IMG/VR virus record: IMGVR_UViG_2695420889_000008 | Direction: 5' to 3' (one strand) | DNA from: a virus | Taxonomy: Duplodnaviria > Heunggongvirae > Uroviricota > Caudoviricetes | DNA length: 10,752 nucleotides | Shown: piece after piece, positions 1 through 10,752 of the stretch | How positions within the stretch are numbered: the first letter of the stretch is position 1 | Layout of the letters: each line of letters opens with the position of its first letter | The notes under the pieces: generated by a model | Told to the model about the DNA's origin: nothing | Databases searched by the model: none | What the model saw: the letters and a program-made list of their open reading frames with translations, nothing else | Translations under genes and position numbers: made by a program

Positions 1-102
1 AAAACTAATAGTGCCATGTGCAATTTTTAAGATTTTGTTATTAATTGTGGTCGCACCTTCCTTTCTGTGTACTTTCCGTATAGCTCACAGGATTCTGGGT
101 AC

Positions 103-125
103 AAAAAAACCCGCGCATCGGCGGG
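103..125 (-). terminator. Rho-independent terminator downstream of the Q-like gene (candidate tR'-like)
   Basis: On the minus strand: CCCGC-cgatgc-GCGGG hairpin (110-125) followed directly by T7 (plus-strand A-run 103-109). Lies ~110 nt past the stop of the last minus-strand gene. Confidence 0.6.
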
Positions 126-173
126 TTCTTAAATCTTATCAACGGTAGACATACAAAGCCCATCGTTGGGAAA

Positions 174-202
174 ATCTTATCCATATTTTTTGAAAAATGC
201 AA
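174..202 (-). promoter_or_regulatory. Candidate PR'-like late promoter
   Basis: Minus strand: -35 TTGCAT (197-202), 17-bp spacer, -10 TAAGAT (174-179). Would give a ~60-nt transcript ending at the 103-125 terminator, as for a Q-modifiable short late transcript. Position and motif only. Confidence 0.3.
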
Positions 203-233
203 GCATCATGTCGTCATCTTCGGCGAAAACCAT

Positions 234-986
234 TTATCTTGTCACCTTTCTCAATTGTATCTCTGCATATGCTTCTTCCTGCCAGCACTTTGTAACCAGT
301 TTATCAATGACATCTGCATATCCTTTGTACCACTGATAATCCGTCAGGTCTGGTACCAGCTTCTGGACATGAAGCCGCGCCAGTGTGGTTGGTAAACGGC
401 TAAACCGGTTTCCATTGCAACGCCCACAAACCTTATAAACAGGCGTGCCATGAAGCCGGGTTCTTTTTTCATCCAGGACAATACCTTTACCCTTGCACCC
501 TCTGCATGCTGTGCTGACTTCTCCCTTACCATGACAATGCTGACATAGTTCCTTCACCCACTCTTCCTTAATAACAGATTCCCCGCTTCTGGAGTGTTTC
601 ACCACCTCGCGCAATACATTATGAAATCCAGTACCAGCACAATGCTCACAGCGAGCCTTACTTGCCGCAGACCTGGAATAATCAGCAAAGGCAAAATTCA
701 CAAGGTAAGGAATGATCTGTAGCCGGGTTTCTTCACTCAATTTATTCAATGTCGGGTTATCCAGTGCCATCGCGTAATTGAGCAGACCTTCAATCGCAAA
801 CTGAGGATCCTGAACACCAACTTTTGCCAGGAATAAAGCAAACCCAAGCGTTGCTTTTGACTGCACCATCCCCTGCGCAGCCATCACATCCGTAATTGTT
901 AAACCACCAGAGCCTGTCGCCGGTGCGTCATCGCTCAGTTTTGGAGATTTCGGGGAGTAATATTTCGGTAAGGCTTCAAGGTTCAT
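234..986 (-). CDS. Putative late-gene antiterminator Q-like protein with four DnaJ-type CxxCxGxG zinc-finger repeats
   Basis: 250-aa ORF starting MNLEALPKYYSPK, with GGAG Shine-Dalgarno 7 nt upstream of the ATG at 984-986. Cys repeats RCEHCAGTG, CQHCHGKG, CRGCKGKG, CGRCNGN. Last gene of the rightward operon, immediately before a promoter plus terminator. Family assignment is from position and recollection, not a search. Confidence 0.5.
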   Translation of the reverse strand: MNLEALPKYYSPKSPKLSDDAPATGSGGLTITDVMAAQGMVQSKATLGFALFLAKVGVQDPQFAIEGLLNYAMALDNPTLNKLSEETRLQIIPYLVNFAFADYSRSAASKARCEHCAGTGFHNVLREVVKHSRSGESVIKEEWVKELCQHCHGKGEVSTACRGCKGKGIVLDEKRTRLHGTPVYKVCGRCNGNRFSRLPTTLARLHVQKLVPDLTDYQWYKGYADVIDKLVTKCWQEEAYAEIQLRKVTR

Positions 987-999
987 GCTCGTTCTCCAC

Positions 1000-1989
1000 T
1001 TACGCCAGTACGCCAATTGCCAGCGCACGATCGATAAAACGAAATATCAGCTCCAGCTGAGAGCCATACTTCTCTTCAAATGCCACGGTATCCGCATGCA
1101 GCTCGTCGTGATGCTTTCTGCACAAAGGCAACACAAAAAGGTCATGCGCTTTTGTACCCATTCCACACTGACCGTGGCCTATCAGGTGGTGGGGATCATC
1201 AGCGGGCTTTCCACAACATGCACACGGCTGTGTCTTAACCCAGCGCGTGTACTTTTCATTAACCCAGCGGCGACGTTTTGGGCGTAACATAAAAGACTCC
1301 GGCGACTCCGGATCCACTTTCAGCGCCAGCACCTTTTTCGCTTTATCCTGGATGATGCTGGTGGCAGGAACCGAAGGCACAAGGTCACTTTCCCGGGTGA
1401 CAGACGGCACAACAGGCTTCGGTAATCTCAGTGCCTTACGGGCTGCACTTTCCGGTAAGGCATCCGCCAGGTCATTACGAATCAGCCACCAGCACAGTTC
1501 CGGCATTGTCACAACGTGACTGTCATCAAAACCGAGATCCCGACGCACAACAGACAACACCCAGCGGGTACAGTTATCCGTTGCCATTGATTCCAGCCGT
1601 TCCGTGAACTGATCGCGCAGCTGGTTATCGCAGTGCCAGCACAGACGGATTGCGCCCGGCGTGTGTCGCATTGTGGTCATGTTCTCGCTGTGCCAGTCGG
1701 AATGAGGCCACTGGCAACCTTTTTCACGAAGTAACCAGCGTTCAAGACATTCCACTCCACCAGCACGACGAATCACTGCCTCATTGCGGAACACGGCCCG
1801 AACGGCAGGATCATCCGCCAGCGGTTGTGATGCCGCCGGAACGGCACCACTGGCGAAAGATGAATAACGTTCCGGCTCAGGCTCCAGCAGGACACGCCCC
1901 TGCATAAACAGGGGCATCAGCTCTGAACCGGGCCTGAACAATACGATCCCCATACGCGGGGCAATTTCAGGGGTCAGTAGCGCTCTCAC
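1000..1989 (-). CDS. Nin-region protein with C-terminal HNH-like Cys/His zinc-binding domain (possibly DUF968/NinG-like)
   Basis: ~329-aa ORF. C-terminus CACCGKPADDPHHLIGHG...LCRKHHDELH resembles a beta-beta-alpha-metal nuclease motif. Likely GTG start at 1987-1989 preceded by GAGG (the ORF track begins at 1995). Start is uncertain. Confidence 0.55.
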   Translation of the reverse strand: MRALLTPEIAPRMGIVLFRPGSELMPLFMQGRVLLEPEPERYSSFASGAVPAASQPLADDPAVRAVFRNEAVIRRAGGVECLERWLLREKGCQWPHSDWHSENMTTMRHTPGAIRLCWHCDNQLRDQFTERLESMATDNCTRWVLSVVRRDLGFDDSHVVTMPELCWWLIRNDLADALPESAARKALRLPKPVVPSVTRESDLVPSVPATSIIQDKAKKVLALKVDPESPESFMLRPKRRRWVNEKYTRWVKTQPCACCGKPADDPHHLIGHGQCGMGTKAHDLFVLPLCRKHHDELHADTVAFEEKYGSQLELIFRFIDRALAIGVLA

Positions 1990-1996
1990 GGTCACC

Positions 1997-2806
1997 TCAA
2001 TGAACGGTATCGAGCAGCTTTAACAGCTCAGGGAACCGGGATTCGAAGAAATGCGGCTGCGTCTCGCGCGGATTTGCGGGACTGGTGATGTTCTTGCCGA
2101 ACATGCAGCCTTTCGCCGTCAGCGACCAGAATTTTTTGATGTTGTTAATCGCAGTGCGGCTGTATCGTTCACGTTGTTCAACGATCCCCAGCTTCGCCAT
2201 CTGGTGATATGCCTGATTAGCTGTCAGGCGGATACCATACTGCTTCAGCAGTGCACTCAGTGACAGCGTGGGGCGGCTTGAGCCATCAGGCGCGTCAGCA
2301 GGAGCATCAATGGCATAGCGCGGTGCCAGATTCGGTAAGCCAACAGCCTCCTGGAGTTTCTGACAGGCACCAAGCACTGAAGAGTTAGACAGGTTTAACT
2401 CCCGGCGCATAAAGTCCAGCAGAATCACGCCAGCCTGCATCTTGTCAGCAGCCTGCCCGGATAATTTTTCCGATGCGCTGGTTACCATATCGAAAGTACG
2501 GATCACCTTCAGATGGAATGACGGGCTGATCCACATTGCATAGGCATACACCAGTTCTTTGCAGACATACGTCCCCTGGTTATTTCCGCCATTAATAACG
2601 CTAACTGGTTGATTCTTTTCCAGAGGCGGAATTCCACCCTCGGTGAAAAGTTGTTCAATCAATTCACAGGTTTGCTTATTGGAGAGCCAGTATTTCGGGC
2701 GTTTTTTTTGTTCTCCCCCGGCTGCCCTGTGCAGATCGTTCAGGCTGTAACGCCCATAAGCATCACGACGAACTTCAATACCATCAATGACCATCAGATT
2801 ATTCAT
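1997..2806 (-). CDS. KilA-N domain protein (antirepressor-like)
   Basis: 269-aa ORF. N-terminus MNNLMVIDGIEVRRDAYGRYSLNDLHRAAGG...KYWLSNKQTCELI...GTYVCKELVYAYAMWISPSFHLKVI matches the KilA-N/APSES-type pattern. GAGGAG Shine-Dalgarno 8 nt upstream. Confidence 0.7.
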   Translation of the reverse strand: MNNLMVIDGIEVRRDAYGRYSLNDLHRAAGGEQKKRPKYWLSNKQTCELIEQLFTEGGIPPLEKNQPVSVINGGNNQGTYVCKELVYAYAMWISPSFHLKVIRTFDMVTSASEKLSGQAADKMQAGVILLDFMRRELNLSNSSVLGACQKLQEAVGLPNLAPRYAIDAPADAPDGSSRPTLSLSALLKQYGIRLTANQAYHQMAKLGIVEQRERYSRTAINNIKKFWSLTAKGCMFGKNITSPANPRETQPHFFESRFPELLKLLDTVH

Positions 2807-2825
2807 ACTTCGTTTCTCCTCTTAA

Positions 2826-3215
2826 TCAGGCGGCTGCACCCGCCGGTTTCTCATACTTACTGATAGTGATCTCGACCTTCCCTTTCGGGATAACCGGTCC
2901 CCACTCCACCAGCATTCTTTTCACCTGGCTGTCGTCTTCCCACACACCCGCGTGGGTCAGGGCGTCAAACAGCGCCTTGTTATAGTTGTCCAGATCGCGG
3001 ATCCGGTTATCCGGAGGAAACAACACGATCTCCACTGAAGCAGGTGCCGACGTTGGTTTCGGCAGACGACGTAACTGCTCAACTATTGCTGCGCACGCCG
3101 CGCTCTGAAATTTTCGCCCCGCCTCGCTTATCAGGCTCTTACCAGCAAATGCCCCTTTGTTGGGGTGTCGCCAGTACGTGTTCACGCTGGGCGGGAAAGG
3201 CAGGATCAGCTTCAT
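2826..3215 (-). CDS. rusA: Holliday-junction resolvase RusA
   Basis: 129-aa ORF with RusA hallmarks: LPFPPSVNTYWRH and acidic catalytic cluster RIRDLDNYNKALFDALTHAGVWEDDSQV. ATGA overlap with the upstream gene. Confidence 0.85.
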   Translation of the reverse strand: MKLILPFPPSVNTYWRHPNKGAFAGKSLISEAGRKFQSAACAAIVEQLRRLPKPTSAPASVEIVLFPPDNRIRDLDNYNKALFDALTHAGVWEDDSQVKRMLVEWGPVIPKGKVEITISKYEKPAGAAA

Positions 3216-3538
3216 ACTTTCAGGCCTCTCTCATGTAACCAGTGAGTTGCACGCAGCCTTGCGTTTTCCTCACCGGCAAGCAGTGAGCGGATAATCCCGA
3301 CCGCCTCGCTGTCGTCGTCCTTCACCGCGGTATGAAGCGTGATCCCCCGGGCCACACCACGCTTTATCGTGATGACGCCTTTTTTCTCCAGTGCGCGAAG
3401 ATGCTCCACCGCTGCATTCACCGAACGGTATCCCAGCATGGTTGCCACCTCCTGATTGGTTGGCGGGAAGCCACGTTCTTTCTGATAAGAAATCAGCATA
3501 TCCAGCACCTGCTGCTGGCATTGAGTTAACGTCGTCAT
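3212..3538 (-). CDS. Orphan LexA-like N-terminal DNA-binding-domain protein (no S24 peptidase domain)
   Basis: 108-aa ORF. LTQCQQQVLDMLISYQKERGFPPTNQEVATMLGYRSVNAAVEHLRALEKKGVITIKRGVARGITL aligns by eye to the LexA winged-helix domain, including a near-identical recognition helix (SVNAAVEHLRAL vs LexA SPNAAEEHLKAL). No Ser/Lys peptidase domain. ATGA overlap with the Dam gene. Confidence 0.7.
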   Translation of the reverse strand: MTTLTQCQQQVLDMLISYQKERGFPPTNQEVATMLGYRSVNAAVEHLRALEKKGVITIKRGVARGITLHTAVKDDDSEAVGIIRSLLAGEENARLRATHWLHERGLKV

Positions 3539-4188
3539 GCCGCCATCTCCCTGACCAGTTTTTCCGCCTGCTGGCGAACCTGCGCCAGAAACGCCTCACC
3601 ACATGCCTCAAGTTCATCGCGCCCGATGTAGCTGATTGCCGGTCCCTTCCAGGTCTTGTCAAAAACAGCAATAGCACCAGCGAAAAAAGCTCCTGTCGGC
3701 ACCTGCTTCTCGTCCTTCGGGATAAACCAGGCAGGCAGTTCAAAACCAATACGCCCGCGAATAAAAGCAATATGGTCCGCATCTTCCGGCCACCACACTT
3801 CGCTGGTGGCAGCTTTGATCAGGAAAACATAGCGCCCGCCCTTATCACGCATGGAACTGGCATGTTTCATGATGTAACGCATGCCGGTGATGTATTGCCC
3901 CTCATGCTGACTGGCGCGGCTGTATGGGGGATTACCAAAGGCAGCACCTTTAAGCTCCGCAAGACGTTCTGACCAGTCATGCGCCAGCGCGTTATCTTCC
4001 GCCGTGTAATACGCGGCACATTTGGCGTTATCACCGTCAGTAAACAGATCCAGAACAAACGGGCCAAACAGGGTGTTAATTCCCCAGAAAATGTTGTCCG
4101 GCGTGCGCCACTGATCGCCCACTTCCTTCAGTTCATGGGCTGGTTTGTTCCGCAGTTCCACCAGCGCCTGGCAATATTTATTACTCAT
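3535..4188 (-). CDS. Phage Dam-type DNA N6-adenine methyltransferase
   Basis: Catalytic NPPY motif in FGNPPYSRA; N-terminus MSNKYCQALVELRNKPAHELKEVGDQWRTPDNIFW typical of phage Dam family. Start placed at ATG 4186-4188 (G-rich Shine-Dalgarno, 1-nt overlap with upstream stop) rather than the GTG at 4221. Confidence 0.75.
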   Translation of the reverse strand: MSNKYCQALVELRNKPAHELKEVGDQWRTPDNIFWGINTLFGPFVLDLFTDGDNAKCAAYYTAEDNALAHDWSERLAELKGAAFGNPPYSRASQHEGQYITGMRYIMKHASSMRDKGGRYVFLIKAATSEVWWPEDADHIAFIRGRIGFELPAWFIPKDEKQVPTGAFFAGAIAVFDKTWKGPAISYIGRDELEACGEAFLAQVRQQAEKLVREMAA

Positions 4189-4682
4189 TAAGCCCCCACG
4201 TAATTCCCTGACAGATACCACTCTTCACCCGATGCAGCGCGCTTGCTGCTTTTCCGTAAGCACCGCTCACGACGCGCCAGAAAATTGTTTCGTTCTGGCT
4301 GGGAGTGGCTTTCACGGAATGCCGCCATCCACACCGTTGCAGCACGACGGTATAAGCCCCTGGACTCCAGTTCTTCAGCCTGGCGGGTCAGGCACAAAAT
4401 CACCCGGGGGTCGTTAGTGCCGACATAGAAATTGCGCACAGGTCTGGTTTCACGAACTGGTTGCGGTTCCGATTCCTGCAAAACCTCAGTCTGGCGCGGG
4501 AAATGTCTGCGAGTATCCCCTTCACAACGGTGAGCCACACGCCCACTCTGACGTAACTTGCTTGCTGACTGCAGAACGCGCTGTCGTGAGTAACCTGCAA
4601 AAGCATCCGCAATGTCTCCGGAAGCACACCCCGGATGGGCTTCAATGAATTTCTGAACGTCATTTAACAGACTCATGATCAC
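4188..4682 (-). CDS. Hypothetical early protein with PerC-like C-terminal region
   Basis: 164-aa ORF; ATGA overlap with the O-like gene stop. Segment LESRGLYRRAATVWMAAF resembles the PerC-family core; recollection only. Confidence 0.5.
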   Translation of the reverse strand: MIMSLLNDVQKFIEAHPGCASGDIADAFAGYSRQRVLQSASKLRQSGRVAHRCEGDTRRHFPRQTEVLQESEPQPVRETRPVRNFYVGTNDPRVILCLTRQAEELESRGLYRRAATVWMAAFRESHSQPERNNFLARRERCLRKSSKRAASGEEWYLSGNYVGA

Positions 4683-5497
4683 CCCCTGAATCCTGCCGGG
4701 ATCTGGCTGTAGTCCACGTTGTCGTAACTGGCTTTGAAGTACGGGTCATCGCGTCTGGCTGCAGATACCGCAGGAACTTCCCAGGATTCTTCGAAATGAC
4801 GATCCGGACCAAAGAACGTGACAGCCTGTTTCACAAATTGTGTGCCGCTATTGCCCATCGCAGATACCCAGCCCGCGTAGCGTTTCACACCTTCCAGCAT
4901 GGTTTCGGGGTTTACCCCCTCGTTCAAACGGGCTTTCCAGGCTTTGAAGGCTGCTGATTTTGAATTGCCACCAGCACGTTTGGGGTATGCCAGCCATGCC
5001 TGCTCAAACTCCGGAGAGTATTCCGGTCGGTTTGAACGAACTCGCACAGACTCATCAGCAGATGCACCAACAGCTATTGGTTCATTGACTGGTTCTTTGA
5101 CTGGTTCAAAAGAGTGACTGGTTCTGGGTGAATCTCCTGCACTACCCCCTGGTGCAACTCCTGCACTACCTGGTGAATTTGCTGCACCAGATAGTGAATT
5201 ATTTGCACTACCCCCTAGTGAATCTCCTGCACCATCCAGATGAAGGAGATAGATATTACTTGAGTTACCTTTTTCACCTTTCCGGGTGACTTTTTTTACC
5301 AGCCCGGACTCACAAAGGGCCGCAATATGATTCATCACAGAACGTTTGCTAATCTCGCACTGGTCAGCAATATGCTGGTAGCTGGGCCAGCACTCACCCT
5401 GATCGCTGGCATTATCAGCCAGCTTGATCAGAACCAGTTTTCGCAATGGATTACCCACTCGAATTTTCATCGCTTTAACCATCAGCTCCATACTCAT
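4679..5497 (-). CDS. Replication initiator / replisome organiser (lambda O-like) with internal iterons
   Basis: 272-aa ORF. N-terminus KIRVGNPLRKLVLIKLADNASDQGECWPSYQHIADQCEISKRSVMNHIAALCESGLVKK is a winged-helix replisome-organiser type. Central low-complexity linker (GGSANNSLSGAANSPGSAGVAPGGSAGDSP) is encoded by direct DNA repeats. ATGA overlap with the upstream gene. Confidence 0.7.
   Translation of the reverse strand: MSMELMVKAMKIRVGNPLRKLVLIKLADNASDQGECWPSYQHIADQCEISKRSVMNHIAALCESGLVKKVTRKGEKGNSSNIYLLHLDGAGDSLGGSANNSLSGAANSPGSAGVAPGGSAGDSPRTSHSFEPVKEPVNEPIAVGASADESVRVRSNRPEYSPEFEQAWLAYPKRAGGNSKSAAFKAWKARLNEGVNPETMLEGVKRYAGWVSAMGNSGTQFVKQAVTFFGPDRHFEESWEVPAVSAARRDDPYFKASYDNVDYSQIPAGFRG
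5086..5237. repeat. Direct-repeat (iteron-like) array inside the O-like gene; candidate replication origin
   Basis: Five ~21-24-bp tandem units with core GTGAAT(C/T)T(C/G)CTGCAC at 5128-5237, and three copies of TGACTGGTTC at 5086-5124, all read on the plus strand. Confidence 0.6.
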
Positions 5498-5718
5498 GCT
5501 GCACCTCCGAGATGCTTCATGTTTTTTCCGGAGCGAAAGGCTATGAGCGGCATACTGACGCGGTAATTACGACCCAGCGGTTCACAAATCACCTTCTGAC
5601 ATTCACGGTCAACCAGGCTAACACGTAGAACATGCCCTGCAGGCGTGGTGTACCACTGACCCGGGCGAGGACAACGGAAAGTTTGATTGGTAAACCGTTT
5701 GAAAATATTTCGGATCAT
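5494..5718 (-). CDS. Hypothetical small protein (74 aa)
   Basis: ORF bracketed by ATGA overlaps on both sides (5715-5718 and 5494-5497), which argues for translation; no recognisable motif. Confidence 0.45.
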   Translation of the reverse strand: MIRNIFKRFTNQTFRCPRPGQWYTTPAGHVLRVSLVDRECQKVICEPLGRNYRVSMPLIAFRSGKNMKHLGGAA

Positions 5719-6866
5719 TTGCGCCCCCTTACCTCTGAAGAGTTCAGCGACGAATGAATAAGACGGGCAAGAAATGCCGCATCGTTAATTCGGTCATACA
5801 GACTTACAGCCAGCGGTGATTCAGCTTTTTCCAGCATGGGATAAAGCTGCTGCAACCAGACCTGATGAATTGATGAAATGTAGGAATAGAGAACGCTGGC
5901 GTTATGTGCAACGTCACTCGGTACAGCGAGCTTTGAAAGCTGTTTCTCCATCTGGTTAAAGGCATTGATGTATGCCTCTTTGAACTGGGCAGCACGTTTA
6001 CCCGTGAAACCCATAGCAAGAAACGCAAAGCCGTCGCGGGTTATTTGATAGCAAGGTAGTTTGCGGCCTGTGCAATCGGTGTAATCACTCACCGAAAAAT
6101 TGCGGGCAGTGAATGATGCGGAGCATTCAAGCGTGCGGATCTTTTTCAGAACATCGTCATGACGTTTGGAGAAGAAGTTGGCAACAGCCAGGGATGAAGT
6201 AACAGCCTGACCATCAACGATGGCAATTTCGGGTTGAGTGAGGGTTGGGATCGTAGCCATGATGGCAGCCTCTTTGGTGATTTTTAATAACTCACCACCA
6301 AGGCTTTCCACGACCTTATTGGTGGTGAGACGTACAGGGGTGGAAATACCGGTCACCAAAGAACCCGGCCCAACCGAAGTTGGCCCTGCACGCCCCACCA
6401 TAATTTGGGCGTAATGCTGCTCATGACACAAAAAAACCGCAAGAGCGCGGTTGTGCGCTTTGGTGAATTCCGGGTTTCCACGCCCGGCACCCGCTTTATA
6501 AGGTGCCTGAACAGTGTAACGTCCCGGAATGGCAGAATCAATGTGCTGGTGGTCCTTCACACTCAACAAAATCACGCCTGAATTTCCACAAAGGACTAAA
6601 GCACTCATGCGGGTAGTCTTTGCGAAGATAGATAACGCGCTGTGTTTCTGGCTCCCAACGAATAACATGGACATAAAGCCCTCTTCCGTCACGAAACCAG
6701 CGGTTAAGTTCCTGCACAACTCGCCCCCCACAGTCAGGTAAAGTTCTCTGTGGTTACTTACAGCCAGGTGATTTGGTAATCTGCATTCATGCCGTAACAA
6801 CAGGTGTTCAGCGACACTGACCACCAGCTGTTGCGACAAACGGTTATTTGCCGTTAAACTGTTCAT
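5715..6866 (-). CDS. Rha-family phage regulatory protein, C-terminal 181 aa, with ~200-aa in-frame N-terminal extension of unknown function
   Basis: Rha signature VTSSLAVANFFSKRHDDVLKKIRTL...ITRDGFAFLAMGFTGKRAAQFKEAYINAFNQME lies in the C-terminal half. The open frame runs 383 codons from an ATG (6864-6866) that overlaps the CII-like stop (ATGA). A second start at 6258-6260 has an AGAGG Shine-Dalgarno and would give a stand-alone Rha protein (5715-6260). Which start is used is unresolved. Confidence 0.55.
   Translation of the reverse strand: MNSLTANNRLSQQLVVSVAEHLLLRHECRLPNHLAVSNHRELYLTVGGELCRNLTAGFVTEEGFMSMLFVGSQKHSALSIFAKTTRMSALVLCGNSGVILLSVKDHQHIDSAIPGRYTVQAPYKAGAGRGNPEFTKAHNRALAVFLCHEQHYAQIMVGRAGPTSVGPGSLVTGISTPVRLTTNKVVESLGGELLKITKEAAIMATIPTLTQPEIAIVDGQAVTSSLAVANFFSKRHDDVLKKIRTLECSASFTARNFSVSDYTDCTGRKLPCYQITRDGFAFLAMGFTGKRAAQFKEAYINAFNQMEKQLSKLAVPSDVAHNASVLYSYISSIHQVWLQQLYPMLEKAESPLAVSLYDRINDAAFLARLIHSSLNSSEVRGRK
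6430..6452 (-). terminator. Intragenic terminator-like hairpin inside the N-terminal extension of the Rha ORF
   Basis: Minus strand: ACCGC-gctctt-GCGGT followed by T6-7. Short stem, so weak. Confidence 0.3.
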
Positions 6867-7426
6867 GCGTTAGTTTCTCCACAGACACAAAACGCCACGA
6901 CGCCCGGAGCTGCACACTCGCGGGCGTCACTCTTTTCTGGAGCGCAAAAGATTTTGTAGACCAGTGCTGCATGCTCCTGGAGCTTCGAAATTGACAGATA
7001 CAACTCATCATTAATTGCTGTCTGCTCGTGTGGCTCCACGACCCCATCTTCGATTGCCGAACGAATCTGCTTTGAGTAATTCCCGATCTGTTCGATGACT
7101 TCCAGCAGGCGCTGGTTTATATCGGCGTTCTCTACTTCCTCAATTTCAGGAAGCGATACGAACACCCCACCAGCAGACTGTGCGACAGCATCCGCAATGT
7201 AGTGAGTGCCAGCCGCGCGCTGTAAAACCATTGCCCATCCCAGCGGGAAAATCTGATCGCCATCGGCACGAAGGCGGTTAAATAATGCGTTCTCTGTTAC
7301 ATCCAGCCAGTCAGCTGCTTCAGCGTAACCACCCGGCAACGCTGCGATAGTTTTTCTGACAGCTTTCACGTACCACTCAGGCTGTTTTTCTACTTTCCAG
7401 TGATACTTACCCACGGTTAGCCTCAT
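6863..7426 (-). CDS. CII-like early regulatory protein (tentative)
   Basis: 187-aa ORF immediately downstream of the Cro-like gene, stop overlapping the next start. Family guess is from position and recollection only; weak Shine-Dalgarno. Confidence 0.4.
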   Translation of the reverse strand: MRLTVGKYHWKVEKQPEWYVKAVRKTIAALPGGYAEAADWLDVTENALFNRLRADGDQIFPLGWAMVLQRAAGTHYIADAVAQSAGGVFVSLPEIEEVENADINQRLLEVIEQIGNYSKQIRSAIEDGVVEPHEQTAINDELYLSISKLQEHAALVYKIFCAPEKSDARECAAPGVVAFCVCGETNA

Positions 7427-7457
7427 CGTTCTGTGGTTAAAAATTGAAGGTGTTCTG

Positions 7458-7658
7458 TTAATCTTTCGGATAGATATCCGGTCTTAAGTCAGATTTCGTA
7501 ATTGCACCTGACGTGCATTGCTCAAGTTTTTTAGCCAGCACAAAACTGGCTTTTTTATAACCATTGAAAACCAGCCGTAAGTAGCCTGGTGTTGAGCCAA
7601 CTTTTCCGGCCAACTCGCCCTGCTGTTCTTTGGTTAAAGAGTCCCAATACGCTTTCAT
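7458..7658 (-). CDS. Cro-like HTH repressor
   Basis: 66-aa ORF starting MKAYWDSLTKEQQGELAGKVG, with GGAGG Shine-Dalgarno 10 nt upstream. Divergent from the CI-like gene across an operator-rich spacer. The ORF-track start at 7682 has no Shine-Dalgarno and was rejected. Confidence 0.6.
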   Translation of the reverse strand: MKAYWDSLTKEQQGELAGKVGSTPGYLRLVFNGYKKASFVLAKKLEQCTSGAITKSDLRPDIYPKD

Positions 7659-7664
7659 ACAATA

Positions 7665-7731
7665 TGTACCTCCAATATACATATTACATGATTAATATGA
7701 ACCTTCAAGATACTTGTACCTTATCGGTACA
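7665..7731. promoter_or_regulatory. OR-like operator region between the divergent Cro-like and CI-like genes
   Basis: Two 17-bp sites: TGTACC-tccaa-TATACA (7665-7681) and TGTACC-ttatc-GGTACA (7715-7731). Candidate leaderless PRM: TTGTAC (7714-7719), 17-bp spacer, TTTAAT (7737-7742), start near the cI ATG at 7749. Candidate PR on the minus strand: TTGAAG (7703-7708) and TAATAT (7681-7686). Confidence 0.5.
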
Positions 7732-7748
7732 AAGGTTTTAATTTCTTT

Positions 7749-8423
7749 ATGAAAACAGTCCATGACATCCGGCGGTCTAACGCCAGAAAACTGAGAGATG
7801 GTGTTGGCGGGAATTCTTCCTTTGCCACCATGATTGATCGCGAGCCAACCCAGACCAGCAGGTTTATGGGAGATGGTGCTACTAAAAATATCGGTGACAG
7901 CATGGCACGGCACATCGAAAAATGTTTCGACCTGCCTGTCGGATGGCTTGATCAAGAACACCAGACCACGAACATCACAAAAAAACCTGATGTTTCAATC
8001 ACTAACAAACAAATAACGTTAGTCCCTGTCATATCATGGGTACAGGCCGGAGCATGGAAAGAAGTTGGCTATTCTGAGGTTGATTTGAGCACAGCAGAAA
8101 CTTATCCCTGCCCTGTACCCTGTGGCGAAATGACTTATATCTTGCGGGTGATTGGTGATTCAATGATTGATGAGTACCGCCCGGGAGACATGATTTTTGT
8201 TGATCCCGAAGTCCCTGCCTGCCACGGTGACGACGTTATTGCATTGATGCACGATACAGGCGAAACCACCTTCAAGCGATTGATAGAAGATGGAACACAG
8301 CGTTATCTCAAAGCATTAAACCCAAACTGGCCTGAGCCTTACATTAAGATTAACGGTAATTGCTCTATAATTGGTACAGTAATTTTCTCAGGAAAACCAA
8401 GAAGATACAAAATAAAGGCCTAA
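7749..8423 (+). CDS. CI/DicA-type prophage repressor with LexA-like S24 autopeptidase domain
   Basis: 224-aa ORF. C-terminal domain has the S24 motifs GDSM (catalytic Ser), GDMIFVD and TFKRL (catalytic Lys). N-terminal domain ends in the VGWLD motif typical of C2/CI-type DNA-binding domains. Confidence 0.85.
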   Translation: MKTVHDIRRSNARKLRDGVGGNSSFATMIDREPTQTSRFMGDGATKNIGDSMARHIEKCFDLPVGWLDQEHQTTNITKKPDVSITNKQITLVPVISWVQAGAWKEVGYSEVDLSTAETYPCPVPCGEMTYILRVIGDSMIDEYRPGDMIFVDPEVPACHGDDVIALMHDTGETTFKRLIEDGTQRYLKALNPNWPEPYIKINGNCSIIGTVIFSGKPRRYKIKA

Positions 8424-8434
8424 TCAATATTTAT

Positions 8435-8457
8435 AACCTGCTTCGGCAGGTTTTTTT
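8435..8457 (+). terminator. Rho-independent terminator after the repressor gene
   Basis: AACCTGC-ttcg-GCAGGTT hairpin followed by T7, 12 nt after the cI stop. Confidence 0.75.
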
Positions 8458-8461
8458 ATAC

Positions 8462-8494
8462 TTGACAATGTACCCACAAGATACATAATGTATC
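8462..8494 (+). promoter_or_regulatory. PL/PdicB-like repressor-controlled promoter with embedded operator
   Basis: -35 TTGACA (8462-8467), 16-bp spacer, -10 CATAAT (8484-8489). Operator-like TGTACC-cacaa-GATACA (8469-8485) fills the spacer; the 15-bp perfect palindrome GATACATAATGTATC (8480-8494) overlaps the -10. Confidence 0.6.
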
Positions 8495-8892
8495 TAAAAG
8501 AAACATGCCGCAGGCAAGATTAAACAAAATTTGGTTGTAACACGGCGTATGGCACATGCGTCGTTAGCGGTCTGGGGACGTTAAAGGGGACAATCCACTC
8601 CTTGCTCGGGCAAAAAAACCAGGTAGCCGGAATGTGCAAGTCAATGATGATGCTGATAAGACGCCTAACCAGCGCGGCGATCCGGTTTGACGCCTGGGAA
8701 GAGACCAGGGTGCAACGATGAGGGCATTTATGGAACCGCGACAAAGTGTGGTGCCGTAACTGGCTAAGTGCTCTCAGCGTTGTGGTAATCCGCGAAATGG
8801 CGCGGCGGTAAGTATGGCGGGGTTACTCTTTCCCCGTTGAGGACACCGGATTGTCAGGTTGACCATACGCCTGAGTGACAACCCCACCACAA

Positions 8893-8952
8893 CAGCCACT
8901 GCTTTGGCGGTACCAGTTTGTACACTTGCTTCCGGCTGGTACCGCTCTTTTT
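8893..8952 (+). ncRNA. dicF: DicF-like small RNA with intrinsic terminator (tentative)
   Basis: TTTGGCGGTACCAGTTTGTAC matches the remembered E. coli Qin DicF core GTTTGGCGGTATCAGTTTTAC at 19 of 22 positions. It sits in an 11-bp-stem hairpin (GGCGGTACCAG 8906-8916 / CTGGTACCGCT 8936-8946) followed by TCTTTTT. Context matches dicA - promoter - leader - dicF. Compared from memory, not by search. Confidence 0.45.
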
Positions 8953-9041
8953 ACAAAACAGAGAAGAGCATCACCGGACGACGGGCTCATAACCCAATCC
9001 AGCCGGGCGGCTGCCACCGCAGGTGTTCTTCTCTGTTTTGT
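8953..9041 (+). other. Large RNA hairpin (17-bp stem) in the leader just upstream of the first left-operon gene
   Basis: ACAAAACAGAGAAGAGC (8953-8969) pairs with GTTCTTCTCTGTTTTGT (9025-9041) with one G-U wobble. The 55-nt loop holds two small hairpins (CAGCC-gggc-GGCTG, CACC-gca-GGTG). Candidate RNase III or regulatory element. Confidence 0.45.
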
Positions 9042-9089
9042 GGAGAAACCAACCGACCTTGCAGGGTCGATATGATGAGGAGCAGCAAA

Positions 9090-9452
9090 ATGGCTAGCGA
9101 ACGCAGTACTGATGTGCAGGCATTTATCGGGGAGCTGGACGGCGGCGTATTTGAAACCAAAATCGGCGCTGTTCTCAGTGAAGTCGCTTCCGGTGTGATG
9201 AACACGAAAACCAAAGGTAAGGTCTCGCTCAACCTGGAAATCGAACCGTTTGATGAGAACCGTGTGAAAATCAAACACAAACTCTCATATGTTCGCCCGA
9301 CTAACCGCGGGAAAATTTCCGAAGAAGACACCACCGAAACGCCGATGTATGTCAATCGCGGTGGTCGCCTGACTATTCTGCAGGAAGACCAGGGACAATT
9401 ACTGACTCTTGCCGGTGAACCTGACGGAAAACTCCGCGCAGCAGGTAATTAA
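9090..9452 (+). CDS. Hypothetical 120-aa early left-operon protein (YfdP-like by recollection)
   Basis: ORF starting MASERSTDVQAF with GAGGAG Shine-Dalgarno 7 nt upstream; in-frame ATGs at 9072 and 9075 lack a Shine-Dalgarno. Function unknown. Confidence 0.6.
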   Translation: MASERSTDVQAFIGELDGGVFETKIGAVLSEVASGVMNTKTKGKVSLNLEIEPFDENRVKIKHKLSYVRPTNRGKISEEDTTETPMYVNRGGRLTILQEDQGQLLTLAGEPDGKLRAAGN

Positions 9453-9517
9453 TATCGTTCTTAATTAACCGATTATTTATCTCATCACTGAATATCTTTA
9501 TATAGTGAGGACTTATT

Positions 9518-10342
9518 ATGTCTCAGAACTTAGACGCAACCGCAATTAATCAAATTCATGCCCTTATTTCTGCTCAGGGTGTTAATGAAATTATCAGTAA
9601 GATTGGTGCCGATGCTGTGGCATTGCCTGAGAATTTCCGCATTCATGATCTGGAAAAATTTAATTTAAATCGCTTCCGTTTCCGTGGTGCACTTTCGACT
9701 GCCAGCATCGATGATTTTACCCGTTATTCTAAAGATCTTGCAGATGAAGGCACCCGCTGCTTTATCGACGCCGATAATATGCGTGCCGTCAGTGTACTTA
9801 ACCTGGGTACTATCGATGAACCAGGTCACGCAGATAACACCGCCACTCTCAAACTGAAAAAGACAGCACCGTTCTCTGCCCTGTTGTCTGTTAACGGCGA
9901 GCGTAACTCCCAGAAGTCACTGGCAGAATGGATTGAAGACTGGGCCGACTACCTTGTGGGCTTTGATGCTAATGGTGACGCCATTCAGGCAACAAAAGCG
10001 GCTGCGGCTGTCCGTAAAATCACGATTGAAGCAAACCAGACCGCTGATTTTGAAGATAATGACTTCAGCGGCAAACGCTCCCTGATGGAGTCTGTCGAAG
10101 CGAAGACCAAAGACATTATGCCAGTGGCATGTGAATTTAAATGCGTTCCGTTTGAAGGCCTGAAAGAACGTCCGTTTAAATTACGCCTCAGCATTATCAC
10201 TGGCGATCGTCCTGTACTGGTTCTGCGCATTATTCAGCTGGAAGCAGTGCAGGAAGAAATGGCTAACGAATTTCGTGATCTGCTTGTTGAGAAATTCAAA
10301 GACAGCAAAGTAGAAACTTTTATTGGTACTTTCACCGCCTGA
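9518..10342 (+). CDS. Hypothetical 274-aa protein (YfdQ-like, DUF2303-type by recollection)
   Basis: Clean ORF with GAGGA Shine-Dalgarno 8 nt upstream, AT-richer than the flanking DNA, followed by a hairpin. Family name is from memory only. Confidence 0.65.
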
Positions 10343-10354
10343 TTTCATTACTGC

Positions 10355-10380
10355 AAATGCCCCTGCGGGGGCATTTATGG
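10355..10380 (+). terminator. Terminator/attenuator-like hairpin after the 274-aa gene
   Basis: AAATGCCCC-tgcg-GGGGCATTT 9-bp GC-rich stem followed by a weak T-tract (TTTATGG). Confidence 0.4.
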
Positions 10381-10470
10381 AAACGTAATTAACTCAATAA
10401 TCGCCGGATGGTGCGGGATTCCTTTTACCCGAATTCAGCGCGGTGCAGCGCATATAAAGTGGAGAACGAA

Positions 10471-10626
10471 ATGTCATTTATTAAAACTTTTTCCGGGAAG
10501 CATTTTTATTATGACAAGATAAATAAAGATGACATCGTTATTAACGATATCGCGGTTTCCCTTTCAAATATGTGTCGCTTTGCCGGCCATCTTTCACACT
10601 TCTACAGCGTCGCCCAACATGCGGTG
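10471..10626 (+). pseudogene. HD-domain phosphohydrolase-like gene (YfdR-like), truncated after 52 codons by IS insertion
   Basis: GGAG Shine-Dalgarno then MSFIKTFSGKHFYYDKINKDDIVINDIAVSLSNMCRFAGHLSHFYSVAQHAV. Reading frame ends at TGA 10627-10629, which is the first triplet of the IS terminal repeat, before any HD motif. Confidence 0.55.
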
Positions 10627-10752
10627 TGAGGTGTACTGGCAATAGCGGACACTACCATTTGTTCTTTTTTTAAGCAGCCATCTGATGATATTTTTCCCTG
10701 AAGGCTGCCGGGGAGATATTCCCCAGACGAGAGTGACGACGCTGACGATTGT
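10627..10752 (-). mobile_element. IS3-family insertion sequence, terminal end, continuing beyond the window
   Basis: Terminal sequence TGAGGTGTACTGGCAATAGCGGACAC resembles the remembered IS3 inverted repeat TGATCTTACCCAGCAATAGTGGACAC (shared TGA...GCAATAG.GGACAC). Transposase stop lies 38 bp inside the end, as in IS3-family right ends. Confidence 0.65.
10670..10750 (-). CDS. IS3-family transposase OrfB, C-terminal fragment (partial)
   Basis: Minus-strand translation ...NRQRRHSRLGNISPAAFREKYHQMAA* has the RxHSxLGxxSPxxF-type C-terminal signature of IS3-family transposases. The 5' part is outside the window. Confidence 0.65.
   Translation of the reverse strand, partial: NRQRRHSRLGNISPAAFREKYHQMAA

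Follow-up and report, generated by a model that had tools for sequence, protein, structure and literature searches.

An Escherichia coli lambdoid prophage Q antiterminator with a four-motif, putatively two-zinc arm, and its predicted pR'-tR' late switch

The Q antiterminator of phage lambda is made up of a helical body that includes a helix-turn-helix (residues 61-113 and 153-207), a zinc-ribbon arm (residues 114-152) that touches positions 11-13 of the Q-binding element, and an N-terminal segment that refolds with NusA to give a nozzle at the RNA exit channel (Yin et al, 2022, PMC9388147). The arm contains two CxxCxGxG motifs and one zinc ion, and the gene lies ahead of the lysis genes. At lambda pR' the elements are TTGACT, a 17-nt spacer, TAAATT, TGACTC and AACGATGGG, and the Q-binding element sits between the -35 and the -10. 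The related Q of phi80 has reportedly been studied genetically by Guo and Roberts (2004), in work on the DNA-binding regions of the lambda and phi80 proteins. In the phi80 record (gp17; JX871397, 269 aa) a Q site directly follows the -35 and is succeeded by an AACGxTGGG pause element and a nearby terminator. A third relative, ydfT (quuQ) of the K-12 prophage Qin, encodes 250 residues annotated as a putative antitermination protein Q; it resides in a defective prophage and its annotated function is likewise putative. Here we describe a Q gene of this last type at one end of a 10,752-nucleotide stretch of viral DNA (IMG/VR record IMGVR_UViG_2695420889_000008), referred to below as the window.

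The window covers the immunity and early-right region of a lambdoid prophage, here in leftward orientation. It matches the chromosome of E. coli O145:H28 RM12581 at 100% identity over its full length, apart from the last 126 bases and an IS600 insertion in RM12581. Over positions 1-1100 the sequence is also shared, at 100% identity, by many chromosomes of enterohaemorrhagic-type E. coli (O26, O103, O145) and by the Stx1 phage Lys8385Vzw, which outside this segment is a mosaic relative with 94.5-99% identity. The genes are as follows:

7749-8423, plus strand, cI-type repressor with an S24 peptidase domain
7458-7682, minus strand, cro-like gene
6863-7426, minus strand, CII-type regulator
5715-6866, minus strand, Ash/Rha protein, 383 aa
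4679-5497, minus strand, replication protein
4188-4682, minus strand, PerC-family protein
3535-4221, minus strand, Dam methylase
3212-3538, minus strand, LexA DNA-binding domain only, 108 aa
2826-3215, minus strand, RusA
1997-2806, minus strand, KilA-N protein
1000-1995, minus strand, DUF968 protein
234-986, minus strand, Q antiterminator, 250 aa

This order is consistent with a lambdoid early operon, and sequence comparison together with modelling places Q as the final gene of the rightward early operon, which here runs leftward from the cI/cro region at about 7450-8420. Three of the other genes may be noted. The reading frame at 3212-3538 (minus strand) has a full-length PF01726 LexA DNA-binding domain without the S24 cleavage domain, and its product could possibly be a phage-borne, non-cleavable LexA-like repressor. 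A homologue of PerC-family regulators lies within the early operon, and the RM12581 prophage has a second PerC-family gene past its lysis genes (L026 7066-7380). In the 383-residue frame at 5715-6866, Ash covers residues 117-213 and Rha residues 223-308, while the first 116 residues match no family.

The Q gene and its parts are:

997-994, minus strand, Shine-Dalgarno sequence GGAG, 7 nt 5' of the Q ATG, read from the sequence
986 to 234, minus strand, Q gene of the lambda Q family, ydfT/QuuQ type, ATG at 986 and stop TAA at 236-234, 250 aa
822-986, minus strand, N-terminal 55 residues, homologous by alignment to the lambda Q nozzle segment
402-662, minus strand, arm with four CxxCxGxG motifs, residues 109-195, putatively zinc-binding
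507-650, minus strand, motif 1, variable beta-hairpin and motif 2, residues 113-160, roughly the 47-residue segment absent from lambda Q

The start was assigned to ATG 986 because GGAG lies 7 nt upstream and because homologues, lambda Q among them, share this methionine; a GTG at 1028, also on the list of the ORF finder, was rejected on the same alignment. A preliminary description, made from the letters of the window, had called the product Q-like, and the profile search bears this out. The protein scores 176.8 bits against a cut-off of 26.7 for PF03589, the lambda Q family, matches phrog_127 from end to end (E = 3.6e-107) and matches the lambda Q chains in the PDB (4mo1, 7ubj-7ubn) with E = 1.5e-37. 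The same Pfam scan gave no match at E ≤ 0.01 to the phage 21 (PF06530) or phage 82 (PF06323) Q families (accessions from PMC9388147), and no NCBIfam Q model matches the 250-residue protein. Pairwise alignment with lambda Q gives 42% identity overall, rising to 30 of 55 positions (55%) in the N-terminal segment, where G39 is retained. This segment has low pLDDT in the structure model, as expected since it is disordered when free. The helical body with a helix-turn-helix and the zinc-ribbon arm that mark the lambda Q fold are both found, and every feature tested places the protein in the lambda Q family. Many E. coli genomes and named phages already carry the sequence under the annotation antitermination protein Q (ydfT/QuuQ type), and viable phages with 97-100% identical Q include Lys8385Vzw, SfV, mEp460, Ayreon and the Stx2c phages. 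The kind of switch is textbook knowledge, and no novelty is claimed for the gene, the family or the promoter-pause-terminator layout.

The arm contains four CxxCxGx[G/R] motifs with their cysteine pairs at C113/C116, C148/C151, C161/C164 and C187/C190, the last motif ending in arginine rather than glycine. About 0.003 such motifs would be expected by chance from the composition of the protein. The eight cysteines and the motif glycines are invariant in 28 of 28 homologues (65-97% identity), while between motifs 1 and 2 the hairpin is variable in both sequence and length. The four DnaJ-type repeats of the preliminary description, at residues 113, 148, 161 and 187, are therefore real. Eight invariant cysteines would predict two zinc ions where lambda Q has one, paired either in tandem (motifs 1 with 2 and 3 with 4) or nested as in DnaJ (1 with 4 and 2 with 3). 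In the alignment with lambda Q the gap falls at residues 112-158, so that the 47 extra residues enter precisely at the start of the arm. HMMER aligns the two proteins in two stretches, and the first lambda motif pairs with motif 1 in one of them and with motif 3 in the other. A search for internal duplication, by BLASTP of one half of the arm against the other, returned only a 10-residue match that was not significant (E = 0.075). Probably the extra zinc module serves to extend or brace the arm structurally; alternatively it may make an additional contact.

The preliminary description had likened these repeats to the DnaJ cysteine-rich domain rather than to a single zinc finger of lambda Q. 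The likeness holds at the level of the motif, where PF00684 scores a borderline 31.3 bits, just under its cut-off of 32.7, and to a modest degree for the modelled fold. The spacing between motifs differs: roughly 27, 5 and 18 residues in this arm and about 9, 14 and 6 in E. coli DnaJ. In the DnaJ domain (PF00684; 1exk, BSD2, anti-TRAP) the motifs form a nested two-zinc hairpin, 1 with 4 and 2 with 3. The contrast with lambda stands in so far as there are four motifs here, but they are not an oddity of this gene, being a common form of the family that is also present in phi80 Q. Nor is the arm unlike that of lambda in kind, for two of these motifs make up the lambda zinc ribbon, which itself weakly matches DnaJ. 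A link to DnaJ was noted earlier for a Q-like phage protein (PMC5313236).

By sequence, the closest relatives of this Q are ydfT/quuQ of K-12 Qin and the Q proteins of SfV, mEp460, Ayreon and the Stx2c phages. The ydfT product is about 93% identical in a K-12-like chromosome (L005) and its gene is preceded by the DUF968 gene ydfU, just as the window Q is preceded by a DUF968 gene. Closest in architecture is phi80 Q, which is of the same family and has the same four-motif arm, with about 40% identity; its motif 3 is CxC rather than CxxC, and 19 more residues lie in its hairpin between motifs 1 and 2. Lambda Q shares the family, the fold, the N-terminal nozzle segment, the C-terminus and the gene position ahead of the lysis genes, but lacks the 47 residues.

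Downstream of the Q stop the preliminary description had placed a candidate promoter at 174-202 and a terminator at 103-125. Comparison with lambda and phi80 allows these to be read as pR' and tR' with the following boundaries:

202-197, minus strand, pR' -35 TTGCAT, the hexamer annotated as -35 in phi80, its TTG invariant in 15 loci
196-180, minus strand, 17-nt spacer with the presumed Q-binding element TTTTCAAAAAATATGGA, at the position of the phi80 Q site
179-174, minus strand, pR' -10 TAAGAT, its first two positions, T and A, invariant in 15 loci
173-168, minus strand, TTTCCC between the -10 and the pause element
167-159, minus strand, putative sigma-dependent pause element AACGATGGG (AACGAT then GGG), identical to that of lambda pR'
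127-103, minus strand, intrinsic terminator tR', GC stem, 6-nt loop and seven T

The reality of the promoter rests on its homology with the pR' of lambda and phi80, and transcription would start at about 167. The spacing is that of lambda, with AACGATGGG 6 nt past the -10 as in lambda pR'; this element has a single copy in the window, where chance would give 0.13. The spacer differs from that of lambda at 7 of 17 positions, and the lambda -35-like TTGACT is not conserved, TTTTCC standing in its place. With phi80 pR' the -35 TTGCAT and the 17-nt spacer are shared and the phi80 -10 is annotated as TAGATT, but the annotated Q site is TCGCGGA in phi80 and TTTCAAA here, so the DNA specificities of the two Q proteins probably differ. 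A 2018 study of pR' regions in Stx prophages did not specifically treat the ydfT/QuuQ type of Q (PMC6266700).

Conservation of this region was examined in 21 fetched loci with relatives of the 250-residue Q, 14 of which had downstream regions that were aligned with that of the window to give 15 loci. The 14 come from about ten genera (Escherichia, Enterobacter, Mangrovibacter, Kosakonia, Phytobacter, Atlantibacter, Scandinavium, Buttiauxella and Entomohabitans among them). Downstream of Q orthologues with 43-97% identity, the -35, the spacer blocks TTCAAAAA and TGG, the -10, AACGATGGGC and the following TTGTATGTCTACCGTT are all conserved, AACGATGGG is nearly invariant, and the first 20-30 nt past the Q stop have diverged. 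The Q-dependent late-switch layout anticipated in the preliminary description thus recurs in 14 further loci and, as judged by alignment, is collinear with lambda and phi80. Just 5' of the -35 a separate block, CGACATGATGC (203-213, minus strand), is conserved across genera, unlike the diverged sequence that separates it from the Q stop; in lambda, CATGAT occupies almost this position. The block could belong to the promoter or serve as a protein contact.

The stem of tR' is formed by CCCGC at 125-121 and GCGGG at 114-110, is extended by A-U pairs to 127-108 and is followed by the T run at 109-103. When folded, the 67-nt transcript from +1 gives two hairpins with -21.7 kcal/mol and z = -2.97, and an 81-nt stretch gives z = -3.87. 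A GC hairpin with a T run is found at the matching place in 15 of 15 aligned loci, and a terminator is annotated at the same place in the record of phage Ayreon. The terminated RNA is predicted to run from about 167 to about 103, some 65 nt, as against about 194 nt for the terminated pR' RNA of lambda. The RNA (103-167, minus strand) would be of the same class as lambda 6S RNA and the StxS sRNA, the latter described in the Stx phages of Sakai (PMC7547250). The first 29 nt or so of the presumed transcript (140-168, minus strand; CAACGAUGGGC...GUCUACCGUUG) could form a hairpin whose sequence is conserved in the 15 loci, and lambda has a similar inverted repeat, CAACGA...TCGTTG, at the corresponding place. 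For this 5' hairpin and the terminator, covariation did not exceed that of shuffled controls (85.5% of cells paired across the 15 loci, 84.7% in the shuffles), and two pairs had changed on both sides; the 5' hairpin is therefore conserved in sequence and its structure is only putative. Searching Rfam gave nothing near a gathering score, with weak terminator-like matches to the Leu and Trp leaders and STnc370.

The window ends about 100 nt past the terminator, and the late genes are known from matching public genomes. No lysis genes could be seen within the window when the switch was first proposed; they lie beyond its leftward end in two genomes that are 100% identical over 1-1100. In Lys8385Vzw, stx1A begins 568 bp past the Q stop and is followed by stx1B, holin S and lysozyme. 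In the RM12581 prophage the order is tRNA-Ile, tRNA-Arg, tRNA-Arg, esterase, holin, lysozyme, Rz and terminase, and in Ayreon holin and lysin follow the annotated terminator. The two findings that would have told against a Q switch, no similarity to a Q family and no late or lysis genes downstream of the terminator, were thus both contradicted. At about 94-101 the similarity to Ayreon, mEp460 and the Stx2c phages stops within a few bases of the T run, as at a mosaic junction. Because homology between phages ends just past the terminator, Q, pR' and tR' appear to travel as one cassette in front of different late regions. Annotated tRNA genes directly follow the terminator in RM12581 (L026 2360-2611), and by eye the same holds among distant relatives (L023 about 3425-3520, Entomohabitans); tRNA genes at such a position are usual for Stx-type phages.

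It is very probable that this locus serves as the late-gene switch in a lambdoid prophage from enterohaemorrhagic-type E. coli, with Q followed by homologues of the lambda and phi80 pR' and tR'. DNA binding, pausing, antitermination and zinc content are all inferred here by homology with lambda. RNA polymerase would start constitutively at pR', at about 167, and would pause after some 16 nt at AACGAT (167-162), presumably because region 2 of sigma70 rebinds this -10-like sequence. Without Q, transcription would terminate at tR' (127-103) to give the RNA of about 65 nt. Once Q had accumulated, its helix-turn-helix body and zinc arm would bind the site between the -35 and the -10; the protein would then contact the paused polymerase, and its N-terminal 40-60 residues together with NusA would form the nozzle at the RNA exit channel. 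The modified polymerase would pass tR' into the late region, reaching tRNA genes or stx1AB and then holin, lysozyme and the structural genes. Whether a Q protein has one zinc or two, its promoter, Q site and pause element keep the same spacing, and therefore the extra module needs no longer site between the -35 and the -10. In the lambda loading complex the -35-like TTGACT is bound by sigma region 4; with TTTTCC at this place, that detail of loading may differ here.

Could the four-motif domain instead be a DnaJ-like chaperone or thiol-disulfide module, with a function other than or beyond antitermination? A precomputed database table does list PF00684 for most homologues, yet the score for this protein falls below the cut-off, its Pfam scan contains neither a J domain nor the C-terminal substrate-binding domains, and the arm is embedded in a DNA-binding antiterminator; identity as a DnaJ protein was rejected on these grounds. 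The NCBIfam matches to DnaJ and anti-TRAP are far below threshold, with the DnaJ models at 15-27 bits against cut-offs of 338-585. The chance that such a function applies is close to negligible. That the true late promoter lies elsewhere and 174-202 is a mere relic of homology is only slightly less improbable. The -35 is weak and the consensus scanner is silent at 174-202, but the -35, the spacer blocks, the -10 and the pause element are conserved together across genera next to post-stop sequence that has diverged, and their spacing equals that of lambda and phi80. The sole promoter hit of the scanner, 146-175 on the plus strand, is within chance (one found, 1.9 expected). Its silence was judged a limit of the scanner and not taken as absence of either element, since the -35 fits the consensus at only three of six positions and, in the case of the terminator, greedy extension of the stem probably consumed the T run.

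An inactive remnant of a cryptic prophage, in which the promoter-terminator unit switches nothing, seems improbable too, if somewhat less so. The same type of gene is found in the cryptic prophage Qin of K-12, pseudogene copies occur in two of the fetched loci (L020, L022), many database entries are truncated, and RM12581, the best match to the full window, has IS600 elsewhere in its prophage. Against this, the reading frame is intact and keeps all the residues invariant in the family, and the promoter, the pause element and the terminator are likewise intact, with no difference from their counterparts in an isolated Stx1 phage. Nearly identical Q proteins are present in plaque-forming SfV, mEp460 and Ayreon, and holin, lysozyme and terminase genes lie downstream in RM12581. 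A working late switch controlled by Q remains the reading that we favour.

The distribution of the arm across the lambda Q family was examined in 39 sequences, comprising 36 homologues of at least 185 residues, the window protein, lambda Q and phi80 Q. At least three motifs were present in 33 of them and two or fewer in 6, motif 3 often being CxC, and all full-length close homologues have four. By this count four motifs are the prevailing form of the arm among the family members sampled, a sample that was seeded with a four-motif query. Family-wide (P0121-P0270; lambda L003 87-710; phi80 L025 5138-5947) the hairpin that separates motif 1 from motif 2 has between about 6 and about 60 residues. 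In a neighbour-joining tree, computed from the body only and without bootstrap, lambda is nested among four-motif proteins; lambda Q is 49% identical to one homologue (P0144), 47.5% to phi80 Q and 27.6% to a divergent two-motif clade. As lambda is so nested, the consensus of the phrog_127 profile is the long form and four motifs are the majority, the one-zinc arm of lambda probably arose by secondary loss. The whole proposal, that the two-zinc, DnaJ-like arm is both the ancestral and the majority state and the one-zinc arm of lambda a secondary reduction, is put forward as an unlikely but arguable one.

All solved Q-lambda structures show a one-zinc arm, while most of the sampled members carry the predicted two-zinc arm, for whose role no study was found in the accessible literature. 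Were the proposal true, the extra module of motif 1, variable hairpin and motif 2 may contact something that is absent from the lambda complexes, the candidates being the conserved block CGACATGATGC (203-213) or a part of RNA polymerase, and the loading of Q in most members of the family would differ in detail from that of textbook lambda. In an Stx1 phage the Q-pR'-tR' module immediately precedes stx1AB, and Stx2c phages have a Q that is nearly identical; the module would therefore be one of the switches that control the release of Shiga toxin.

Follow-up and report, generated by a model that had tools for sequence, protein, structure and literature searches.

Gene context of the KilA-N gene

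The window, by which we mean the whole stretch of 10,752 nucleotides of viral DNA analysed here, is the segment from the immunity region to Q of a lambdoid prophage of Shiga-toxigenic-type E. coli. The O145:H28 strains RM12581 and RM13514 contain it with 100% identity, and prophages of O26 and other strains match it at ca. 99%. The gene order of the minus strand is cro-like, cII-like, Rha/Ash, O-like, PerC, Dam, LexA-DBD (a protein with the LexA DNA-binding domain only), RusA, the KilA-N gene, DUF968/HNH and Q (Table 1). The KilA-N gene, which is the subject of this work, runs from an ATG at 2806 to its TGA stop and encodes 269 aa, as read from the sequence and the ORF list. The first-pass annotation had placed here a KilA-N domain protein within the nin region, and our results bear out both the identity and the placement: the ORF is real, its product scores 97.2 bits against PF04383 (cut-off 23.8, E = 6.1e-28), far beyond chance, and the gene lies between RusA and DUF968/HNH, just ahead of Q. 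The product also matches PHROG 129 ('transcriptional regulator') over its full length (phrog_129, E = 1.4e-128), and RefSeq labels its homologue as 'KilA-N domain-containing protein'.

Table 1. Position of the KilA-N gene, its parts and the other features identified in the window.
Feature	Position	Strand	Basis
Q antiterminator	234-1028	(-)	
DUF968/HNH protein	1000-1995	(-)	
KilA-N gene stop TGA (1997-1999), overlapped or abutted by the DUF968/HNH GTG starts (1995 or 1989)	1989-1999	(-)	Sequence, ORF list, RefSeq coordinates
KilA-N gene, whole CDS: KilA-N head, helical linker and conserved C-terminal module	1997-2806	(-)	ORF list, phrog_129, AlphaFold2
Basic core of the C-module, aa 181-269	2000-2266	(-)	Models, alignments
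Conserved non-helical segment LPxYAIDAP...GSSxPT, aa 156-180	2267-2341	(-)	Alignments
Helical linker, aa 110-155	2342-2479	(-)	DSSP of model
KilA-N domain, aa 7-109, putative DNA-binding head	2480-2788	(-)	Pfam PF04383
Hypervariable allelic cassette, aa ~26-75	2580-2731	(-)	Homologue identity profile, E2865 comparison
Shine-Dalgarno AGGAG, 9 nt 5' of the KilA-N gene ATG	2816-2820	(-)	Read from sequence
RusA	2826-3215	(-)	
Protein with LexA DNA-binding domain only	3212-3538	(-)	Pfam PF01726
Dam methylase	3535-4221	(-)	
PerC/YfdN	4188-4682	(-)	Pfam PF06069
O-like HTH_36 protein	4679-5497	(-)	
Rha/Ash protein, 383 aa	5715-6866	(-)	
C4 antisense RNA	6318-6405	(-)	Rfam, 83.6 bits
isrK RNA	6430-6506	(-)	Rfam, 67 bits
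Terminator-like hairpin	6452-6435	(-)	
cII-like	6863-7426	(-)	
cro-like	7458-7682	(-)	
LexA/S24-type repressor	7749-8423	(+)	
Terminator-like hairpin	8435-8452	(+)	
Sigma-70 consensus match, TTGACA-16-CATAAT	8462-8489	(+)	11/12 consensus positions

The RusA stop (2826-2828) is separated by 19 nt from the start of the KilA-N gene and, at the other end, the overlap between the KilA-N stop and the DUF968/HNH start suggests translational coupling of these two genes, so that the KilA-N gene is apparently translationally coupled within the lytic early-right operon. A promoter of its own was not found, the sole nearby promoter-like match (2825-2798) ending within the ORF, and promoter-like matches across the whole window are fewer than expected from shuffled sequence. 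Matches to the LexA box occur in the window at chance level, with none upstream of the KilA-N gene, and the 5' end of that gene showed neither repeats nor special features. The early-right (nin) position is conserved and leaves no room for an own promoter; from gene order only, we infer a delayed-early expression during lytic growth.

The KilA-N gene is commonplace, an ordinary early gene of lambda-like E. coli prophages: 2292 of 5426 complete E. coli genomes (42%) contain it, usually in one copy and at most in four. The block RusA/KilA-N gene/DUF968/Q is kept in Shigella phage SfII, in Salmonella ST64B (where the gene is Sb46), in Stx-converting phages and in many E. coli prophages, and the longer order from O-like through PerC, Dam, LexA-DBD, RusA, the KilA-N gene and DUF968 to Q is found in SfII, ST64B and, again, many E. 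coli prophages. Phage mEp460 carries a homologue with 86% identity. In the searchable literature we found no functional work on this protein family, and ST64B Sb46 turned up solely as a marker for PCR typing. Downstream of the block, three loci from Stx-converting prophages with a 265-aa allele carry RusA/KilA-N/DUF968/Q directly upstream of the genes for stx A and B, which were recognised by Pfam RIP and SLT_beta; in E. coli E2865, Q is followed by tRNA genes and nanS-p, without stx. Many otherwise near-identical E. coli prophage regions contain an IS600/IS3 insertion that is absent from the window, and because of it the best full-coverage matches to the window are split into two to four pieces.

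Several other features of the window deserve mention. Inside the Rha/Ash ORF, Rfam identifies a C4 antisense RNA and an isrK RNA, and the same ORF contains a terminator-like hairpin. This set resembles the P4 CI/seqA and the Gifsy-1 IsrK-orf45-AnrP arrangement (PMC10111431, PMC4825925) and, by analogy, may let RNA control termination at a checkpoint that precedes the replication and nin genes, the KilA-N gene included. What is annotated as a single 383-aa Rha/Ash CDS may comprise a short leader ORF and an AnrP-like protein. The LexA-DBD gene encodes a 108-aa protein (PF01726, E = 3e-19) that lacks the S24 peptidase part and keeps its place in this nin module both in SfII and across many E. coli prophages; this protein could be a non-cleavable LexA mimic that binds SOS boxes in lytic growth. 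Its neighbour beyond Dam is a putative transcriptional activator of the PerC family (YfdN-like, PF06069, E = 7e-9), which was found in the same operon in all the relatives examined. On the plus strand, a terminator-like hairpin directly follows the repressor gene, and next to it is a match to the sigma-70 consensus that is presumably the leftward early promoter; the following ca. 600 bp (8490-9078) have no RefSeq annotation in the homologous locus.

A conserved C-terminal module with six alternative DNA-binding heads

Sequence searches did not identify the C-terminal part of the KilA-N protein in curated resources. With aa 110-269, there was no Pfam match even at E ≤ 10, and the C-terminal half also had no match in NCBIfam or among PDB sequences, so the earlier description of the last ca. 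150 aa as an uncharacterised half with no recognised motif is correct as to these libraries. Conversely, when 1.8 billion representative proteins, clustered at 50% identity, were searched exhaustively with HMMER, homologues of the C-terminal half emerged in 787 clusters at E ≤ 0.001, 382 of them at E ≤ 1e-10. Among 97 full-length homologues, this C-module was preceded by Phage_pRha (32), Bro-N (18), KilA-N (12), AntA (7), ORF6N (6) or P22_AR_N (1), and there were also single members with helix-turn-helix heads of the IclR, GntR or LysR type. The C-module is, then, a widespread module and not an orphan, which occurs with six alternative DNA-binding heads.

Other apparent fusions seem to be of a different kind. 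The databases contain chimeras in which the first ca. 190 aa of the KilA-N protein are joined to the Q antiterminator, baseplate J or tail-tip J, as well as others comprising the N-terminus of Dam plus the C-module, or a frameshifted tail. Because their junctions fall mid-domain in near-identical sequences, we consider them products of prophage deletion and decay, or of assembly, and we rejected fusions to Q, baseplate J, tail J or Dam as true architectures.

The C-module extends over about aa 120-269 and consists of two helices, a conserved non-helical stretch and a core with the motifs FWSxTxxGxxYGKN and NPRETQPHW. The linker is formed by a long helix (aa 95-137), which starts inside the KilA-N head, and a second helix (aa 141-155); from about aa 120 it is conserved jointly with the C-module, and alignments to homologues with other heads begin at positions ca. 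10-25 of the C-half query. The non-helical segment that follows has invariant P162, Y164 and D167, and near-invariant S176, S177 and T180; its pLDDT is 72-88 in the full model and 52-60 when the C-module is modelled alone. In the core, G207, R214, G237, K238 and N239 are invariant and E248, T249, Q250, P251 and H252 nearly so. The core has a net charge of +7 and a pI of 10.0, the family median pI being 9.1.

AlphaFold2 modelled the protein with a mean pLDDT of 90.2 at full length and of 88.6 for the tail alone, reaching 93-97 in the tail core. The full-length model comprises the KilA-N head, a 43-residue helix plus the second helix, the conserved coil, a helix-helix-beta-hairpin unit, a second beta-hairpin and a terminal helix; the core fold is thus predicted as two helices, two beta-hairpins and a terminal helix. 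Foldseek found no significant match for the full-length model in the PDB, or for the C-module model in the PDB and BFVD. The weak fold neighbours of the tail are mostly winged helices of the PadR, RTP, DnaD-N and MarR types (E 0.17-2, TM ca. 0.3, 55-66 aligned columns), and a profile search of the PDB matched best to 1xma, a 'predicted transcriptional regulator', in its recognition-helix/wing segment (E = 0.65, non-significant). Since all the fold matches of the C-module are non-significant (E ≥ 0.17), we only tentatively designate it from its model as a winged-helix-like nucleic-acid-binding module; its many invariant polar residues would suit a catalytic or ligand-binding site just as well as a surface that contacts DNA.

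We also evaluated the relation of the C-module to KilAC/ANT (PF03374), the tail domain of P1 KilA and Roi. Pfam detects this domain in P1 KilA with E = 2e-32 and in Roi of HK633 with E = 1e-32, versus no match even at E ≤ 10 in aa 110-269 of the KilA-N protein. A search of IMG/VR with P1 KilA-C for diverse ANT domains returned only identical P1-like copies, and the ANT alignment was composed of 11 sequences from diverse phage records. In hhalign, 52 C-modules aligned with these 11 ANT domains with a probability of 14% and E = 0.0019 over 44 columns, corresponding to the helix-turn-helix segment only, and comparison of the tail with the single P1 KilA sequence aligned only a 9-residue motif. 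The C-module was therefore rejected as a KilAC/ANT domain, with Pfam being negative and hhalign covering at most what may be a shared helix-turn-helix core; the two may have such a core in common from a distant origin, but the C-module is not a member of PF03374. A match of the C-terminal domain to a known antirepressor family, which had been anticipated as evidence against a defence role, is partly borne out: the tail also occurs behind AntA, P22_AR_N, Bro-N and Rha heads, in proteins that often bear an antirepressor annotation, but it is not a curated antirepressor family.

The gene is of practical use for annotation. Its C-module is large, well conserved, confidently foldable and absent from Pfam, NCBIfam and the PDB, and it is part of the Bro/KilA/Rha/Ant swapping network. 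Naming it would end the repeated flagging of such proteins as possible BstA-like defence genes.

A hypervariable cassette within the KilA-N domain

Comparison with 102 close homologues indicated that identity to the window protein is 14-51% at aa 31-70, versus 85-100% over most other positions. At least five discrete alleles of this cassette, of 33-53 residues each, occupy the same slot. In the model, the cassette spans the end of helix 22-28, helices 37-41 and 44-56, a loop and strand 68-71. The full protein model shows a weak match to the APSES DNA-binding domain of Mbp1 (1mb1/1bm8; Foldseek probability 0.44-0.51, TM 0.45 on target) and, by analogy with APSES domains, the cassette would correspond to the helix-turn-helix and wing of KilA-N.

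The window and E. coli E2865 differ in 127 alignment columns over 10.6 kb, of which 71 are concentrated in positions 2575-2735 and 12 more are within ca. 200-250 nt on either side of these. There are zero differences at 1-2368 and 2854-8475; near the immunity region, only 3 nt are changed, at 8476-8478 in the spacer of the promoter-like sequence, and scattered changes occur at 8762-10617, in the yfdP/yfdQ region and beyond. The cluster of differences looks like a recent patch replacement. A sharply bounded cassette that is swapped between otherwise identical prophages is a detail of these genes newly noted here.

The cassette alleles vary independently of the immunity type. For instance, one allele accompanies three types of repressor, of 224, 228 and 208 aa, and one YmfK-type immunity region carries two alleles. 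A link between cassette and immunity repressor was consequently rejected, as were links to the Q type, the replication module, RusA or DUF968, all of which stay 96-100% identical. Likewise, no co-varying DNA site tied to the cassette was found in the 10.6 kb common to the window and E2865. Independence from immunity counts against a repressor-specific antirepressor with its specificity in the cassette, and the pattern fits a DNA-binding protein with an exchangeable recognition element. To our knowledge, the recognition target of KilA-N domains is still poorly known for any phage, and the cassette offers a simple handle for probing what they recognise.

Possible roles and comparison with known systems

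Our preferred reading, which we hold with moderate confidence, is that the KilA-N protein regulates lytic development as a delayed-early DNA-binding protein, sequence-specific and probably oligomeric. The protein would be made as a delayed-early lytic product, and the helix-turn-helix/wing region of its KilA-N head would bind a specific DNA sequence, this being exactly the part that is exchanged as a cassette. The constant basic C-module would supply a common effector activity, in the form of a second nucleic-acid contact or of a contact with a partner, and the protein might thereby modulate phage transcription, replication or recombination in lytic growth. Such a role would resemble those of Roi and P1 KilA, two proteins of equivalent position and build whose C-domain is a different one.

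Four other roles compete with that of a lytic regulator, together with one that gives the cassette a different meaning. An antirepressor, binding and inactivating the repressor of its own or of a co-resident prophage in the manner of P22/P1 Ant and the Gifsy antirepressors, seems unlikely. Relatives of the C-module are annotated as 'anti-repressor Ant' (F10 gp36, with a Bro-N head), the module is fused to the antirepressor-typical heads AntA, P22_AR_N, Bro-N and Rha, and trans-acting antirepressors are known in enterobacterial prophages (PMC3121763). However, those 'Ant' annotations derive from similarity only, and the PR operon, far inside which the gene lies, is transcribed only once the repressor is already inactive. 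A functional antirepressor of the P22 Ant, P1 Ant or Gifsy GfoA/GfhA type would be expected to have a regulated transcription unit apart from the repressor-controlled early operons, with LexA- or Mnt/C4-type control; the KilA-N gene has neither a promoter nor a LexA box of its own, and its cassette does not co-vary with immunity type. Also unlikely, in our view, is a C-module that works as a small enzyme or as an effector that binds a ligand (nuclease-like or nucleotide-binding, for example), is brought to DNA by interchangeable heads and serves replication or recombination with RusA and DUF968/HNH. An unusually large number of polar residues are invariant or nearly so within ca. 110 aa (Y164, D167, S176/S177, R214, K238, N239, E248, Q250 and H252), the second beta-hairpin, with the YGKN and RETQPH motifs, is not explained by any fold neighbour, RusA and DUF968/HNH always adjoin the KilA-N gene in enterobacterial prophages, and Roi similarly adjoins the YbcO nuclease gene and RusA. 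Yet similarity to known catalytic domains is nil, both by sequence and by fold, the RusA/DUF968 neighbours are absent around distant homologues, and the high pI is compatible with simple nucleic-acid binding. A host-killing or host-takeover protein, toxic when expressed, is suggested by the KilA-N head held in common with P1 KilA (41% identity over aa 2-105) and by the annotation of P1 kilA, whose 'product can kill host', although the C-domains differ, the one in P1 KilA being ANT; on balance, we find this role quite improbable.

The suggestion of a defence or exclusion function in the first-pass annotation started from a general statement that is right, that KilA-N heads with variable tails occur in antirepressors and in BstA. 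Our data, however, do not back such a function, and we regard it as very improbable that the protein shields the lysogen from superinfecting phages by BstA-like or other abortive infection. Like the KilA-N protein, BstA from BTP1 is prophage-encoded and combines a KilA-N-like head with a separate C-terminal domain, and its gene has at the 5' end a cognate anti-BstA DNA element, aba, defined functionally. But the two are not detectably related in sequence: BLASTP against BstA of BTP1 (ST313-td in the BTP1 record) gave E = 0.32, the PADLOC BstA model had no match to the KilA-N protein at E ≤ 0.1, while scoring 1.9e-124 with BstA-BTP1 itself, and the KilA-N-like domain of BstA is missed by Pfam. 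Direct kinship with BstA was rejected on these grounds. The sole PADLOC match of the KilA-N protein was to the candidate PDC-S22 (E = 7e-7), and it is limited to 39 aa of the KilA-N core. BstA genes sit downstream of the prophage repressor, cI, and are expressed in lysogens; the KilA-N gene belongs to the lytic operon, flanked there by RusA and DUF968, ca. 5 kb from the repressor gene and on the opposite strand. Distant homologues of the C-module, in F10 and in a prophage-like element carried by a 137-kb contig in assembly GCA_902859985.1, are found in early operons and not in defence islands. Hypervariable cassettes with sharp bounds also occur at arms-race interfaces, and there is a slim chance that the C-module is a new catalytic or ligand-binding effector domain, with the cassette as such an interface and the protein as a factor in phage-phage or phage-satellite conflict. 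If so, the protein would be a trigger, an anti-defence or an exclusion protein instead of a housekeeping regulator.

One closely related system is the Bro network (Iyer, Koonin and Aravind 2002; Mageeney and colleagues). KilA-N is a listed domain of this network and the C-module recurs with different network domains, a fusion to many heads that is the signature of the network; the KilA-N protein shares with it the interchangeable DNA-binding heads and tails, following the same domain-swapping logic, and differs in that its particular tail is unnamed in Pfam. The network includes 144 segment groups beyond ten Pfam families, and experimentally characterised members, CapR among them, act as sequence-specific repressors (PMC10111431).

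Among proteins with the same tail, gp36 from Pseudomonas phage F10 is also an early gene product of a temperate phage and shares the C-module, with 40% identity over aa 129-265, but it has a Bro-N head. Other relatives with this tail and Bro-N, Rha, ORF6N or AntA heads are likewise encoded by early genes of temperate phages, and differ in their heads, for example ORF6N. Their location also sets these proteins apart, since it is the early-left operon and not the early-right one. Phage APSE-2 contains three tandem Bro-network genes (3501-6194), for protein G, P43 (Bro-N) and P42 'Roi' (Rha); protein G consists of KilA-N plus the same C-module as the KilA-N protein, with which it is 37% identical.

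Roi, from lambdoid phages of the HK022/HK620/HK633 type and Stx phages, was reportedly described by Clerget and Boccard in 1996 as a DNA-binding protein that affects lytic growth. It is a Bro-network protein of two modules and ca. 240-270 aa, and its gene in HK633 is located in the nin region, beside the YbcO nuclease gene and RusA and shortly before Q. Roi differs in having a Phage_pRha head and a KilAC/ANT tail, as opposed to the KilA-N head and the other tail of the KilA-N protein. From the equivalent position in the nin region of HK633, we consider the KilA-N gene analogous to roi in architecture and position, with both modules exchanged. P1 KilA, in turn, resembles the KilA-N protein in its head, its length (266 aa), its two domains and its expression in the lytic phase, and is distinguished from it by the ANT tail.

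Follow-up and report, generated by a model that had tools for sequence, protein, structure and literature searches.

In E. coli, the SOS response governs mutagenesis and the tolerance of antibiotics, and also when prophages are induced and Shiga toxin is released. To our knowledge, its control has been assumed to rest on one cleavable repressor. LexA dimerises via its C-terminal domain. The DNA-contact residues of E. coli LexA are S39, N41, A42, E44 and E45 (PMC3091678). The DNA-binding domain (DBD) of LexA represses sulA only when fused to a dimerising partner, a requirement on which the LexA two-hybrid system rests (PMC7595419). The Bacillus thuringiensis tectivirus GIL01 encodes a truncated LexA homologue, gp6, which binds GaCACAnnTGTGaC with a changed, K38-dependent specificity and activates the late promoter P3, as well as gp7, a small phage protein that modulates LexA (Fornelos et al. 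2018, PMC6182141).

We analysed a LexA-like gene, LexL, in the window, the whole stretch of 10,752 nucleotides of IMG/VR virus record IMGVR_UViG_2695420889_000008. GIL01 gp6 is its closest characterised analogue, so the statement in the preliminary description of this DNA that no characterised phage protein of exactly this type was known does not hold. Both proteins are phage-encoded, consist essentially of a LexA DBD without the cleavable C-terminal domain, and are listed as early products of phages with SOS-tied biology. The two gave no BLASTP alignment at E <= 100, indicating an independent origin; gp6 shares about 44% identity with Bacillus LexA, and LexL about 50% with E. coli LexA. Furthermore, gp6 is only 66 aa long and lacks a C-terminal hairpin, whereas LexL has 108 aa and carries one, and gp6 is an activator of altered specificity, whereas LexL keeps the reading residues S39, N41, A42 and E45 of LexA.

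E. coli LexA (PDB 1lea, 1jhh, 3jso) shares with LexL the DBD fold, these four residues and the RGI wing. Unlike the host protein, LexL has no S24 domain, no catalytic Ser119/Lys156 dyad and no conserved Ala-Gly cleavage site, its E44 is replaced, and a hairpin follows the DBD instead. Engineered LexA(1-87)-zipper and two-hybrid repressors resemble LexL in joining the LexA DBD to a small heterologous self-association element (proposed in LexL), and such an architecture suffices for sulA repression and is inherently RecA-insensitive (PMC7595419). Those fusions are artificial, whereas the arrangement in LexL is natural and conserved, with dimerisation through the hairpin being a prediction.

LexL Is a Genuine Gene of an Annotated Phage Family

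LexL lies at 3212–3538 on the minus strand and starts with an ATG, preceded by the Shine-Dalgarno sequence GGAG 8 nt 5' of the start as read in the sequence. The Pfam search showed that the protein matches LexA_DNA_bind (PF01726) over profile positions 1–65 of 65 (E 2.9e-19, 69 bits, cut-off 23.7), with no Peptidase_S24 domain before its end at residue 108. Against the phrog_362 profile, residues 1–108 aligned with positions 1–106 of 106 (E 1.1e-59), making LexL a full-length member, while the lexA equivalog TIGR00498 was matched over positions 1–91 of 203 only, at 70.8 bits and below the cut-off of 110.95. These results bear out the preliminary proposal of a LexA-type DNA-binding domain without a peptidase/dimerisation domain. 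The insensitivity to RecA proposed with it also follows, because a protein in which this domain is missing is unable to answer RecA by self-cleavage.

SfV Orf42, mEp460 gp46 and PHROG 362 are the same gene as LexL, at 97–100% protein identity. Comparison with SfV, SfIV, 2H10 and one Salmonella homologue gave dN/dS values of 0.10–0.22, showing that LexL is under purifying selection. The family is labelled 'LexA family transcriptional regulator' by PGAP, 'transcriptional repressor' in PHROG 362 and 'unknown' for SfV Orf42, the existing annotations having been made by homology alone. A full-text literature search returned no experimental work on the family, and GIL01 gp6 was the sole analogue to surface; PADLOC gave LexL no defence-system assignment, with only a weak CARF-HTH match (E 3.6e-4). 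LexL is thus a genuine gene of a previously annotated family, and new here are the hairpin, the unconserved Ala-Gly, the retention of four of the five LexA contacts with E44 never among them, and the SOS boxes upstream of LexL operons in four other lineages.

Organisation of the LexL Locus

LexL sits in a lambdoid prophage of the Stx2c/SfV type, within its nin region. All the genes and overlaps of the region described in this paragraph are on the minus strand. Upstream of LexL is a phage N6-adenine methyltransferase, Dam (3535–4188, 217 aa; PF05869, E 7.8e-46), whose translation carries FGNPPYS with the NPPY catalytic motif and which matched MTase_II of PADLOC at E 2.5e-158. Downstream is the Holliday-junction resolvase RusA (2826–3215, 129 aa; PF05866, E 5.4e-15, positions 1–123 of 124). 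Both identities given in the preliminary description were confirmed, Dam scoring 254.6 bits with TIGR01712 (cut-off 97.05) and RusA 56.5 bits with PF05866 (cut-off 22.8). The ATGA couplings that it reported could also be read directly (as tcat), the Dam stop overlapping the LexL start at 3535–3538 and the LexL stop overlapping the RusA start at 3212–3215. Among 77–80 near-identical IMG/VR copies, which come from a viral-contig scan that yielded 98–100% identical copies only, the first junction recurs with the same 0-nt spacing in 51 of 52 Dam-bearing copies and the second in 77 of 80. The range of the preliminary description, 3212–4188, comprises LexL and Dam, with RusA just outside it. Further upstream, a PerC-like (YfdN) ORF of 164 aa (4188–4682; PF06069, E 7e-9) shares one base of its TAA with the Dam ATG (4186–4188). 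Further downstream are a DUF968/HNH protein of 331 aa (1000–1995; PF06147, E 4e-80) and the antiterminator Q (234–1028; PF03589, E 1.2e-52), which terminates the early-right/nin operon that includes LexL.

Scanning the minus strand from 2700 to 7800, we found a single sigma-70-like site upstream of LexL, TTCATA-16-TATATT at 7674–7701, and detected no promoter of LexL's own between this site and the gene. The site is a promoter-like analogue of pR and adjoins operator palindromes, the inverted repeats I2 and I3 at 7655–7713; a divergent cI-like repressor gene with an S24 domain lies at 7749–8423.

The DNA-Binding Domain Retains Four of Five LexA Contacts

The winged helix-turn-helix domain occupies residues 1–68 (3335–3538, minus strand). 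It aligned with the LexA DBD 1lea without gaps across residues 2–69 (E 6.9e-16), and the AlphaFold2 (AF2) model predicted helices at 6–22, 28–35 and 40–52 and strands at 56–58 and 66–68 with a pLDDT of about 90. The best Foldseek match of the model was the LexA-DNA complex 3jso, with an rmsd of 1.0 Å over 68 residues at 50% identity. Homology and structure searches, which the preliminary description had named as a check, thus place LexL with LexA.

The recognition helix (40–52) and its flank carry S39, N41, A42, V44 and E45, so that E44 is the only one of the five contacts to be replaced, and the wing motif R64-G65-I66 is invariant and the same as in E. coli LexA. Among 109 representatives of hairpin-bearing clusters, S39 never varies and N41 hardly ever does, the majority have A42, and position 45 is usually E or D, residues that genuine LexAs also have there. 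E44 is substituted in every one of them, and the subfamilies vary at positions 42, 45 and 46, with L44/L45 in Klebsiella and T42/G45 in Citrobacter. Since S39, N41, A42 and E45 equal those of E. coli LexA, the occupancy of SOS boxes by LexL is a reasonable hypothesis; the loss of E44 and the changes at 42 and 45 in some subfamilies suggest that the DNA specificity of the family may have drifted, as in GIL01 gp6.

A Conserved Hairpin Takes the Place of the LexA C-Terminal Domain

After the DBD, a flexible linker (residues 69–74; 3317–3334, minus strand), with pLDDT below 50 at 71–74 and varying in length and sequence across the family alignment, leads to a two-helix hairpin (residues 75–103; 3230–3316, minus strand). 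The AF2 model shows helices 75–88 and 93–103 joined by the turn AGEEN, at a pLDDT of about 90, and nothing else beyond the DBD, so that a hairpin of 30 residues takes the place of the LexA C-terminal domain. It is kept across genera at about 38–65% identity, with A97 and L101 invariant, and the length of family members is steady at 104–112 aa. Queried on its own, the hairpin gave no significant match in sequence and profile searches of PDB and Pfam. We propose that the hairpin is a dimerisation element standing in for the S24 domain, and it may represent a new minimal element of this kind.

HMMER extended the alignment with LexA to residue 90, pairing IIRSLLAGE (residues 82–90) with LVGRVAAGE of the LexA cleavage region. 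A88-G89 of LexL thus resembles the cleaved Ala-Gly, but AG occurs in 53 of the 109 representatives, mostly close relatives, and other members have ER, TR, DD, AE, AC or AD. Because the pair varies and lies at a predicted helix C-cap, we rejected a conserved cleavage site, and with it the idea of LexL as a decoy cleavable in trans.

SOS Boxes Precede LexL Operons in Other Lineages

We compiled an SOS-box PSSM from a set of operator sequences. With it, strong boxes (21–27 bits) were found directly upstream of LexL-bearing operons in four other lineages, which amount to only about two independent ones (one N-extended clade and EPP-1). The gene orders are box-dinI-hyp-LexL in Klebsiella, box-hyp-LexL-hyp-RusA-DUF968-Q in Enterobacter, box-recA-hyp-LexL in a metagenomic phage and box-Rha-LexL in Edwardsiella EPP-1. 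This association is equally explained by LexL being simply SOS-induced.

Carrier phages also have SOS boxes at dinI, where they stand in tandem, and at a late N6/N4 methylase, the latter being TACTGTAAAAATAAACAGTG. The late-methylase box and LexL overlap near-completely across phage records. We did not count this co-occurrence as independent evidence, because the box lies about 4 kb from LexL in the same lineages and phiNP retains it without LexL. In the window itself, the PSSM scan gave no SOS box of good quality. The best candidate, a single exact CTGT-N8-ACAG at 6748–6763, scored only 7.8 bits, with about 0.16 such sites expected by chance; it was set aside as low-scoring and compatible with chance.

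LexL as a Proposed RecA-Insensitive Regulator of SOS-Box-Type Operators

Our main reading, to which we assign a probability of roughly 0.45, is that LexL is a LexA-derived, RecA-insensitive regulator of the SOS-box type that dimerises through its hairpin and is not switched off by DNA damage. After inactivation of the cleavable cI-like repressor, the pR-type promoter would direct the synthesis of LexL in the delayed-early phase. The hairpin would then dimerise it, by analogy with the heterologous zipper of LexA-DBD fusion repressors, and the dimer, to judge from the retained contacts, may bind CTGT-type half-sites forming SOS-box-like operators. LexL could in this way re-impose LexA-type repression independently of RecA, because host LexA would already have been cleaved at that stage. 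Candidate targets are host SOS genes, phage SOS-box promoters (dinI, late N6/N4 methylase) and LexA-controlled genes of the antirepressor type in this or co-resident prophages.

A stricter form, which we consider only tentatively, holds that LexL is a natural RecA-proof substitute for LexA, its hairpin dimer acting on canonical SOS boxes after LexA has been destroyed and so resetting or capping the SOS regulon. If this were true, LexL would silence not only host SOS functions but also colicins, toxins under SOS control and those antirepressors of rival prophages that LexA controls, and the SOS-box operons of LexL relatives (dinI, recA, Rha) would be auto-limited. SOS control would then have a further layer, widespread but so far unrecognised, that affects the prophage induction hierarchy and Shiga-toxin output, since LexL is carried by Stx2c phages and by about 41% of the complete E. 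coli genomes.

In a less likely alternative, the LexA-derived domain of LexL would have drifted to a private phage operator in place of the host SOS box, and LexL would activate or repress a phage promoter, such as one for late or nin-region transcription. GIL01 gp6 is a precedent, with its own site and its activation of P3 (PMC6182141), and the family-wide loss of E44 together with the differences at 42, 45 and 46 between subfamilies is what changing specificities predict. In almost all of the contexts studied, DUF968 and Q also lie just downstream of LexL, and the window is without a good SOS box. Against this, S39, N41, A42, E45 and the RGI wing are as in E. coli LexA at 50% identity, gp6 cannot be aligned with LexL by BLASTP, and relatives of LexL stand behind canonical SOS boxes. 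Neither near LexL nor elsewhere in the window did we find a conserved non-SOS palindrome beyond the cI/Cro operators, and the window, which leaves most of the late promoter region outside, holds no candidate for a gp6-type site over the -35 of a late promoter. Were a private operator nevertheless the case, LexL would be the second independent instance, after GIL01 gp6, of a LexA head recycled as a phage regulator.

Dam Is a Facultative Neighbour of LexL

From the ATGA coupling, the preliminary description had suggested a co-expressed DNA-modification/repair module of Dam, LexL and RusA; in such a unit, LexL would regulate or partner the methylase and the resolvase. The overlaps at both LexL junctions agree with this, and RusA directly follows LexL in each of the 80 close copies, as it does in most of the more distant contexts. 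The slot upstream of LexL is also often filled by a methylase, although of varied family, namely Dam of PF05869, Dam with a C5 methylase (two contexts) or a D12 methylase of PF02086 (two contexts). However, 25 of the 77 near-identical copies lack Dam and have the PerC-like gene immediately next to LexL, and there is no Dam in SfIV, 2H10 and mEp390 or in the relatives from Citrobacter, Klebsiella, Enterobacter and Edwardsiella. Conversely, phiNP has Dam, the C5 methylase, DUF968 and Q but neither LexL nor RusA, and SfIV retains LexL beside a rusA pseudogene. Dam is therefore a facultative neighbour, and its link to LexL is not that of a fixed module. Because start/stop overlaps join nearly all genes of these nin regions, the coupling is unspecific; the ATGA overlaps that LexL shares with Dam and RusA reflect the usual gene packing of a nin region and are no sign of a dedicated module. 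These results make the suggested unit very improbable. A looser tie of LexL to RusA and a methylase may exist, since the adjacency of RusA is strongly conserved and methylases recur upstream.

Possible Effects on Host LexA

Another reading makes LexL an anti-LexA factor that boosts SOS and prophage induction, either by a mixed occupancy of SOS boxes in which LexL does not repress or by the sequestration of LexA. LexL and LexA have DNA-reading residues in common, and small LexA-modulating phage proteins such as GIL01 gp7 are known (PMC6182141). We regard this reading as very improbable, because LexL would be expressed after repressor cleavage, when LexA is already depleted, and a DBD bound over a promoter is expected to repress. 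It also has no obvious route to a heterodimer, and the poisoning of LexA dimers raised in the preliminary description is unsupported because the C-terminal domain used by LexA to dimerise is missing from LexL, which has its own unrelated hairpin instead.

That LexL is a decaying, functionless fragment of a captured lexA, as the HMMER alignment running to residue 90 through an Ala-Gly-Glu like that of the cleavage site might suggest, is effectively refuted by the conservation data, namely the low dN/dS, the steady length, the hairpin conserved across genera and the thousands of copies in total.

Distribution of LexL

A scan of genome contigs with the family-alignment pattern returned no family members and matched genuine host lexA of Halomonas and others; one candidate member turned out to be a host LexA of 203 aa. 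In SfV, mEp460 (gp46), SfII, SfIV, cdtI and Stx2c phages, LexL is 98–100% identical at the protein level. Present in about two fifths of sequenced E. coli, including through Stx2c phages, it could re-repress SOS genes at induction or rewire phage timing. The gene was found in 2232 of 5426 complete E. coli genomes, with up to four copies per genome.

LexL carries a LexA DNA-binding domain and a predicted hairpin

The LexA-like gene LexL (3212-3538, minus strand) encodes 108 aa from an ATG start, with a GGAG Shine-Dalgarno sequence 8 nt upstream. Pfam LexA_DNA_bind (PF01726) matched it over all 65 profile positions (E 2.9e-19, 69 bits, cut-off 23.7), and residues 2-69 of E. coli LexA (1lea) aligned to it without gaps (E 6.9e-16). 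The Pfam domain search gave no S24 peptidase match, and LexL stayed below the TIGR00498 lexA equivalog cut-off (70.8 versus 110.95 bits), with a match that ends at profile position 91 of 203. These results confirm the preliminary description of a LexA DNA-binding domain without the peptidase domain. PHROG 362 ('transcriptional repressor') is the LexL family (E 1.1e-59), and by these profile matches LexL is assigned to PF01726 and PHROG 362; it does not count as a LexA repressor proper, as it has none of the three defining LexA features tested. Its dN/dS of 0.10-0.22 indicates purifying selection. HMMER's LexA alignment reached an Ala-Gly-Glu resembling the LexA cleavage site, which we rejected as such because the dipeptide varies across the family (53 of the 109 representatives, most of them close relatives, have AG, and others ER, TR, DD, AE and so on) and lies at a predicted helix cap.

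The AlphaFold2 model (input alignment of 20 sequences, mean pLDDT 84) contains a winged helix-turn-helix (helices 6-22, 28-35 and 40-52, strands 56-58 and 66-68), a disordered linker (69-74) and a confident two-helix hairpin (75-88 and 93-103, pLDDT about 90) standing where LexA has its C-terminal domain. The LexA-DNA crystal complex 3jso superimposed on the modelled domain over 68 residues (1.0 A, 50% identity); thus LexL shares the fold of the E. coli LexA domain, whereas it lacks the S24 domain and has V44 in place of E44. In the family alignment, hairpin length and pattern are kept even where identity falls to 38-45%; A97 and L101 never vary, and positions 80, 83, 86, 87 and 100 are hydrophobic. 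Searches with the hairpin detected no relatives in Pfam or the PDB.

Helix III of LexA contacts DNA through S39, N41, A42, E44 and E45 (PMC3091678). LexL has S39, N41, A42, V44 and E45 at these positions, together with the invariant wing motif R64-G65-I66. The 109 representatives that bear a hairpin all have S39 and nearly all have N41. Most have A42, and most have E or D at position 45, residues that also occur there in genuine LexAs of the same data set; E44 is kept in none. Because four LexA contact residues and the wing motif are kept, LexL is a good candidate reader of CTGT half-sites. A few subfamilies show further contact changes (Klebsiella L44/L45, Citrobacter T42/G45), and specificity could have drifted within the family.

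LexL is a common gene of lambdoid prophages

The window corresponds to the immunity and early-right region in a lambdoid prophage, and Stx2c-converting phages match 93% of its length at 97% identity. The minus strand encodes, in order, Cro/YdaS-like, CII (CP76), DUF4222, isrK and C4 RNAs, Rha, a 74-aa ORF, a replication protein (HTH_36), PerC-like, Dam, LexL, RusA, KilA-N, DUF968/HNH and Q, divergent to an S24 cI-like repressor gene (7749-8423). The pR analogue (7674-7701), which adjoins operator palindromes, is the sole promoter-like site found upstream of LexL on this strand, which leads us to class LexL as a delayed-early gene of the nin region. Between the DUF4222 ORF (6538-6717) and the Rha-family ORF (5715-6260) lie a C4 antisense RNA and an isrK Hfq-binding RNA in tandem (6318-6405 and 6430-6506, minus strand; Rfam, 83.6 and 67 bits), a control module of the P1/P7 c4-ant or Gifsy-1 IsrK antirepressor type. 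A mechanically listed 383-aa ORF (5715-6866) runs through both RNAs and was rejected as an artefact.

At 97-100% protein identity, the gene is found in SfV (orf42), mEp460 (gp46), SfII, SfIV, cdtI, 2H10 and all 15 Stx2c phages of the collection. At a nucleotide identity of at least 90%, 2232 of 5426 complete E. coli genomes carry it, in up to four copies each, and homologues of 40-65% identity occur in Salmonella, Citrobacter, Cronobacter, Klebsiella, Enterobacter, Atlantibacter and Hafnia. SfV orf42 is labelled 'unknown' and PGAP gives 'LexA family transcriptional regulator'; we found no experimental work on the family in the full-text literature. The gene is thus extremely common and already annotated, with a function predicted from sequence.

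A dedicated module of LexL with Dam and RusA is not supported

The preliminary description had proposed a co-expressed module of LexL, Dam and RusA from ATGA overlaps. The overlaps are real: the tcat at 3535-3538 joins the Dam TGA to the LexL ATG, and that at 3212-3215 the LexL TGA to the RusA ATG (both minus strand). Dam is a genuine phage N6-adenine methyltransferase (PF05869, E 7.8e-46; TIGR01712, 254.6 bits; NPPY motif), its start (4186-4188) shares one base with the TAA of the PerC-like ORF, and RusA matches PF05866. We compared neighbours in about 14 distinct contexts and 80 near-identical IMG/VR copies. Dam is present in 52 of these copies and absent from 25, in which the PerC-like stop directly meets the LexL ATG (3 were uninformative); it is also missing from SfIV, 2H10, mEp390 and the Citrobacter, Klebsiella, Enterobacter and Edwardsiella contexts. 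Conversely, phiNP has Dam, a C5 methylase, DUF968 and Q without LexL or RusA. RusA lies directly downstream of LexL in all 80 copies and most distant contexts, with a pseudogene in SfIV (internal stop, L002 2824-3284), and DUF968 follows in nearly all contexts. Since start/stop overlaps join nearly all genes of these nin regions, the coupling is generic and, with Dam absent from some close copies, a dedicated module is not upheld.

The slot just upstream of LexL holds, by lineage, PF05869 Dam, a long Dam with a C5 cytosine methylase, or a PF02086 D12-class adenine methylase (L015 3599-7004, L102 3171-6004, L185 5167-5991 and L104 1111-3712), which we read as a moron/methylase insertion slot. 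The three arrangements favour a looser functional link between LexL and methylases, which may still exist. RefSeq (NC_019716, NC_003444, NC_009514) and PHROG label Dam (3535-4188) 'phosphoadenosine phosphosulfate reductase'; the underlying phrog_33262 is a 495-position fusion profile, while Pfam, TIGR01712 and PADLOC all give N6-adenine methyltransferase, and that label was probably transferred in error.

Relatives of LexL lie in SOS-regulated surroundings

A 20-bp SOS-box matrix, made from some 20 known E. coli operators (training sites 13-27 bits), found no box of at least 10 bits in the window. The only exact CTGT-N8-ACAG there, CTGTGGTTACTTACAG (6748-6763), about 30 nt upstream of the DUF4222 ORF, scored 7.8 bits and is probably fortuitous (about 0.16 matches expected by chance). 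Strong boxes head operons elsewhere: 27 bits before dinI-hyp-LexL-hyp-DUF968 in Klebsiella prophages, 20.9 bits before hyp-LexL-hyp-RusA-DUF968-Q in Enterobacter, 25.3 bits before recA-hyp-LexL-hyp-DUF968 in a metagenomic phage, and 24.6 bits before Rha-LexL-DUF968 in Edwardsiella phage EPP-1, whose 71-aa LexL has no hairpin. Phages with the window's LexL allele have strong boxes at dinI promoters and at the 5' end of a late N6/N4 methylase. The family thus occurs in SOS-regulated surroundings, sometimes beside RecA-filament modulators (dinI, recA), an association representing only about two independent lineages. This context fits an SOS-box-binding feedback element and is equally compatible with LexL being merely SOS-induced.

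In the 130-135-aa LexL clade with an N-terminal extension, the operon is always SOS-box-headed (L012 6385-7393, L187 340-2231, L100 5560-6408); LexL comes after a conserved small ORF and, in some members, phage dinI (Klebsiella) or phage recA (metagenomic contig). Beside the Klebsiella prophage lies an AAA_15/AAA_21 ATPase and DUF4435 gene pair of PARIS-like defence architecture (L012 574-2542). An identical box, TACTGTAAAAATAAACAGTG (22.4 bits), covers codons 3-9 of the late-region N6/N4 DNA methyltransferase (SfV orf48/mEp460 gp53) in E. coli, Salmonella and Citrobacter phages (L009 41021-41040, L008 16752-16771, L001 788-807, L015 11310-11329, L104 6041-6060). In an Stx2c phage this box lies about 1.2 kb outside the left edge of the window, and it is unchanged in phiNP despite 13% diverged flanks, which suggests that this methylase is under LexA control or bears a LexA roadblock. 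In SfIV, TACTGTATTTATGAACAGTA (23.7 bits) follows the rusA pseudogene about 100 nt upstream of a KilA-N-type gene that appears to be LexA-controlled, unlike the window's KilA-N gene, which follows RusA after 19 nt. Near-perfect boxes of 23.5-26.8 bits also lie inside the coding sequence of the mEp460 gp38-type cI-like S24 repressor gene (L009 31970-31989, L102 836-855, L188 2034-2053; same sequences in 23 of 80 IMG/VR loci), and the window's own S24 repressor gene has none.

Proposed action of LexL

We propose, with a probability of about 0.45, that LexL is a hairpin-dimerised, RecA-insensitive protein restoring LexA-type repression at SOS-box operators. The basis is the LexA domain with LexA-like reading residues, the lack of a cleavable domain, the conserved hairpin, the nin-region placement and purifying selection. 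The hairpin would dimerise LexL as heterologous zippers do in LexA-domain fusion repressors, which repress sulA only if the fused partner self-associates (PMC7595419). The dimer would bind SOS-box-type operators. LexL would be made only after inactivation of the phage repressor, by which time host LexA would be cleaved, so that it could restore repression of host SOS genes and phage-borne SOS-box promoters. The free LexA N-terminal fragment keeps weak operator binding and is removed by ClpXP after cleavage, which fits an undegraded DNA-binding domain being able to repress.

The closest characterised system is gp6 of the Bacillus thuringiensis tectivirus GIL01, a 66-aa truncated LexA homologue that activates a late promoter from a diverged palindrome (PMC6182141). 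LexL might likewise use a private operator, possibly for activation, a reading we consider less likely. Both are phage-encoded truncated LexA homologues, but they do not align by BLASTP and gp6 lacks the hairpin, so they are independent captures of host lexA heads. Other readings are much less probable, and poisoning of LexA dimers, also suggested in the preliminary description, finds no support, LexL having its own hairpin instead of the LexA C-terminal domain. That description was correct as an observation and is partly supported in its interpretation: a non-cleavable LexA mimic is reasonable and somewhat strengthened. Many library proteins (P0132, P0133, P0149, P0152, P0153 and others) carry tandem LexA DNA-binding domains in one chain without a peptidase domain, and may represent a covalent-dimer solution to the problem that the hairpin may solve.

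Follow-up and report, generated by a model that had tools for sequence, protein, structure and literature searches.

A probable replication origin inside the linker-coding part of an HTH_36 initiator gene of an E. coli prophage

We analysed a 10,752-nt stretch of DNA (the window) from a lambdoid-type E. coli prophage. A segment of ~160 bp (~5074–5233), located inside the linker-coding part of the phage's own initiator gene, is probably its replication origin. The segment holds repeats that are kept as DNA and not as protein, which makes it very probable that an origin lies within the initiator gene.

The initiator gene and its surroundings

The gene occupies positions 4679–5497 on the minus strand and encodes a protein of 272 aa, according to the list of open reading frames and its translation. 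By sequence, it is the counterpart of SfV orf39, ST64B sb42, the mEp460 'replication protein' and the 'Eru6' HTH_36 protein. Its nucleotide identity is 98.4–99.1% to SfV, mEp460 and Stx2a_WGPS2 (the Eru6 reference) and 89% to ST64B, and the initiator is 100% identical to that of E. coli E2865. The protein aligned with the phrog_270 'replication initiation protein' profile over aa 3–271 (2.3e-88) and with Pfam HTH_36 (PF13730; 44.1 bits, cutoff 25; E 1.8e-11). Together with the near-identity to SfV orf39, these matches uphold its assignment as a phage replication-initiator homologue. The first-pass annotation had called the protein 'O-like', which is apt by analogy of layout but not by family, since HTH_36 was the sole Pfam match, with no Phage_rep_O (PF04492) at E<0.01, and BLASTP comparisons with lambda O and with P22 gp18 were non-significant. 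No Rep_3/RepA-type initiator domain was retrieved from the protein with Pfam or NCBIfam.

Pfam and AlphaFold2 together give an HTH_36 winged-helix N-domain, followed by a disordered linker and a helical C-domain. The N-domain (aa 1–88, encoded at 5233–5497) was modelled with a pLDDT of ~85 and has the order of helices and strands typical of a winged helix, with a predicted recognition helix at aa 51–64 (KRSVMNHIAALCES) and a predicted wing at aa 67–85. Foldseek searches with the full model retrieved generic winged-helix matches to the N-domain only (E 0.01–0.07), among them DnaD-N, MarR/PadR and Orc1 at E 0.01–0.05. The linker is Gly/Ser/Ala/Pro-rich and predicted to be disordered. The C-domain (aa ~158–272, encoded at 4682–5026, with predicted helices at aa 162–236) aligned with phrog_1701 'DnaD-like helicase loader' (1e-32). 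Pfam (E up to 10), NCBIfam and the PDB sequence search returned nothing meaningful for this domain, and no recognizable homology to known helicase-binding domains was found with them.

The upstream neighbour encodes a Rha/Ash protein, in the same order as in SfV, ST64B and the Eru6 reference. Downstream are genes for PerC-like, Dam, LexA-DBD-like, RusA, KilA-N, DUF968 and Q proteins. Among the Pfam- and PHROG-annotated neighbours in the window there is neither a helicase nor a loader gene, so the operon does lack a helicase-loader gene, as had been noticed from the sequence. In relatives with the same type of C-domain, DnaC-like and DnaB genes follow the initiator, which suggests that the window phage would use DnaB/DnaC of the host. 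A scan of 4600–5800 detected no sigma-70 promoter, and the two terminator-like hairpins in this interval are at chance level. GATC sites are absent from 5000–5300, so a Dam/SeqA-controlled origin is not suggested, despite the downstream Dam gene. Rfam matches in the window were confined to C4 and isrK, at 6318–6506, and none overlapped the repeat region.

Two repeat families in the linker-coding region

The presence of two repeat families here, first noticed on reading the sequence, was recovered by a repeat search and by TRF. Both fall, as annotated, in the linker-coding part of the gene, in codons 89–138, for which AlphaFold2 predicts disorder; the element as a whole spans gene nt 266–424.

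The first family comprises five 15-bp pseudo-palindromes (5128–5232; gene nt 266–370), with the family motif GTGMA-N5-TKCAC. On the + strand, they start at 5128 (GTGAATCTCCTGCAC), 5152 (GTGCAACTCCTGCAC), 5173 (GTGAATTTGCTGCAC), 5194 (GTGAATTATTTGCAC) and 5218 (GTGAATCTCCTGCAC again), with a spacing of 24/21/21/24 bp. Numbered in gene sense, iteron 1 (5218–5232) reads GTGCAGGAGATTCAC, iteron 2 (5194–5208) reads GTGCAAATAATTCAC, iteron 3 (5173–5187) reads GTGCAGCAAATTCAC and iteron 4 (5152–5166) reads GTGCAGGAGTTGCAC, with perfect 5-bp inverted arms (GTGCA/TGCAC). Iteron 5 (5128–5142) is identical to iteron 1 and abuts the conserved core described below. Iteron 2 is the most divergent copy; it has four mismatches to the reference 15-mer, yet fits the family motif. 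Searches allowing up to three mismatches to the reference retrieved six matches in the window, against 0.32 expected, and none of 200 shuffles reached six. GTGMA-N5-TKCAC has exactly five matches across the 10.7-kb window, all within 5128–5232, and neither TRF nor a motif scan found a further repeat cluster or iteron-like motif elsewhere in it. The five copies of the first-pass annotation are therefore real, but the unit is a 15-bp dyad recurring every 21–24 bp and not a GTGAAT..CTGCAC unit of 21–24 bp.

The second family is TGACTGGTTC (+ strand). Three units had been annotated, and the repeat search found all three as exact copies starting at 5086, 5098 and 5115, that is, 12 and 17 bp apart within 5086–5124; a degenerate fourth copy lies at 5074–5083. 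In gene sense, the units read GAACCAGTCA (5115–5124, 5098–5107 and 5086–5095, followed by the degenerate one) and are spaced by 17, 12 and 12 bp in gene order. They form a family-invariant core at 5074–5127 (CC AGA ACC AGT CAC TCT TTT GAA CCA GTC AAA GAA CCA GTC AAT GAA CCA ATA G), of which 60% is AT. The first unit is read in a frame that gives RTSH, and the other units in the frame that gives EPV.

The core was traced in homologues picked by N-domain similarity only (80 loci, host GC 0.37–0.62). It was found at gene nt 340–440 in 77 of 79 loci chosen without bias, mostly matching at 29–38 of 38 positions, whereas shuffled versions of the consensus matched at a mean of 18 (maximum 23). The unit was counted 156 times within the core zone and 27 times in 922 kb of flanking sequence, and it is present two to four times with a fixed 17/15/12-bp spacing across the family. 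Distant relatives in P. aeruginosa, Neisseria, Massilia and Sulfitobacter carry tandem 10–12-mers at the equivalent place, although their sequence has drifted; these contain GAACC except in Massilia, whose units are degenerate. As far as this comparison goes, the TGACTGGTTC units are a core constant across the family, beside iterons that are lineage-specific, and not a second set of phage-specific iterons.

Selection on DNA rather than on protein

Codon usage was compared among 69 homologues, chosen only by N-domain similarity. The share of the major codon is 0.2–0.75 at aa 1–87, rises to 0.9–1.0 at aa 89–135 and drops to 0.40 at P136. The constraint sets in at codon 89 and stops after codon 135, which delimits a zone of frozen synonymous sites at 5093–5233. 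Where N-domain residues are invariant, the most frequent codon accounts on average for a share of 0.54, with all six codons in use at Arg19 and Ser39. In the core its share is 0.94 (AGA 63/63, AGT 65/65, TCT 63/63, GAA 65/65 and GTC 60/62), and the same fixation is seen in Pseudomonas with 60% GC.

The encoded peptides are less constant than the DNA. A single DNA unit yields SAGDS in one reading frame and VVQEIHQ in another, or RTSH against EPV or PEPVT; two frames are used in 47 of the 69 genes, and units are often 22 or 23 bp apart. A single gene can also contain units in either orientation: GTGCAGGAGATTCAC then gives AGDS and its reverse complement gives ESPA. GTG-N9-CAC was found 310 times in linkers and six times in the 48.5 kb of coding sequence outside them, with three to seven units in 69 of 77 homologues. 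The alleles of E. coli range from 242 to 302 aa, corresponding to one to about nine iterons and one to four twelve-mer units, so that the suspected variation in repeat number between relatives does occur. There is also an allele from which the core is deleted (P0040). The first-pass annotation had named, as something that would refute the origin reading, homologues that lose the DNA repeats while keeping the peptide linker. We observed the opposite, with DNA repeats kept while the encoded peptide changes. Taken together, the codon and frame comparisons show the repeats to be under selection at the level of nucleic acid and not of protein.

A slippage-prone, low-complexity linker could generate repeats as a mere by-product with no DNA function. 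The region does encode a disordered linker rich in Gly, Ser, Ala and Pro, and copy number shifts by whole units, as it would by slippage. Such an origin of the repeats is nevertheless very improbable, considering that codons are frozen while amino acids vary, that both frames and both orientations are used, that the units have palindromic ends and that a spacing of 22 or 23 bp is not a whole number of codons.

The constraint might otherwise lie at the mRNA level, in an RNA structure, in pausing of translation or in programmed frameshifting that gives a protein with the N-domain alone. Two of the 79 loci (L141 and L180) pass the core in the +1 frame and soon reach a stop, ending in HPEPVTLLNQ. 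Against this, no significant fold was detected (z = -0.55 for the DNA and z = +1.74 for the core RNA), Rfam has no match over the repeat region and, on reading the sequence, the canonical slippery heptamer is absent. Units in both orientations point to recognition of double-stranded DNA, and we regard a role in the mRNA as highly unlikely. The RNA-structure reading was dropped because neither the DNA of the origin region nor the RNA of the core folded significantly; the core RNA folds worse than its shuffles and is an unusually unstructured single strand. An overlapping antisense gene was also discarded: stop codons interrupt two of the three frames antisense to the core, and across the family the units are not spaced in multiples of three.

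Exchange of modules at the core

The family shares an architecture of winged helix-turn-helix, linker with three to seven iterons, GAACCAGTCA core and variable C-domain, into which the window gene fits with five iterons and three to four core units. Genes with a recognition helix of the class x[RK][ST][VA] have GTG..CAC iterons in 162 of 163 cases, and those of other helix classes in none of 26. Helix class thus predicts the ends of the iterons, a link that is confounded because helix and iterons are physically adjacent and co-inherited. Iterons of the F403 type read GGGGCA..TGCCCC instead. The GTG..CAC class of N-domain and iterons pairs with all 11 unrelated C-domain clusters, and other helix classes pair with two to four. 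Within these alignments, the iterons are shown to travel with the N-domain, and C-terminal domains are swapped at the TGACTGGTTC core; in the chimeras P0065 and P0072 the junction falls exactly there. The C-domain is an exchangeable module that would recruit a DnaB-type helicase.

These junctions also raise the question of whether the GAACCAGTCA core is anything other than a short patch of homology at a module boundary, used to shuffle N-domain and iterons against C-domains, with no direct part in initiation and with the 15-mers as the sole origin elements. That the junctions of natural chimeras coincide exactly with the core, and that 11 unrelated C-domain clusters are joined at this one point, speaks for it. 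However, 36 nt are nearly identical, rare AGA codons included, in hosts of 37%–62% GC, while flanking synonymous sites are saturated, which argues for continuous purifying selection and not for occasional exchange. A patch of homology also explains poorly why the unit is repeated two to four times at fixed 17/15/12-bp spacing and why distant relatives keep tandem 10–12-mers in place despite sequence drift. We therefore consider a pure crossover patch unlikely, although being a recombination junction could account for part of the conservation of the core.

A more specific proposal, which we put forward tentatively and do not regard as the likelier case, is that the GAACCAGTCA 12-mer array is a sequence-specific element for unwinding or helicase entry, common to a very large family of proteobacterial phage initiators. 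It may be read as single-stranded DNA by an invariant face of HTH_36, or by a host factor found in Gamma-, Beta- and Alphaproteobacteria alike, independently of iteron specificity and helicase module, and would double as the crossover point. If so, the array would be a previously undescribed universal origin core inside coding sequence, kept more strictly than the peptide it encodes, and would act like DnaA-trios or plasmid DUE 13-mers in other systems.

Proposed mode of initiation

In the proposed mechanism, dimers of the N-terminal winged helix would bind the five 15-bp GTGMA-N5-TKCAC iterons. Their spacing of 21–24 bp, about two helical turns, would place them on roughly one face of the DNA, from which a nucleoprotein complex resembling the lambda 'O-some' is proposed. 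Strand opening or helicase entry would take place at the adjoining GAACCAGTCA 12-mer array, where lambda has its AT-rich tract, and the exchangeable C-terminal domain would recruit a DnaB-type helicase. Since the phage has neither helicase nor loader, the recruited complex would be the host DnaB–DnaC. For this phage, we infer that the initiator binds, that the origin fires, that the 12-mers act as described and that host DnaB/DnaC is used.

Some results count against the origin reading, among them the missing homology of the C-domain to helicase-binding domains. The AT profile contains no strongly AT-rich tract adjoining the iterons: AT content next to them is 50–60%, against a window mean of 0.50 (SD 0.10), and the local maximum of ~70% lies at 5240–5280, within unconstrained coding sequence. 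The DnaA box TTWTNCACA has no match in the whole window. A minimal replicon with the N-domain, as proof of sufficiency, was not found in the plasmid collection, where only phage-like circles of ~40–50 kb and mis-filed chromosomes were retrieved.

The repeats may instead be DNA-level sites at which the initiator or another phage regulator does a regulatory job (autoregulation, control of copy number by handcuffing, or a roadblock in the early operon), with the true origin elsewhere. The comparative tests reveal constrained DNA linked to the N-domain and not what its binding achieves, no AT-rich DUE is evident, and iteron plasmids use one set of sites for initiation as well as for control, all of which leaves room for such a role. 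On the other hand, the window offers no second repeat cluster or iteron-like motif, position and architecture are those of the experimentally defined lambda and P22 origins, and an invariant, unstructured 12-mer array adjoining the iterons is not readily accounted for by a pure operator. We consider an exclusively regulatory function improbable and favour the origin reading.

Distribution and relevance

The replication module is very common: among 5426 complete E. coli genomes, 2805 have the gene or part of it and 896 have most of it. It is also carried by SfV, ST64B, the cdtI phage and many Stx1/Stx2 phages. Replication of Stx phages drives toxin output, and Eru-type replication is stated to be uncharacterised (PMC8951638). 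The Eru papers report that nothing is known about Eru replication proteins, and the Eru6 protein is characterised there by its HTH_36 motif alone, with iterons unmentioned (PMC8951638). We found no description of an origin for the HTH_36 initiator family in the literature covered, from which the original SfV and ST64B genome papers were missing, and the motif strings returned unrelated primer matches only.

Placing the origin within ~160 bp provides a fragment of known extent for cloning and specific motifs as targets for mutation, and iteron number (one to about nine) offers a simple polymorphic marker. The combination of winged helix-turn-helix, GTG-N9-CAC iterons and GAACCAGTCA core would serve as an annotation rule for origins in thousands of prophages. 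The region is, moreover, a clean case of a DNA element overriding codon choice within a gene, which is relevant for recoding such genes and for reading their 'low-complexity linkers'.

Comparison with known systems

Iteron plasmids (F RepE, R6K pi, RK2 TrfA and pPS10 RepA) have a winged-helix initiator acting on phased repeats beside a 12–13-mer unwinding element, and use host DnaB/DnaC with no loader encoded by the element. The likeness to the window is one of layout, and function in the window phage is what we infer. In contrast to these plasmids, the window initiator gave no match to Rep_3 or a related Pfam domain, and the window has no DnaA box; its putative origin lies inside coding sequence, and its repeats are dyad-symmetric rather than purely direct.

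SfV orf39, ST64B sb42 and their mEp460 and Eru6 equivalents are the same gene, with nothing different at gene level and with shared neighbours (Rha/Ash upstream; PerC-like, Dam and RusA downstream). In P22, the rep_origin is annotated inside gene 18 (gene nt 353–497), likewise in the middle of the initiator gene, but gp18 is unrelated in sequence to the window initiator. P22 and the relatives of the window protein have their own DnaB-family helicase directly downstream, unlike the window phage. Gene 18 of phage L has been interpreted likewise, with different phages carrying different iterons in homologous genes (bioRxiv 10.1101/2020.10.05.325894).

Lambda is a close parallel in layout. The likeness to lambda ori inside O that had been noticed in the sequence stands, as the annotated lambda and P22 origins are mid-gene and the element here occupies gene nt 266–424. 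In both lambda and the window phage, the iterons lie between the codons of a DNA-binding N-domain and those of a C-domain that recruits the helicase (in our protein, by proposal), and the initiator gene follows cro/cII-like genes in the early rightward operon. Lambda-type systems have four to six dyad-symmetric iterons about two helical turns apart, and the window has five such. Lambda itself has four and the Stx phages 933W and P27 have six, and their number varies between relatives, lengthening the protein (PMC7466680). The lambda iterons occupy gene nt 349–433 at a spacing of 20/24/23 bp, close to the 24/21/21/24 bp found here, but are 18–19 bp long, whereas the window iterons measure 15 bp and have GTG..CAC ends. 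Lambda O and P22 gp18 match PF04492 at 1e-36 to 1e-38, and the window initiator has HTH_36 instead. Where lambda has a tract of ~80% AT, the window has the sequence-conserved GAACCAGTCA 12-mer array, and the P-type loader gene of lambda has no equivalent in the window phage. By analogy, the element would work like lambda ori, though outside the lambda O family, and is very probably an origin of lambda-like arrangement in an unrelated initiator family.

Initiator gene and early operon

Both repeat families lie inside a minus-strand ORF of 272 aa (4679-5497; ORF list and translation), whose product matches Pfam HTH_36 (44 bits, cutoff 25) and phrog_270, "replication initiation protein" (2e-88). 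The gene shares 98-99% DNA identity with "replication protein" genes of SfV (orf39), mEp460, phage cdtI and many Stx phages, and 89% with its ST64B counterpart. These Stx phages include the "Eru6" replication-type reference, Stx2a_WGPS2 (PMC8951638). An AlphaFold2 model built with a 22-sequence alignment predicts a winged helix (aa 1-87, confident), disorder (aa 91-157) and a helical C-domain (aa 160-231).

The early operon runs leftward from a divergent repressor/cro pair. Domain and PHROG matches identify a LexA/S24-type repressor (7749-8423, + strand) and, on the minus strand, a Cro/YdaS-like protein (7458-7682), a CII-like protein (6863-7426) and a 383-aa Rha/Ash protein (5715-6866), followed by a 74-aa ORF (5494-5718, - strand) and the initiator. 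After these come PerC-like YfdN, a Dam methylase, a LexA-DBD-like protein, RusA, a KilA-N protein, a DUF968/HNH protein and antiterminator Q. A prophage of E. coli E2865 is 100% identical to the window.

Several other elements were recorded in this region. Rfam matches to C4 antisense RNA (6318-6405, - strand, 83.6 bits) and isrK sRNA (6430-6506, - strand, 67 bits) both fall within the 5' part of the Rha/Ash ORF, where RefSeq has one CDS. The arrangement looks like an antisense-controlled antirepressor module of the P1 immI or Gifsy type, directly upstream of the replication gene, and the Rha/Ash protein may start further downstream. The 108-aa LexA-DBD-like protein between Dam and RusA (3212-3538, - strand) matches PF01726 alone (2.9e-19), without the S24 peptidase domain, and may act as a LexA mimic that cannot be cleaved. 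Immediately 3' of the repressor gene lies a non-coding tandem 20-bp direct repeat, AATGTACCCAAAAGAAACAT, in two copies with 80% match (8467-8506). Past the window's left end, the E2865 locus (L212, 3622150-3634968) carries tRNA-Ile and two tRNA-Arg downstream of Q, then a SASA/NanS-p esterase. This is the Stx-phage layout with no stx annotated between tRNAs and esterase, so the prophage is stx-negative but related to Stx phages.

Repeats in the linker-coding region

The first-pass annotation had proposed a replication origin marked by two families of direct repeats inside an O-like gene, at 5086-5237. Both families were recovered there by sequence reading, repeat search and TRF. The first had been described as five units of about 21-24 bp; five copies are indeed present, but the true unit is a 15-bp pseudo-palindrome and 21-24 bp is the spacing. 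These iterons start at 5128, 5152, 5173, 5194 and 5218 (+ strand; spacing 24/21/21/24 bp) and read, in gene sense, GTGCAGGAGATTCAC (twice), GTGCAAATAATTCAC, GTGCAGCAAATTCAC and GTGCAGGAGTTGCAC. With three mismatches allowed, the 15-mer has 6 matches against 0.32 expected, and none of 200 shuffles gave as many. The family-derived motif GTGMA-N5-TKCAC has five matches in 10.7 kb, every one in the iteron stretch. The second family consists of three exact TGACTGGTTC units (at 5086, 5098 and 5115) and a degenerate fourth (5074-5083). Since the repeats occupy codons 89-138 and the disorder predicted by AlphaFold2 spans aa 91-157, they encode the linker, as had been claimed. Beside the iterons and antisense to the gene lies a terminator-like hairpin with a T-run (TCACCTTTCCGGGTGA CTTTTTTTAC; 5274-5289, + strand), one of the hairpins in a terminator scan whose yield was at chance level (2 found, 1.1 expected).

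Constraint on DNA or on protein

Across the family, linkers carry three to seven copies of GTG[C/A]A-N5-T[G/T]CAC (mode 4-5), spaced 21, 22, 23 or 24 bp apart in 82, 35, 41 and 73 cases, respectively. GTG-N9-CAC occurs 310 times in linkers versus 6 times in the remaining 48.5 kb of coding sequence of the same genes. Because spacings of 22 and 23 bp shift the reading frame, a unit such as A-GTG-CAG-GAG-ATT-CAC can be read as S-A-G-D-S or V-Q-E-I-H; two frames are used in 47 of 69 genes. Within single genes (e.g. L137 and L173) the iteron occurs in both orientations: GTGCAGGAGATTCAC encodes AGDS, and GTGAATCTCCTGCAC, the exact reverse complement, encodes ESPA. Palindromic ends, both orientations and frame independence are what would be predicted of a double-stranded site for a dimeric winged-helix protein, not of a peptide repeat.

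In the 12-mer core, the gene-sense string CC AGA ACC AGT CAC TCT TT(T/A) GAA CCA GTC AA- GAA CC is carried unchanged, even at synonymous sites, by Salmonella phage S137 and two Vibrio phages, and with changes at just 1-3 positions by Aeromonas phage AsXd-1 and by Stx2a_F403; the initiators of these five are 48-69% identical to the query over aligned stretches. The first GAACCAGTCA is read R-T-S-H and later copies E-P-V. To avoid circularity, 80 loci were chosen from a one-genome-per-species collection solely by N-domain alignment (aa 1-75); they include Pseudomonas, Enterobacter, Aeromonas, Shewanella, Xenorhabdus and Marinomonas (GC 0.37 to 0.62). A 38-nt core was found at gene nt 340-440 in 77 of 79 usable homologues, with scores mostly 29-38 of 38 (shuffled consensus versions: mean best 18, maximum 23). 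In a minority, the spacer is 2 nt shorter and the first unit reads P-E-P-V-T, not R-T-S-H, so that the core DNA is unchanged while the peptide differs.

The commonest codon averages a share of 0.54 at invariant N-domain residues, all six codons being used at both Arg19 and Ser39; at core residues its share is 0.94 (R=AGA 63/63, S=AGT 65/65, H=CAC 54/54, S=TCT 63/63, E=GAA 65/65 and 60/60, V=GTC 60/62). In the codon alignment, constraint starts at codon 89 and ends after codon 135, window about 5093-5233, nearly exactly the interval first proposed. Homologues keeping the protein linker and losing the DNA repeats had been named as the pattern that would count against an origin; the opposite was found, with codons fixed and the peptide changing with frame. 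At the level of sequence, we regard the codon test as decisive for a DNA rather than a protein feature. In 2 of the 79 homologues, L141 (Pseudomonas bharatica) and L180 (Erwinia tracheiphila), the core is read in the +1 frame with a stop right after (...HPEPVTLLNQ*). Their products would be N-domain-plus-iteron-only proteins of 118-133 aa, and the loci may belong to prophages in decay or may naturally supply an inhibitor form limited to DNA binding.

The invariant core

The core comprises two GAACCAGTCA units 17 bp (51 cases) or 15 bp (5) apart, then up to two or three more at 12 bp, with at most three units per gene in the genome set and four in E. coli allele L007. Core zones contain 156 units versus 27 in 922 kb of flanks. 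Neither inverted symmetry nor a significant fold was seen in the core, which as RNA folds worse than 194 of 200 shuffles and is only about 60% AT. In five more distant members the order is kept, own iterons preceding tandem 10-12-mers. The Pseudomonas aeruginosa member has AGAACCGTAAT AGAACC..., that of Neisseria gonorrhoeae three copies of GAACCGTCAGTy, that of Sulfitobacter three GAACC units 10-11 nt apart, and that of Massilia degenerate 12-mers of the form RAAYCATCARTT without exact GAACC. In the N. gonorrhoeae prophage (L216), about ten units sharing GAACCRTCRGATT (peptides EPSDF, EPSDY and NHQIL) occupy gene nt about 330-570 at spacings of 15 or 22 nt, in more than one frame, and precede the three 12-mers (VEPSVEPSVEPS); the architecture is thus the same and the core related. 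With moderate confidence, the core is best read as an unwinding or helicase-entry element, or as a second binding site shared throughout the family.

Copy number and module exchange

Repeat number had been suggested as something that may vary between relatives, and near-identical E. coli alleles do range from 242 to 302 aa and from one to nine iterons. P0042 has one, P0030 two, the common 272-aa form five, phage cdtI (294 aa) eight, and alleles of 286-302 aa seven to nine; the 12-mer array has one to four units (L008, L006, L007). P0040 (E. coli, 247 aa) has lost the last iteron and the entire GAACCAGTCA core through a natural in-frame deletion but retains both protein domains, and would provide a ready-made allele for testing core function. 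Iteron number likewise differs between lambda (four) and the Stx phages 933W and P27 (six, with 13 extra residues) (PMC7466680).

Among 194 genes pooled from the viral and genome sets, GTG..CAC iterons accompany x[RK][ST][VA] recognition helices in 162 of 163 and other helix classes (xxSTV, xxSAV) in 0 of 26. About half of the xxSTV genes have units ending GGGC..GCCC, and the remaining sequences suggest units with TGCC..GCAC ends. Being confounded by physical adjacency, this association is consistent with the model rather than proof of it. Module combinations are more telling: all 11 unrelated C-domain clusters occur with the GTG..CAC N-domain/iteron class, against 2-4 for the other helix classes. 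In the natural chimeras P0065 and P0072, a foreign N-domain with its own iterons is joined to an SfV-type C-domain exactly at the core, which is thus directly visible as a recombination junction too.

Helicase loading

The operon was said to have no helicase-loader gene, which holds for the window (Pfam, PHROG and annotation). The C-domain has no match in Pfam, NCBIfam or PDB sequence searches; its PHROG labels are "DnaD-like helicase loader" and "primosomal protein". Among relatives sharing this C-domain type, a DnaC-like AAA+ gene (IstB_IS21) lies downstream of the initiator gene in AsXd-1 and in an Enterobacter prophage. It is followed in Enterobacter by a DnaB-family helicase and in AsXd-1 by an ORF of suitable size for one. 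In prophages of Phytobacter and Kosakonia a DnaB-family helicase is present and no loader was detected, and a Leclercia prophage has PerC and Dam instead, like the window. We infer a DnaB-type helicase as the partner recruited by the C-domain, with SfV-type phages relying on the host DnaB-DnaC complex.

Comparison with known origins

The origin interpretation is supported, its functional statements being inferred throughout: judging from sequence, the repeats very probably form a functional, well-delimited origin of the known type in which iterons sit within the initiator gene, here in a widespread, unstudied initiator family. Neither iterons nor an origin were found described for this family in the accessible literature, although the repeats may have been noticed earlier; the sole feature that may be new is the family-invariant 12-mer core. 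It occupies the place of lambda's AT-rich tract. Lambda O and P22 gp18 are both Phage_rep_O members in Pfam, and each of their genes contains an annotated origin, whereas the window's initiator belongs to HTH_36 and has no BLASTP similarity to either. The element would therefore work like lambda ori, outside the lambda O family.

What the first reader, a model, noticed from the sequence alone, without database searches (positions are those of the whole stretch)
5715..6866. Rha-family gene with a 200-codon in-frame upstream extension, internal ribosome-binding site and intragenic terminator-like hairpin
A complete Rha protein can start at 6260 with a good Shine-Dalgarno, yet the frame stays open for a further 202 codons to an ATG that overlaps the CII-like stop. 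A hairpin plus U-tract lies inside that extension at 6430-6452. This may be a two-domain protein, two isoforms from nested starts, or a fused or decayed gene with an attenuator controlling Rha.
Basis: seen in the sequence. Interest (0 to 1): 0.4.

Follow-up and report, generated by a model that had tools for sequence, protein, structure and literature searches.

The report
RNA switch misread as protein extension
The 200-codon "extension" in front of this prophage Rha gene is not a protein domain but a known kind of small-RNA switch (an IsrK-like leader RNA plus a C4 antisense RNA) that most likely controls translation of a 181-residue antirepressor-type protein, and databases routinely annotate the whole stretch as one long protein.

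Summary
On the minus strand, ORF 5715-6866 is open for 383 codons. ATG 6260 has a good Shine-Dalgarno sequence, and a hairpin plus U-run lies at 6428-6452.

The extension is not a protein domain. It holds four things:
- a 145-nt spacer;
- a DUF4222 gene in another frame (6538-6717);
- a C4 antisense RNA (6318-6405).

The C4 segments a' and b' are exactly complementary to a1/b1 inside IsrK and to a2/b2. Site b2 overlaps the Rha Shine-Dalgarno sequence. These sites change together in at least 15 specificity variants across about 41 loci.

Substitutions show a third-codon-position excess in ymfL, DUF4222 and Rha. The long frame across the extension shows none.

This is the P1 immI / Gifsy-1 isrK-anrP / P4 cI kind of switch, already reported in lambdoid prophages. 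Here the cargo is a Rha-family protein.

Pfam "Phage_ASH" appears to be a translation of this RNA.

One twist remains open. An AUG at 6401, homologous to the Gifsy-1 orf45 start, is in frame with Rha, and that frame carries about half as many stop codons as the other two frames across alleles. A 228-residue isoform is therefore possible.

Known kind, new member. Interest is modest.

The parts
6863..7414 (-). ymfL, a CII-like (Pfam Phage_CP76) gene. Its stop overlaps the ATG of the long ORF as ATGA. Context only.
   Evidence: Pfam Phage_CP76 E=1.2e-14. RefSeq annotation of the identical E. coli E2865 locus. Third-codon-position excess 21/15/81.
6718..6862 (-). Spacer between ymfL and DUF4222. 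It forms the first 48 codons of the long ORF but shows no coding signature in that frame.
   Evidence: Variable sites by codon position are 8/12/3 in 38 relatives and 7/12/13 against ST64B, which also has a 6-nt deletion here. No family match.
6538..6717 (-). DUF4222 small gene (59 aa, GTG start), in a different frame from the long ORF. Its stop lies inside the -35 hexamer of the RNA promoter.
   Evidence: Pfam DUF4222 E=9.5e-14. Annotated separately by PGAP in strains RM13752 and XB2. Variable sites 2/1/11 in its own frame and 1/11/2 in the long frame.
6513..6541 (-). Putative sigma-70 promoter of the RNA operon: TTGATT (6541-6536), 17 nt, TACACT (6518-6513); +1 at about 6506.
   Evidence: It matches 8 of 12 consensus positions and falls below the 9-of-12 threshold of the generic scan. 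It sits where the best promoter-like match lies in most of 41 loci (about two dozen; the -10 ends about 102-116 nt before C4), including the window. In Gifsy-1 this position holds the promoter-like element TTGACA/TATATT just upstream of isrK, where the paper places the isrK promoter. In P1 it coincides with the annotated P1c4/P51b. Conserved in ST64B. Function is inferred, not shown.
6430..6506 (-). IsrK-like leader/small RNA. It has a 5' hairpin, a second hairpin with a1 (GTGGAAA, 6481-6475) in its loop, single-stranded b1 (TCACCAAAG, 6466-6458), and an intrinsic terminator.
   Evidence: Rfam isrK 67.0 bits (gathering 50), E=6.2e-13, full length. Weak overlapping c4-a1b1 match of 22.6 bits. 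Site coordinates. IsrK lies upstream of C4 at gathering score in 15 of 18 other loci.
6428..6452 (-). Intrinsic terminator of IsrK: AACCGCG-CUCU-UGCGGUU followed by a U-run.
   Evidence: Terminator scan. Last helix of the Rfam isrK alignment. The homologous Gifsy-1 terminator is partly read through in experiments (PMC4825925).
6318..6405 (-). C4-type antisense RNA. It has a long closing stem and two hairpins. b' (CTTTGGTGA, 6361-6353) is the loop of hairpin 2, and a' (TTTCCAC, 6346-6340) is the single-stranded joint. By homology with P1 the mature RNA would be about 6399-6321.
   Evidence: Rfam C4 83.6 bits (gathering 45), E=9.8e-16. In a 33-sequence alignment, 26 pairs are predicted and 11 show compensatory double changes. 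P1 C4 boundaries from the GenBank annotation.
6399..6401 (-). Upstream AUG at the 5' edge of C4, in frame with Rha (47 codons upstream). It is homologous to the first AUG of Gifsy-1 orf45 and would start a possible 228-aa isoform.
   Evidence: Sequence. Gifsy-1 comparison and PMC4825925 Table 1. Frame statistics.
6261..6317 (-). Target region of the mRNA leader: a2 (GTGGAAA, 6311-6305), GGTGGTGA (6299-6292), b2 (TCACCAAAGA, 6280-6271) overlapping the Shine-Dalgarno AAGAGG (6274-6269).
   Evidence: Exact complementarity to a' and b'. Cognate duplexes are -18.7 and -13.0 kcal/mol against -4.6 to -8.4 for non-cognate alleles. The same layout occurs in all of about 41 loci surveyed.
5715..6260 (-). 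Rha-family protein gene (181 aa). This is the regulated cargo and is presumed to be an antirepressor.
   Evidence: Pfam Phage_pRha E=4.8e-31. TIGR02681 E=1.9e-30. Third-position excess 39/28/94. The Shine-Dalgarno/ATG context GAGGCTGCCATCATGGCTAC is conserved in front of different cargo genes. Cargo at this position elsewhere is AntA, Bro-N, KilA-N, ORF6N or Rha.

Best explanation
The 383-codon ORF merges non-coding DNA with a real gene. The real gene is the 181-residue Rha-family protein that starts at ATG 6260.

Upstream of it lies an RNA switch of the P1 immI / Gifsy-1 isrK / P4 cI kind, embedded in the early operon of a lambdoid prophage of E. coli.

Proposed mechanism:
1. A promoter at about 6541-6513 starts transcription at about 6506. 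This step is inferred.
2. Most transcripts stop at the intrinsic terminator (6452-6428). This gives a 77-nt IsrK-like RNA carrying the sites a1 and b1.
3. Transcripts that read through contain the C4 RNA (6405-6318). By homology with P1 and P4, it is cut out as a stable RNA of about 79 nt.
4. The C4 loop b' and joint a' pair with b2 and a2 in the leader of the same mRNA species. Site b2 covers the Rha Shine-Dalgarno sequence, so Rha is not translated.
5. IsrK carries the same target sequences and can compete for C4 or reopen the leader. This is how Rha synthesis is switched on in Gifsy-1.

Rha would then act as an antirepressor-type regulator of prophage induction.

What is shown here: the identity and coordinates of the RNAs, the complementarity and its co-variation, and the absence of coding constraint in the extension. 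What is inferred from homologous systems: the promoter, processing, termination efficiency, translational block, and the antirepressor role of Rha.
For: - RNA identity: Rfam C4 scores 83.6 bits and isrK 67.0 bits, both full length and above gathering score.
- DUF4222: this gene sits in another frame inside the 'extension' and is annotated on its own in other strains.
- Complementarity: a'/b' match a1/b1 and a2/b2 exactly, and b2 abuts or overlaps the Shine-Dalgarno sequence. This holds in the window and in every one of about 41 modules from Enterobacterales, Vibrio and Pseudomonas, with at least 15 different a-sequences.
- Cassette swapping: strains with identical flanks carry swapped cassettes in which a1, b1, a', b', a2 and b2 change together. 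Examples are window against RM13752, ST64B and XB2.
- Specificity: cognate duplex energies are -13 to -22 kcal/mol, non-cognate -5 to -8.
- C4 structure: 11 of 26 pairs show compensatory changes. C4 lengths of 80-86 nt differ by amounts that are not multiples of three.
- Codon-position test: the extension gives 20/36/11 against Rha 39/28/94 and ymfL 21/15/81. The same holds against ST64B.
- Frame conservation: the 'Ash' frame is interrupted before the cargo start in about half of the diverse loci, and the cargo start is out of frame with it in about a third (13 of 37 alleles).
- Cargo start: the same Shine-Dalgarno/ATG context precedes unrelated cargo genes.
- Literature: the P1 GenBank record annotates a1, b1, c4, a2, b2 and icd/ant in the same order. 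Gifsy-1 has the same layout, with experimental work in PMC4825925. IsrK-C4 systems in lambdoid Salmonella prophages were noted in PMC3632133.
Against: - The frame is open for 202 codons, P about 5e-5 by composition. It stays open in all close relatives and in ST64B at 82% identity. That retention is not significant on its own, P=0.10 by simulation.
- All top 120 database homologues are annotated as single proteins of 382-598 aa with Pfam Rha plus Ash.
- Pfam Phage_ASH matches residues 117-213 at E=3.5e-15.
- The promoter matches only 8 of 12 consensus positions, so the generic scan, which requires 9 of 12, does not list it.
- No expression data for this element were available.
- Across alleles the frame starting at AUG 6401 has about half as many stops as the other two frames. 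This suggests part of the leader may be translated.
Confidence: 0.85

Rival explanations
1. A nested-start variant that can coexist with the main explanation. Ribosomes also start at AUG 6401, at the 5' edge of C4. They read 47 codons through C4 and the a2/b2 leader, in frame, into Rha. This would give a 228-residue isoform, or would simply open the leader for starts at 6260. It corresponds to Gifsy-1 orf45, except that here the upstream ORF is fused to the cargo instead of ending at its start codon.
For: - The AUG and its frame are homologous to the first AUG of Gifsy-1 orf45. Mutating that AUG cuts IsrK-dependent anrP translation from 114-fold to 20-fold (PMC4825925 Table 1).
- In 37 specificity alleles from loci selected by DNA alone, this frame averages 0.97 stops between the two starts, against 1.95 and 2.0 in the other frames. 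Zero-stop alleles number 19, against 6 and 4.
- The cargo ATG is in frame in 24 of 37 alleles (p=9e-5 against one third).
- About ten Rha-cargo alleles of the enterobacterial lambdoid group have a spacing of 138 or 141 nt and are open.
Against: - There is no Shine-Dalgarno sequence in front of AUG 6401.
- There is no third-position signature in these 47 codons: 5/1/2 and 3/6/2.
- In P1 the same frame stops after 14 codons, and in about half of loci it stops before the cargo.
- The alleles are not independent, so the p-values are optimistic.
- In the P1 annotation the mature C4 starts at the G of this AUG, so processed transcripts lose it.
Confidence: 0.35
2. The whole 383-codon ORF is translated, but only on transcripts coming from the early (PR-type) promoter. 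Translation would be coupled to ymfL through the ATGA overlap. Ribosomes would melt the terminator and C4 and run in frame into Rha. This would bypass the RNA switch during lytic growth and give a 383-residue fusion whose N-terminal sequence does not matter.
For: - ATGA overlap with ymfL, and a GGAG about 10 nt upstream.
- 202 open codons, with 13 and 9 stops in the other frames.
- The frame is kept open in 38 relatives and in ST64B, including an in-frame 6-nt deletion.
- Transcripts from the internal promoter would lack this start, so two modes are conceivable.
Against: - The long frame would run across the DUF4222 gene in another frame.
- Where the module sits behind other upstream DNA, this frame has 2-6 stops in the 75 codons before IsrK.
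- Retention in ST64B is expected by chance with P=0.10.
- There is no amino-acid constraint anywhere in the extension.
- Gifsy-1, N15 and the Vibrio loci have an in-frame TGA two codons upstream of the upstream AUG (TGA-ATT-ATG).
Confidence: 0.06
3. It is what the databases say: a genuine two-domain Ash-Rha protein of 383 residues.
For: Pfam Phage_ASH matches at E=3.5e-15 over the whole model. PGAP and many submitters annotate one protein. The frame is open.
Against: - The Ash model maps exactly onto IsrK plus C4 plus the a2/b2 leader, and would read through an intrinsic terminator.
- The same model matches the legacy 'cI gene product' ORF of P4 over the Rfam C4 match. From my own knowledge of the P4 literature, the P4 immunity factor is the CI RNA, not a protein.
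- The frame is broken, or out of register with the cargo, in many loci.
- The C4 alignment contains 1-nt and 2-nt indels.
- No coding signature.
- NCBIfam has no model for this part.
Confidence: 0.03
4. Same parts, different main mode of action. C4 would work chiefly as a termination factor, in the P4 and N15 manner. It would pair with a1/b1 in the nascent leader and enforce termination at 6452-6428, rather than blocking the Rha ribosome-binding site.
For: a1/b1 lie just upstream of the terminator, as seqA does in P4. The Rfam isrK model also matches P4 and N15. The Gifsy-1 authors raise this possibility for STnc1160. P4 and N15 control by termination is from my own knowledge of that literature (Sabbattini 1995 and Ravin 1999, cited in PMC3632133).
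Against: b2 overlaps the Shine-Dalgarno sequence in every locus surveyed. That is unexplained if only termination matters. In Gifsy-1, transcription of anrP proceeds while translation is blocked: 280 against 4 Miller units. The two modes may coexist.
Confidence: 0.3

Closest known systems
Phage P1/P7 immI operon (c4 antisense RNA - icd - ant1/ant2)
   Same: The order is the same: promoter, a1, b1, C4, a2, b2, first cistron (P1 GenBank features). The C4 fold is the same (Rfam). b2 overlaps the Shine-Dalgarno sequence of the first cistron. Specificity resides in a'/b' and varies between heteroimmune relatives. The cargo is an antirepressor function.
   Different: There is no separate icd gene. 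The Rha gene follows directly and keeps only an Icd-like N-terminus, MATIPT. The cargo is Rha-family, not Ant. In the window, the IsrK model matches at gathering score, including its terminator helix, between b1 and C4; in P1 the same model reaches only 35 bits. The host element is a lambdoid prophage. In P1 the frame from the upstream AUG stops after 14 codons, whereas here it runs into the cargo.
Salmonella Gifsy-1 isrK-orf45-anrP locus (Hershko-Shalev et al. 2016, PMC4825925)
   Same: Both have an IsrK sRNA with a partly read-through terminator, a C4-like RNA (STnc1160) downstream, a2/b2-like sites at the cargo Shine-Dalgarno sequence, an antirepressor-type cargo, and a lambdoid prophage host. 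The upstream AUG at the C4 5' edge is homologous.
   Different: The Gifsy-1 cargo is an ORF6N protein and here it is Rha. Gifsy-1 orf45 ends with a TGA overlapping the anrP ATG, so the two are in different frames; here the equivalent frame is fused to the cargo. The Gifsy-1 locus lies next to the Q antiterminator gene, whereas this one lies between the cII-like gene and the replication genes. The specificity sequences differ.
Satellite phage P4 immunity (seqA - cI RNA - seqC)
   Same: Rfam isrK and C4 both match P4, at 8615-8692 and 8420-8507. PMC3632133 equates IsrK with seqA and C4 with the CI RNA. A legacy protein annotation overlies the RNA in both cases.
   Different: P4 CI acts by premature transcription termination of the replication operon (my knowledge of the literature), not on an antirepressor ribosome-binding site. 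The spacing between IsrK and C4 is larger in P4.
Phage-plasmid N15 anti-immunity locus (CA RNA, icd, antA/antB)
   Same: An IsrK-like leader with an annotated terminator, a C4-type RNA, and then the cargo including a Bro-N antirepressor. The annotated first CDS (gp32) starts inside C4 in the same frame as here.
   Different: N15 has a three-gene cargo. Control is reported to work by termination (Ravin 1999, cited; my recollection of its content).

Membership tests
Rfam C4 antisense RNA (RF01695) | Covariance-model score at or above the gathering score, over the full model | tested here: met
   83.6 bits against 45, model positions 1-87 of 87, E=9.8e-16.
Rfam C4 antisense RNA (RF01695) | Closing stem plus two hairpins, supported by compensatory changes | tested here: met
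   RNAalifold on 33 sequences including the window predicts 26 pairs, 11 of them with double compensatory changes.
Rfam C4 antisense RNA (RF01695) | Loop b' and joint a' complementary to target sites flanking the gene on the same strand | tested here: met
   Exact matches of 7 and 9-10 nt to a1/b1 and a2/b2. They co-vary across at least 15 specificities.
Rfam C4 antisense RNA (RF01695) | Processed from a longer transcript (RNase P) into a stable RNA of about 77 nt that acts in trans | not testable with these tools
   Only the P1 annotation of the mature ends is available. No RNA data exist for this element.
Rfam IsrK (RF01394) / P4 seqA-type leader | Covariance-model score at or above gathering, with three hairpins of which the last is an intrinsic terminator | tested here: met
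   67.0 bits against 50, full length. The terminator is also found independently.
Rfam IsrK (RF01394) / P4 seqA-type leader | Its own promoter directly upstream | tested here: inconclusive
   TTGATT-17-TACACT matches only 8 of 12 consensus positions. It lies at the position shared with the annotated P1 P51b and with the promoter-like element upstream of Gifsy-1 isrK, and with about two dozen of the 41 loci. No transcription start data.
Rfam IsrK (RF01394) / P4 seqA-type leader | Hfq binding and trans-activation of cargo translation | not testable with these tools
   Shown only for Gifsy-1 (PMC4825925).
P1 immI-type operon | b2 target overlaps the ribosome-binding site of the first cistron after C4 | tested here: met
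   b2 at 6280-6271 overlaps AAGAGG at 6274-6269, 8 nt before ATG 6260.
P1 immI-type operon | An icd gene between C4 and the antirepressor, translationally coupled to it | tested here: not met
   Rha starts at the position where icd starts in P1 and in many other loci. Only the first residues resemble Icd-like proteins.
P1 immI-type operon | The cargo antagonises the prophage repressor | not testable with these tools
   Inferred from position and from the cargo families found elsewhere: AntA, Bro-N, KilA-N, ORF6N.
Rha family (Pfam PF09669 / TIGR02681) | Domain match above the curated cut-off | tested here: met
   106-108 bits against 29.9. TIGR02681 scores 105 bits against 45.95. The domain lies wholly within the 181-residue product.
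Pfam Phage_ASH (PF10554) as a protein domain | HMM match above the cut-off | tested here: met
   56.8 bits against 26, model positions 1-106 of 107, residues 117-213.
Pfam Phage_ASH (PF10554) as a protein domain | The matched region evolves as coding sequence: conserved frame, third-position excess, indels in threes | tested here: not met
   Variable sites 11/13/6 over 6540-6261. Stops in this frame in about half of loci, and the cargo out of frame in about a third. 1-nt and 2-nt length differences in C4. The model spans an intrinsic terminator and two Rfam RNAs, and it also matches the legacy P4 'cI' ORF over the C4/CI RNA.
DUF4222 (PF13973) | Domain match above the cut-off and a coding signature in its own frame | tested here: met
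   51.1 bits against 27. Variable sites 2/1/11 and 3/3/14 against ST64B.

The most novel reading that the evidence does not exclude
The switch may be a choice, made on each transcript, at a single AUG. In P1 the annotated mature C4 begins at the G of the conserved AUUAUGG, so processing cuts through the start codon. In this lambdoid group the same AUG (6401) opens a frame that is kept free of stops and in register with the cargo gene across many otherwise reshuffled specificity cassettes. A read-through transcript would therefore take one of two fates. It is processed into the C4 repressor and loses the AUG. Or it is captured by a ribosome at that AUG, which unfolds C4 and the a2/b2 hairpin and translates straight into Rha as a 228-residue isoform. 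IsrK would tip the balance, as it does for 30S binding at orf45 in Gifsy-1.
Probability: 0.2. Interest if true: 0.6.

Novelty: new member of a known kind. Interest (0 to 1): 0.3.

Why it matters
- For this window, it replaces a puzzling 383-residue 'two-domain' protein with a concrete and testable layout: promoter, decoy/leader RNA with terminator, antisense RNA, target at the ribosome-binding site, and a 181-residue Rha cargo.

- More broadly, thousands of database entries are probably translations of a regulatory RNA joined to the real gene. They carry names such as 'Rha family phage regulatory protein' of 382-598 aa, 'peptidase' and 'ash family protein', with Pfam Rha+Ash architectures that are discussed as protein domains in Stx-phage work (PMC8951638). 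One satellite survey used PF10554 as its profile for P4 epsilon (PMC8628076). In my scan that model matches the P4 cI-RNA region, not epsilon.

- The locus is a second immunity determinant with many interchangeable specificities in E. coli, Shigella and Salmonella prophages, including Stx phages. It therefore bears on which prophages can induce one another.

- None of this is new in kind.

Tried and rejected
- Structure prediction. AlphaFold2 on the full 383 residues with a 26-sequence alignment gave mean pLDDT 33. Even the Rha domain was below 50, because the available homologues are 83-96% identical. The result is uninformative, and no fold search was run.

- RNA cofolding. RNAcofold and duplexfold of whole C4 against its targets gave no gain, or meaningless full unfolding, because loop-loop contacts are pseudoknot-like. 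I used local duplex energies of the a and b segments instead.

- IMG/VR search. The search for related loci with the translated Ash region returned 80 near-identical loci. They served the codon-position test but not a diversity survey, and the sample is biased towards open frames. I therefore used a DNA-pattern scan of genome contigs and blastn hits for the frame statistics.

- Selection for an open long frame. After 80 random substitutions, as between the window and ST64B, the frame stays open in 10% of simulations. That is not significant.

- DUF4222 start. I considered whether DUF4222 extends upstream into the spacer. A stop at 6756 in its frame bounds it, and GTG 6717 is the first start after that stop.

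- NCBIfam has no model for the extension.

- Literature searches for anyone flagging PF10554 as an RNA translation found none among the 10 papers in the searchable library that mention it. This is not proof that nobody has said so.
Full report
**What is in the sequence**

All the features lie on the minus strand.
- ORF 5715..6866 is open for 383 codons. Its ATG overlaps the stop of the upstream CII-like gene ymfL as ATGA.
- An in-frame ATG at 6260 is preceded by AAGAGG with an 8-nt spacer. The 181-residue product from that start holds the whole Rha domain.
- A 7-bp hairpin with a U-run lies at 6452-6428.
- On composition alone, 202 open codons have P of about 5e-5. The other two frames carry 13 and 9 stops.

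**Where the window comes from**

The window is identical to the chromosome of E. coli strain E2865, inside a lambdoid prophage of the e14/SfV/mEp460 type. PGAP annotates the whole ORF there as 'Rha family phage regulatory protein'.

**What the extension contains**

A scan against Rfam finds two full-length RNA genes inside it, on the same strand:
- C4 antisense RNA at 6405-6318 (83.6 bits, gathering score 45);
- IsrK at 6506-6430 (67 bits, gathering score 50).

Further upstream, 6717-6538 encodes a 59-residue DUF4222 protein in a different frame. PGAP annotates that gene separately in strains RM13752 and XB2.

The Pfam 'Phage_ASH' match to residues 117-213 of the long ORF covers exactly IsrK, C4 and the short leader before ATG 6260.

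**Test 1: complementarity and its co-variation**

- C4 loop b' (CTTTGGTGA, 6361-6353) is the exact complement of b1 (6466-6458, in IsrK) and of b2 (6280-6271). Site b2 overlaps the Shine-Dalgarno sequence of Rha.
- C4 joint a' (TTTCCAC, 6346-6340) is the complement of a1 (6481-6475) and a2 (6311-6305).
- Strain RM13752 has identical DNA up to a1. After that, all six elements change together: a becomes TTGGCGT and b becomes GCATACGG. The Shine-Dalgarno/ATG context stays the same, and the gene that follows is a different one.
- ST64B and strain XB2 provide a third and a fourth cassette.
- Cognate duplexes are -13 to -22 kcal/mol, and non-cognate ones -5 to -8.
- A DNA-pattern scan of one genome per species gave 38 further loci from Enterobacterales, Vibrio and Pseudomonas. 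With P1, N15 and Gifsy-1 this makes about 41 modules. Every one has a'/b' complementary to a1/b1 upstream and a2/b2 downstream. Site b2 lies 32-42 nt after C4, and the cargo ATG 50-60 nt after it. At least 15 different a-sequences occur.
- In a 33-sequence alignment of C4, 11 of 26 pairs show compensatory double changes. Lengths range from 80 to 86 nt.

**Test 2: is the extension coding?**

In 38 distinct relatives of 91-98% identity, the variable sites by codon position are as follows:

| Region | Position 1 / 2 / 3 |
|---|---|
| ymfL | 21 / 15 / 81 |
| Rha (from 6260) | 39 / 28 / 94 |
| DUF4222, own frame | 2 / 1 / 11 |
| Extension, long frame | 20 / 36 / 11 |

The third position is the least variable in the extension. 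Against ST64B the same contrast holds: 19/37/24 for the extension and 31/20/69 for Rha.

In the diverse loci, the frame corresponding to 'Ash' is interrupted before the cargo start in about half. The cargo start is out of register with it in about a third (13 of 37 alleles).

The extension is therefore not a protein domain. The uniform ~383-residue annotation of the top 120 database homologues reflects longest-ORF gene calling on close relatives.

**The Pfam Ash family**

The Ash model also matches the legacy 'cI gene product' ORF of phage P4 at residues 22-85. That ORF overlies the Rfam C4 match, which is the P4 CI RNA. P4 epsilon belongs to another family, PF25738.

From my own knowledge of the P4 literature, the immunity factor is the CI RNA, not a protein. 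PMC3632133 equates IsrK with seqA and C4 with CI.

I conclude that PF10554 is most likely a translation of this conserved RNA module. I found no paper in the searchable library saying so. Two papers treat it as a protein domain or as epsilon.

**How it most likely works**

The layout equals that of P1 immI as annotated in GenBank: promoter P51b, a1, b1, c4, a2, b2, first cistron. It also equals the Gifsy-1 isrK-orf45-anrP locus.

In Gifsy-1 (PMC4825925):
- the isrK promoter drives a short IsrK and a read-through transcript;
- the long transcript is transcribed but not translated (280 against 4 units);
- IsrK supplied in trans raises anrP translation more than 100-fold;
- a stable processed RNA, STnc1160, lies where C4 is.

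In P1, the c4 RNA represses synthesis of the Ant antirepressor (PMC8546580).

By homology I propose the following for the window:
1. A promoter (TTGATT-17-TACACT, 6541-6513) lies at the position shared with the annotated P1 P51b and with the promoter-like element upstream of Gifsy-1 isrK, where the paper places the isrK promoter. About two dozen of the 41 loci have their best promoter-like match at that position.
2. Most transcripts terminate at 6452-6428, giving IsrK.
3. C4 is processed out of read-through transcripts.
4. C4 pairs with a2/b2 and occludes the Rha ribosome-binding site.
5. IsrK, which carries a1/b1, competes for C4 or reopens the leader.

The identity and arrangement of the parts are shown here. 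Transcription starts, processing, termination efficiency and repression are all inferred.

Rha as an antirepressor is also an inference. It rests on position and on the cargo families found at the same place elsewhere:
- AntA, Bro-N, KilA-N, ORF6N and Rha;
- Icd-like small proteins;
- one SymE toxin.

**An open point: the upstream AUG**

The conserved AUUAUGG at the 5' edge of C4 contains an AUG (6401-6399). It is homologous to the first AUG of Gifsy-1 orf45, and mutating that AUG reduces IsrK-dependent anrP translation.

In Gifsy-1 that ORF ends with a TGA overlapping the anrP ATG. In the window it runs in frame into Rha, 47 codons downstream.

Among 37 specificity alleles from loci chosen by DNA alone:
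- this frame averages 0.97 stops between the two starts, against 1.95 and 2.0 in the other frames;
- zero-stop alleles number 19, against 6 and 4;
- the cargo ATG is in frame in 24 of 37.

About ten Rha-cargo alleles of the enterobacterial lambdoid group are in frame and open, although their spacers differ in sequence.

The alleles are not independent. P1 itself has an early stop, and these codons show no third-position signature. I therefore rate a 228-residue isoform, or a coupling role for this upstream ORF, as possible (about one in three) but not shown.

In the P1 annotation the mature C4 starts at the G of this AUG. Processing and initiation there would then exclude each other. This is my inference.

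**The 6866 start**

By contrast, the 6866 start has little support:
- where the module follows other upstream DNA, that frame is closed just before IsrK;
- retention of the open frame in ST64B is compatible with chance, P=0.10;
- the frame would have to run across DUF4222.

**Comparison with known systems, and novelty**

This element belongs to the IsrK/C4 (P1 immI, P4 cI, N15 CA, Gifsy-1 isrK) kind of antisense-RNA immunity switch. The presence of such switches in lambdoid Salmonella prophages was noted in 2013 (PMC3632133).

It differs from P1 in three ways. It has no icd gene, its cargo is Rha, and its leader matches the full IsrK model, terminator included, at gathering score, which P1's does not.

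It differs from Gifsy-1 in three ways. These are its cargo family, its position between the cII-like and replication genes, and an orf45-equivalent that is fused to the cargo.

It is a new member of a known kind. The practical value lies in correcting a widespread annotation artefact and in the catalogue of interchangeable specificity cassettes.

**Verdict**

Interest is 0.3.

Noticed in passing
window 6228-6518 (-); L125 (phage P4) 8330-8521 (-): Pfam PF10554 'Phage_ASH' looks like a translation of the IsrK + C4 RNA module. It matches the window ORF over exactly those RNAs, and it matches the legacy P4 'cI gene product' ORF over the Rfam C4/CI RNA. P4 epsilon is PF25738 instead. Published work has used PF10554 as an 'Ash domain' or as the epsilon marker (PMC8951638, PMC8628076).
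   Followed up: partly
window 6480-6262 (-) against L002 (RM13752) 3020-3240, L127 (XB2) and L126 (ST64B): Strains with identical flanking DNA carry different specificity cassettes, with a1/b1, a'/b' and a2/b2 swapped as a unit. XB2 even has the same Rha gene downstream. The switch points lie in the second IsrK hairpin and at the Shine-Dalgarno/ATG of the cargo. This suggests modular recombination and heteroimmunity-like diversification.
   Followed up: partly
window 6299-6292 (-) and the same position in all surveyed loci: A conserved GGTGGTGA between a2 and b2 is the reverse complement of the C4 3' strand TCACCACC, and it co-varies with it (for example CCGCCACC/GTGGCGG in L089 and CCTGCCACC/GGTAGCAGG in P1). 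It could form an alternative hairpin that presents a2 in its loop. In the window it can also pair with b2, so that the leader alone folds over the Shine-Dalgarno sequence and the ATG (-27.4 kcal/mol).
   Followed up: no
P0001, P0056 (Salmonella, 592-593 aa), P0079 (478 aa); L112 2792-3880; L092 4203-4624: Tandem modules exist. Some Salmonella ORFs read through two successive RNA-module + Rha units. Mixta (L112) has two complete modules about 1 kb apart with different a-specificities. Buttiauxella (L092) has three C4 copies in a row.
   Followed up: no
L089 (Yokenella regensburgei) about 4240-4540 (+): In one locus the cargo directly behind C4/a2/b2 is a SymE-family toxin (Pfam E=2.5e-17) instead of an antirepressor. 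The same RNA switch therefore appears to be used like a type I toxin-antitoxin control.
   Followed up: no
L090, L096/L103/L105, L104/L107: Where an Icd-like gene follows C4 in another frame, the frame opened by the C4-edge AUG stays open through the whole icd-like gene (65-81 codons) and joins the next gene in frame. The resulting ORFs are 163-416 codons long. I have no explanation for this.
   Followed up: partly
L090 about 4225-4286 and L118 about 2533-2594: These loci have a longer gap between IsrK and C4, containing a consensus TATAAT about 15 nt before C4. C4 may have a promoter of its own there.
   Followed up: no
window 6589-6583 (-): A third copy of the a-site heptamer GTGGAAA lies inside the DUF4222 coding sequence. 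No b-like partner is nearby, so it is probably chance.
   Followed up: no
L077 (IMG/VR contig 2534681675_000016): One relative has a 1-nt deletion between the C4-edge AUG and the Rha start, which puts Rha out of frame with the upstream ORF. It is either a sequencing error or a natural test case for whether the in-frame arrangement matters.
   Followed up: no
window 103-171 (-): A sub-threshold Rfam Leu_leader match (23 bits). It is only a strong intrinsic-terminator hairpin (CCCGC...GCGGG followed by a U-run).
   Followed up: no

Follow-up and report, generated by a model that had tools for sequence, protein, structure and literature searches.

Five probable operators of an e14/SfV-type lambdoid switch on both sides of a phage repressor gene

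The repressor gene of the phage DNA analysed here (the window, which is the whole stretch of 10,752 nucleotides of IMG/VR record IMGVR_UViG_2695420889_000008) is flanked on both sides by 17-bp palindromes, which, judging from the sequence, are very probably the binding sites through which the repressor shuts off both early promoters. The module belongs to the e14/SfV immunity type, represented by ymfK and ymfT in Escherichia coli K-12. We hold with considerable confidence that five such sites are the operators of this lambdoid module, that they have the consensus TGTACC-N5-GRTACA and that they serve the repressor/Cro mechanism proposed below. The operator set is real and forms an ordinary lambda-like switch, from which no new principle emerges. 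The features of the region are as follows.

7458-7658, minus strand: cro-type gene (YmfT/CroE-like, 66 aa), from its open reading frame and translation, with weak Pfam matches to YdaS_toxin and HTH_3
7665-7681, no strand: O_R1, TGTACC-tccaa-TATACA, spanning about -7 to +10 of P_R and containing the cro Shine-Dalgarno sequence (GGAGG, minus strand)
7681-7708, minus strand: candidate P_R, -35 TTGAAG (7708-7703), 16-bp spacer, -10 TAATAT (7686-7681), predicted start near 7674
7698-7714, no strand: O_R2, TGAACC-ttcaa-GATACT, a match with three mismatches directly next to O_R3, with its centre at -43 of P_RM and an overlap with the P_R -35
7714-7749, plus strand: P_RM, -35 TTGTAC (7714-7719), 17-bp spacer, -10 TTTAAT (7737-7742), start at 7749, the A of the cI ATG
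7715-7731, no strand: O_R3, TGTACC-ttatc-GGTACA, a perfect palindrome at -34 to -18 of P_RM
7749-8423, plus strand: repressor gene of cI/YmfK/CohE type (224 aa; Pfam Peptidase_S24)
8435-8459, plus strand: intrinsic terminator after the repressor gene, from a terminator scan and annotated in SfV and Ayreon
8462-8489, plus strand: P_L, TTGACA, 16-bp spacer, CATAAT (11/12 match), predicted start near 8496
8469-8485, no strand: O_L1, TGTACC-cacaa-GATACA, at -27 to -11 of P_L, filling the P_L spacer
8489-8505, no strand: O_L2, TGTATC-taaaa-GAAACA, a weak site at -7 to +10 of P_L

The cro-type and repressor genes diverge and are separated by 90 bp, with three operators over P_R and P_RM and a cluster of two at P_L, which is the arrangement of a lambdoid switch. 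The cro-type gene is annotated as cro in SfV and as ymfT in E. coli RefSeq genomes, and the GenBank record of SfV labels the segment equivalent to 7664-7732 of the window as 'putative operator region'.

A preliminary description of this DNA had listed four of the sites, 7665-7681, 7715-7731, 8469-8485 and, as a possible weaker one, 8489-8505, and direct reading of the sequence places all four exactly there. Its 17-bp consensus fits 7715-7731 and 8469-8485, but not 7665-7681, of which the right half is TATACA. The weaker site is present and is better supported than had been assumed, and 8469-8485 does lie inside the left promoter, filling the 16-bp spacer between TTGACA (8462-8467) and CATAAT (8484-8489). 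O_R2 is an additional site. In a pattern search, exact matches to TGTACC-N5-GRTACA were found only at 7715-7731 and 8469-8485, with a chance expectation of 0.00. With up to two mismatches to the perfect palindrome, exactly three matches were obtained in the 10.7-kb window (7665-7681, 7715-7731 and 8469-8485) against 0.24 expected, a number reached in 1 of 200 shuffles. With up to three mismatches, the whole window gave nine matches against 3.09 expected, a number reached in none of 200 shuffles, and five of the nine, including 8489-8505 and 7698-7714, fall within the two short control regions. Likewise, the non-coding matches with up to two mismatches in the complete 44.7-kb genome of phage Ayreon, which shares the immunity region, are O_R1, O_R3 and O_L1 only. 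A three-mismatch match inside cI, at 8114-8130, was taken as a chance occurrence in conserved coding sequence. Another palindrome, CATATTA-N6-TAATATG (7680-7699), between O_R1 and O_R2, was set aside because no other stretch varies as much among close relatives as its right arm (AATA, GAGA, AAGA or GAAA). Rfam gave no match in 7600-8900, and a literature search for the half-site strings returned noise only, the regulator of PMC9769523 being unrelated.

The pattern of variation was examined in 85 near-identical relatives, in which the repressor is essentially identical. Over the five operators, only 5 of 60 half-site positions vary, in comparison with 17 of 25 positions in the central spacers (Fisher p = 5e-8). 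Four-fold synonymous sites of cI vary more than the half-sites (35 of 97; p = 7e-5), and the operator spacers are polymorphic even more often than synonymous sites (17/25 vs 45/126, p = 0.004). Three of the five half-site changes go towards the consensus, and the other two are singletons in O_R2. Outside its spacer, O_R1 shows only the change TATACA>TGTACA, which is towards the consensus; variation of O_R3 is restricted to spacer positions; and in O_L1 all five spacer positions are polymorphic and none of the half-site positions. O_L2 reads TGTATC-tatag-GATACA in some close relatives and TGTACC-N5-GAAACA in e14, SfV and most genera, and both of these differences from the window go towards the consensus. 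The homology of SfV to the window stops exactly at 8505, the last position of this site.

A deeper comparison covered 29 genomes from about 22 genera of Gammaproteobacteria, with repressor N-terminal domains 48-99% identical, and three Pseudomonas and Vibrio phages. Throughout this set, the O_R sites are found at about -84, -51 and -34 relative to the repressor ATG, and O_R1 is kept 50 bp upstream of O_R3 in 25 of the 29 diverse loci. Across genera, the half-sites of O_R3 carry 1.9 bits against 0.3 bits for its spacer, and those of O_L1 1.89 against 0.48 bits. For O_R2, the half-sites show 1.6-1.9 bits compared with 1.2 bits in the neighbouring gap (21 enterobacterial sequences), and in Pseudomonas and Halomonadaceae loci the site reads TGTACC-gtcaa-GGTTCT, 16-17 bp from O_R3. 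O_R2 also overlaps the -35 elements of both P_R and P_RM, from which part of its conservation could come. The distance between O_L1 and O_L2 is always 20 bp, after the terminator, in 21 of 21 Enterobacterales loci, and the whole cassette of terminator, TTGACA, O_L1, TAA and O_L2 is conserved across this order. Beside the repressor gene of the distant Pseudomonas, Vibrio and Halomonadaceae loci, O_L was found only in Pseudomonas sp. L111, so that the O_L layout is shown for Enterobacterales only. Half-sites constrained among the close relatives while their spacers are free, O_R offsets fixed in the 29 genomes and three phages, and an O_L pair in all Enterobacterales loci bear out the earlier claim of a common operator on both sides of the repressor gene.

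P_L is annotated as a promoter at the equivalent position in Ayreon, and its hexamers TTGACA and CATAAT are invariant across enterobacterial loci; the terminator before it keeps its position across Enterobacterales. The leader from 8496 to 8700 gave no structured-RNA signal (z = -0.58). The candidate P_R, TTGAAG/TAATAT, matches the consensus at 8 of 12 positions only and is absent from the output of the promoter scan. Relatives have TAATAT, CATAAT or TATAAT at the position of its -10, and the conserved CAA inside the O_R2 spacer provides the TTG of its -35. The promoter proposed by the scan instead (TTCATA, 16 bp, TATATT, 7701-7674) loses the final T of its -10 in most relatives (TATATC, TATACC or TACATC) and would start downstream of the cro ribosome-binding site. 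TTGAAG/16 bp/TAATAT is therefore preferred for P_R, because the conservation fits it better. The -10 of P_RM, TTTAAT, has no canonical A at position 2. Nearly all relatives have a hexamer of the form xxxAAT 6-7 nt before the repressor ATG and lack a Shine-Dalgarno sequence there. The leaderless start at the cI ATG that had been suggested for P_RM agrees with the mapped start of the K-12 orthologue ymfK, of which the upstream sequence is nearly identical to the window: dRNA-seq in K-12 gave the e14 ymfK mRNA a leader of 0 nt, starting on the A of the ATG (Romero et al. 2014, PMC4681348, Table S3).

The repressor matches Pfam Peptidase_S24 at 1.5e-26, and a sequence search of solved structures aligned its C-terminal part with chains of lambda cI, UmuD and LexA. 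The residues VQA100-G101, GDS138M and FK176R are seen in its translation. The N-terminal domain gave no match to Pfam HTH_3, and its profile matches the N-terminal domain of the Rep protein of phage SPC32H (5d50) at 1.6e-8. In the recognition helix, TQxSR, all 19 aligned homologues have T34, Q35, S37 and R38. The half-sites and this helix are both invariant across genera, which is a correlation rather than covariation.

On the basis of these data, a mechanism can be proposed in which a dimer of the YmfK/CohE type would read the two 6-bp half-sites via its helix TQTSR, the five central base pairs not being read base-specifically, and in which the Cro-type protein (YmfT/CroE) probably binds the same sites. 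At P_L, repressor on O_L1 (-27 to -11) and O_L2 (-7 to +10) is predicted to exclude RNA polymerase. At P_R, O_R1 would cover -7 to +10 together with the cro ribosome-binding site, and O_R2 the -35. At P_RM, which would give a leaderless repressor mRNA from the ATG, O_R2 is centred at -43, the activating position of lambda cI, and occupancy of O_R3 in the promoter core (-34 to -18) by repressor or Cro should stop repressor synthesis. The order of filling and the activation step are uncertain because O_R3, the site closest to the consensus, should repress P_RM, which is the reverse of the lambda order of affinities. Following DNA damage, RecA-stimulated self-cleavage at Ala100-Gly101 may free both early operons together. 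Expression in K-12 is in line with such a link to the SOS response. The left genes of e14 (ymfJ, ymfH, xisE and intE) and its right genes (ymfT, ymfL, ymfM and others) form one co-expressed set with sulA and recN, and YmfK is listed in the literature as the SOS-sensitive e14 repressor. Repressor control of the left operon, as the preliminary description had it, is supported by the position of O_L1 and O_L2 on P_L, by the conserved cassette and by this co-expression of left and right e14 genes. The literature searched, to which the SfV (2002) and e14 (2004) genome papers did not belong, contained no binding experiment with the repressor or Cro.

The same co-expressed set is attributed in the literature to YmfT, as the 'YmfT iModulon', and it might be thought that YmfT alone acts on the palindromes, or more generally that only one of the two proteins, Cro-type or repressor, binds them. 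The position of the most symmetric site over P_RM, which in lambda is the preferred place of Cro, and the DNA-binding domains of the two proteins, which are unrelated by Pfam, would be consistent with this idea. We nevertheless consider it improbable. The sites stand at fixed offsets from the repressor gene, the repressor helix is invariant wherever the half-site is kept, and O_L adjoins the repressor-gene terminator, far from cro. Moreover, the iModulon includes sulA and recN, which the loss of an SOS-cleavable repressor explains better than activation by YmfT. To our knowledge, repressor and Cro share their operators in all lambdoid switches characterised so far, which also counts against a single binding protein.

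Two further explanations dispense with both phage proteins, and each appears extremely improbable. The palindromes could act as RNA or DNA hairpins rather than as protein sites, for example as a terminator at 7714-7732, where the terminator scan flags a 7-bp stem with a 5-nt loop followed by AGGTTTTAAT. This T-tract is absent in most relatives, which have, for example, GGTACACAATGTC, and in view of the missing conserved U-tract O_R3 was rejected as an intrinsic terminator. In addition, the stems are invariant and hence show no compensatory change, copies of the motif in both orientations occupy a promoter spacer and two start sites, and O_L2 and O_R2, which cannot form a hairpin, are conserved in position all the same. 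Alternatively, the sites could belong to a host regulator such as LexA, given that the module is SOS-responsive in K-12, or could result from chance together with shared ancestry, since close relatives share sequence by descent. A search for the LexA box CTGT-N8-ACAG found no match in either control region (7659-7748 and 8424-8510), even with one mismatch allowed, and chance is excluded by the shuffles. Descent does not account for half-sites that stay fixed next to spacers varying at the synonymous rate or faster, nor for a motif common to Escherichia, Pseudomonas and Vibrio elements whose flanks cannot be aligned. Collectively, operators used by the repressor, probably together with the Cro-type protein, remain the preferred reading.

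A bolder interpretation of the same operators, which we offer tentatively and regard as rather unlikely, is that the switch is wired unlike that of lambda and has been kept so from Escherichia to Pseudomonas and Vibrio. The P_RM core would contain the most symmetric operator, which touches O_R2 on a roughly opposite face of the helix, and each lytic promoter would carry an operator at exactly -7 to +10. The spacers may be under diversifying selection that tunes affinity and the induction threshold among otherwise identical prophages, and the 'YmfT iModulon' would be re-assigned to YmfK acting at O_R and O_L. If this were true, the wiring would imply either tight negative autoregulation or a Cro that first shuts off repressor synthesis.

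The immunity type is a common one, occurring in e14 of K-12, in the Shigella serotype-converting phages SfV and SfIV and in cdt- and Stx2c-converting phages; of 5426 complete E. coli genomes, 1323 carry the e14/SfV-type module. The consensus of the operators, together with the map of the promoters, could provide a handle on the induction of such prophages, and the operator map would explain why left and right genes of e14 switch on with SOS genes in K-12 transcriptomes. The repressor and its operators, with their natural spacer variants, also make a candidate orthogonal pair, of which no characterisation was found in the literature searched.

Over its first 88 residues, cI is 100% identical to that of SfV, the DNA being 96.4% identical, and nearly all of 1326 matching E. 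coli records, in which the genes are annotated as ymfK and ymfT, show DNA identity above 95%. Across cro, O_R, cI, terminator, P_L and O_L, the window shares 96-100% DNA identity with e14, SfV, cdtI, Ayreon, 2H10, SfIV and Stx2c-converting phages. K-12 e14 has all five sites: O_R1 TGTACC-tccgg-TGTACA, O_R2 TGAACC-ttcaa-GATACT, O_R3 TGTACC-ttaac-GGTACA, O_L1 TGTACC-tttga-GATACA and O_L2 TGTACC-caaga-GAAACA. The alleles of the window differ from this group mainly in the operator spacers, with weaker matches in its O_R1 (TATACA) and O_L2 (TGTATC), and downstream of 8505 it is of the Stx2c/cdtI/Ayreon type and not of the SfV/e14 type. The Rep protein of SPC32H, which is inactivated by an antirepressor and not by self-cleavage, matches the window repressor, in the search of solved structures, only over the N-terminal 76 residues. 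With lambda, the module has in common the divergent cI and cro, the 17-bp partly symmetric operators, the leaderless cI mRNA, three O_R sites over P_R and P_RM, another cluster at P_L, beyond the 3' end of cI, a repressor of the S24 self-cleaving type with a matching C-terminal domain, and an operator centred near -42/-43 of P_RM. In contrast to lambda, the half-sites have an unrelated sequence, the nearest match of the N-terminal domain is SPC32H Rep, and the site closest to the consensus is the P_RM-proximal O_R3. The geometry differs as well. Lambda has O_R2 and O_R3 centres 23-24 bp apart, three sites in O_L, and O_R and O_L separated by 2.3-2.4 kb. Rather than three sites per cluster at 6-7 bp from each other, the window has O_R2 and O_R3 abutting (0 or -1 bp between them, centres 16-17 bp apart), a 16-bp gap between O_R1 and O_R2 (centres 33 bp apart), two O_L sites 3 bp apart, and about 750 bp between O_R and O_L.

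Five 17-bp sites flank the repressor gene, three (O_R1, O_R2, and O_R3) between cro and cI and two (O_L1 and O_L2) 3′ of cI. Their reading as protein-binding operators of the immunity module, blocking the cro promoter P_R and the left-operon promoter P_L, is well supported. The operator proposed in the preliminary description, TGTACC-N5-GRTACA on both sides of the repressor gene, is real and was correctly interpreted, protein binding being predicted from the sequence.

Control region: probable operators, with promoters and genes (window positions)
7458-7658, minus strand: Cro-type gene (YmfT/CroE type), 66 aa
7665-7681: O_R1, TGTACC-tccaa-TATACA
7708-7681, minus strand: favoured P_R candidate, TTGAAG 7708-7703, 16-bp spacer, TAATAT 7686-7681
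7698-7714: O_R2, TGAACC-ttcaa-GATACT
7714-7742, plus strand: candidate repressor promoter P_RM, TTGTAC 7714-7719, 17-bp spacer, TTTAAT 7737-7742, start at the A of the ATG
7715-7731: O_R3, TGTACC-ttatc-GGTACA, perfect palindrome
7749-8423, plus strand: repressor gene (cI/YmfK/CohE type), 224 aa, C-terminal S24 peptidase domain
8435-8452 plus T-run: terminator 3′ of the repressor gene
8462-8489: P_L, TTGACA 8462-8467, 16-bp spacer, CATAAT 8484-8489, 11/12 promoter match
8469-8485: O_L1, TGTACC-cacaa-GATACA
8489-8505: O_L2, TGTATC-taaaa-GAAACA

Direct reading of the sequence places the four sites originally described at the same coordinates, and the corrections are small. The consensus, claimed for all three strong sites, holds at O_R3 and O_L1, but the right half of O_R1 misses GRTACA by one base, so the exact pattern gives only two sites in the window (expected 0.00). 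O_R2, a match at the three-mismatch level that directly abuts O_R3, had been missed, and O_L2, formerly a possible weaker fourth site, is firmer than was held. With up to two mismatches to the perfect palindrome, three matches are found against 0.24 expected; with up to three, nine are found against 3.09, a number reached by 0/200 shuffles, and five of the nine fall within two short control regions. Chance is contradicted as an explanation. Phage Ayreon (complete, 44.7 kb), a carrier of the same immunity module, has only O_R1, O_R3, and O_L1 as non-coding matches with up to two mismatches.

O_L1 occupies the P_L spacer (-27 to -11), and O_L2 begins at the final T of the -10 element and extends through +10; the Ayreon record annotates a promoter at the position equivalent to P_L. 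The favoured P_R places O_R1 at -7 to +10, as O_L2 at P_L, and O_R2 over the -35 element, while P_RM as read places O_R3 at -34 to -18 and centres O_R2 at -43. Because the centres of O_R1 and O_R2 are 33 bp apart (~3 helical turns) and those of O_L1 and O_L2 20 bp (~2 turns), each pair lies on one helix face, which, judged from sequence, would allow cooperative pairing via a lambda-like C-terminal domain. The O_R2 and O_R3 centres are 16-17 bp apart (~1.6 turns) and thus on different faces. The C-terminal domain of the repressor matches lambda cI C-terminal domain structures, and the protein carries a VQA-G cleavage motif, GDSM, and FKR. Pfam HTH_3 does not recognize its N-terminal 72 residues; a profile of this part matches the N-terminal domain of Rep from phage SPC32H (5d50, 1.6e-8).

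The half-sites are selectively preserved among close relatives. In 85 loci with an essentially identical repressor, 5 of 60 half-site positions vary, compared to 17 of 25 central spacer positions (7671-7675, 7704-7708, 7721-7725, 8475-8479, and 8495-8499; p = 5e-8), 15 of 87 other non-coding positions, and 35 of 97 four-fold synonymous sites of cI. Pure descent, which would account for likeness among such near relatives, is contradicted by half-site variability below the cI synonymous rate (p = 7e-5). Spacer variability exceeds that rate (p = 0.006 for cI; p = 0.004 with cro sites pooled in), phylogeny being ignored in these values; possible causes of the excess are a relaxation of constraint together with recombination, or selection that adjusts operator affinity. 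Of the five changes in half-sites, three approach the consensus (O_R1 TATACA>TGTACA; O_L2 TGTATC>TGTACC, as in the e14/SfV allele; and O_L2 GAAACA>GATACA), and the remaining two are O_R2 singletons. SfV-group homology runs exactly to the final base of O_L2 (8505), so the immunity module's mosaic boundary takes in this weak site.

The pattern also extends to distant relatives found with the repressor N-terminal domain, comprising Pseudomonas and Vibrio phages (55-58% identity) and 29 chromosomal loci of ~22 genera (48-99%), including Escherichia, Atlantibacter, Pantoea, Klebsiella, Serratia, Proteus, Edwardsiella, Salinicola, Pseudomonas, Vibrio, and Amphritea. Most share the O_R layout, with O_R1 ~84 bp before the repressor ATG and over the cro ribosome-binding site, O_R2 near -51, O_R3 near -34, and O_R2-O_R3 centres 16 or 17 bp apart. 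From 113 distinct pooled sites, the proposed consensus was recovered as T-G-T-A-C-C-N5-G-R-T-A-C-A. Reading the sites as LexA boxes is contradicted, as is a hairpin or terminator reading. Information content is 1.81 bits in O_R3 half-sites versus 0.33 in the spacer, and 1.89 versus 0.48 in O_L1; the spacers of O_R1 (TCC) and O_R2 (CAA) are partly conserved because of the cro Shine-Dalgarno sequence and the TTG of the P_R -35 element, respectively. The recognition helix residues T34, Q35, S37, and R38 are invariant in 19/19 aligned homologues, which fits the unchanged half-site as a correlation rather than covariation. The terminator/TTGACA-A/O_L1/TAA/O_L2 cassette is intact in 21/21 Enterobacterales loci; among the more distant loci, an O_L adjacent to the repressor gene was seen in one Pseudomonas locus only. 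In Pseudomonas phage vB_Pae_CF60a, the expected O_L place 3′ of the repressor gene (L003 2320-2385) has no TGTACC-type sites and holds two CTGTATATACA(G/A) copies ~50 bp apart; another protein may control the left operon in these distant relatives.

Several neighbouring features were also observed. Position 8505 is exactly where the sequence changes type, between an SfV/e14 group and a Stx2c/cdtI/Ayreon group, and many genera have a different conserved leader 3′ of O_L2 (ACAGGCAGGACGCCCACGA). The ~560 bp 3′ of P_L (8506-9071) contain only short or overlapping ORFs, with no convincing gene, N-type antiterminator, Rfam match, or unusual folding (z = -0.58). The gene after cro (6863-7426, minus), in the position of ymfL in K-12 e14, matches Pfam Phage_CP76 (phage 186-type CII regulator, 1.2e-14); SfV-type phages lack cII according to the SfIV paper, so a CII-type gene may have been overlooked. 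Rfam matches above gathering score identify C4 antisense RNA (6318-6405, minus, 83.6 bits) and, on the same strand, isrK (6430-6506, 67 bits), ended by an intrinsic terminator (6452-6435), with a weak a1/b1 target match at 6467-6519. Both lie inside a 383-aa ORF (5715-6866, minus), in which a Pfam Ash match (residues 117-213) coincides exactly with this stretch and is followed by a Rha domain. The stretch resembles an antirepressor module under RNA control, of P1/P7 or Gifsy type, and RNA genes may have been miscalled here as this long ORF or at least as its Ash portion. Just upstream on that strand, the sole zero-mismatch CTGT-N8-ACAG core of the window (6748-6763, CTGTGGTTACTTACAG) could be a LexA box that controls an antirepressor, as is the case in Gifsy-type phages; a scan there gave no promoter-like site.

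Over this region, the DNA shares 96-100% identity with the immunity regions of SfV, SfIV, cdtI, Ayreon, 2H10, and Stx2c-converting phages, and the module occurs in 1323/5426 complete E. coli genomes, with RefSeq gene names ymfK and ymfT; the cryptic prophage e14 of K-12 has all five sites. The finding is already known in part: the 2002 GenBank entry for SfV labels the equivalent of 7664-7732, from the O_R1 start to the O_R3 end, a 'putative operator region', and mapping of the leaderless promoter dates from 2014. The suggestion of a leaderless P_RM starting at the cI ATG is borne out for the K-12 orthologue ymfK, one of only five leaderless mRNAs in K-12, which starts at its first base with leader 0 (Romero et al. 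2014, PMC4681348, Table S3); across genera, an xxxAAT hexamer lies 6-7 nt 5′ of the repressor ATG, and no Shine-Dalgarno sequence is present. A published listing gives YmfK as the SOS-sensitive repressor of e14 (PMC8249747), and the 'YmfT iModulon' of e14 left genes (ymfJ, ymfH, xisE, and intE), right genes, sulA, and recN (PMC10602906, PMC12132413) is what one SOS-cleaved repressor at O_R and O_L would produce. In the accessible literature, outside which the SfV and 2004 e14 papers fall, no binding experiment for repressor or Cro was found, and the five-site consensus layout is without experimental definition.

By analogy with lambda, Cro would act on the same sites as the repressor, and binding by Cro only or by repressor only is unlikely; O_R2 at -43 would activate P_RM, and O_R3 in the P_RM core would mediate autorepression. 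Unexpectedly, and in reverse of the lambda order, the most symmetric site is the one nearest P_RM. Either the repressor tightly limits its own synthesis, or affinity for this protein does not follow simple symmetry, or O_R3 mainly serves Cro. Collectively, the five sites constitute a standard lambdoid operator set of the widespread e14/SfV immunity type.

What the first reader, a model, noticed from the sequence alone, without database searches (positions are those of the whole stretch)
8462..9089. Repressor-controlled ~600-nt ORF-poor leader carrying a diverged DicF-like sRNA
A consensus promoter with an embedded operator sits right after the repressor terminator and drives ~600 nt with no ORF over 30 codons before the first gene. 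The leader holds a 9-bp stem at 8546-8566 with G-U wobbles (RNA-specific), a DicF-like core in an 11-bp terminator hairpin (8906-8952), and a 17-bp-stem hairpin (8953-9041). The loop inside the DicF-like hairpin differs from the remembered K-12 DicF, so its mRNA targets may not be ftsZ. A 29-codon ORF (8632-8721, MCKSMMMLIRRLTSAAIRFDAWEETRVQR) could be a ydfA/B/C-type micro-protein.
Basis: partly seen in the sequence, partly recalled or inferred. Interest (0 to 1): 0.65.

Follow-up and report, generated by a model that had tools for sequence, protein, structure and literature searches.

The report
Modular structured-RNA leader of prophage operon
The 600 bases between a prophage repressor gene and its first early gene are a chain of conserved folded RNA modules, not genes, ending in a DicF-related terminator hairpin that most likely makes a small RNA and blocks read-through; part is already published and part appears undescribed.

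Summary
A near-consensus promoter (8462-8489), overlapped by a perfect 17-bp palindrome, precedes about 600 nt with no conserved ORF before yfdP (9090).

The hairpin at 8906-8952 sits where dicF sits in K-12 Qin, behind the same conserved roughly 110-nt element (about 90% identical by eye). But it fails the Rfam DicF model, lacks DicF's 5' seed and shows no ftsZ complementarity.

It is also the 3' end of the published sRNA-17 of E. coli K1. Deleting sRNA-17 raises yfdP about 95-fold, which fits a terminator role.

The leader has five covariation-supported RNA modules:
- A, 8543-8709, plus a long helix to 8784.
- B, a pseudoknotted cargo at 8779-8893, in a slot that holds a real tRNA-Arg or the sRNA-17 body in sister phages.
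- The terminator.
- C, 8952-9042.
- A small hairpin at 9054-9069.

None matches Rfam 15. None of the listed best RefSeq matches carries an annotation. Module A occurs in at least ten enterobacterial genera.

The 29-codon ORF is not conserved. A put-type antiterminator test was negative.

Best reading: a processed noncoding precursor that yields a roughly 174-nt RNA (8779-8952) and gates the early-left operon. The functions of A and C remain unknown.

The parts
7749..8423 (+). ymfK: cI-like LexA-family repressor gene. Context only. It is transcribed in the same direction as the leader.
   Evidence: RefSeq annotation of the 100%-identical locus in E. coli O145:H28 RM12581.
8435..8459 (+). Intrinsic terminator of the repressor gene.
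   Evidence: Terminator scan: 7-bp stem AACCTGC/GCAGGTT followed by a T run. Annotated as a terminator in phage Ayreon.
8462..8495 (+). PL-type promoter (-35 at 8462-8467, -10 at 8484-8489) with a perfect 17-bp palindrome (8479-8495) as candidate operator.
   Evidence: 11/12 consensus match. Palindrome with 0 mismatches. Annotated as a promoter in Ayreon. Operator function is inferred.
8543..8709 (+). Module A core, a multi-helix RNA. Stem I 8543-8551/8555-8563. Stem II base 8568-8574/8620-8629. Conserved unpaired GGAAUGUGCAAG 8629-8640. Helix 8640-8642/8676-8678. Hairpin 8661-8675. Hairpin 8693-8697/8705-8709.
   Evidence: 24 sequences from at least 10 genera: 98.5% of cells paired against 30-42% for slid partners; 12 pairs with compensatory changes; 0 of 500 shuffles as high. 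No Rfam match.
8713..8784 (+). Helix 12: a long hairpin that abuts the cargo slot. CAACGATGAGGGCATTT pairs with TAAGTGCTCTCAGCGTTG.
   Evidence: 16 pairs, 8 of them with compensatory changes. dG -31.2, z -4.2.
8779..8893 (+). Module B, the cargo in the slot bounded by GTTGTGG...CCACAAC. P0 8779-8786/8886-8893. P1 8790-8794/8801-8805. P2a 8807-8809/8845-8847. P2 8819-8822/8832-8835. P3 8848-8856/8876-8884. Pseudoknot 8812-8817/8863-8868.
   Evidence: 25 sequences: 96.3% paired against 36-59% slid; 16 compensatory pairs; 0 of 500 shuffles. The same element lies upstream of dicF in Qin and in the P1 'dicF-like region'.
8903..8952 (+). DicF-family terminator hairpin (stem 8906-8918/8934-8946, U run 8948-8952). 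Predicted 3' end of a roughly 174-nt RNA spanning 8779-8952.
   Evidence: Fold z -3.85. 83 distinct family variants share a GGCGGUACCAG-type stem and have variable loops. Identical to the 3' end of the published sRNA-17.
8952..9042 (+). Module C: a 19-bp stem (8952-8972/9022-9042) closing a three-way junction with the conserved core GACGGGCUCAUAACCCAAUCC.
   Evidence: 24 sequences: 33 pairs, 7 of them compensatory, plus G-U pairs. z -6.56. Follows a DicF-type terminator in nearly all of 42 representatives.
9054..9069 (+). Hairpin D, with a conserved UGCAG-type loop, in the 5' UTR of the first gene.
   Evidence: Fold z -2.3. It recurs with different stems (GGCGG/CCGCC, GCGCC/GGCGC, GGCCA/TGGCC) ahead of different first genes.
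9077..9452 (+). Shine-Dalgarno GAGGAG (9077-9082) and yfdP (9090-9452), the first gene of the early-left operon.
   Evidence: RefSeq annotation and sequence.

Best explanation
The region is the untranslated leader of the prophage's early-left (PL-type) operon. It acts as a noncoding RNA precursor combined with a transcription barrier.

Proposed sequence of events:
1. Transcription starts near 8496 and first makes module A, a conserved multi-helix RNA, followed by the long helix 12.
2. Next comes a cargo slot closed by the helix GUUGUGG/CCACAAC. Sister phages carry a genuine tRNA-Arg(UCU) or the sRNA-17 body in this slot. This prophage carries the pseudoknotted module B, the same element that precedes dicF in Qin.
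3. The DicF-family hairpin then terminates most transcripts.
4. A cut at the junction of helix 12 and P0 releases an RNA of about 174 nt (8779-8952). This is the counterpart of sRNA-17 and of the dicF precursor. RNase E may trim it further.
5. Only read-through transcripts carry module C and hairpin D and reach yfdP-yfdQ-yfdR.

Shown: the structures, their homologies and their distribution. Taken from a published relative: a discrete RNA and the terminator effect. Inferred: the processing enzymes, the trans targets, and the roles of modules A and C.
For: Structure and strand:
- Covariation supports all modules on the + strand. Many G-U pairs would be A-C mismatches on the other strand.
- The fold z-score is -7.3 on the + strand.
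- In 8400-9100 the promoter scan lists only the 8462-8489 site on the + strand. This fits one precursor that is then processed.

The slot:
- Among 132 distinct phage segments with module A, the slot holds module B (45+), tRNA-Arg(UCU) (26), the sRNA-17 body (22) or another module (6). In 19 P1-like segments no slot follows.
- In sRNA-17-type loci the distance from slot start to the end of the U run is 194 nt. The RNA mapped by RACE and Northern blot is 193 nt (PMC7719688).

Terminator role:
- Deleting sRNA-17 raises yfdP by 2^6.6 and takes yfdR read counts from 0 to about 8.5 (PMC7719688).
- The paper's own alignment lists this strain (CP007136.1) as carrying the 3' 67 nt.

DicF link:
- Module B lies directly upstream of dicF in Qin.
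- DicF is made by RNase E cleavage at the 5' end, and by termination or RNase III at the 3' end (PMC5069750).

Coding excluded:
- The 29-aa ORF is not conserved.
Against: - No expression data exist for this prophage. The discrete RNA is extrapolated from a relative whose slot cargo differs.
- The sRNA-17 authors attribute the RNA to its own ArcA-controlled promoter, not to processing.
- Module B alone is not unusually stable (z -0.4).
- The U run has only five U.
- Hfq binding and trans targets are unknown.
- The pseudoknot rests on one covarying pair, and its 3' arm lay inside my search pattern.
- Nothing shows what modules A and C do.
- Part of the sequence conservation in modules A, B and C is imposed by the exact-match patterns used to collect homologues.
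Confidence: 0.6

Rival explanations
1. Module A is a cis-acting, put-like RNA that modifies RNA polymerase. PL-initiated transcripts would then read through the DicF-type terminator and later terminators without an N protein. Transcripts that lack module A would stop there.
For: - No N-like gene is annotated in the operon or in the rest of the locus.
- A strong terminator stands before the first gene.
- Module A is the first element after the promoter. It is promoter-proximal in many loci: a promoter match of at least 10/12 in 3 of 27 loci against 0.7% of control windows, and a -10 only 13 nt upstream in two Kosakonia loci.
- It has two adjacent stem-loops joined by 1-2 nt, both supported by covariation.
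- Its stem I arms, A-CGGCG...CAUGCGUCG, equal the base of HK022 putL stem I. The segment CGGAAUGUGC resembles put CGGCAAUGCUGC.
- No terminator directly follows module A in any context seen.
Against: - A covariance model built from 8 put RNAs scores putL 96.6 and putR 60.2 bits but finds nothing in this leader, nor in the five module-A loci included in that search, at E<=10 with filters off.
- The put stem II core GGCGGGUUCAGGAUGAACGGCAAU is absent.
- The local alignment score equals the shuffle mean.
- Deleting the terminator region in RS218 raises yfdP about 95-fold. So the terminator works efficiently where loci of the same type (L129, L132) carry module A upstream. RS218 itself could not be retrieved.
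Confidence: 0.2
2. The hairpin is a true functional DicF: a roughly 55-60-nt Hfq-dependent sRNA that blocks cell division through ftsZ when the prophage is induced.
For: - Same operon position and same upstream element as dicF.
- Shared TTTGGCGGTAYCAGTTT and a terminator fold.
Against: - No DicF model hit.
- Different loop and no 5' seed.
- ftsZ duplex energy equals that of shuffled sequence.
Confidence: 0.07
3. The leader encodes one or more micro-proteins, such as the 29-aa ORF at 8632-8721, like ydfA, ydfB and ydfC of the dicB operon.
For: - The ORF is present and is annotated as a hypothetical protein in Ayreon.
- Its ATG is invariant.
Against: - From that ATG, other subfamilies encode unrelated peptides of 6-73 aa.
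- Indels of 2, 4 and 6 nt fall inside the ORF.
- No Shine-Dalgarno sequence is evident upstream.
- The invariant ATG lies in the conserved RNA segment GGAAUGUGCAAG.
Confidence: 0.04
4. The conservation reflects DNA-level function, such as recombination joints between mosaic phage modules, or recent horizontal spread. No RNA function would be involved.
For: - The modules recombine freely.
- Boundary motifs GTTGTGG/CCACAAC and GGAGTGCGCTTCC recur at module edges.
- Many copies are nearly identical.
Against: - Compensatory base changes and strand-specific G-U pairs occur across genera.
- Slid-partner controls fall to 30-59% paired.
Confidence: 0.08

Closest known systems
DicF sRNA of the Qin prophage dicB operon (Rfam RF00039)
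   Same: - Lies in a repressor-controlled prophage early operon.
- Is directly preceded by the same structured element of about 110 nt (module B).
- Has a terminator hairpin sharing UUUGGCGGUAYCAGUUU.
- A gene follows that needs read-through.
   Different: - Fails the covariance model.
- Has a perfect 11-13-bp stem with a different 15-19-nt loop.
- Lacks the 5' seed UUUCUGGUGAC.
- Shows no ftsZ complementarity.
- No ydfA, ydfB or ydfC genes lie upstream; module A is there instead.
sRNA-17 of E. coli K1 RS218 (Sun et al. 2020, PMC7719688)
   Same: - Identical terminator hairpin and flank (3' 67 nt).
- Same slot after module A and helix 12.
- Same downstream genes yfdP and yfdR.
- The paper's own alignment lists this strain as carrying a 'degenerative sRNA-17'.
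   Different: - The 5' 125 nt of sRNA-17 are replaced here by module B.
- The authors describe an independent ArcA-regulated gene. They do not describe a leader cassette or a terminator.
P1 'dicF-like region' and ban operon leader (NC_005856 annotation)
   Same: - Module B plus a terminator lies just after the C1-controlled Pban promoter.
- Module A lies just before ban.
- tRNA genes lie in the same operon.
   Different: - In P1 the two modules are 2.2 kb apart.
- The P1 terminator hairpin is unrelated in sequence (GCCCAUCUUCGGGUGGGC).
HK022 put antiterminator RNA
   Same: - Sits directly downstream of PL in a lambdoid phage without N.
- Has two adjacent stem-loops.
- The base of stem I is almost identical.
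   Different: - About 90-170 nt against about 70 nt.
- The conserved stem II core is absent.
- The put covariance model gives no hit.
C4 antisense RNA of P1/P7
   Same: - A phage RNA closed by a terminal helix that encloses hairpins.
- It is cut out of a longer transcript. RNase P processing of C4 is recalled from the literature, not checked here.
- A bona fide C4 lies elsewhere in this window (6318-6405).
   Different: No sequence or model similarity to module B. Processing of module B is untested.

Membership tests
DicF (Rfam RF00039) | Scores at or above the 48-bit gathering threshold of the covariance model. | tested here: not met
   No hit at E<=10 in 8350-9200. No hit at E<=1 in Ayreon, P1 or phiV10. 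The K-12 control scores 76.7 bits.
DicF (Rfam RF00039) | Located in a prophage early operon downstream of the immunity repressor, behind the conserved dicF-upstream element. | tested here: met
   Window 8781-8880 is homologous to Qin L005 about 2755-2860, directly upstream of dicF.
DicF (Rfam RF00039) | Antisense complementarity to the ftsZ translation initiation region. | tested here: not met
   Best local duplex -18.1 kcal/mol, equal to the shuffle mean (19 of 40 shuffles as good). K-12 DicF gives -22.7 at ftsZ -28..-7.
DicF (Rfam RF00039) | 5' seed UUUCUGGUGAC, which pairs with xylR and pykA. | tested here: not met
   The pairwise alignment shows CAGCCACUGC in its place.
DicF (Rfam RF00039) | An RNase E-processed, Hfq-bound RNA of about 53 nt. 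| not testable with these tools
   No expression data are available.
sRNA-17 (PMC7719688) | The full 193-nt sequence. | tested here: not met
   Only the 3' 67 nt (window 8886-8952) match. The paper lists CP007136.1 among the 'degenerative' copies.
sRNA-17 (PMC7719688) | Lies in a prophage leader upstream of yfdP and ends at the GGCGGUACCAG terminator. | tested here: met
   Identical hairpin and same slot. Slot start to U run is 194 nt in sRNA-17-type loci.
HK022 put RNA | Matches a covariance model built from 8 put RNAs. | tested here: not met
   putL 96.6 and putR 60.2 bits. Nothing in the leader or in the five module-A loci searched at E<=10, filters off.
HK022 put RNA | Promoter-proximal position, with two adjacent stem-loops joined by about 1 nt. 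| tested here: met
   Stem I and stem II are joined by 1-4 nt and supported by covariation. Stem I starts about 47 nt after the predicted transcription start.
HK022 put RNA | Terminator read-through that depends on the beta' zinc-binding domain. | not testable with these tools
   Needs genetics or in vitro transcription.
tRNA | Cloverleaf recognised by ARAGORN or the Rfam tRNA model. | tested here: not met
   No tRNA in the window. Yet module B occupies the exact slot of tRNA-Arg(UCU) in phiV10, SPN1S and ST512.

The most novel reading that the evidence does not exclude
The leader may be one instance of an undescribed cassette system of temperate enterobacterial phages. A promoter-proximal structured RNA of about 170 nt (module A) would drive or protect a swappable slot. 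The slot carries a real tRNA-Arg(UCU), a tRNA-sized pseudoknotted RNA, or sRNA-17, and is capped by a DicF-family hairpin with a variable loop.

On this reading:
- DicF, sRNA-17 and the P1 'dicF-like region' are all products of one mobile RNA-expression module.
- Module A, and perhaps module C, is a new class of cis-acting RNA. It could be an RNA-only antiterminator distantly related to put, or a processing scaffold.
Probability: 0.3. Interest if true: 0.8.

Novelty: new variant of a known kind. Interest (0 to 1): 0.6.

Why it matters
- Prophage early operons control induction, and DicF is a textbook prophage sRNA.
- This analysis places DicF, the recently reported sRNA-17 and the P1 'dicF-like region' in one architecture: a conserved structured element followed by a terminator hairpin with a variable loop.
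- That architecture recurs in most E. coli genomes. The module B plus terminator query matches 4456 of 5426 complete genomes, at up to 8 places per genome.
- This suggests a family of sRNAs with diversified seeds and so different host targets. It also suggests reinterpreting sRNA-17 as a leader cassette and terminator.
- Two further covariation-supported RNA motifs, modules A and C, are unannotated in the listed best RefSeq matches and absent from Rfam. Close copies occur in 23% and 46% of complete E. coli genomes. They are candidates for new cis-regulatory RNAs in a heavily studied organism.
- The same slot holds a real tRNA-Arg(UCU) or a structured RNA. This offers a testable link between phage tRNA cassettes and sRNA evolution.

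Tried and rejected
- Rfam at gathering and at E<=10 on the leader and on four kinds of related loci: no family matched any module.
- ARAGORN: no tRNA or tmRNA in the window. None either in the T-arm-like insertions of related loci.
- put hypothesis: built a covariance model from 8 put RNAs. The result was negative.
- DicF function: ftsZ pairing was negative. A first attempt with unrestricted duplexfold was uninformative because it allows giant loops.
- Micro-protein: rejected for lack of conservation.
- Pairing between the module B P3 loop (CCAUACGCC) and module A GGCGUAUGG (8547-8555): a perfect 9-nt complement here, but not kept in P1-type phages. My rough estimate of the chance probability is about 0.03, so I treat it as probably coincidental.
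- boxA-like reading of CGCUCUUUUUAC at the terminator: most relatives have CGCCCUUUUU, so it was rejected.
- Full-text search for four module sequences: no paper.
- Faubladier and Bouché 1994 (PMC205167) and the RS218 genome record could not be retrieved. Statements about the 1994 paper rest on its title and on citations only.
- One fold_alignment run used wrongly trimmed minus-strand coordinates and was only partly usable.
- Context of module A in the 21 GTDB loci: my regex matched inside module A, so the cargo there was not classified.

Full report
**Source and layout**

The window is 100% identical to a lambdoid prophage of E. coli O145:H28 RM12581. RefSeq annotation of that locus gives this order:
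- a cro-like gene ymfT on the minus strand;
- the cI-like LexA-family repressor ymfK (7749-8423, +);
- about 660 nt with no annotated feature;
- yfdP (9090-9452), yfdQ, and an HD-hydrolase gene interrupted by IS600.

The finding therefore covers the leader of the early-left (PL-type) operon. No N-like gene is annotated in the locus.

**Checking the observation**

- The promoter scan finds TTGACA-16-CATAAT at 8462-8489 (11/12). It lies right after the repressor terminator at 8435-8452.
- A perfect 17-bp palindrome (8479-8495) overlaps the -10. Related sites elsewhere are not above chance, so its operator role is only plausible.
- No ATG-started ORF longer than 29 codons lies on the + strand. 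TTG- and GTG-started ORFs and minus-strand ORFs do exist.
- The three hairpins are real: stem 8543-8563 (z -2.05), terminator 8906-8946 plus U5 (z -3.85), long hairpin 8953-9041 (z -6.56).
- The 601-nt leader folds with z -7.3 on the + strand and -3.8 on the - strand.

**Is it DicF?**

By model, no.
- Rfam finds only C4 and isrK elsewhere in the window.
- It finds nothing credible in 8350-9200 at E<=10.
- As a control, the DicF model hits K-12 dicF at 76.7 bits. It misses phage Ayreon (98.5% identical leader), the P1 'dicF-like region' and phiV10.

By position and descent, yes.
- The roughly 100 nt upstream of dicF in Qin are about 90% identical (by eye) to window 8781-8880.
- The hairpins share TTTGGCGGTA(T/C)CAGTTT.
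- P1 carries the same element just downstream of its C1-controlled Pban promoter. There it is annotated 'dicF-like region'.

By function, probably not.
- The DicF 5' seed is missing.
- The best duplex with the ftsZ initiation region (-18.1 kcal/mol) equals the shuffle mean. K-12 DicF gives -22.7 at -28..-7.

**Published counterpart**

Sun et al. 2020 (PMC7719688) mapped a 193-nt 'sRNA-17' by RACE and Northern blot in an mEp460-like prophage of E. coli K1.
- Their supplementary alignment lists CP007136.1, the strain of this window, as carrying a 'degenerative' copy. That copy is the reverse complement of window 8886-8952.
- Deleting sRNA-17 raised yfdP by 2^6.6 and took yfdR read counts from 0 to about 8.5. 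This is what removal of a terminator ahead of yfdP would do.
- In IMG/VR loci of the sRNA-17 type, the distance from the slot start GTTGTGG to the end of the U run is 194 nt.
- So sRNA-17 is the slot cargo plus the terminator, read in the sense direction of the leader.

**The rest of the leader is a chain of structured RNA modules**

BLAST against phages showed a mosaic.
- Window 8529-8706 matches P1 and P7 between tRNA-Ile and ban.
- Window 8542-8785 matches phiV10-like phages directly upstream of a tRNA-Arg.
- Window 8779-8900 matches Qin-like and P1 sequences.
- Window 8905-9095 matches SfV-like and SfII-like phages.

I collected homologues by pattern scans of IMG/VR and GTDB genomes and tested structures.

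- *Module B (8779-8893).* 25 sequences and 35 pairs. 96.3% of cells are paired against 36-59% for slid partners. 16 pairs carry compensatory changes, and 0 of 500 shuffles reach that. It is a closing helix P0, three hairpins and a pseudoknot. One pair of the pseudoknot covaries.
- *Module A core (8543-8709).* 24 sequences from Escherichia, Salmonella and Klebsiella phages, plus genomes of Kosakonia, Citrobacter, Klebsiella, Enterobacter, Phytobacter, Kluyvera, Superficieibacter, Scandinavium, Pseudescherichia and Ca. Erwinia. 98.5% paired against 30-42% slid, with 12 compensatory pairs.
- *Helix 12 (8713-8784).* 8 of 16 pairs covary.
- *Module C (8952-9042).* 24 sequences and 33 pairs, 7 of them compensatory, plus G-U pairs.
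- *Hairpin D (9054-9069).* It recurs with different stems and a UGCAG-type loop ahead of different first genes.

The abundant G-U pairs argue for RNA on the + strand.

One caveat applies. The invariant cores of A, B and C partly reflect the exact patterns I searched with.

**The slot**

- Helix 12 ends at GTTG, and every cargo starts GTTGTGG and ends CCACAAC.
- Among 132 distinct segments with module A, the cargo is module B (45+), a genuine tRNA-Arg(UCU) with acceptor stem GTGGCAT/ATGCCAC (26), the sRNA-17 body (22) or another module (6). In 19 P1-like segments no slot follows.
- In the Uetakevirus phages examined (typing phage 10 of the phiV10 species, SPN1S, PAT1) and in Klebsiella phage ST512-KPC3phi13.3, module A lies between a portal-side gene and the large terminase gene, on the opposite strand. 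tRNA-Arg follows in three of them. In the typing phage 10 locus I also read a candidate promoter upstream and a DicF-type terminator downstream.

**The terminator family**

- 83 distinct hairpins share a GGCGGUACCAG/CUGGUACCGCC-type stem. Their stems covary and their loops differ.
- K-12 DicF is one member.

**Prevalence**

Close copies in 5426 complete E. coli genomes (megablast):
- Module A: 1261 genomes.
- Module B plus terminator: 4456 genomes, 815 of them full length, at up to 8 places per genome.
- Modules C plus D: 2490 genomes.

None of the listed best matches has an annotated feature under it.

- Other subfamilies give unrelated peptides of 6-73 aa.
- Indels of 2, 4 and 6 nt fall inside the ORF.

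**put test**

The prophage lacks an annotated N gene, and module A is the first element after the promoter. Its stem I arms equal the base of HK022 putL stem I. I therefore built a covariance model from 8 put RNAs.
- The model scores putL 96.6 and putR 60.2 bits.
- It finds nothing in the leader or in the five module-A loci searched, at E<=10 with filters off.
- The put stem II core is absent.
- The strong effect of deleting sRNA-17 also argues that the terminator is not constitutively overridden.
- Module A is nevertheless often promoter-proximal and is never followed directly by a terminator. A cis-acting role in elongation, processing or stability therefore remains likely but undefined.

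**Mechanism proposed**

The leader is a noncoding precursor combined with a barrier.
- Most transcripts from the promoter at 8462-8489, or reading through from the repressor gene, end at 8948-8952.
- Cleavage at the helix 12/P0 junction frees an RNA of about 174 nt (module B plus the DicF-family hairpin). This is the analogue of sRNA-17 and of the dicF precursor.
- By analogy with DicF, RNase E may trim it (PMC5069750).
- Read-through transcripts carry module C and reach yfdPQR. The 19-bp stem of module C looks like an RNase III substrate, which is an inference.

Shown here: structures, homology, distribution. Borrowed from a relative: the discrete RNA and the terminator effect. Inferred: the enzymes, the targets, and the roles of A and C.

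**Novelty**

- The DicF-type hairpin is a new variant of a known kind, alongside DicF, sRNA-17 and the P1 annotation.
- The following appear undescribed: modules A and C, the tRNA-or-RNA slot, and the unification of these RNAs into one cassette. They have no Rfam family, and no paper holds four of their sequences.

Noticed in passing
window 6318-6405 (-) and 6430-6506 (-): Full-length C4 antisense RNA (83.6 bits) and isrK (67 bits) lie upstream of a Rha-family regulator gene. This looks like a second, P1/P7 immI-like or Gifsy isrK-like antirepressor control module in the same prophage.
   Followed up: no
window about 10630 onward: The yfdR-like HD hydrolase gene (starts 10473) is interrupted by an IS600 insertion, according to the RefSeq annotation of the identical locus.
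   Followed up: no
L005:2933-3142, L003:2071-2190, L002:4435-4615: Sub-threshold STnc100 (RF02076) matches of 23-34 bits lie directly after dicF in Qin, in the P1 ban operon, and after yfdQ in Ayreon. This may be another recurrent prophage RNA element.
   Followed up: no
L202 about 1610-1720, L205 about 1560-1670, L186: In SPN1S, Klebsiella phage Kp4866-6 and one IMG/VR contig, the helix-12 arm carries an insertion with two tRNA T-arm-like motifs (CTGGTTCAATTCCAG and GTCCGTTCGATTCGGAC). ARAGORN calls neither a tRNA nor a tmRNA there in the loci tested.
   Followed up: partly
L004 about 2455-2500, L203, L204, L205, L005 about 2715-2755: A junction motif (GTCGTTAAAT...GGAGTGCGCTTCCRGKTGTG) recurs both before module A and before the cargo slot. 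The modules may be cassettes separated by a repeated punctuation or processing signal.
   Followed up: partly
L003:782-883 and 3001-3185 (P1 68791-68892 and 71010-71194): P1 has module B just after Pban and module A just before ban, 2.2 kb apart, with three tRNA genes and the tci genes between. The P1 flank after module A contains GATTTTCTGGTGATGAC, which resembles the DicF 5' seed.
   Followed up: partly
window 8547-8555 and 8863-8871: The module B P3 loop CCAUACGCC is a perfect 9-nt complement of GGCGUAUGG in module A stem I. The match is not conserved in P1-type phages, so it is probably coincidental. It could allow A-B pairing in this lineage.
   Followed up: partly
window 8564-8586: Two GTTA repeats (GTTAGCGGTCTGGGGACGTTA) inside module A fit the GTTA-N-GTTA ArcA-site pattern that Sun et al. 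used to find the 'promoter' of sRNA-17. Their promoter fragment may in fact be module A DNA.
   Followed up: no

Follow-up and report, generated by a model that had tools for sequence, protein, structure and literature searches.

The window analysed here, a 10,752-nt stretch of DNA, carries at 9090–10626 the module yfdP-yfdQ-yfdR, which many lambdoid phages carry in their early left operon; it is a catalogued module whose function is already partly known. The genes called in an earlier sequence-only reading of the window are real: a 120-aa ORF (yfdP; 9090–9452), a 274-aa ORF (yfdQ; 9518–10342) and, following these, the N-terminal fragment of an HD hydrolase (yfdR, truncated to its first 52 codons; 10471–10626), all on the plus strand. 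Although the cargo had been considered uncharacterised, the genes are named, annotated and discussed as a frequent feature of early left operons in lambdoid phages (PMC12315714), a host-replication phenotype has been published (PMC4776307), and the structure of a YfdQ homologue has been deposited.

Identity of the module and truncation of yfdR

YfdP (118/120 residues identical to K-12 b2359) falls in Pfam PF27127, an accession named 'YfdP': every homologue has a precomputed PF27127 match, and because our local Pfam copy lacked that model no direct match was obtained there. It also matched phrog_204 (1e-49). YfdQ (phrog_210) matched DUF2303, Pfam PF10065, with 305.2 bits (cut-off 26.6; 4.6e-91) in a full-length alignment that placed residues 7–272 on model positions 2–269 of 269, and it is identical to K-12 b2360 at 271 of 274 positions without a gap. 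No NCBIfam model matched any of the three proteins. RefSeq routinely annotates yfdP, yfdQ and yfdR by name, and each of the exact proteins was found on at least 1000 contigs.

The comparison with prophage CPS-53 that had been proposed for this module proved exactly right. CPS-53 (KplE1) of K-12 carries yfdP-yfdQ-yfdR-yfdS-yfdT with the same gene order, spacers and ribosome-binding sites, and its YfdP, YfdQ and YfdR are 98%, 99% and 98% identical, respectively, to those of this copy. Unlike in CPS-53, an IS600 interrupts yfdR here after codon 52; yfdS and yfdT are outside the window. In ST64B (gp35–37) and in phage LLS (gp37–39), genes of these three types are found at the same place in the operon (PMC12315714); the DNA of both also matches part of the leader (about 8948–9053), and both, unlike this copy, have an intact HD gene. 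The module is indeed AT-richer than its surroundings, as had been remarked, but only modestly so (GC 0.456, compared with 0.535 for the leader and 0.498 for the window as a whole); taken singly, yfdP has a GC content of 0.504 and the repressor gene one of 0.452.

The true start of yfdR is the ATG at 10471 (MSFIKTF; GGAG 7 nt upstream), not that at 10408. The HD assignment, made earlier from a short N-terminal fragment, was correct: 51 of its 52 residues are identical to residues 1–52 of K-12 YfdR, and it matched phrog_318 (5e-30), which is the deoxyribonucleoside 5'-monophosphate phosphatase family. Homology to yfdR ends at 10626/10627, where the end of an IS600-family insertion sequence starts (TGAGGTGTACTGGCAATAGCGG; 10627–10752, minus strand), recognised by matches under annotated IS600-family transposase genes and by the junction sequence; the strand is our reading of this end as the IS600 right end in reverse orientation and is not a tool output. 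Since the insertion stops the reading frame at this junction, the catalytic HD dyad is outside the window, and of the H...HD...D metal-binding residues the fragment keeps only the first His region (RFAGH); the Pfam HD model gave no match to the 52 residues. The fragment thus resembles the YfbR/YfdR HD-domain 5'-deoxynucleotidases in its N-terminal 52 residues (YfdR, phrog_318) and differs from them in lacking the catalytic HD motif and ~70% of the protein; intact yfdR copies are named '5'-deoxynucleotidase' by RefSeq. Because yfdR is cut after codon 52, its DnaA-binding nucleotidase arm is dead and only YfdP and YfdQ can be made from the module. The junction at 10626/10627 was present in no complete E. 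coli genome. In E. coli O145:H28 RM12581, an IS600 of opposite orientation independently disrupts yfdR at its nucleotide 104, and the left end of the related prophage there has no annotated integrase.

Promoter, operators and a structured leader

The assignment of the module to a repressor-controlled left operon was borne out by a promoter and by four operator motifs common to OR and pL, and the genes are the first cargo of this early left operon. The repressor gene (7749–8423, plus strand) encodes a cI-like LexA-family repressor of the ymfK type (RefSeq: ymfK, LexA family protein) and is followed by an intrinsic terminator (8435–8452, plus strand; 7-bp stem, 4-nt loop and T-run) and then by a pL-like sigma-70 promoter (TTGACA-16-CATAAT; 8462–8489, plus strand) that agrees at 11 of 12 positions and ranks first in the region. 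The operator-like motif TGTAYC-N5-GRTACA has 4 matches in the window, vs. 0.06 expected by chance. Two of these lie in the cro/cI intergenic region (OR; 7665–7731), at 7665–7681 (1 mismatch) and 7715–7731 (0 mismatches), and two overlap the promoter spacer, the -10 element and the transcription start region (8469–8505), at 8469–8485 (0 mismatches) and 8489–8505 (1 mismatch). The palindrome AGATACATAATGTATCT (8479–8495) lies within the promoter-side operator region. No N-like gene was found in the left operon within the window (8490–10752). In K-12 the repressor, promoter and leader are gone, and homology to this copy begins only ~24 nt before the yfdP ATG; of the two, only this copy retains the native regulatory context.

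The leader between the promoter and yfdP is 590 nt long. Its distal part holds a swappable non-coding cassette, 'module B' (8787–8883, plus strand), in whose place loci L015–L017 have other sequence; DNA ~85% identical to it lies between a dicA-like repressor gene and kil in an Actinobacillus phage. This is followed by a terminator-like hairpin with a 13-bp stem and then CUCUUUUU (8906–8952, plus strand; dG -21.2, z -3.5), which is kept in L015–L017, and by a long hairpin followed by UUUUG (8955–9043, plus strand; dG -40.0, z -4.7), the DNA of which has its counterpart in the 'ymfH' region of prophage e14 and which lies just 5' of the yfdP ribosome-binding site. yfdP begins at an ATG with a GAGGAG ribosome-binding site, and both yfdP and yfdQ have intact reading frames preceded by good ribosome-binding sites. 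The hairpin that had been described as the module's own terminal one is a stable stem between yfdQ and yfdR (10355–10377, plus strand; 9-bp stem, tetraloop; dG -17.3, z -3.2). The stem is real, but the module does not end there, since yfdR follows. Nor is it a canonical terminator: it has no U-tract, AUGGAAACG following the stem instead, and the terminator scan did not call it.

Apart from the identity of the module, we observed that the leader contains a conserved structured RNA with a core of ~190 nt and ~10 helices (8530–8716, plus strand), which is described by our covariance model R1, belongs to no Rfam family and occurs as a single copy in the window. A 3' extension (8717–8786, plus strand) is common to phiV10-type copies in the alignment, with a weak folding signal (dG -24.7, z -2.0). 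Model R1 found 95 full-length copies in the fetched loci. The covariation is strong: among the 44 pairs of the structure, 27 change on both sides, and 86.9% of cells pair, vs. 29–38% when the partners are slid; the observed values were reached by 0 of 500 shuffles. Its existence as a conserved structure is therefore well supported. Searches against Rfam 15 at gathering thresholds returned only C4 and isrK, both elsewhere in the window, and at E ≤ 10 on 8400–9150 only four weak, chance-level matches. The RNA is conserved in early-operon leaders of Enterobacterales temperate phages, and it is also found in P1 and P7, where it precedes ban, and in epsilon15-like phages, where it lies beside a tRNA. 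A link to tRNA, an idea suggested by P7 and phiV10, was rejected, as only 4 of the 95 copies have a tRNA within 400–500 nt.

The leader RNA resembles the put RNAs of HK022, which are cis-acting processive antiterminators of N-less lambdoid phages, in its position: it closely follows the early left promoter and precedes terminator-like hairpins. This likeness is one of analogy only. The put RNAs comprise ~70 nt and two stems (PMC9378689), unlike the ~190-nt, ~10-helix core found here. That the leader RNA is a put homologue was rejected, as HK022 has no match to it: model R1, run with filters off on the HK022 immunity region (positions 22000–33500), gave nothing better than an E of 1.8, and blastn against HK022 gave only 12–21-nt chance matches. 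By analogy, one could suppose that a new class of cis-acting structured RNA, a much larger analogue of put, gates the operon by allowing transcription to read through the 8906–9043 hairpins without N, and that YfdP and YfdQ, its first products, form an oligomeric complex of new fold that acts on the replication of host DNA. We regard this combined reading as unlikely.

The YfdP-YfdQ pair and its possible functions

As the explanation for the module as a whole, we prefer, at about an even chance, a lambdoid early-left yfdPQR host-takeover module that is controlled by the repressor and whose yfdR arm is dead here. Going by the sequence, in a lysogen a cI-like repressor would occupy the operators overlapping the 8462–8489 promoter and the module would be silent; upon induction, transcription would pass through the 590-nt structured leader and the two terminator-like hairpins into yfdP. 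The natural role of the module would be host takeover, in that during early lytic growth it may damp initiation at the host chromosome and reshape the dNMP pool. YfdP and YfdQ may work together as an obligate pair, and YfdQ is probably a large homo-oligomer in DNA metabolism rather than in defence.

The replication part of this explanation draws on work with the K-12 proteins (PMC4776307), which are 98–99% identical to those of this module. In that work YfdR, a 5'-deoxynucleotidase of the HD-domain type, was shown also to bind domain I of DnaA, competing with DiaA and DnaB, and initiation at oriC is inhibited by multicopy yfdQ and yfdR together with either yfdS or yfdT, yfdP being dispensable for the effect (PMC4776307). 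Two results of the same study count against the explanation: deletion of yfdQRST affected neither initiation nor hydroxyurea resistance, and the replication phenotype was limited to multicopy expression (PMC4776307). In addition, purified YfdR alone did not inhibit initiation in vitro, and binding of YfdQ to YfdR or DnaA was not detected (PMC4776307), leaving the part played by YfdQ undefined.

What YfdP and YfdQ contribute was approached through structure and gene neighbourhood. A profile of 144 YfdQ homologues matched PDB 9o7m_C, 'YfdQ Protein', over the full length (3.6e-86). This entry contains 36 chains of a YfdQ homologue, which we count as evidence for the oligomer; no paper on it was found in our literature search, and the literature on YfdQ, YfdP and DUF2303 yielded no structural or functional study beyond PMC4776307. 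In fold searches, YfdQ matched no other solved structure. The predicted model of YfdP is of only moderate confidence (pLDDT 76), and Foldseek with this model returned only weak NTF2-like and CaMKII-hub-like matches (E > 0.01). In this window the YfdP gene lies directly upstream of the DUF2303 gene, and YfdP is immediately 5' of YfdQ in 5 of 5 distant homologues (36–40% identity) that have an identifiable upstream gene. Since the order holds even at this divergence, YfdP and YfdQ are a conserved pair. The HD gene was absent beside the pair in every distant locus examined, indicating that the pair must have some role that does not depend on YfdR. Its neighbours there include an ERF and an exonuclease in locus L013 and an SSB in locus L292, which we count as evidence for a role in DNA metabolism.

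Two other functions for the pair appear improbable to us, to a similar degree. One is that YfdP-YfdQ is cargo for defence or anti-defence, such as a sponge or decoy built as a large oligomer that neutralises a host immune system, or a superinfection-exclusion factor. The location of the pair in the early operon adjoining the immunity region would fit such a role, as would the unmatched fold, the large homo-oligomer suggested by the 36 chains in one PDB entry, the very wide spread of the family (1444 clusters at 50% identity) and the report in one preprint that production of YfdQ triggered plaque formation by another phage (10.1101/413146). Yet the defence function suggested by the sequence-only reading gained no support, as none of the three proteins matched a defence-system family in PADLOC-DB 2.0 at E ≤ 0.1; the neighbours of the pair elsewhere (ERF, exonuclease, SSB and HD nucleotidase) are genes of DNA metabolism and not known anti-defence genes; and the only direct experiments point to replication control (PMC4776307).

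The other is that the pair has a so far unrecognised accessory role in recombination or replication, for instance in single-strand annealing or in binding DNA ends, and replaces or aids the lambdoid Rec module. Where phages lack a Rec module, as LLS and ST64B do, the pair sits in the place of exo-bet-gam (PMC12315714), and many of the conserved residues are charged (E46, R52, R56, H104, E140, D141, R166 and R223). The cluster is also present in phages with a complete Rec module, though, and a hidden recombinase has been judged unlikely (PMC12315714); moreover, the pair co-occurs with ERF and exonuclease, and with SSB. Homology to RecT, Erf or SSB, which had been named beforehand as an observation that would speak against a host-interaction role, was not found: neither sequence nor fold similarity to single-strand annealing or recombination proteins (RecT/Redbeta, Erf, Rad52, SSB and RdgC) was detected, the fold searches for these being empty, and ERF and SSB accompany the pair elsewhere. 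Finally, that the module is the ballast of a decaying prophage and no longer serves a function in this genome is quite improbable, for although yfdR is broken by IS600 both here and, independently, at another position in RM12581, whose related prophage shows the left end described above, and the K-12 deletion had no phenotype (PMC4776307), neither yfdP nor yfdQ is damaged, both have good ribosome-binding sites, their products are only 2–3 residues from those of K-12, and the pair is kept down to 36% identity across many phages, which implies that the family, if not this copy, is under purifying selection.

As a report of a module, this finding adds little, the genes being named, common and discussed, and the activity of YfdR and its DnaA partner being known. 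The leader RNA may be the more valuable lead and could bear on early antitermination in N-less lambdoid phages. The window is more useful than K-12 for work on YfdP-YfdQ, since the native promoter, operators and leader, all missing from K-12, are present here. Few gene pairs are as frequent as YfdP-YfdQ in the early left operons of temperate phages of enterobacteria, and the biochemical role of this pair, once solved, would explain a common step of phage takeover.

Identity and setting of yfdP, yfdQ and yfdR

Reading frames taken from a six-frame ORF list and the sequence itself gave three genes on the + strand: yfdP (9090-9452, stop codon 9450-9452; 120 codons with an ATG start and GAGGAG just upstream), yfdQ (9518-10342; 274 codons) and the 5' part of yfdR (from the ATG at 10471, beginning MSFIKTF, with GGAG 7 nt upstream of the start). 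A mechanically called ORF start at 10408 and a TTG-initiated 197-codon extension at 8859 were rejected, as homologues give no support to either. The sequence-only reading had placed a three-gene module at 9090-10626 and proposed its comparison with yfdP-yfdQ-yfdR of the cryptic prophage CPS-53; the module is real, and the comparison proved exact, with identities to E. coli K-12 MG1655 of 118/120 (YfdP), 271/274 (YfdQ) and 51/52 (first 52 residues of YfdR). RefSeq names the genes of 8400-10752 ymfK (LexA-family repressor), yfdP, yfdQ and yfdR ("5'-deoxynucleotidase"), and the exact sequences of YfdP and YfdQ each occur on at least 1000 contigs, indicating that the genes are already catalogued and the module already known. 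Megablast found 8400-10752 at ≥80% coverage in 1,166 of 5,426 complete E. coli genomes.

The proposed placement in a repressor-controlled left operon holds, and within that operon no coding cargo precedes the module. The cI-like repressor gene (7749-8423, + strand; LexA-family, ymfK) is followed by a terminator (8435-8452) and by the best promoter of the region, TTGACA-16-CATAAT (8462-8489; 11 of 12 positions match). Four copies of the motif TGTAYC-N5-GRTACA are present in the window (chance expectation 0.06): two putative operators lie between cro and cI (7665 and 7715) and two flank the -10 of the promoter (8469 and 8489). We infer from these motif copies that the cI-like repressor probably binds all four sites. 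The module is AT-richer than its surroundings as claimed, but modestly so (GC 0.456, against 0.498 for the window and 0.535 for the leader; yfdP alone 0.504, repressor gene 0.452), and the hairpin described as terminal to it (10355-10377; 9-bp stem, dG -17.3, z -3.2) instead lies between yfdQ and yfdR, has no U-tract and was not called by the terminator scan. In contrast to the window, K-12 CPS-53 retains only ~24 nt of the native sequence upstream of yfdP (yfdO-yfdP spacer, L293 3248-3604) and has lost the repressor, promoter, operators and whole leader RNA, so that the published K-12 experiments are uninformative on the natural regulation of the module.

In the right operon, Rfam matched a C4 antisense RNA (6318-6405; 83.6 bits) and an isrK RNA (6430-6506; 67 bits), both on the - strand and just upstream of a Rha-family regulator gene; together they make up an antirepressor control unit of the P1 immI type, here carried by a lambdoid prophage.

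The YfdP-YfdQ pair and the interrupted yfdR

YfdQ is a full-length DUF2303 protein (PF10065, 4.6e-91) of a large family, for which an exhaustive search (E≤1e-3) gave 1,444 representatives after clustering at 50% identity. Its AlphaFold model, built from a 144-sequence alignment, is confident (pLDDT 91.5), and Foldseek returned no PDB match for it at E≤1e-3. The sequence profile matches PDB 9o7m ("YfdQ Protein") at 3.6e-86, an entry with 36 chains of that YfdQ-type sequence, for which our literature search found no paper; YfdQ probably forms a large homo-oligomer. YfdP had no match in the Pfam copy used, and all of its homologues bear a precomputed match to PF27127, a family named "YfdP". Its model, of moderate confidence (pLDDT 76), packs a long helix against three long strands and has a disordered tail, and matches to the PDB were weak only. 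NCBIfam gave no match for YfdP, YfdQ or the YfdR fragment.

Contigs carrying eight distantly related YfdQ representatives (36-40% identity) were examined, and a PF27127 gene lay directly upstream of the DUF2303 gene in all five with an identifiable upstream gene (loci L007-L009; L011; L013 and L014; L290; L292); the remaining three were uninformative, the upstream gene being cut or the contig too short. An HD gene adjoined the pair in none of the five informative loci, and the neighbours included ERF and an exonuclease (L013/L014 look-up) and SSB (L292). Judged by this gene order, YfdP-YfdQ is a conserved two-gene unit that moves among DNA-metabolism genes, with yfdR a frequent but separable companion, and YfdP would be a functional partner of YfdQ.

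In the window, homology to yfdR ends at 10626, and the stretch from 10627 (TGAGGTGTACTGGCAATAGCGGACAC...) matches DNA beneath annotated IS600-family transposase genes. The break precedes the catalytic HD dyad, which therefore falls outside the window; Pfam found no HD domain in the YfdR fragment, which PHROGs placed in phrog_318 (5e-30), and the YfdR arm is inactivated in this copy. IS600 interrupts yfdR here at nucleotide 156 (junction 10626/10627). The best-matching complete genomes, O145:H28 RM12581 and RM13514, are 100% identical over 8400-10626 and carry IS600 at yfdR nucleotide 104 (RM12581: L001 11175-12438), while a search of 5,426 complete E. coli genomes found the window's junction in none. 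The window therefore stems from a different strain or from a Shigella, and the two positions show that IS600 has struck yfdR at least twice independently.

Possible roles of the module

We give an even chance to an early host-takeover function, in which YfdR would act by DnaA binding and dNMP degradation, and YfdQ with its partner YfdP would support inhibition of host initiation or another DNA-metabolism step. Work on the related E. coli enzyme YfbR reportedly established that YfdR biochemically hydrolyses dNMPs. The DnaA link was demonstrated for the K-12 proteins: Noguchi and Katayama (2016; PMC4776307) recovered CPS-53 yfdQ-yfdR-yfdS-yfdT as genes that, in multicopy, suppress the over-initiating hda-185 mutant, and reported that YfdR binds DnaA via domain I Phe46, partly preventing DnaA from contacting DiaA and DnaB. 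In the same study, extracts over-producing the four proteins YfdQ/R/S/T inhibited oriC replication in vitro, purified YfdR alone did not, and deletion of the four genes had no effect (PMC4776307). According to one preprint, another phage is triggered to form plaques when YfdQ is produced (10.1101/413146).

That the module is instead defence or anti-defence cargo seems improbable to us; PADLOC matched none of the three proteins, and the module is not evidently such a system. A cryptic recombination accessory is equally improbable: the pair is found together with ERF, with SSB and with entire Rec modules, and fold similarity is absent. Others have likewise argued that the cluster is unlikely to code for hidden recombination proteins, since phages whose Rec module is complete have it too (PMC12315714). 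Non-functional ballast is the least probable reading, given the conservation of the YfdP-YfdQ pair.

A structured leader RNA upstream of yfdP

The ~590 nt from the promoter to yfdP, without an annotated gene in RefSeq, form a mosaic leader: a part conserved even behind different repressors (8523-8786), a swappable non-coding cassette (8787-8883) and a conserved part (8884-9089) whose counterpart in prophage e14 is the "ymfH" region. Unrelated sequence takes the place of the cassette in otherwise identical leaders (L015-L017), and an Actinobacillus phage (L004 2501-2616) has ~85% identical DNA between a dicA-like repressor and kil. One hairpin shows apparent compensatory changes between the two, and the cassette may represent a second mobile RNA element. 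The last part holds two terminator-like hairpins, at 8906-8952 (dG -21 kcal/mol) and, just before yfdP, at 8955-9043 (dG -40 kcal/mol, z -4.7). The homologous e14 DNA of K-12 (to 8906-9043; L006 2863-3174) bears the annotation of a protein gene, ymfH, with xisE downstream; what this annotation covers may really be leader RNA structure.

Covariation revealed a structured RNA core of ~190 nt on the + strand (8530-8716, extending to ~8786). Aligning the window with P7, phiV10 and a related prophage showed compensatory changes (e.g., CCTGG-GAAGAGA-CCAGG vs GCCGG-GAAGAGT-CCGGC vs CCTCG-GAAGAGA-CGAGG), and a covariance model from 15 sequences matched 95 copies at full length among the loci that two pattern scans had retrieved, which are Enterobacterales phages and prophages (the latter of Kosakonia, Citrobacter, Klebsiella, Kluyvera, Enterobacter, Erwinia and other genera). 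In the 95-copy alignment, 27 of 44 pairs vary at both partners, 86.9% of pairing cells are paired (29-38% with partners slid one to three columns), and not one of 500 shuffles attained the observed values. Fitting the alignment to the model favours the structure; even so, helices 9 and 10 are 98% paired, with three or four of four pairs changing on both sides, and frequent G-U pairs support the + strand.

Thirty-four copies lie ~200 nt downstream of a cI-like HTH + S24 repressor gene, and the first downstream ORF encodes YfdP (20 loci), RdgC (11), a gp49/66-family protein (10) or a ParB-like protein (9). Only 4 of the 95 copies are beside a tRNA. In the C1-controlled ban operon of P7 (L002 2502-2694) and P1, a tRNA gene stands 3 nt before the RNA, and ban (DnaB-like helicase) follows it directly; in epsilon15-like phages (phiV10, SPC32H) the RNA lies 66-123 nt upstream of tRNA-Arg. 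P1-type plasmids and prophages have the same RNA, and BLAST gave two places per P1 or P7 record.

The RNA had no match in Rfam 15, nor in the HK022 region holding the cis-acting antiterminator RNAs putL and putR. Since the left operon within the window has no N-like gene, and related N-less phages have been speculated to use a put-like RNA (PMC12315714), it is an attractive hypothesis that the leader RNA would act in cis in antitermination, and it merits assessment as a finding of its own.

Follow-up and report, generated by a model that had tools for sequence, protein, structure and literature searches.

The window analysed here, the whole stretch of 10,752 nt, ends in a prophage gene, yfdR, that is broken after codon 52 by the right end of an IS600 element, and it very probably records the ordinary transposition of an IS600 copy into codon 52/53 of that gene. 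Both halves of the junction are identical to known DNA, the point at which one gives way to the other is exact, and the reading frame is cut off before the HD dyad. The event is an ordinary one, already known in kind, an IS600-disrupted yfdR being annotated at a neighbouring site in O145:H28 reference genomes. The locus should thus be annotated as an IS-disrupted yfdR pseudogene.

The junction between yfdR and IS600

Read directly, the yfdR frame begins at ATG 10471-10473, with GGAG upstream at 10461-10464, and runs for 52 sense codons to 10626 (MSFIKTFSGKHFYYDKINKDDIVINDIAVSLSNMCRFAGHLSHFYSVAQHAV; MSFIKTF...SVAQHAV). It ends in a TGA that is at the same time the opening triplet of the IS terminal repeat (5'-TGAGGTGTACTGG...). 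The first-pass annotation of this DNA had the HD-like frame stopping after 52 codons at exactly this triplet, and its coordinates and codon count are correct; it was also right in having an HD-hydrolase gene cut short by an IS3-family element ahead of the HD dyad, the element being IS600, the gene yfdR and the dyad residues 69-70, beyond the break.

On the left of the junction, 10400-10626 match the start of intact E. coli O111:H11 yfdR at 100%, with identity breaking exactly at 10626, and the gene fragment itself is identical over 156/156 nt to the yfdR of NZ_CP077567. A mechanically compiled list of open reading frames takes the frame back to an earlier ATG, at 10408; the resulting 73-aa ORF was rejected, since it is unrecorded and annotated intact homologues start at the equivalent of ATG 10471.

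On the right, 10622-10752 show 131/131 identity to the ends of copies annotated as 'IS3-like element IS600 family transposase', found at ~6,200 places in 2,909 complete E. coli genomes, and 10627-10752 match over 126/126 nt the reverse complement of nt 1139-1264, the last 126 nt, of IS600 in O145:H28 RM13514. The full element in that genome is 1,264 bp long, from TGAGGTAGCC... to ...GTACACCTCA, and has an orfA with HTH_Tnp_1, a 272-aa orfB with rve/rve_3 integrase-core domains and an annotated programmed frameshift; in the family definition orfA and orfB are joined by a -1 programmed frameshift, and the window covers 26 codons of orfB only. The termini have the TG...CA form, with TGAGGTG at 10627 in the window and, in the full RM13514 copy, TGAGGTAG at the start and CACCTCA at the end. 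The left and right repeats have in common the terminal TGAGGT and an internal CGGACACT. IS600 was first described in Shigella sonnei.

Table 1. Features of the yfdR/IS600 junction and its operon, in window coordinates, with other insertions in yfdR in gene coordinates
Feature	Position	Strand	Basis or remark
Terminator-like hairpin after the S24 repressor gene	8435-8452		
pL-like promoter candidate, TTGACA-16-CATAAT	8462..8489	+	Consensus scan, 11/12 matches; would drive yfdP-yfdQ-yfdR
Operator-like 20-nt repeat (family D1) in the promoter spacer	8468-8487		Common to 7664-7683 and 7697-7716 in the cI/cro intergenic region
yfdP	9090..9452	+	RefSeq annotation of identical DNA; precomputed Pfam YfdP match
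yfdQ (DUF2303), directly upstream of yfdR, same operon	9518..10342	+	Pfam E = 4.6e-91; RefSeq annotation of identical DNA
9-bp GC-rich hairpin between yfdQ and yfdR, AAATGCCCC-TGCG-GGGGCATTT	10355..10376	+	Centroid fold -15.8 kcal/mol, z = -3.0
yfdR 5' fragment, codons 1-52 of 178	10471..10626	+	100% identity to intact yfdR nt 1-156 (P0135 translation)
GTG, predicted left copy of the 3-bp target duplication	10624..10626		By analogy with IS600 duplications ATG and AGC elsewhere in yfdR
TGA stop, first three bases of the IS600 terminal repeat	10627..10629	+	Direct reading; alignment with the RM13514 IS600 right end
IS600 (IS3 family) right end, 126 nt before the contig end	10627..10752	-	Transposase on the minus strand, element pointing leftwards
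Imperfect IRR of IS600, TGAGGTGTACTGGCAATAGCGGACACTACC	10627..10655		By-eye comparison with the left repeat TGAGGTAGCCTGAGTTTAACGGACACTCC of the full RM13514 copy
IS600 orfB, last 26 codons and TAA, ending ...NRQRRHSRLGNISPAAFREKYHQMAA	10670..10750	-	Identical to the C-terminus of the full copy's 272-aa orfB
(a) IS600 in O145:H28 RM13514 and RM12581	yfdR nt 101-103		Duplication ATG; opposite orientation to the window copy
(b) IS600 in SRR7540830 and SRR15228792, same yfdR allele	yfdR nt 167-169		Duplication AGC; same direction as yfdR; both junctions seen
(c) IS629 in O121:H19 genomes	yfdR nt 154-157 (window-equivalent 10624-10627)		Duplication GTTC; same direction as yfdR

The end of the contig and the missing 3' partner

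The window corresponds to draft contig JXVT01000073.1 (GCA_000948785.1) in its entirety. The contig ends 126 nt into a multicopy repeat, as short-read contigs commonly do; it stops there because the assembler could not cross the IS repeat. What looks like the end of an operon is thus an assembly break at a repeat and no biological boundary. The Logan assembly of read set SRR1783851, an independent one, has the identical junction, in a contig that ends 30 nt into the IS, together with the matching 52-aa ORF. The junction is therefore real and no chimeric contig end.

The same junction was absent from the collections of complete DNA that we searched. When 10400-10752 was run by megablast against 5,426 complete E. 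coli genomes, the yfdR matches stopped at query position 227 (10626) and none covered at least 80% of the query; in phage records the junction was likewise absent, phage and genome matches all stopping at 10625/10626. An exact-match scan of species-representative genomes was empty for the 45-nt junction, as expected of a set in which E. coli has a single genome.

The other side of the element was sought through its protein products. Searching by homology with the C-terminal 126 aa brought up many fragments, and the predicted junction was in none of them; the 127-aa ORF expected at a simple 3' junction (GTG start; M or V as first residue) is absent from a collection of 15 billion proteins. A 111-aa ORF, starting at the ATG of M68 in the same allele, is recorded in two Logan contigs only, and the readable one is a different IS600 insertion. 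Given this missing 3' partner, the event may include a deletion or rearrangement flanking the IS rather than being a clean insertion.

The intact gene and the fragment that remains

Intact yfdR comprises 537 nt and encodes 178 aa, and its natural end is not at codon 52. Comparison with uninterrupted homologues, which the first-pass annotation had proposed as a check, thus agrees with truncation: a copy of at least 80% of the gene is present in 2,954 of the 2,976 E. coli records with yfdR (~99%). Draft assemblies contain many YfdR entries of 33-53 aa marked 'partial', and in the 52-aa set that was examined (P0137) the genes run off contig ends and are not truncated. Partials of 52 aa in 54 contigs of another allele were considered as the same insertion and rejected, since these genes run off contig ends with no IS after them.

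Against Pfam, the intact 178-aa YfdR falls just under both relevant cut-offs (YfbR-like, 24.4 bits with a cut-off of 25.9; HD_3, 16.8 with a cut-off of 22.5), and it is far from reaching the equivalog cut-off of NCBIfam for YfbR. Among solved structures, its nearest relative is that of the HD protein Atu1052 (2gz4, E = 1.4e-12). The YfdR of the K-12 cryptic prophage CPS-53 is described as a structural homologue of YfbR, a 5'-nucleotidase; it has an HD domain, its nucleotide affinities are much lower, and it binds DnaA (PMC4776307). Overexpression of yfdQRST inhibits replication initiation, and deletion of yfdQRST is without effect on replication control in K-12 (PMC4776307).

Of the metal-binding residues H...HD...D, the stub encodes H50 alone. 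This residue (VAQH) is the first conserved His of the HD fold, and the stop precedes both the HD dyad (ALMHDATE/LMHDATE, residues 69-70) and the Asp residues that come later. The earlier statement that the frame ends before any HD motif thus holds for the dyad but not for this first histidine. Searched against the Pfam and NCBIfam models, the 52-aa stub gave zero matches. It is a gene fragment and not a functional member of the HD family; without the dyad and everything downstream of it, it must be null for phosphohydrolase, and DnaA binding is probably also lost.

In other prophages, YfdR is joined at one identical point, residue ~79, directly before IPAPLKRLL, to six N-terminal sequences that are unrelated to one another (P0015, P0017, P0020, P0022, P0023, P0024). 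This hints at a boundary of recombination or mosaicism that recurs within yfdR.

The prophage and its probable early-left operon

Among complete E. coli genomes, window positions 1-10626 are 100% identical only to the prophage of O145:H28 RM13514 and RM12581, so that the source is probably closely related to that lineage; the window is ~97-99% identical to SfV, Stx2c and O26 prophages. The minus strand carries, in order, a Q-like antiterminator, DUF968, KilA-N, RusA, Dam, PerC, replication and Rha genes and a cro-like gene, and the plus strand an S24 cI-like repressor (7749-8423), yfdP, yfdQ and the truncated yfdR.

These plus-strand genes had been described in the first-pass annotation as a cargo operon with yfdR at its end. 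The candidate promoter is near-consensus and contains an operator-like repeat of the cI/cro type (Table 1), which points to an early-left operon instead of a cargo operon expressed in lysogeny. The arrangement appears to be that of a lambdoid pL region, with the putative promoter past the repressor gene, operator-like repeats as in the cI/cro region and the genes on the repressor strand, and we infer that yfdP-yfdQ-yfdR form the repressor-controlled early-left (pL) operon of a lambdoid, SfV/CPS-53-like prophage. Nor is yfdR, the third gene of this operon, its last. Intact or near-identical relatives have four to five more genes downstream of yfdR. The ORF that comes next overlaps it, and the same strand goes on to carry genes for a SAM-dependent methyltransferase and a 3'-5' exonuclease and a PrtN-like gene.

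Several further elements of this region deserve mention in their own right. The hairpin between yfdQ and yfdR adjoins the yfdQ stop, has no T-run and was not among the terminators called; it may act in partial termination or in mRNA stability. The ~600 nt that separate yfdP from the pL-like promoter (8490-9089) contain no annotated gene and no Rfam match, and this leader could contain a nut-/put-like site or a small ORF. Two Rfam families score above the gathering threshold on the minus strand, a C4 antisense RNA at 6318-6405 (83.6 bits) and the Hfq-binding RNA isrK at 6430-6506 (67 bits), and both fall within a 383-aa minus-strand ORF (5715-6866) annotated as a Rha-family regulatory protein. 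Either coding sequence here contains sRNA genes or the 383-aa ORF is over-called. Finally, the annotation of this prophage in RM13514, and in the closest complete genomes, has no integrase at the left end. Prophage decay, which had been offered as one meaning of the insertion, fits this absence, which concerns DNA outside the window, and is plausible only as context.

A model for the insertion and its likely effects

In the model that we favour, IS600, an IS3-family element of 1,264 bp with an orfA/orfB frameshift and a DDE/rve transposase, would insert into yfdR and make a 3-bp target duplication, predicted to be GTG. The element sits antiparallel to yfdR, and its right terminal repeat (5'-TGAGG...) supplies an in-frame TGA directly after Val52. 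For a simple insertion, the left end of IS600 would then join GTG-CTTTGCAGCC, from yfdR nt 154 onwards, and the predicted right junction reads ...AACTCAGGCTACCTCA-GTG-CTTTGCAGCCAGC (also written ...GTTAAACTCAGGCTACCTCA/GTG/CTTTGCAGCCAGCTGG), so that the 3' part of the gene would be expected beyond the IS.

To reach the downstream early genes, transcripts started at the pL-like promoter would need to run through 1.26 kb of antisense IS, and polarity on these genes is likely. The insertion had also been thought to provide an outward promoter or terminator; this idea finds no backing, in that a consensus scan of both strands of 10627-10752 gave neither a promoter-like nor a terminator-like site and the yfdR/IS junction has no stable RNA fold across it (z = +1.4 versus shuffled sequence). 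Furthermore, the IS has its right end turned towards yfdR, and thus any outward signal would be antisense to yfdR/yfdQ rather than driving downstream genes.

The early-left operon is probably silent in the lysogen. This, together with the lack of a K-12 phenotype for the yfdQRST deletion, suggests that the insertion is most likely neutral, one more IS movement in a STEC background rich in IS600. The alternative put forward earlier, selection against the gene, sits poorly with the ~99% of carriers in which yfdR is intact. In O145:H28, IS600 and IS629 outnumber all other ISs (PMC3893438), and both are amplified in major STEC serotypes including O121:H19, which also carry the IS-excision enhancer (PMC9397093). 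The significance of a single further case is therefore small, since IS600/IS629 are already known to spread through STEC prophages and yfdR is dispensable in K-12.

Other insertions in yfdR

A stretch of 69 bp in yfdR (nt 101-169, window-equivalent 10571-10639) has been hit independently by IS600 three times and by IS629 once in STEC lineages, the window's own insertion among them (Table 1; record coordinates L002 16570-17839, L005 1-40, L027 1840-1881, L028 3150-3190 and 4455-4475). At the site hit in RM13514 the window has no interruption, and its insertion and that of RM13514 are therefore independent. Derivation of the window arrangement from that of RM13514 by inversion or adjacent deletion was rejected, since the window is intact at that site and its IS is reversed; moreover, an inversion would adjoin inverted yfdR to the IS. 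For event (b), a 58-aa product was predicted from the 3' junction and then found with its DNA. The reading of (b) as a deletion derivative of (a) was rejected in turn, since this 58-aa 5' product and its DNA exist with a clean AGC duplication. The GTTC duplication of the IS629 copy overlaps the window junction after nt 156.

This survey is biased, in that only protein fragments ending or starting before codon 68 were examined. Other breaks in yfdR lie at nt 11 (IS66), 77-86 (IS1, deletion), 146 (IS630-family), 180 and 197-204 (IS21), and the 3' half also shows frameshifts and fusions. In other E. coli, yfdR is broken by an IS630-family element followed by the BREX genes brxA and brxR (L014 2640-3733), or by an IS21-type istA/istB element (L015 340-2836); these cases show that yfdR is a frequent casualty in prophage remnants. 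In RM13514 the IS600 insertion creates a 191-aa ORF (L002 17699-18274) that runs from the IS 3' end via the right repeat into the 3' part of yfdR, a potential IS-yfdR fusion.

Alternative explanations

We consider here how far the data permit readings other than ordinary transposition. An assembly artefact, in which a chimeric join through a short shared k-mer puts an IS end beside a yfdR that is intact in the strain, might come to mind for a feature at the very end of a short-read contig whose junction is in no complete genome; it is most improbable, however, given that the break falls exactly at the IS terminal TG and is followed by 126 nt of perfect IS, that flank and IS end have no long k-mer in common, and that Logan assemblies reproduce both the junction and the 52-aa ORF. 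Rather more weight attaches to an IS600-associated deletion or rearrangement, whether by flanking loss promoted by the excision enhancer (IEE) or by recombination between IS600 copies, in which case the strain would lack the 3' two-thirds of yfdR, possibly along with early genes downstream of it, or have them elsewhere. Neither predicted 3'-fragment ORF could be tied to the source assembly or read sets, related genomes hold 9-23 IS600 copies each, and IEE-carrying STEC, including O145:H28, generate deletions adjoining IS3-family elements (PMC9397093). On the other hand, absence from a protein index is weak evidence, as not being on record proves no absence, and at two other sites of this allele IS600 inserted cleanly, with 3-bp duplications. 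We thus regard such a deletion as a possible but unlikely addition to the history of the locus.

The insertion could also belong to a recurrent series rather than being random. In this case, the ~70-bp stretch of yfdR covering codons 34-57 (nt 100-170) would be a hotspot for the IS3-family elements IS600 and IS629, either because local DNA features make it a preferred target of their transposases or because inactivation of yfdR, a DnaA-binding early gene, is selected in STEC prophages and is of benefit to the lysogen. Independent IS600 copies at nt 101-103, after nt 156 and at nt 167-169, all three within the same 100%-identical yfdR allele, argue for this, as do the IS629 copy that overlaps the window site and the inhibition of replication initiation by overexpressed yfdQRST (PMC4776307). 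The independent hits thus number at least four, and a pair of them has its staggered cut at the same position. However, ascertainment favours fragments that end or start before codon 68; breaks elsewhere in the gene arise through IS66, IS1, IS630-family and IS21 elements and deletions, with frameshifts and fusions in the 3' half; the target sites have no obvious consensus; ~99% of E. coli yfdR records keep a copy of at least 80%; and in lysogens the operon is probably repressed, which gives selection little purchase. A hotspot therefore seems rather doubtful to us. If the clustering were to hold in an unbiased survey, the stretch would be a natural target for work on IS3-family transposase site choice and a lineage marker for O145:H28-like strains. 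Ordinary transposition of IS600 into yfdR is the reading that we retain for the comparisons below.

Comparison with known systems

Compared with IS600 itself, the window shows 100% identity over its final 126 nt, including the terminal TGAGGT...CGGACACT repeat and the orfB C-terminus. Unlike the full element, the window has a single end, the frameshift region, the left repeat and the second copy of the duplication lying beyond the contig.

The K-12 prophage CPS-53 has the gene order yfdP-yfdQ-yfdR in common with the window. Its yfdR shows 95.7% DNA identity over 537 nt to the O111:H11 allele, which the window reproduces at nt 1-156. Whereas CPS-53 YfdR is described as an HD-domain 5'-deoxynucleotidase that binds DnaA, the window encodes residues 1-52 only, and neither activity is expected of them.

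In O121:H19, an IS600 insertion in lacZ is reversible through the IS-excision enhancer (PMC9397093). There too the same IS inactivates a gene in a STEC background that typically carries iee, and excision could in principle restore yfdR; in contrast to lacZ::IS600, no phenotype is known for the yfdR insertion.

O121:H19 also provides the case closest in position. In its genomes (e.g. CP022407) an IS3-family element lies at an overlapping position in yfdR, and the stub ends at residue 53 followed by an IS-encoded tail. The element there is IS629/IS1203, on the other hand, in a yfdR allele that is ~95% identical, in the opposite orientation and in a different prophage.

The nearest precedent in kind is that of O145:H28 RM13514 and RM12581, in which the two annotated pseudogenes (ECRM13514_RS35625 and RS25975) have the same prophage, the same gene, the same IS and the same outcome, a truncated HD hydrolase. 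The insertion in these genomes differs from that of the window in lying 53 bp upstream, with its ATG duplication at window-equivalent 10571-10573, and in its opposite orientation, and the two thus stand as separate arrivals of IS600 in one and the same prophage gene.
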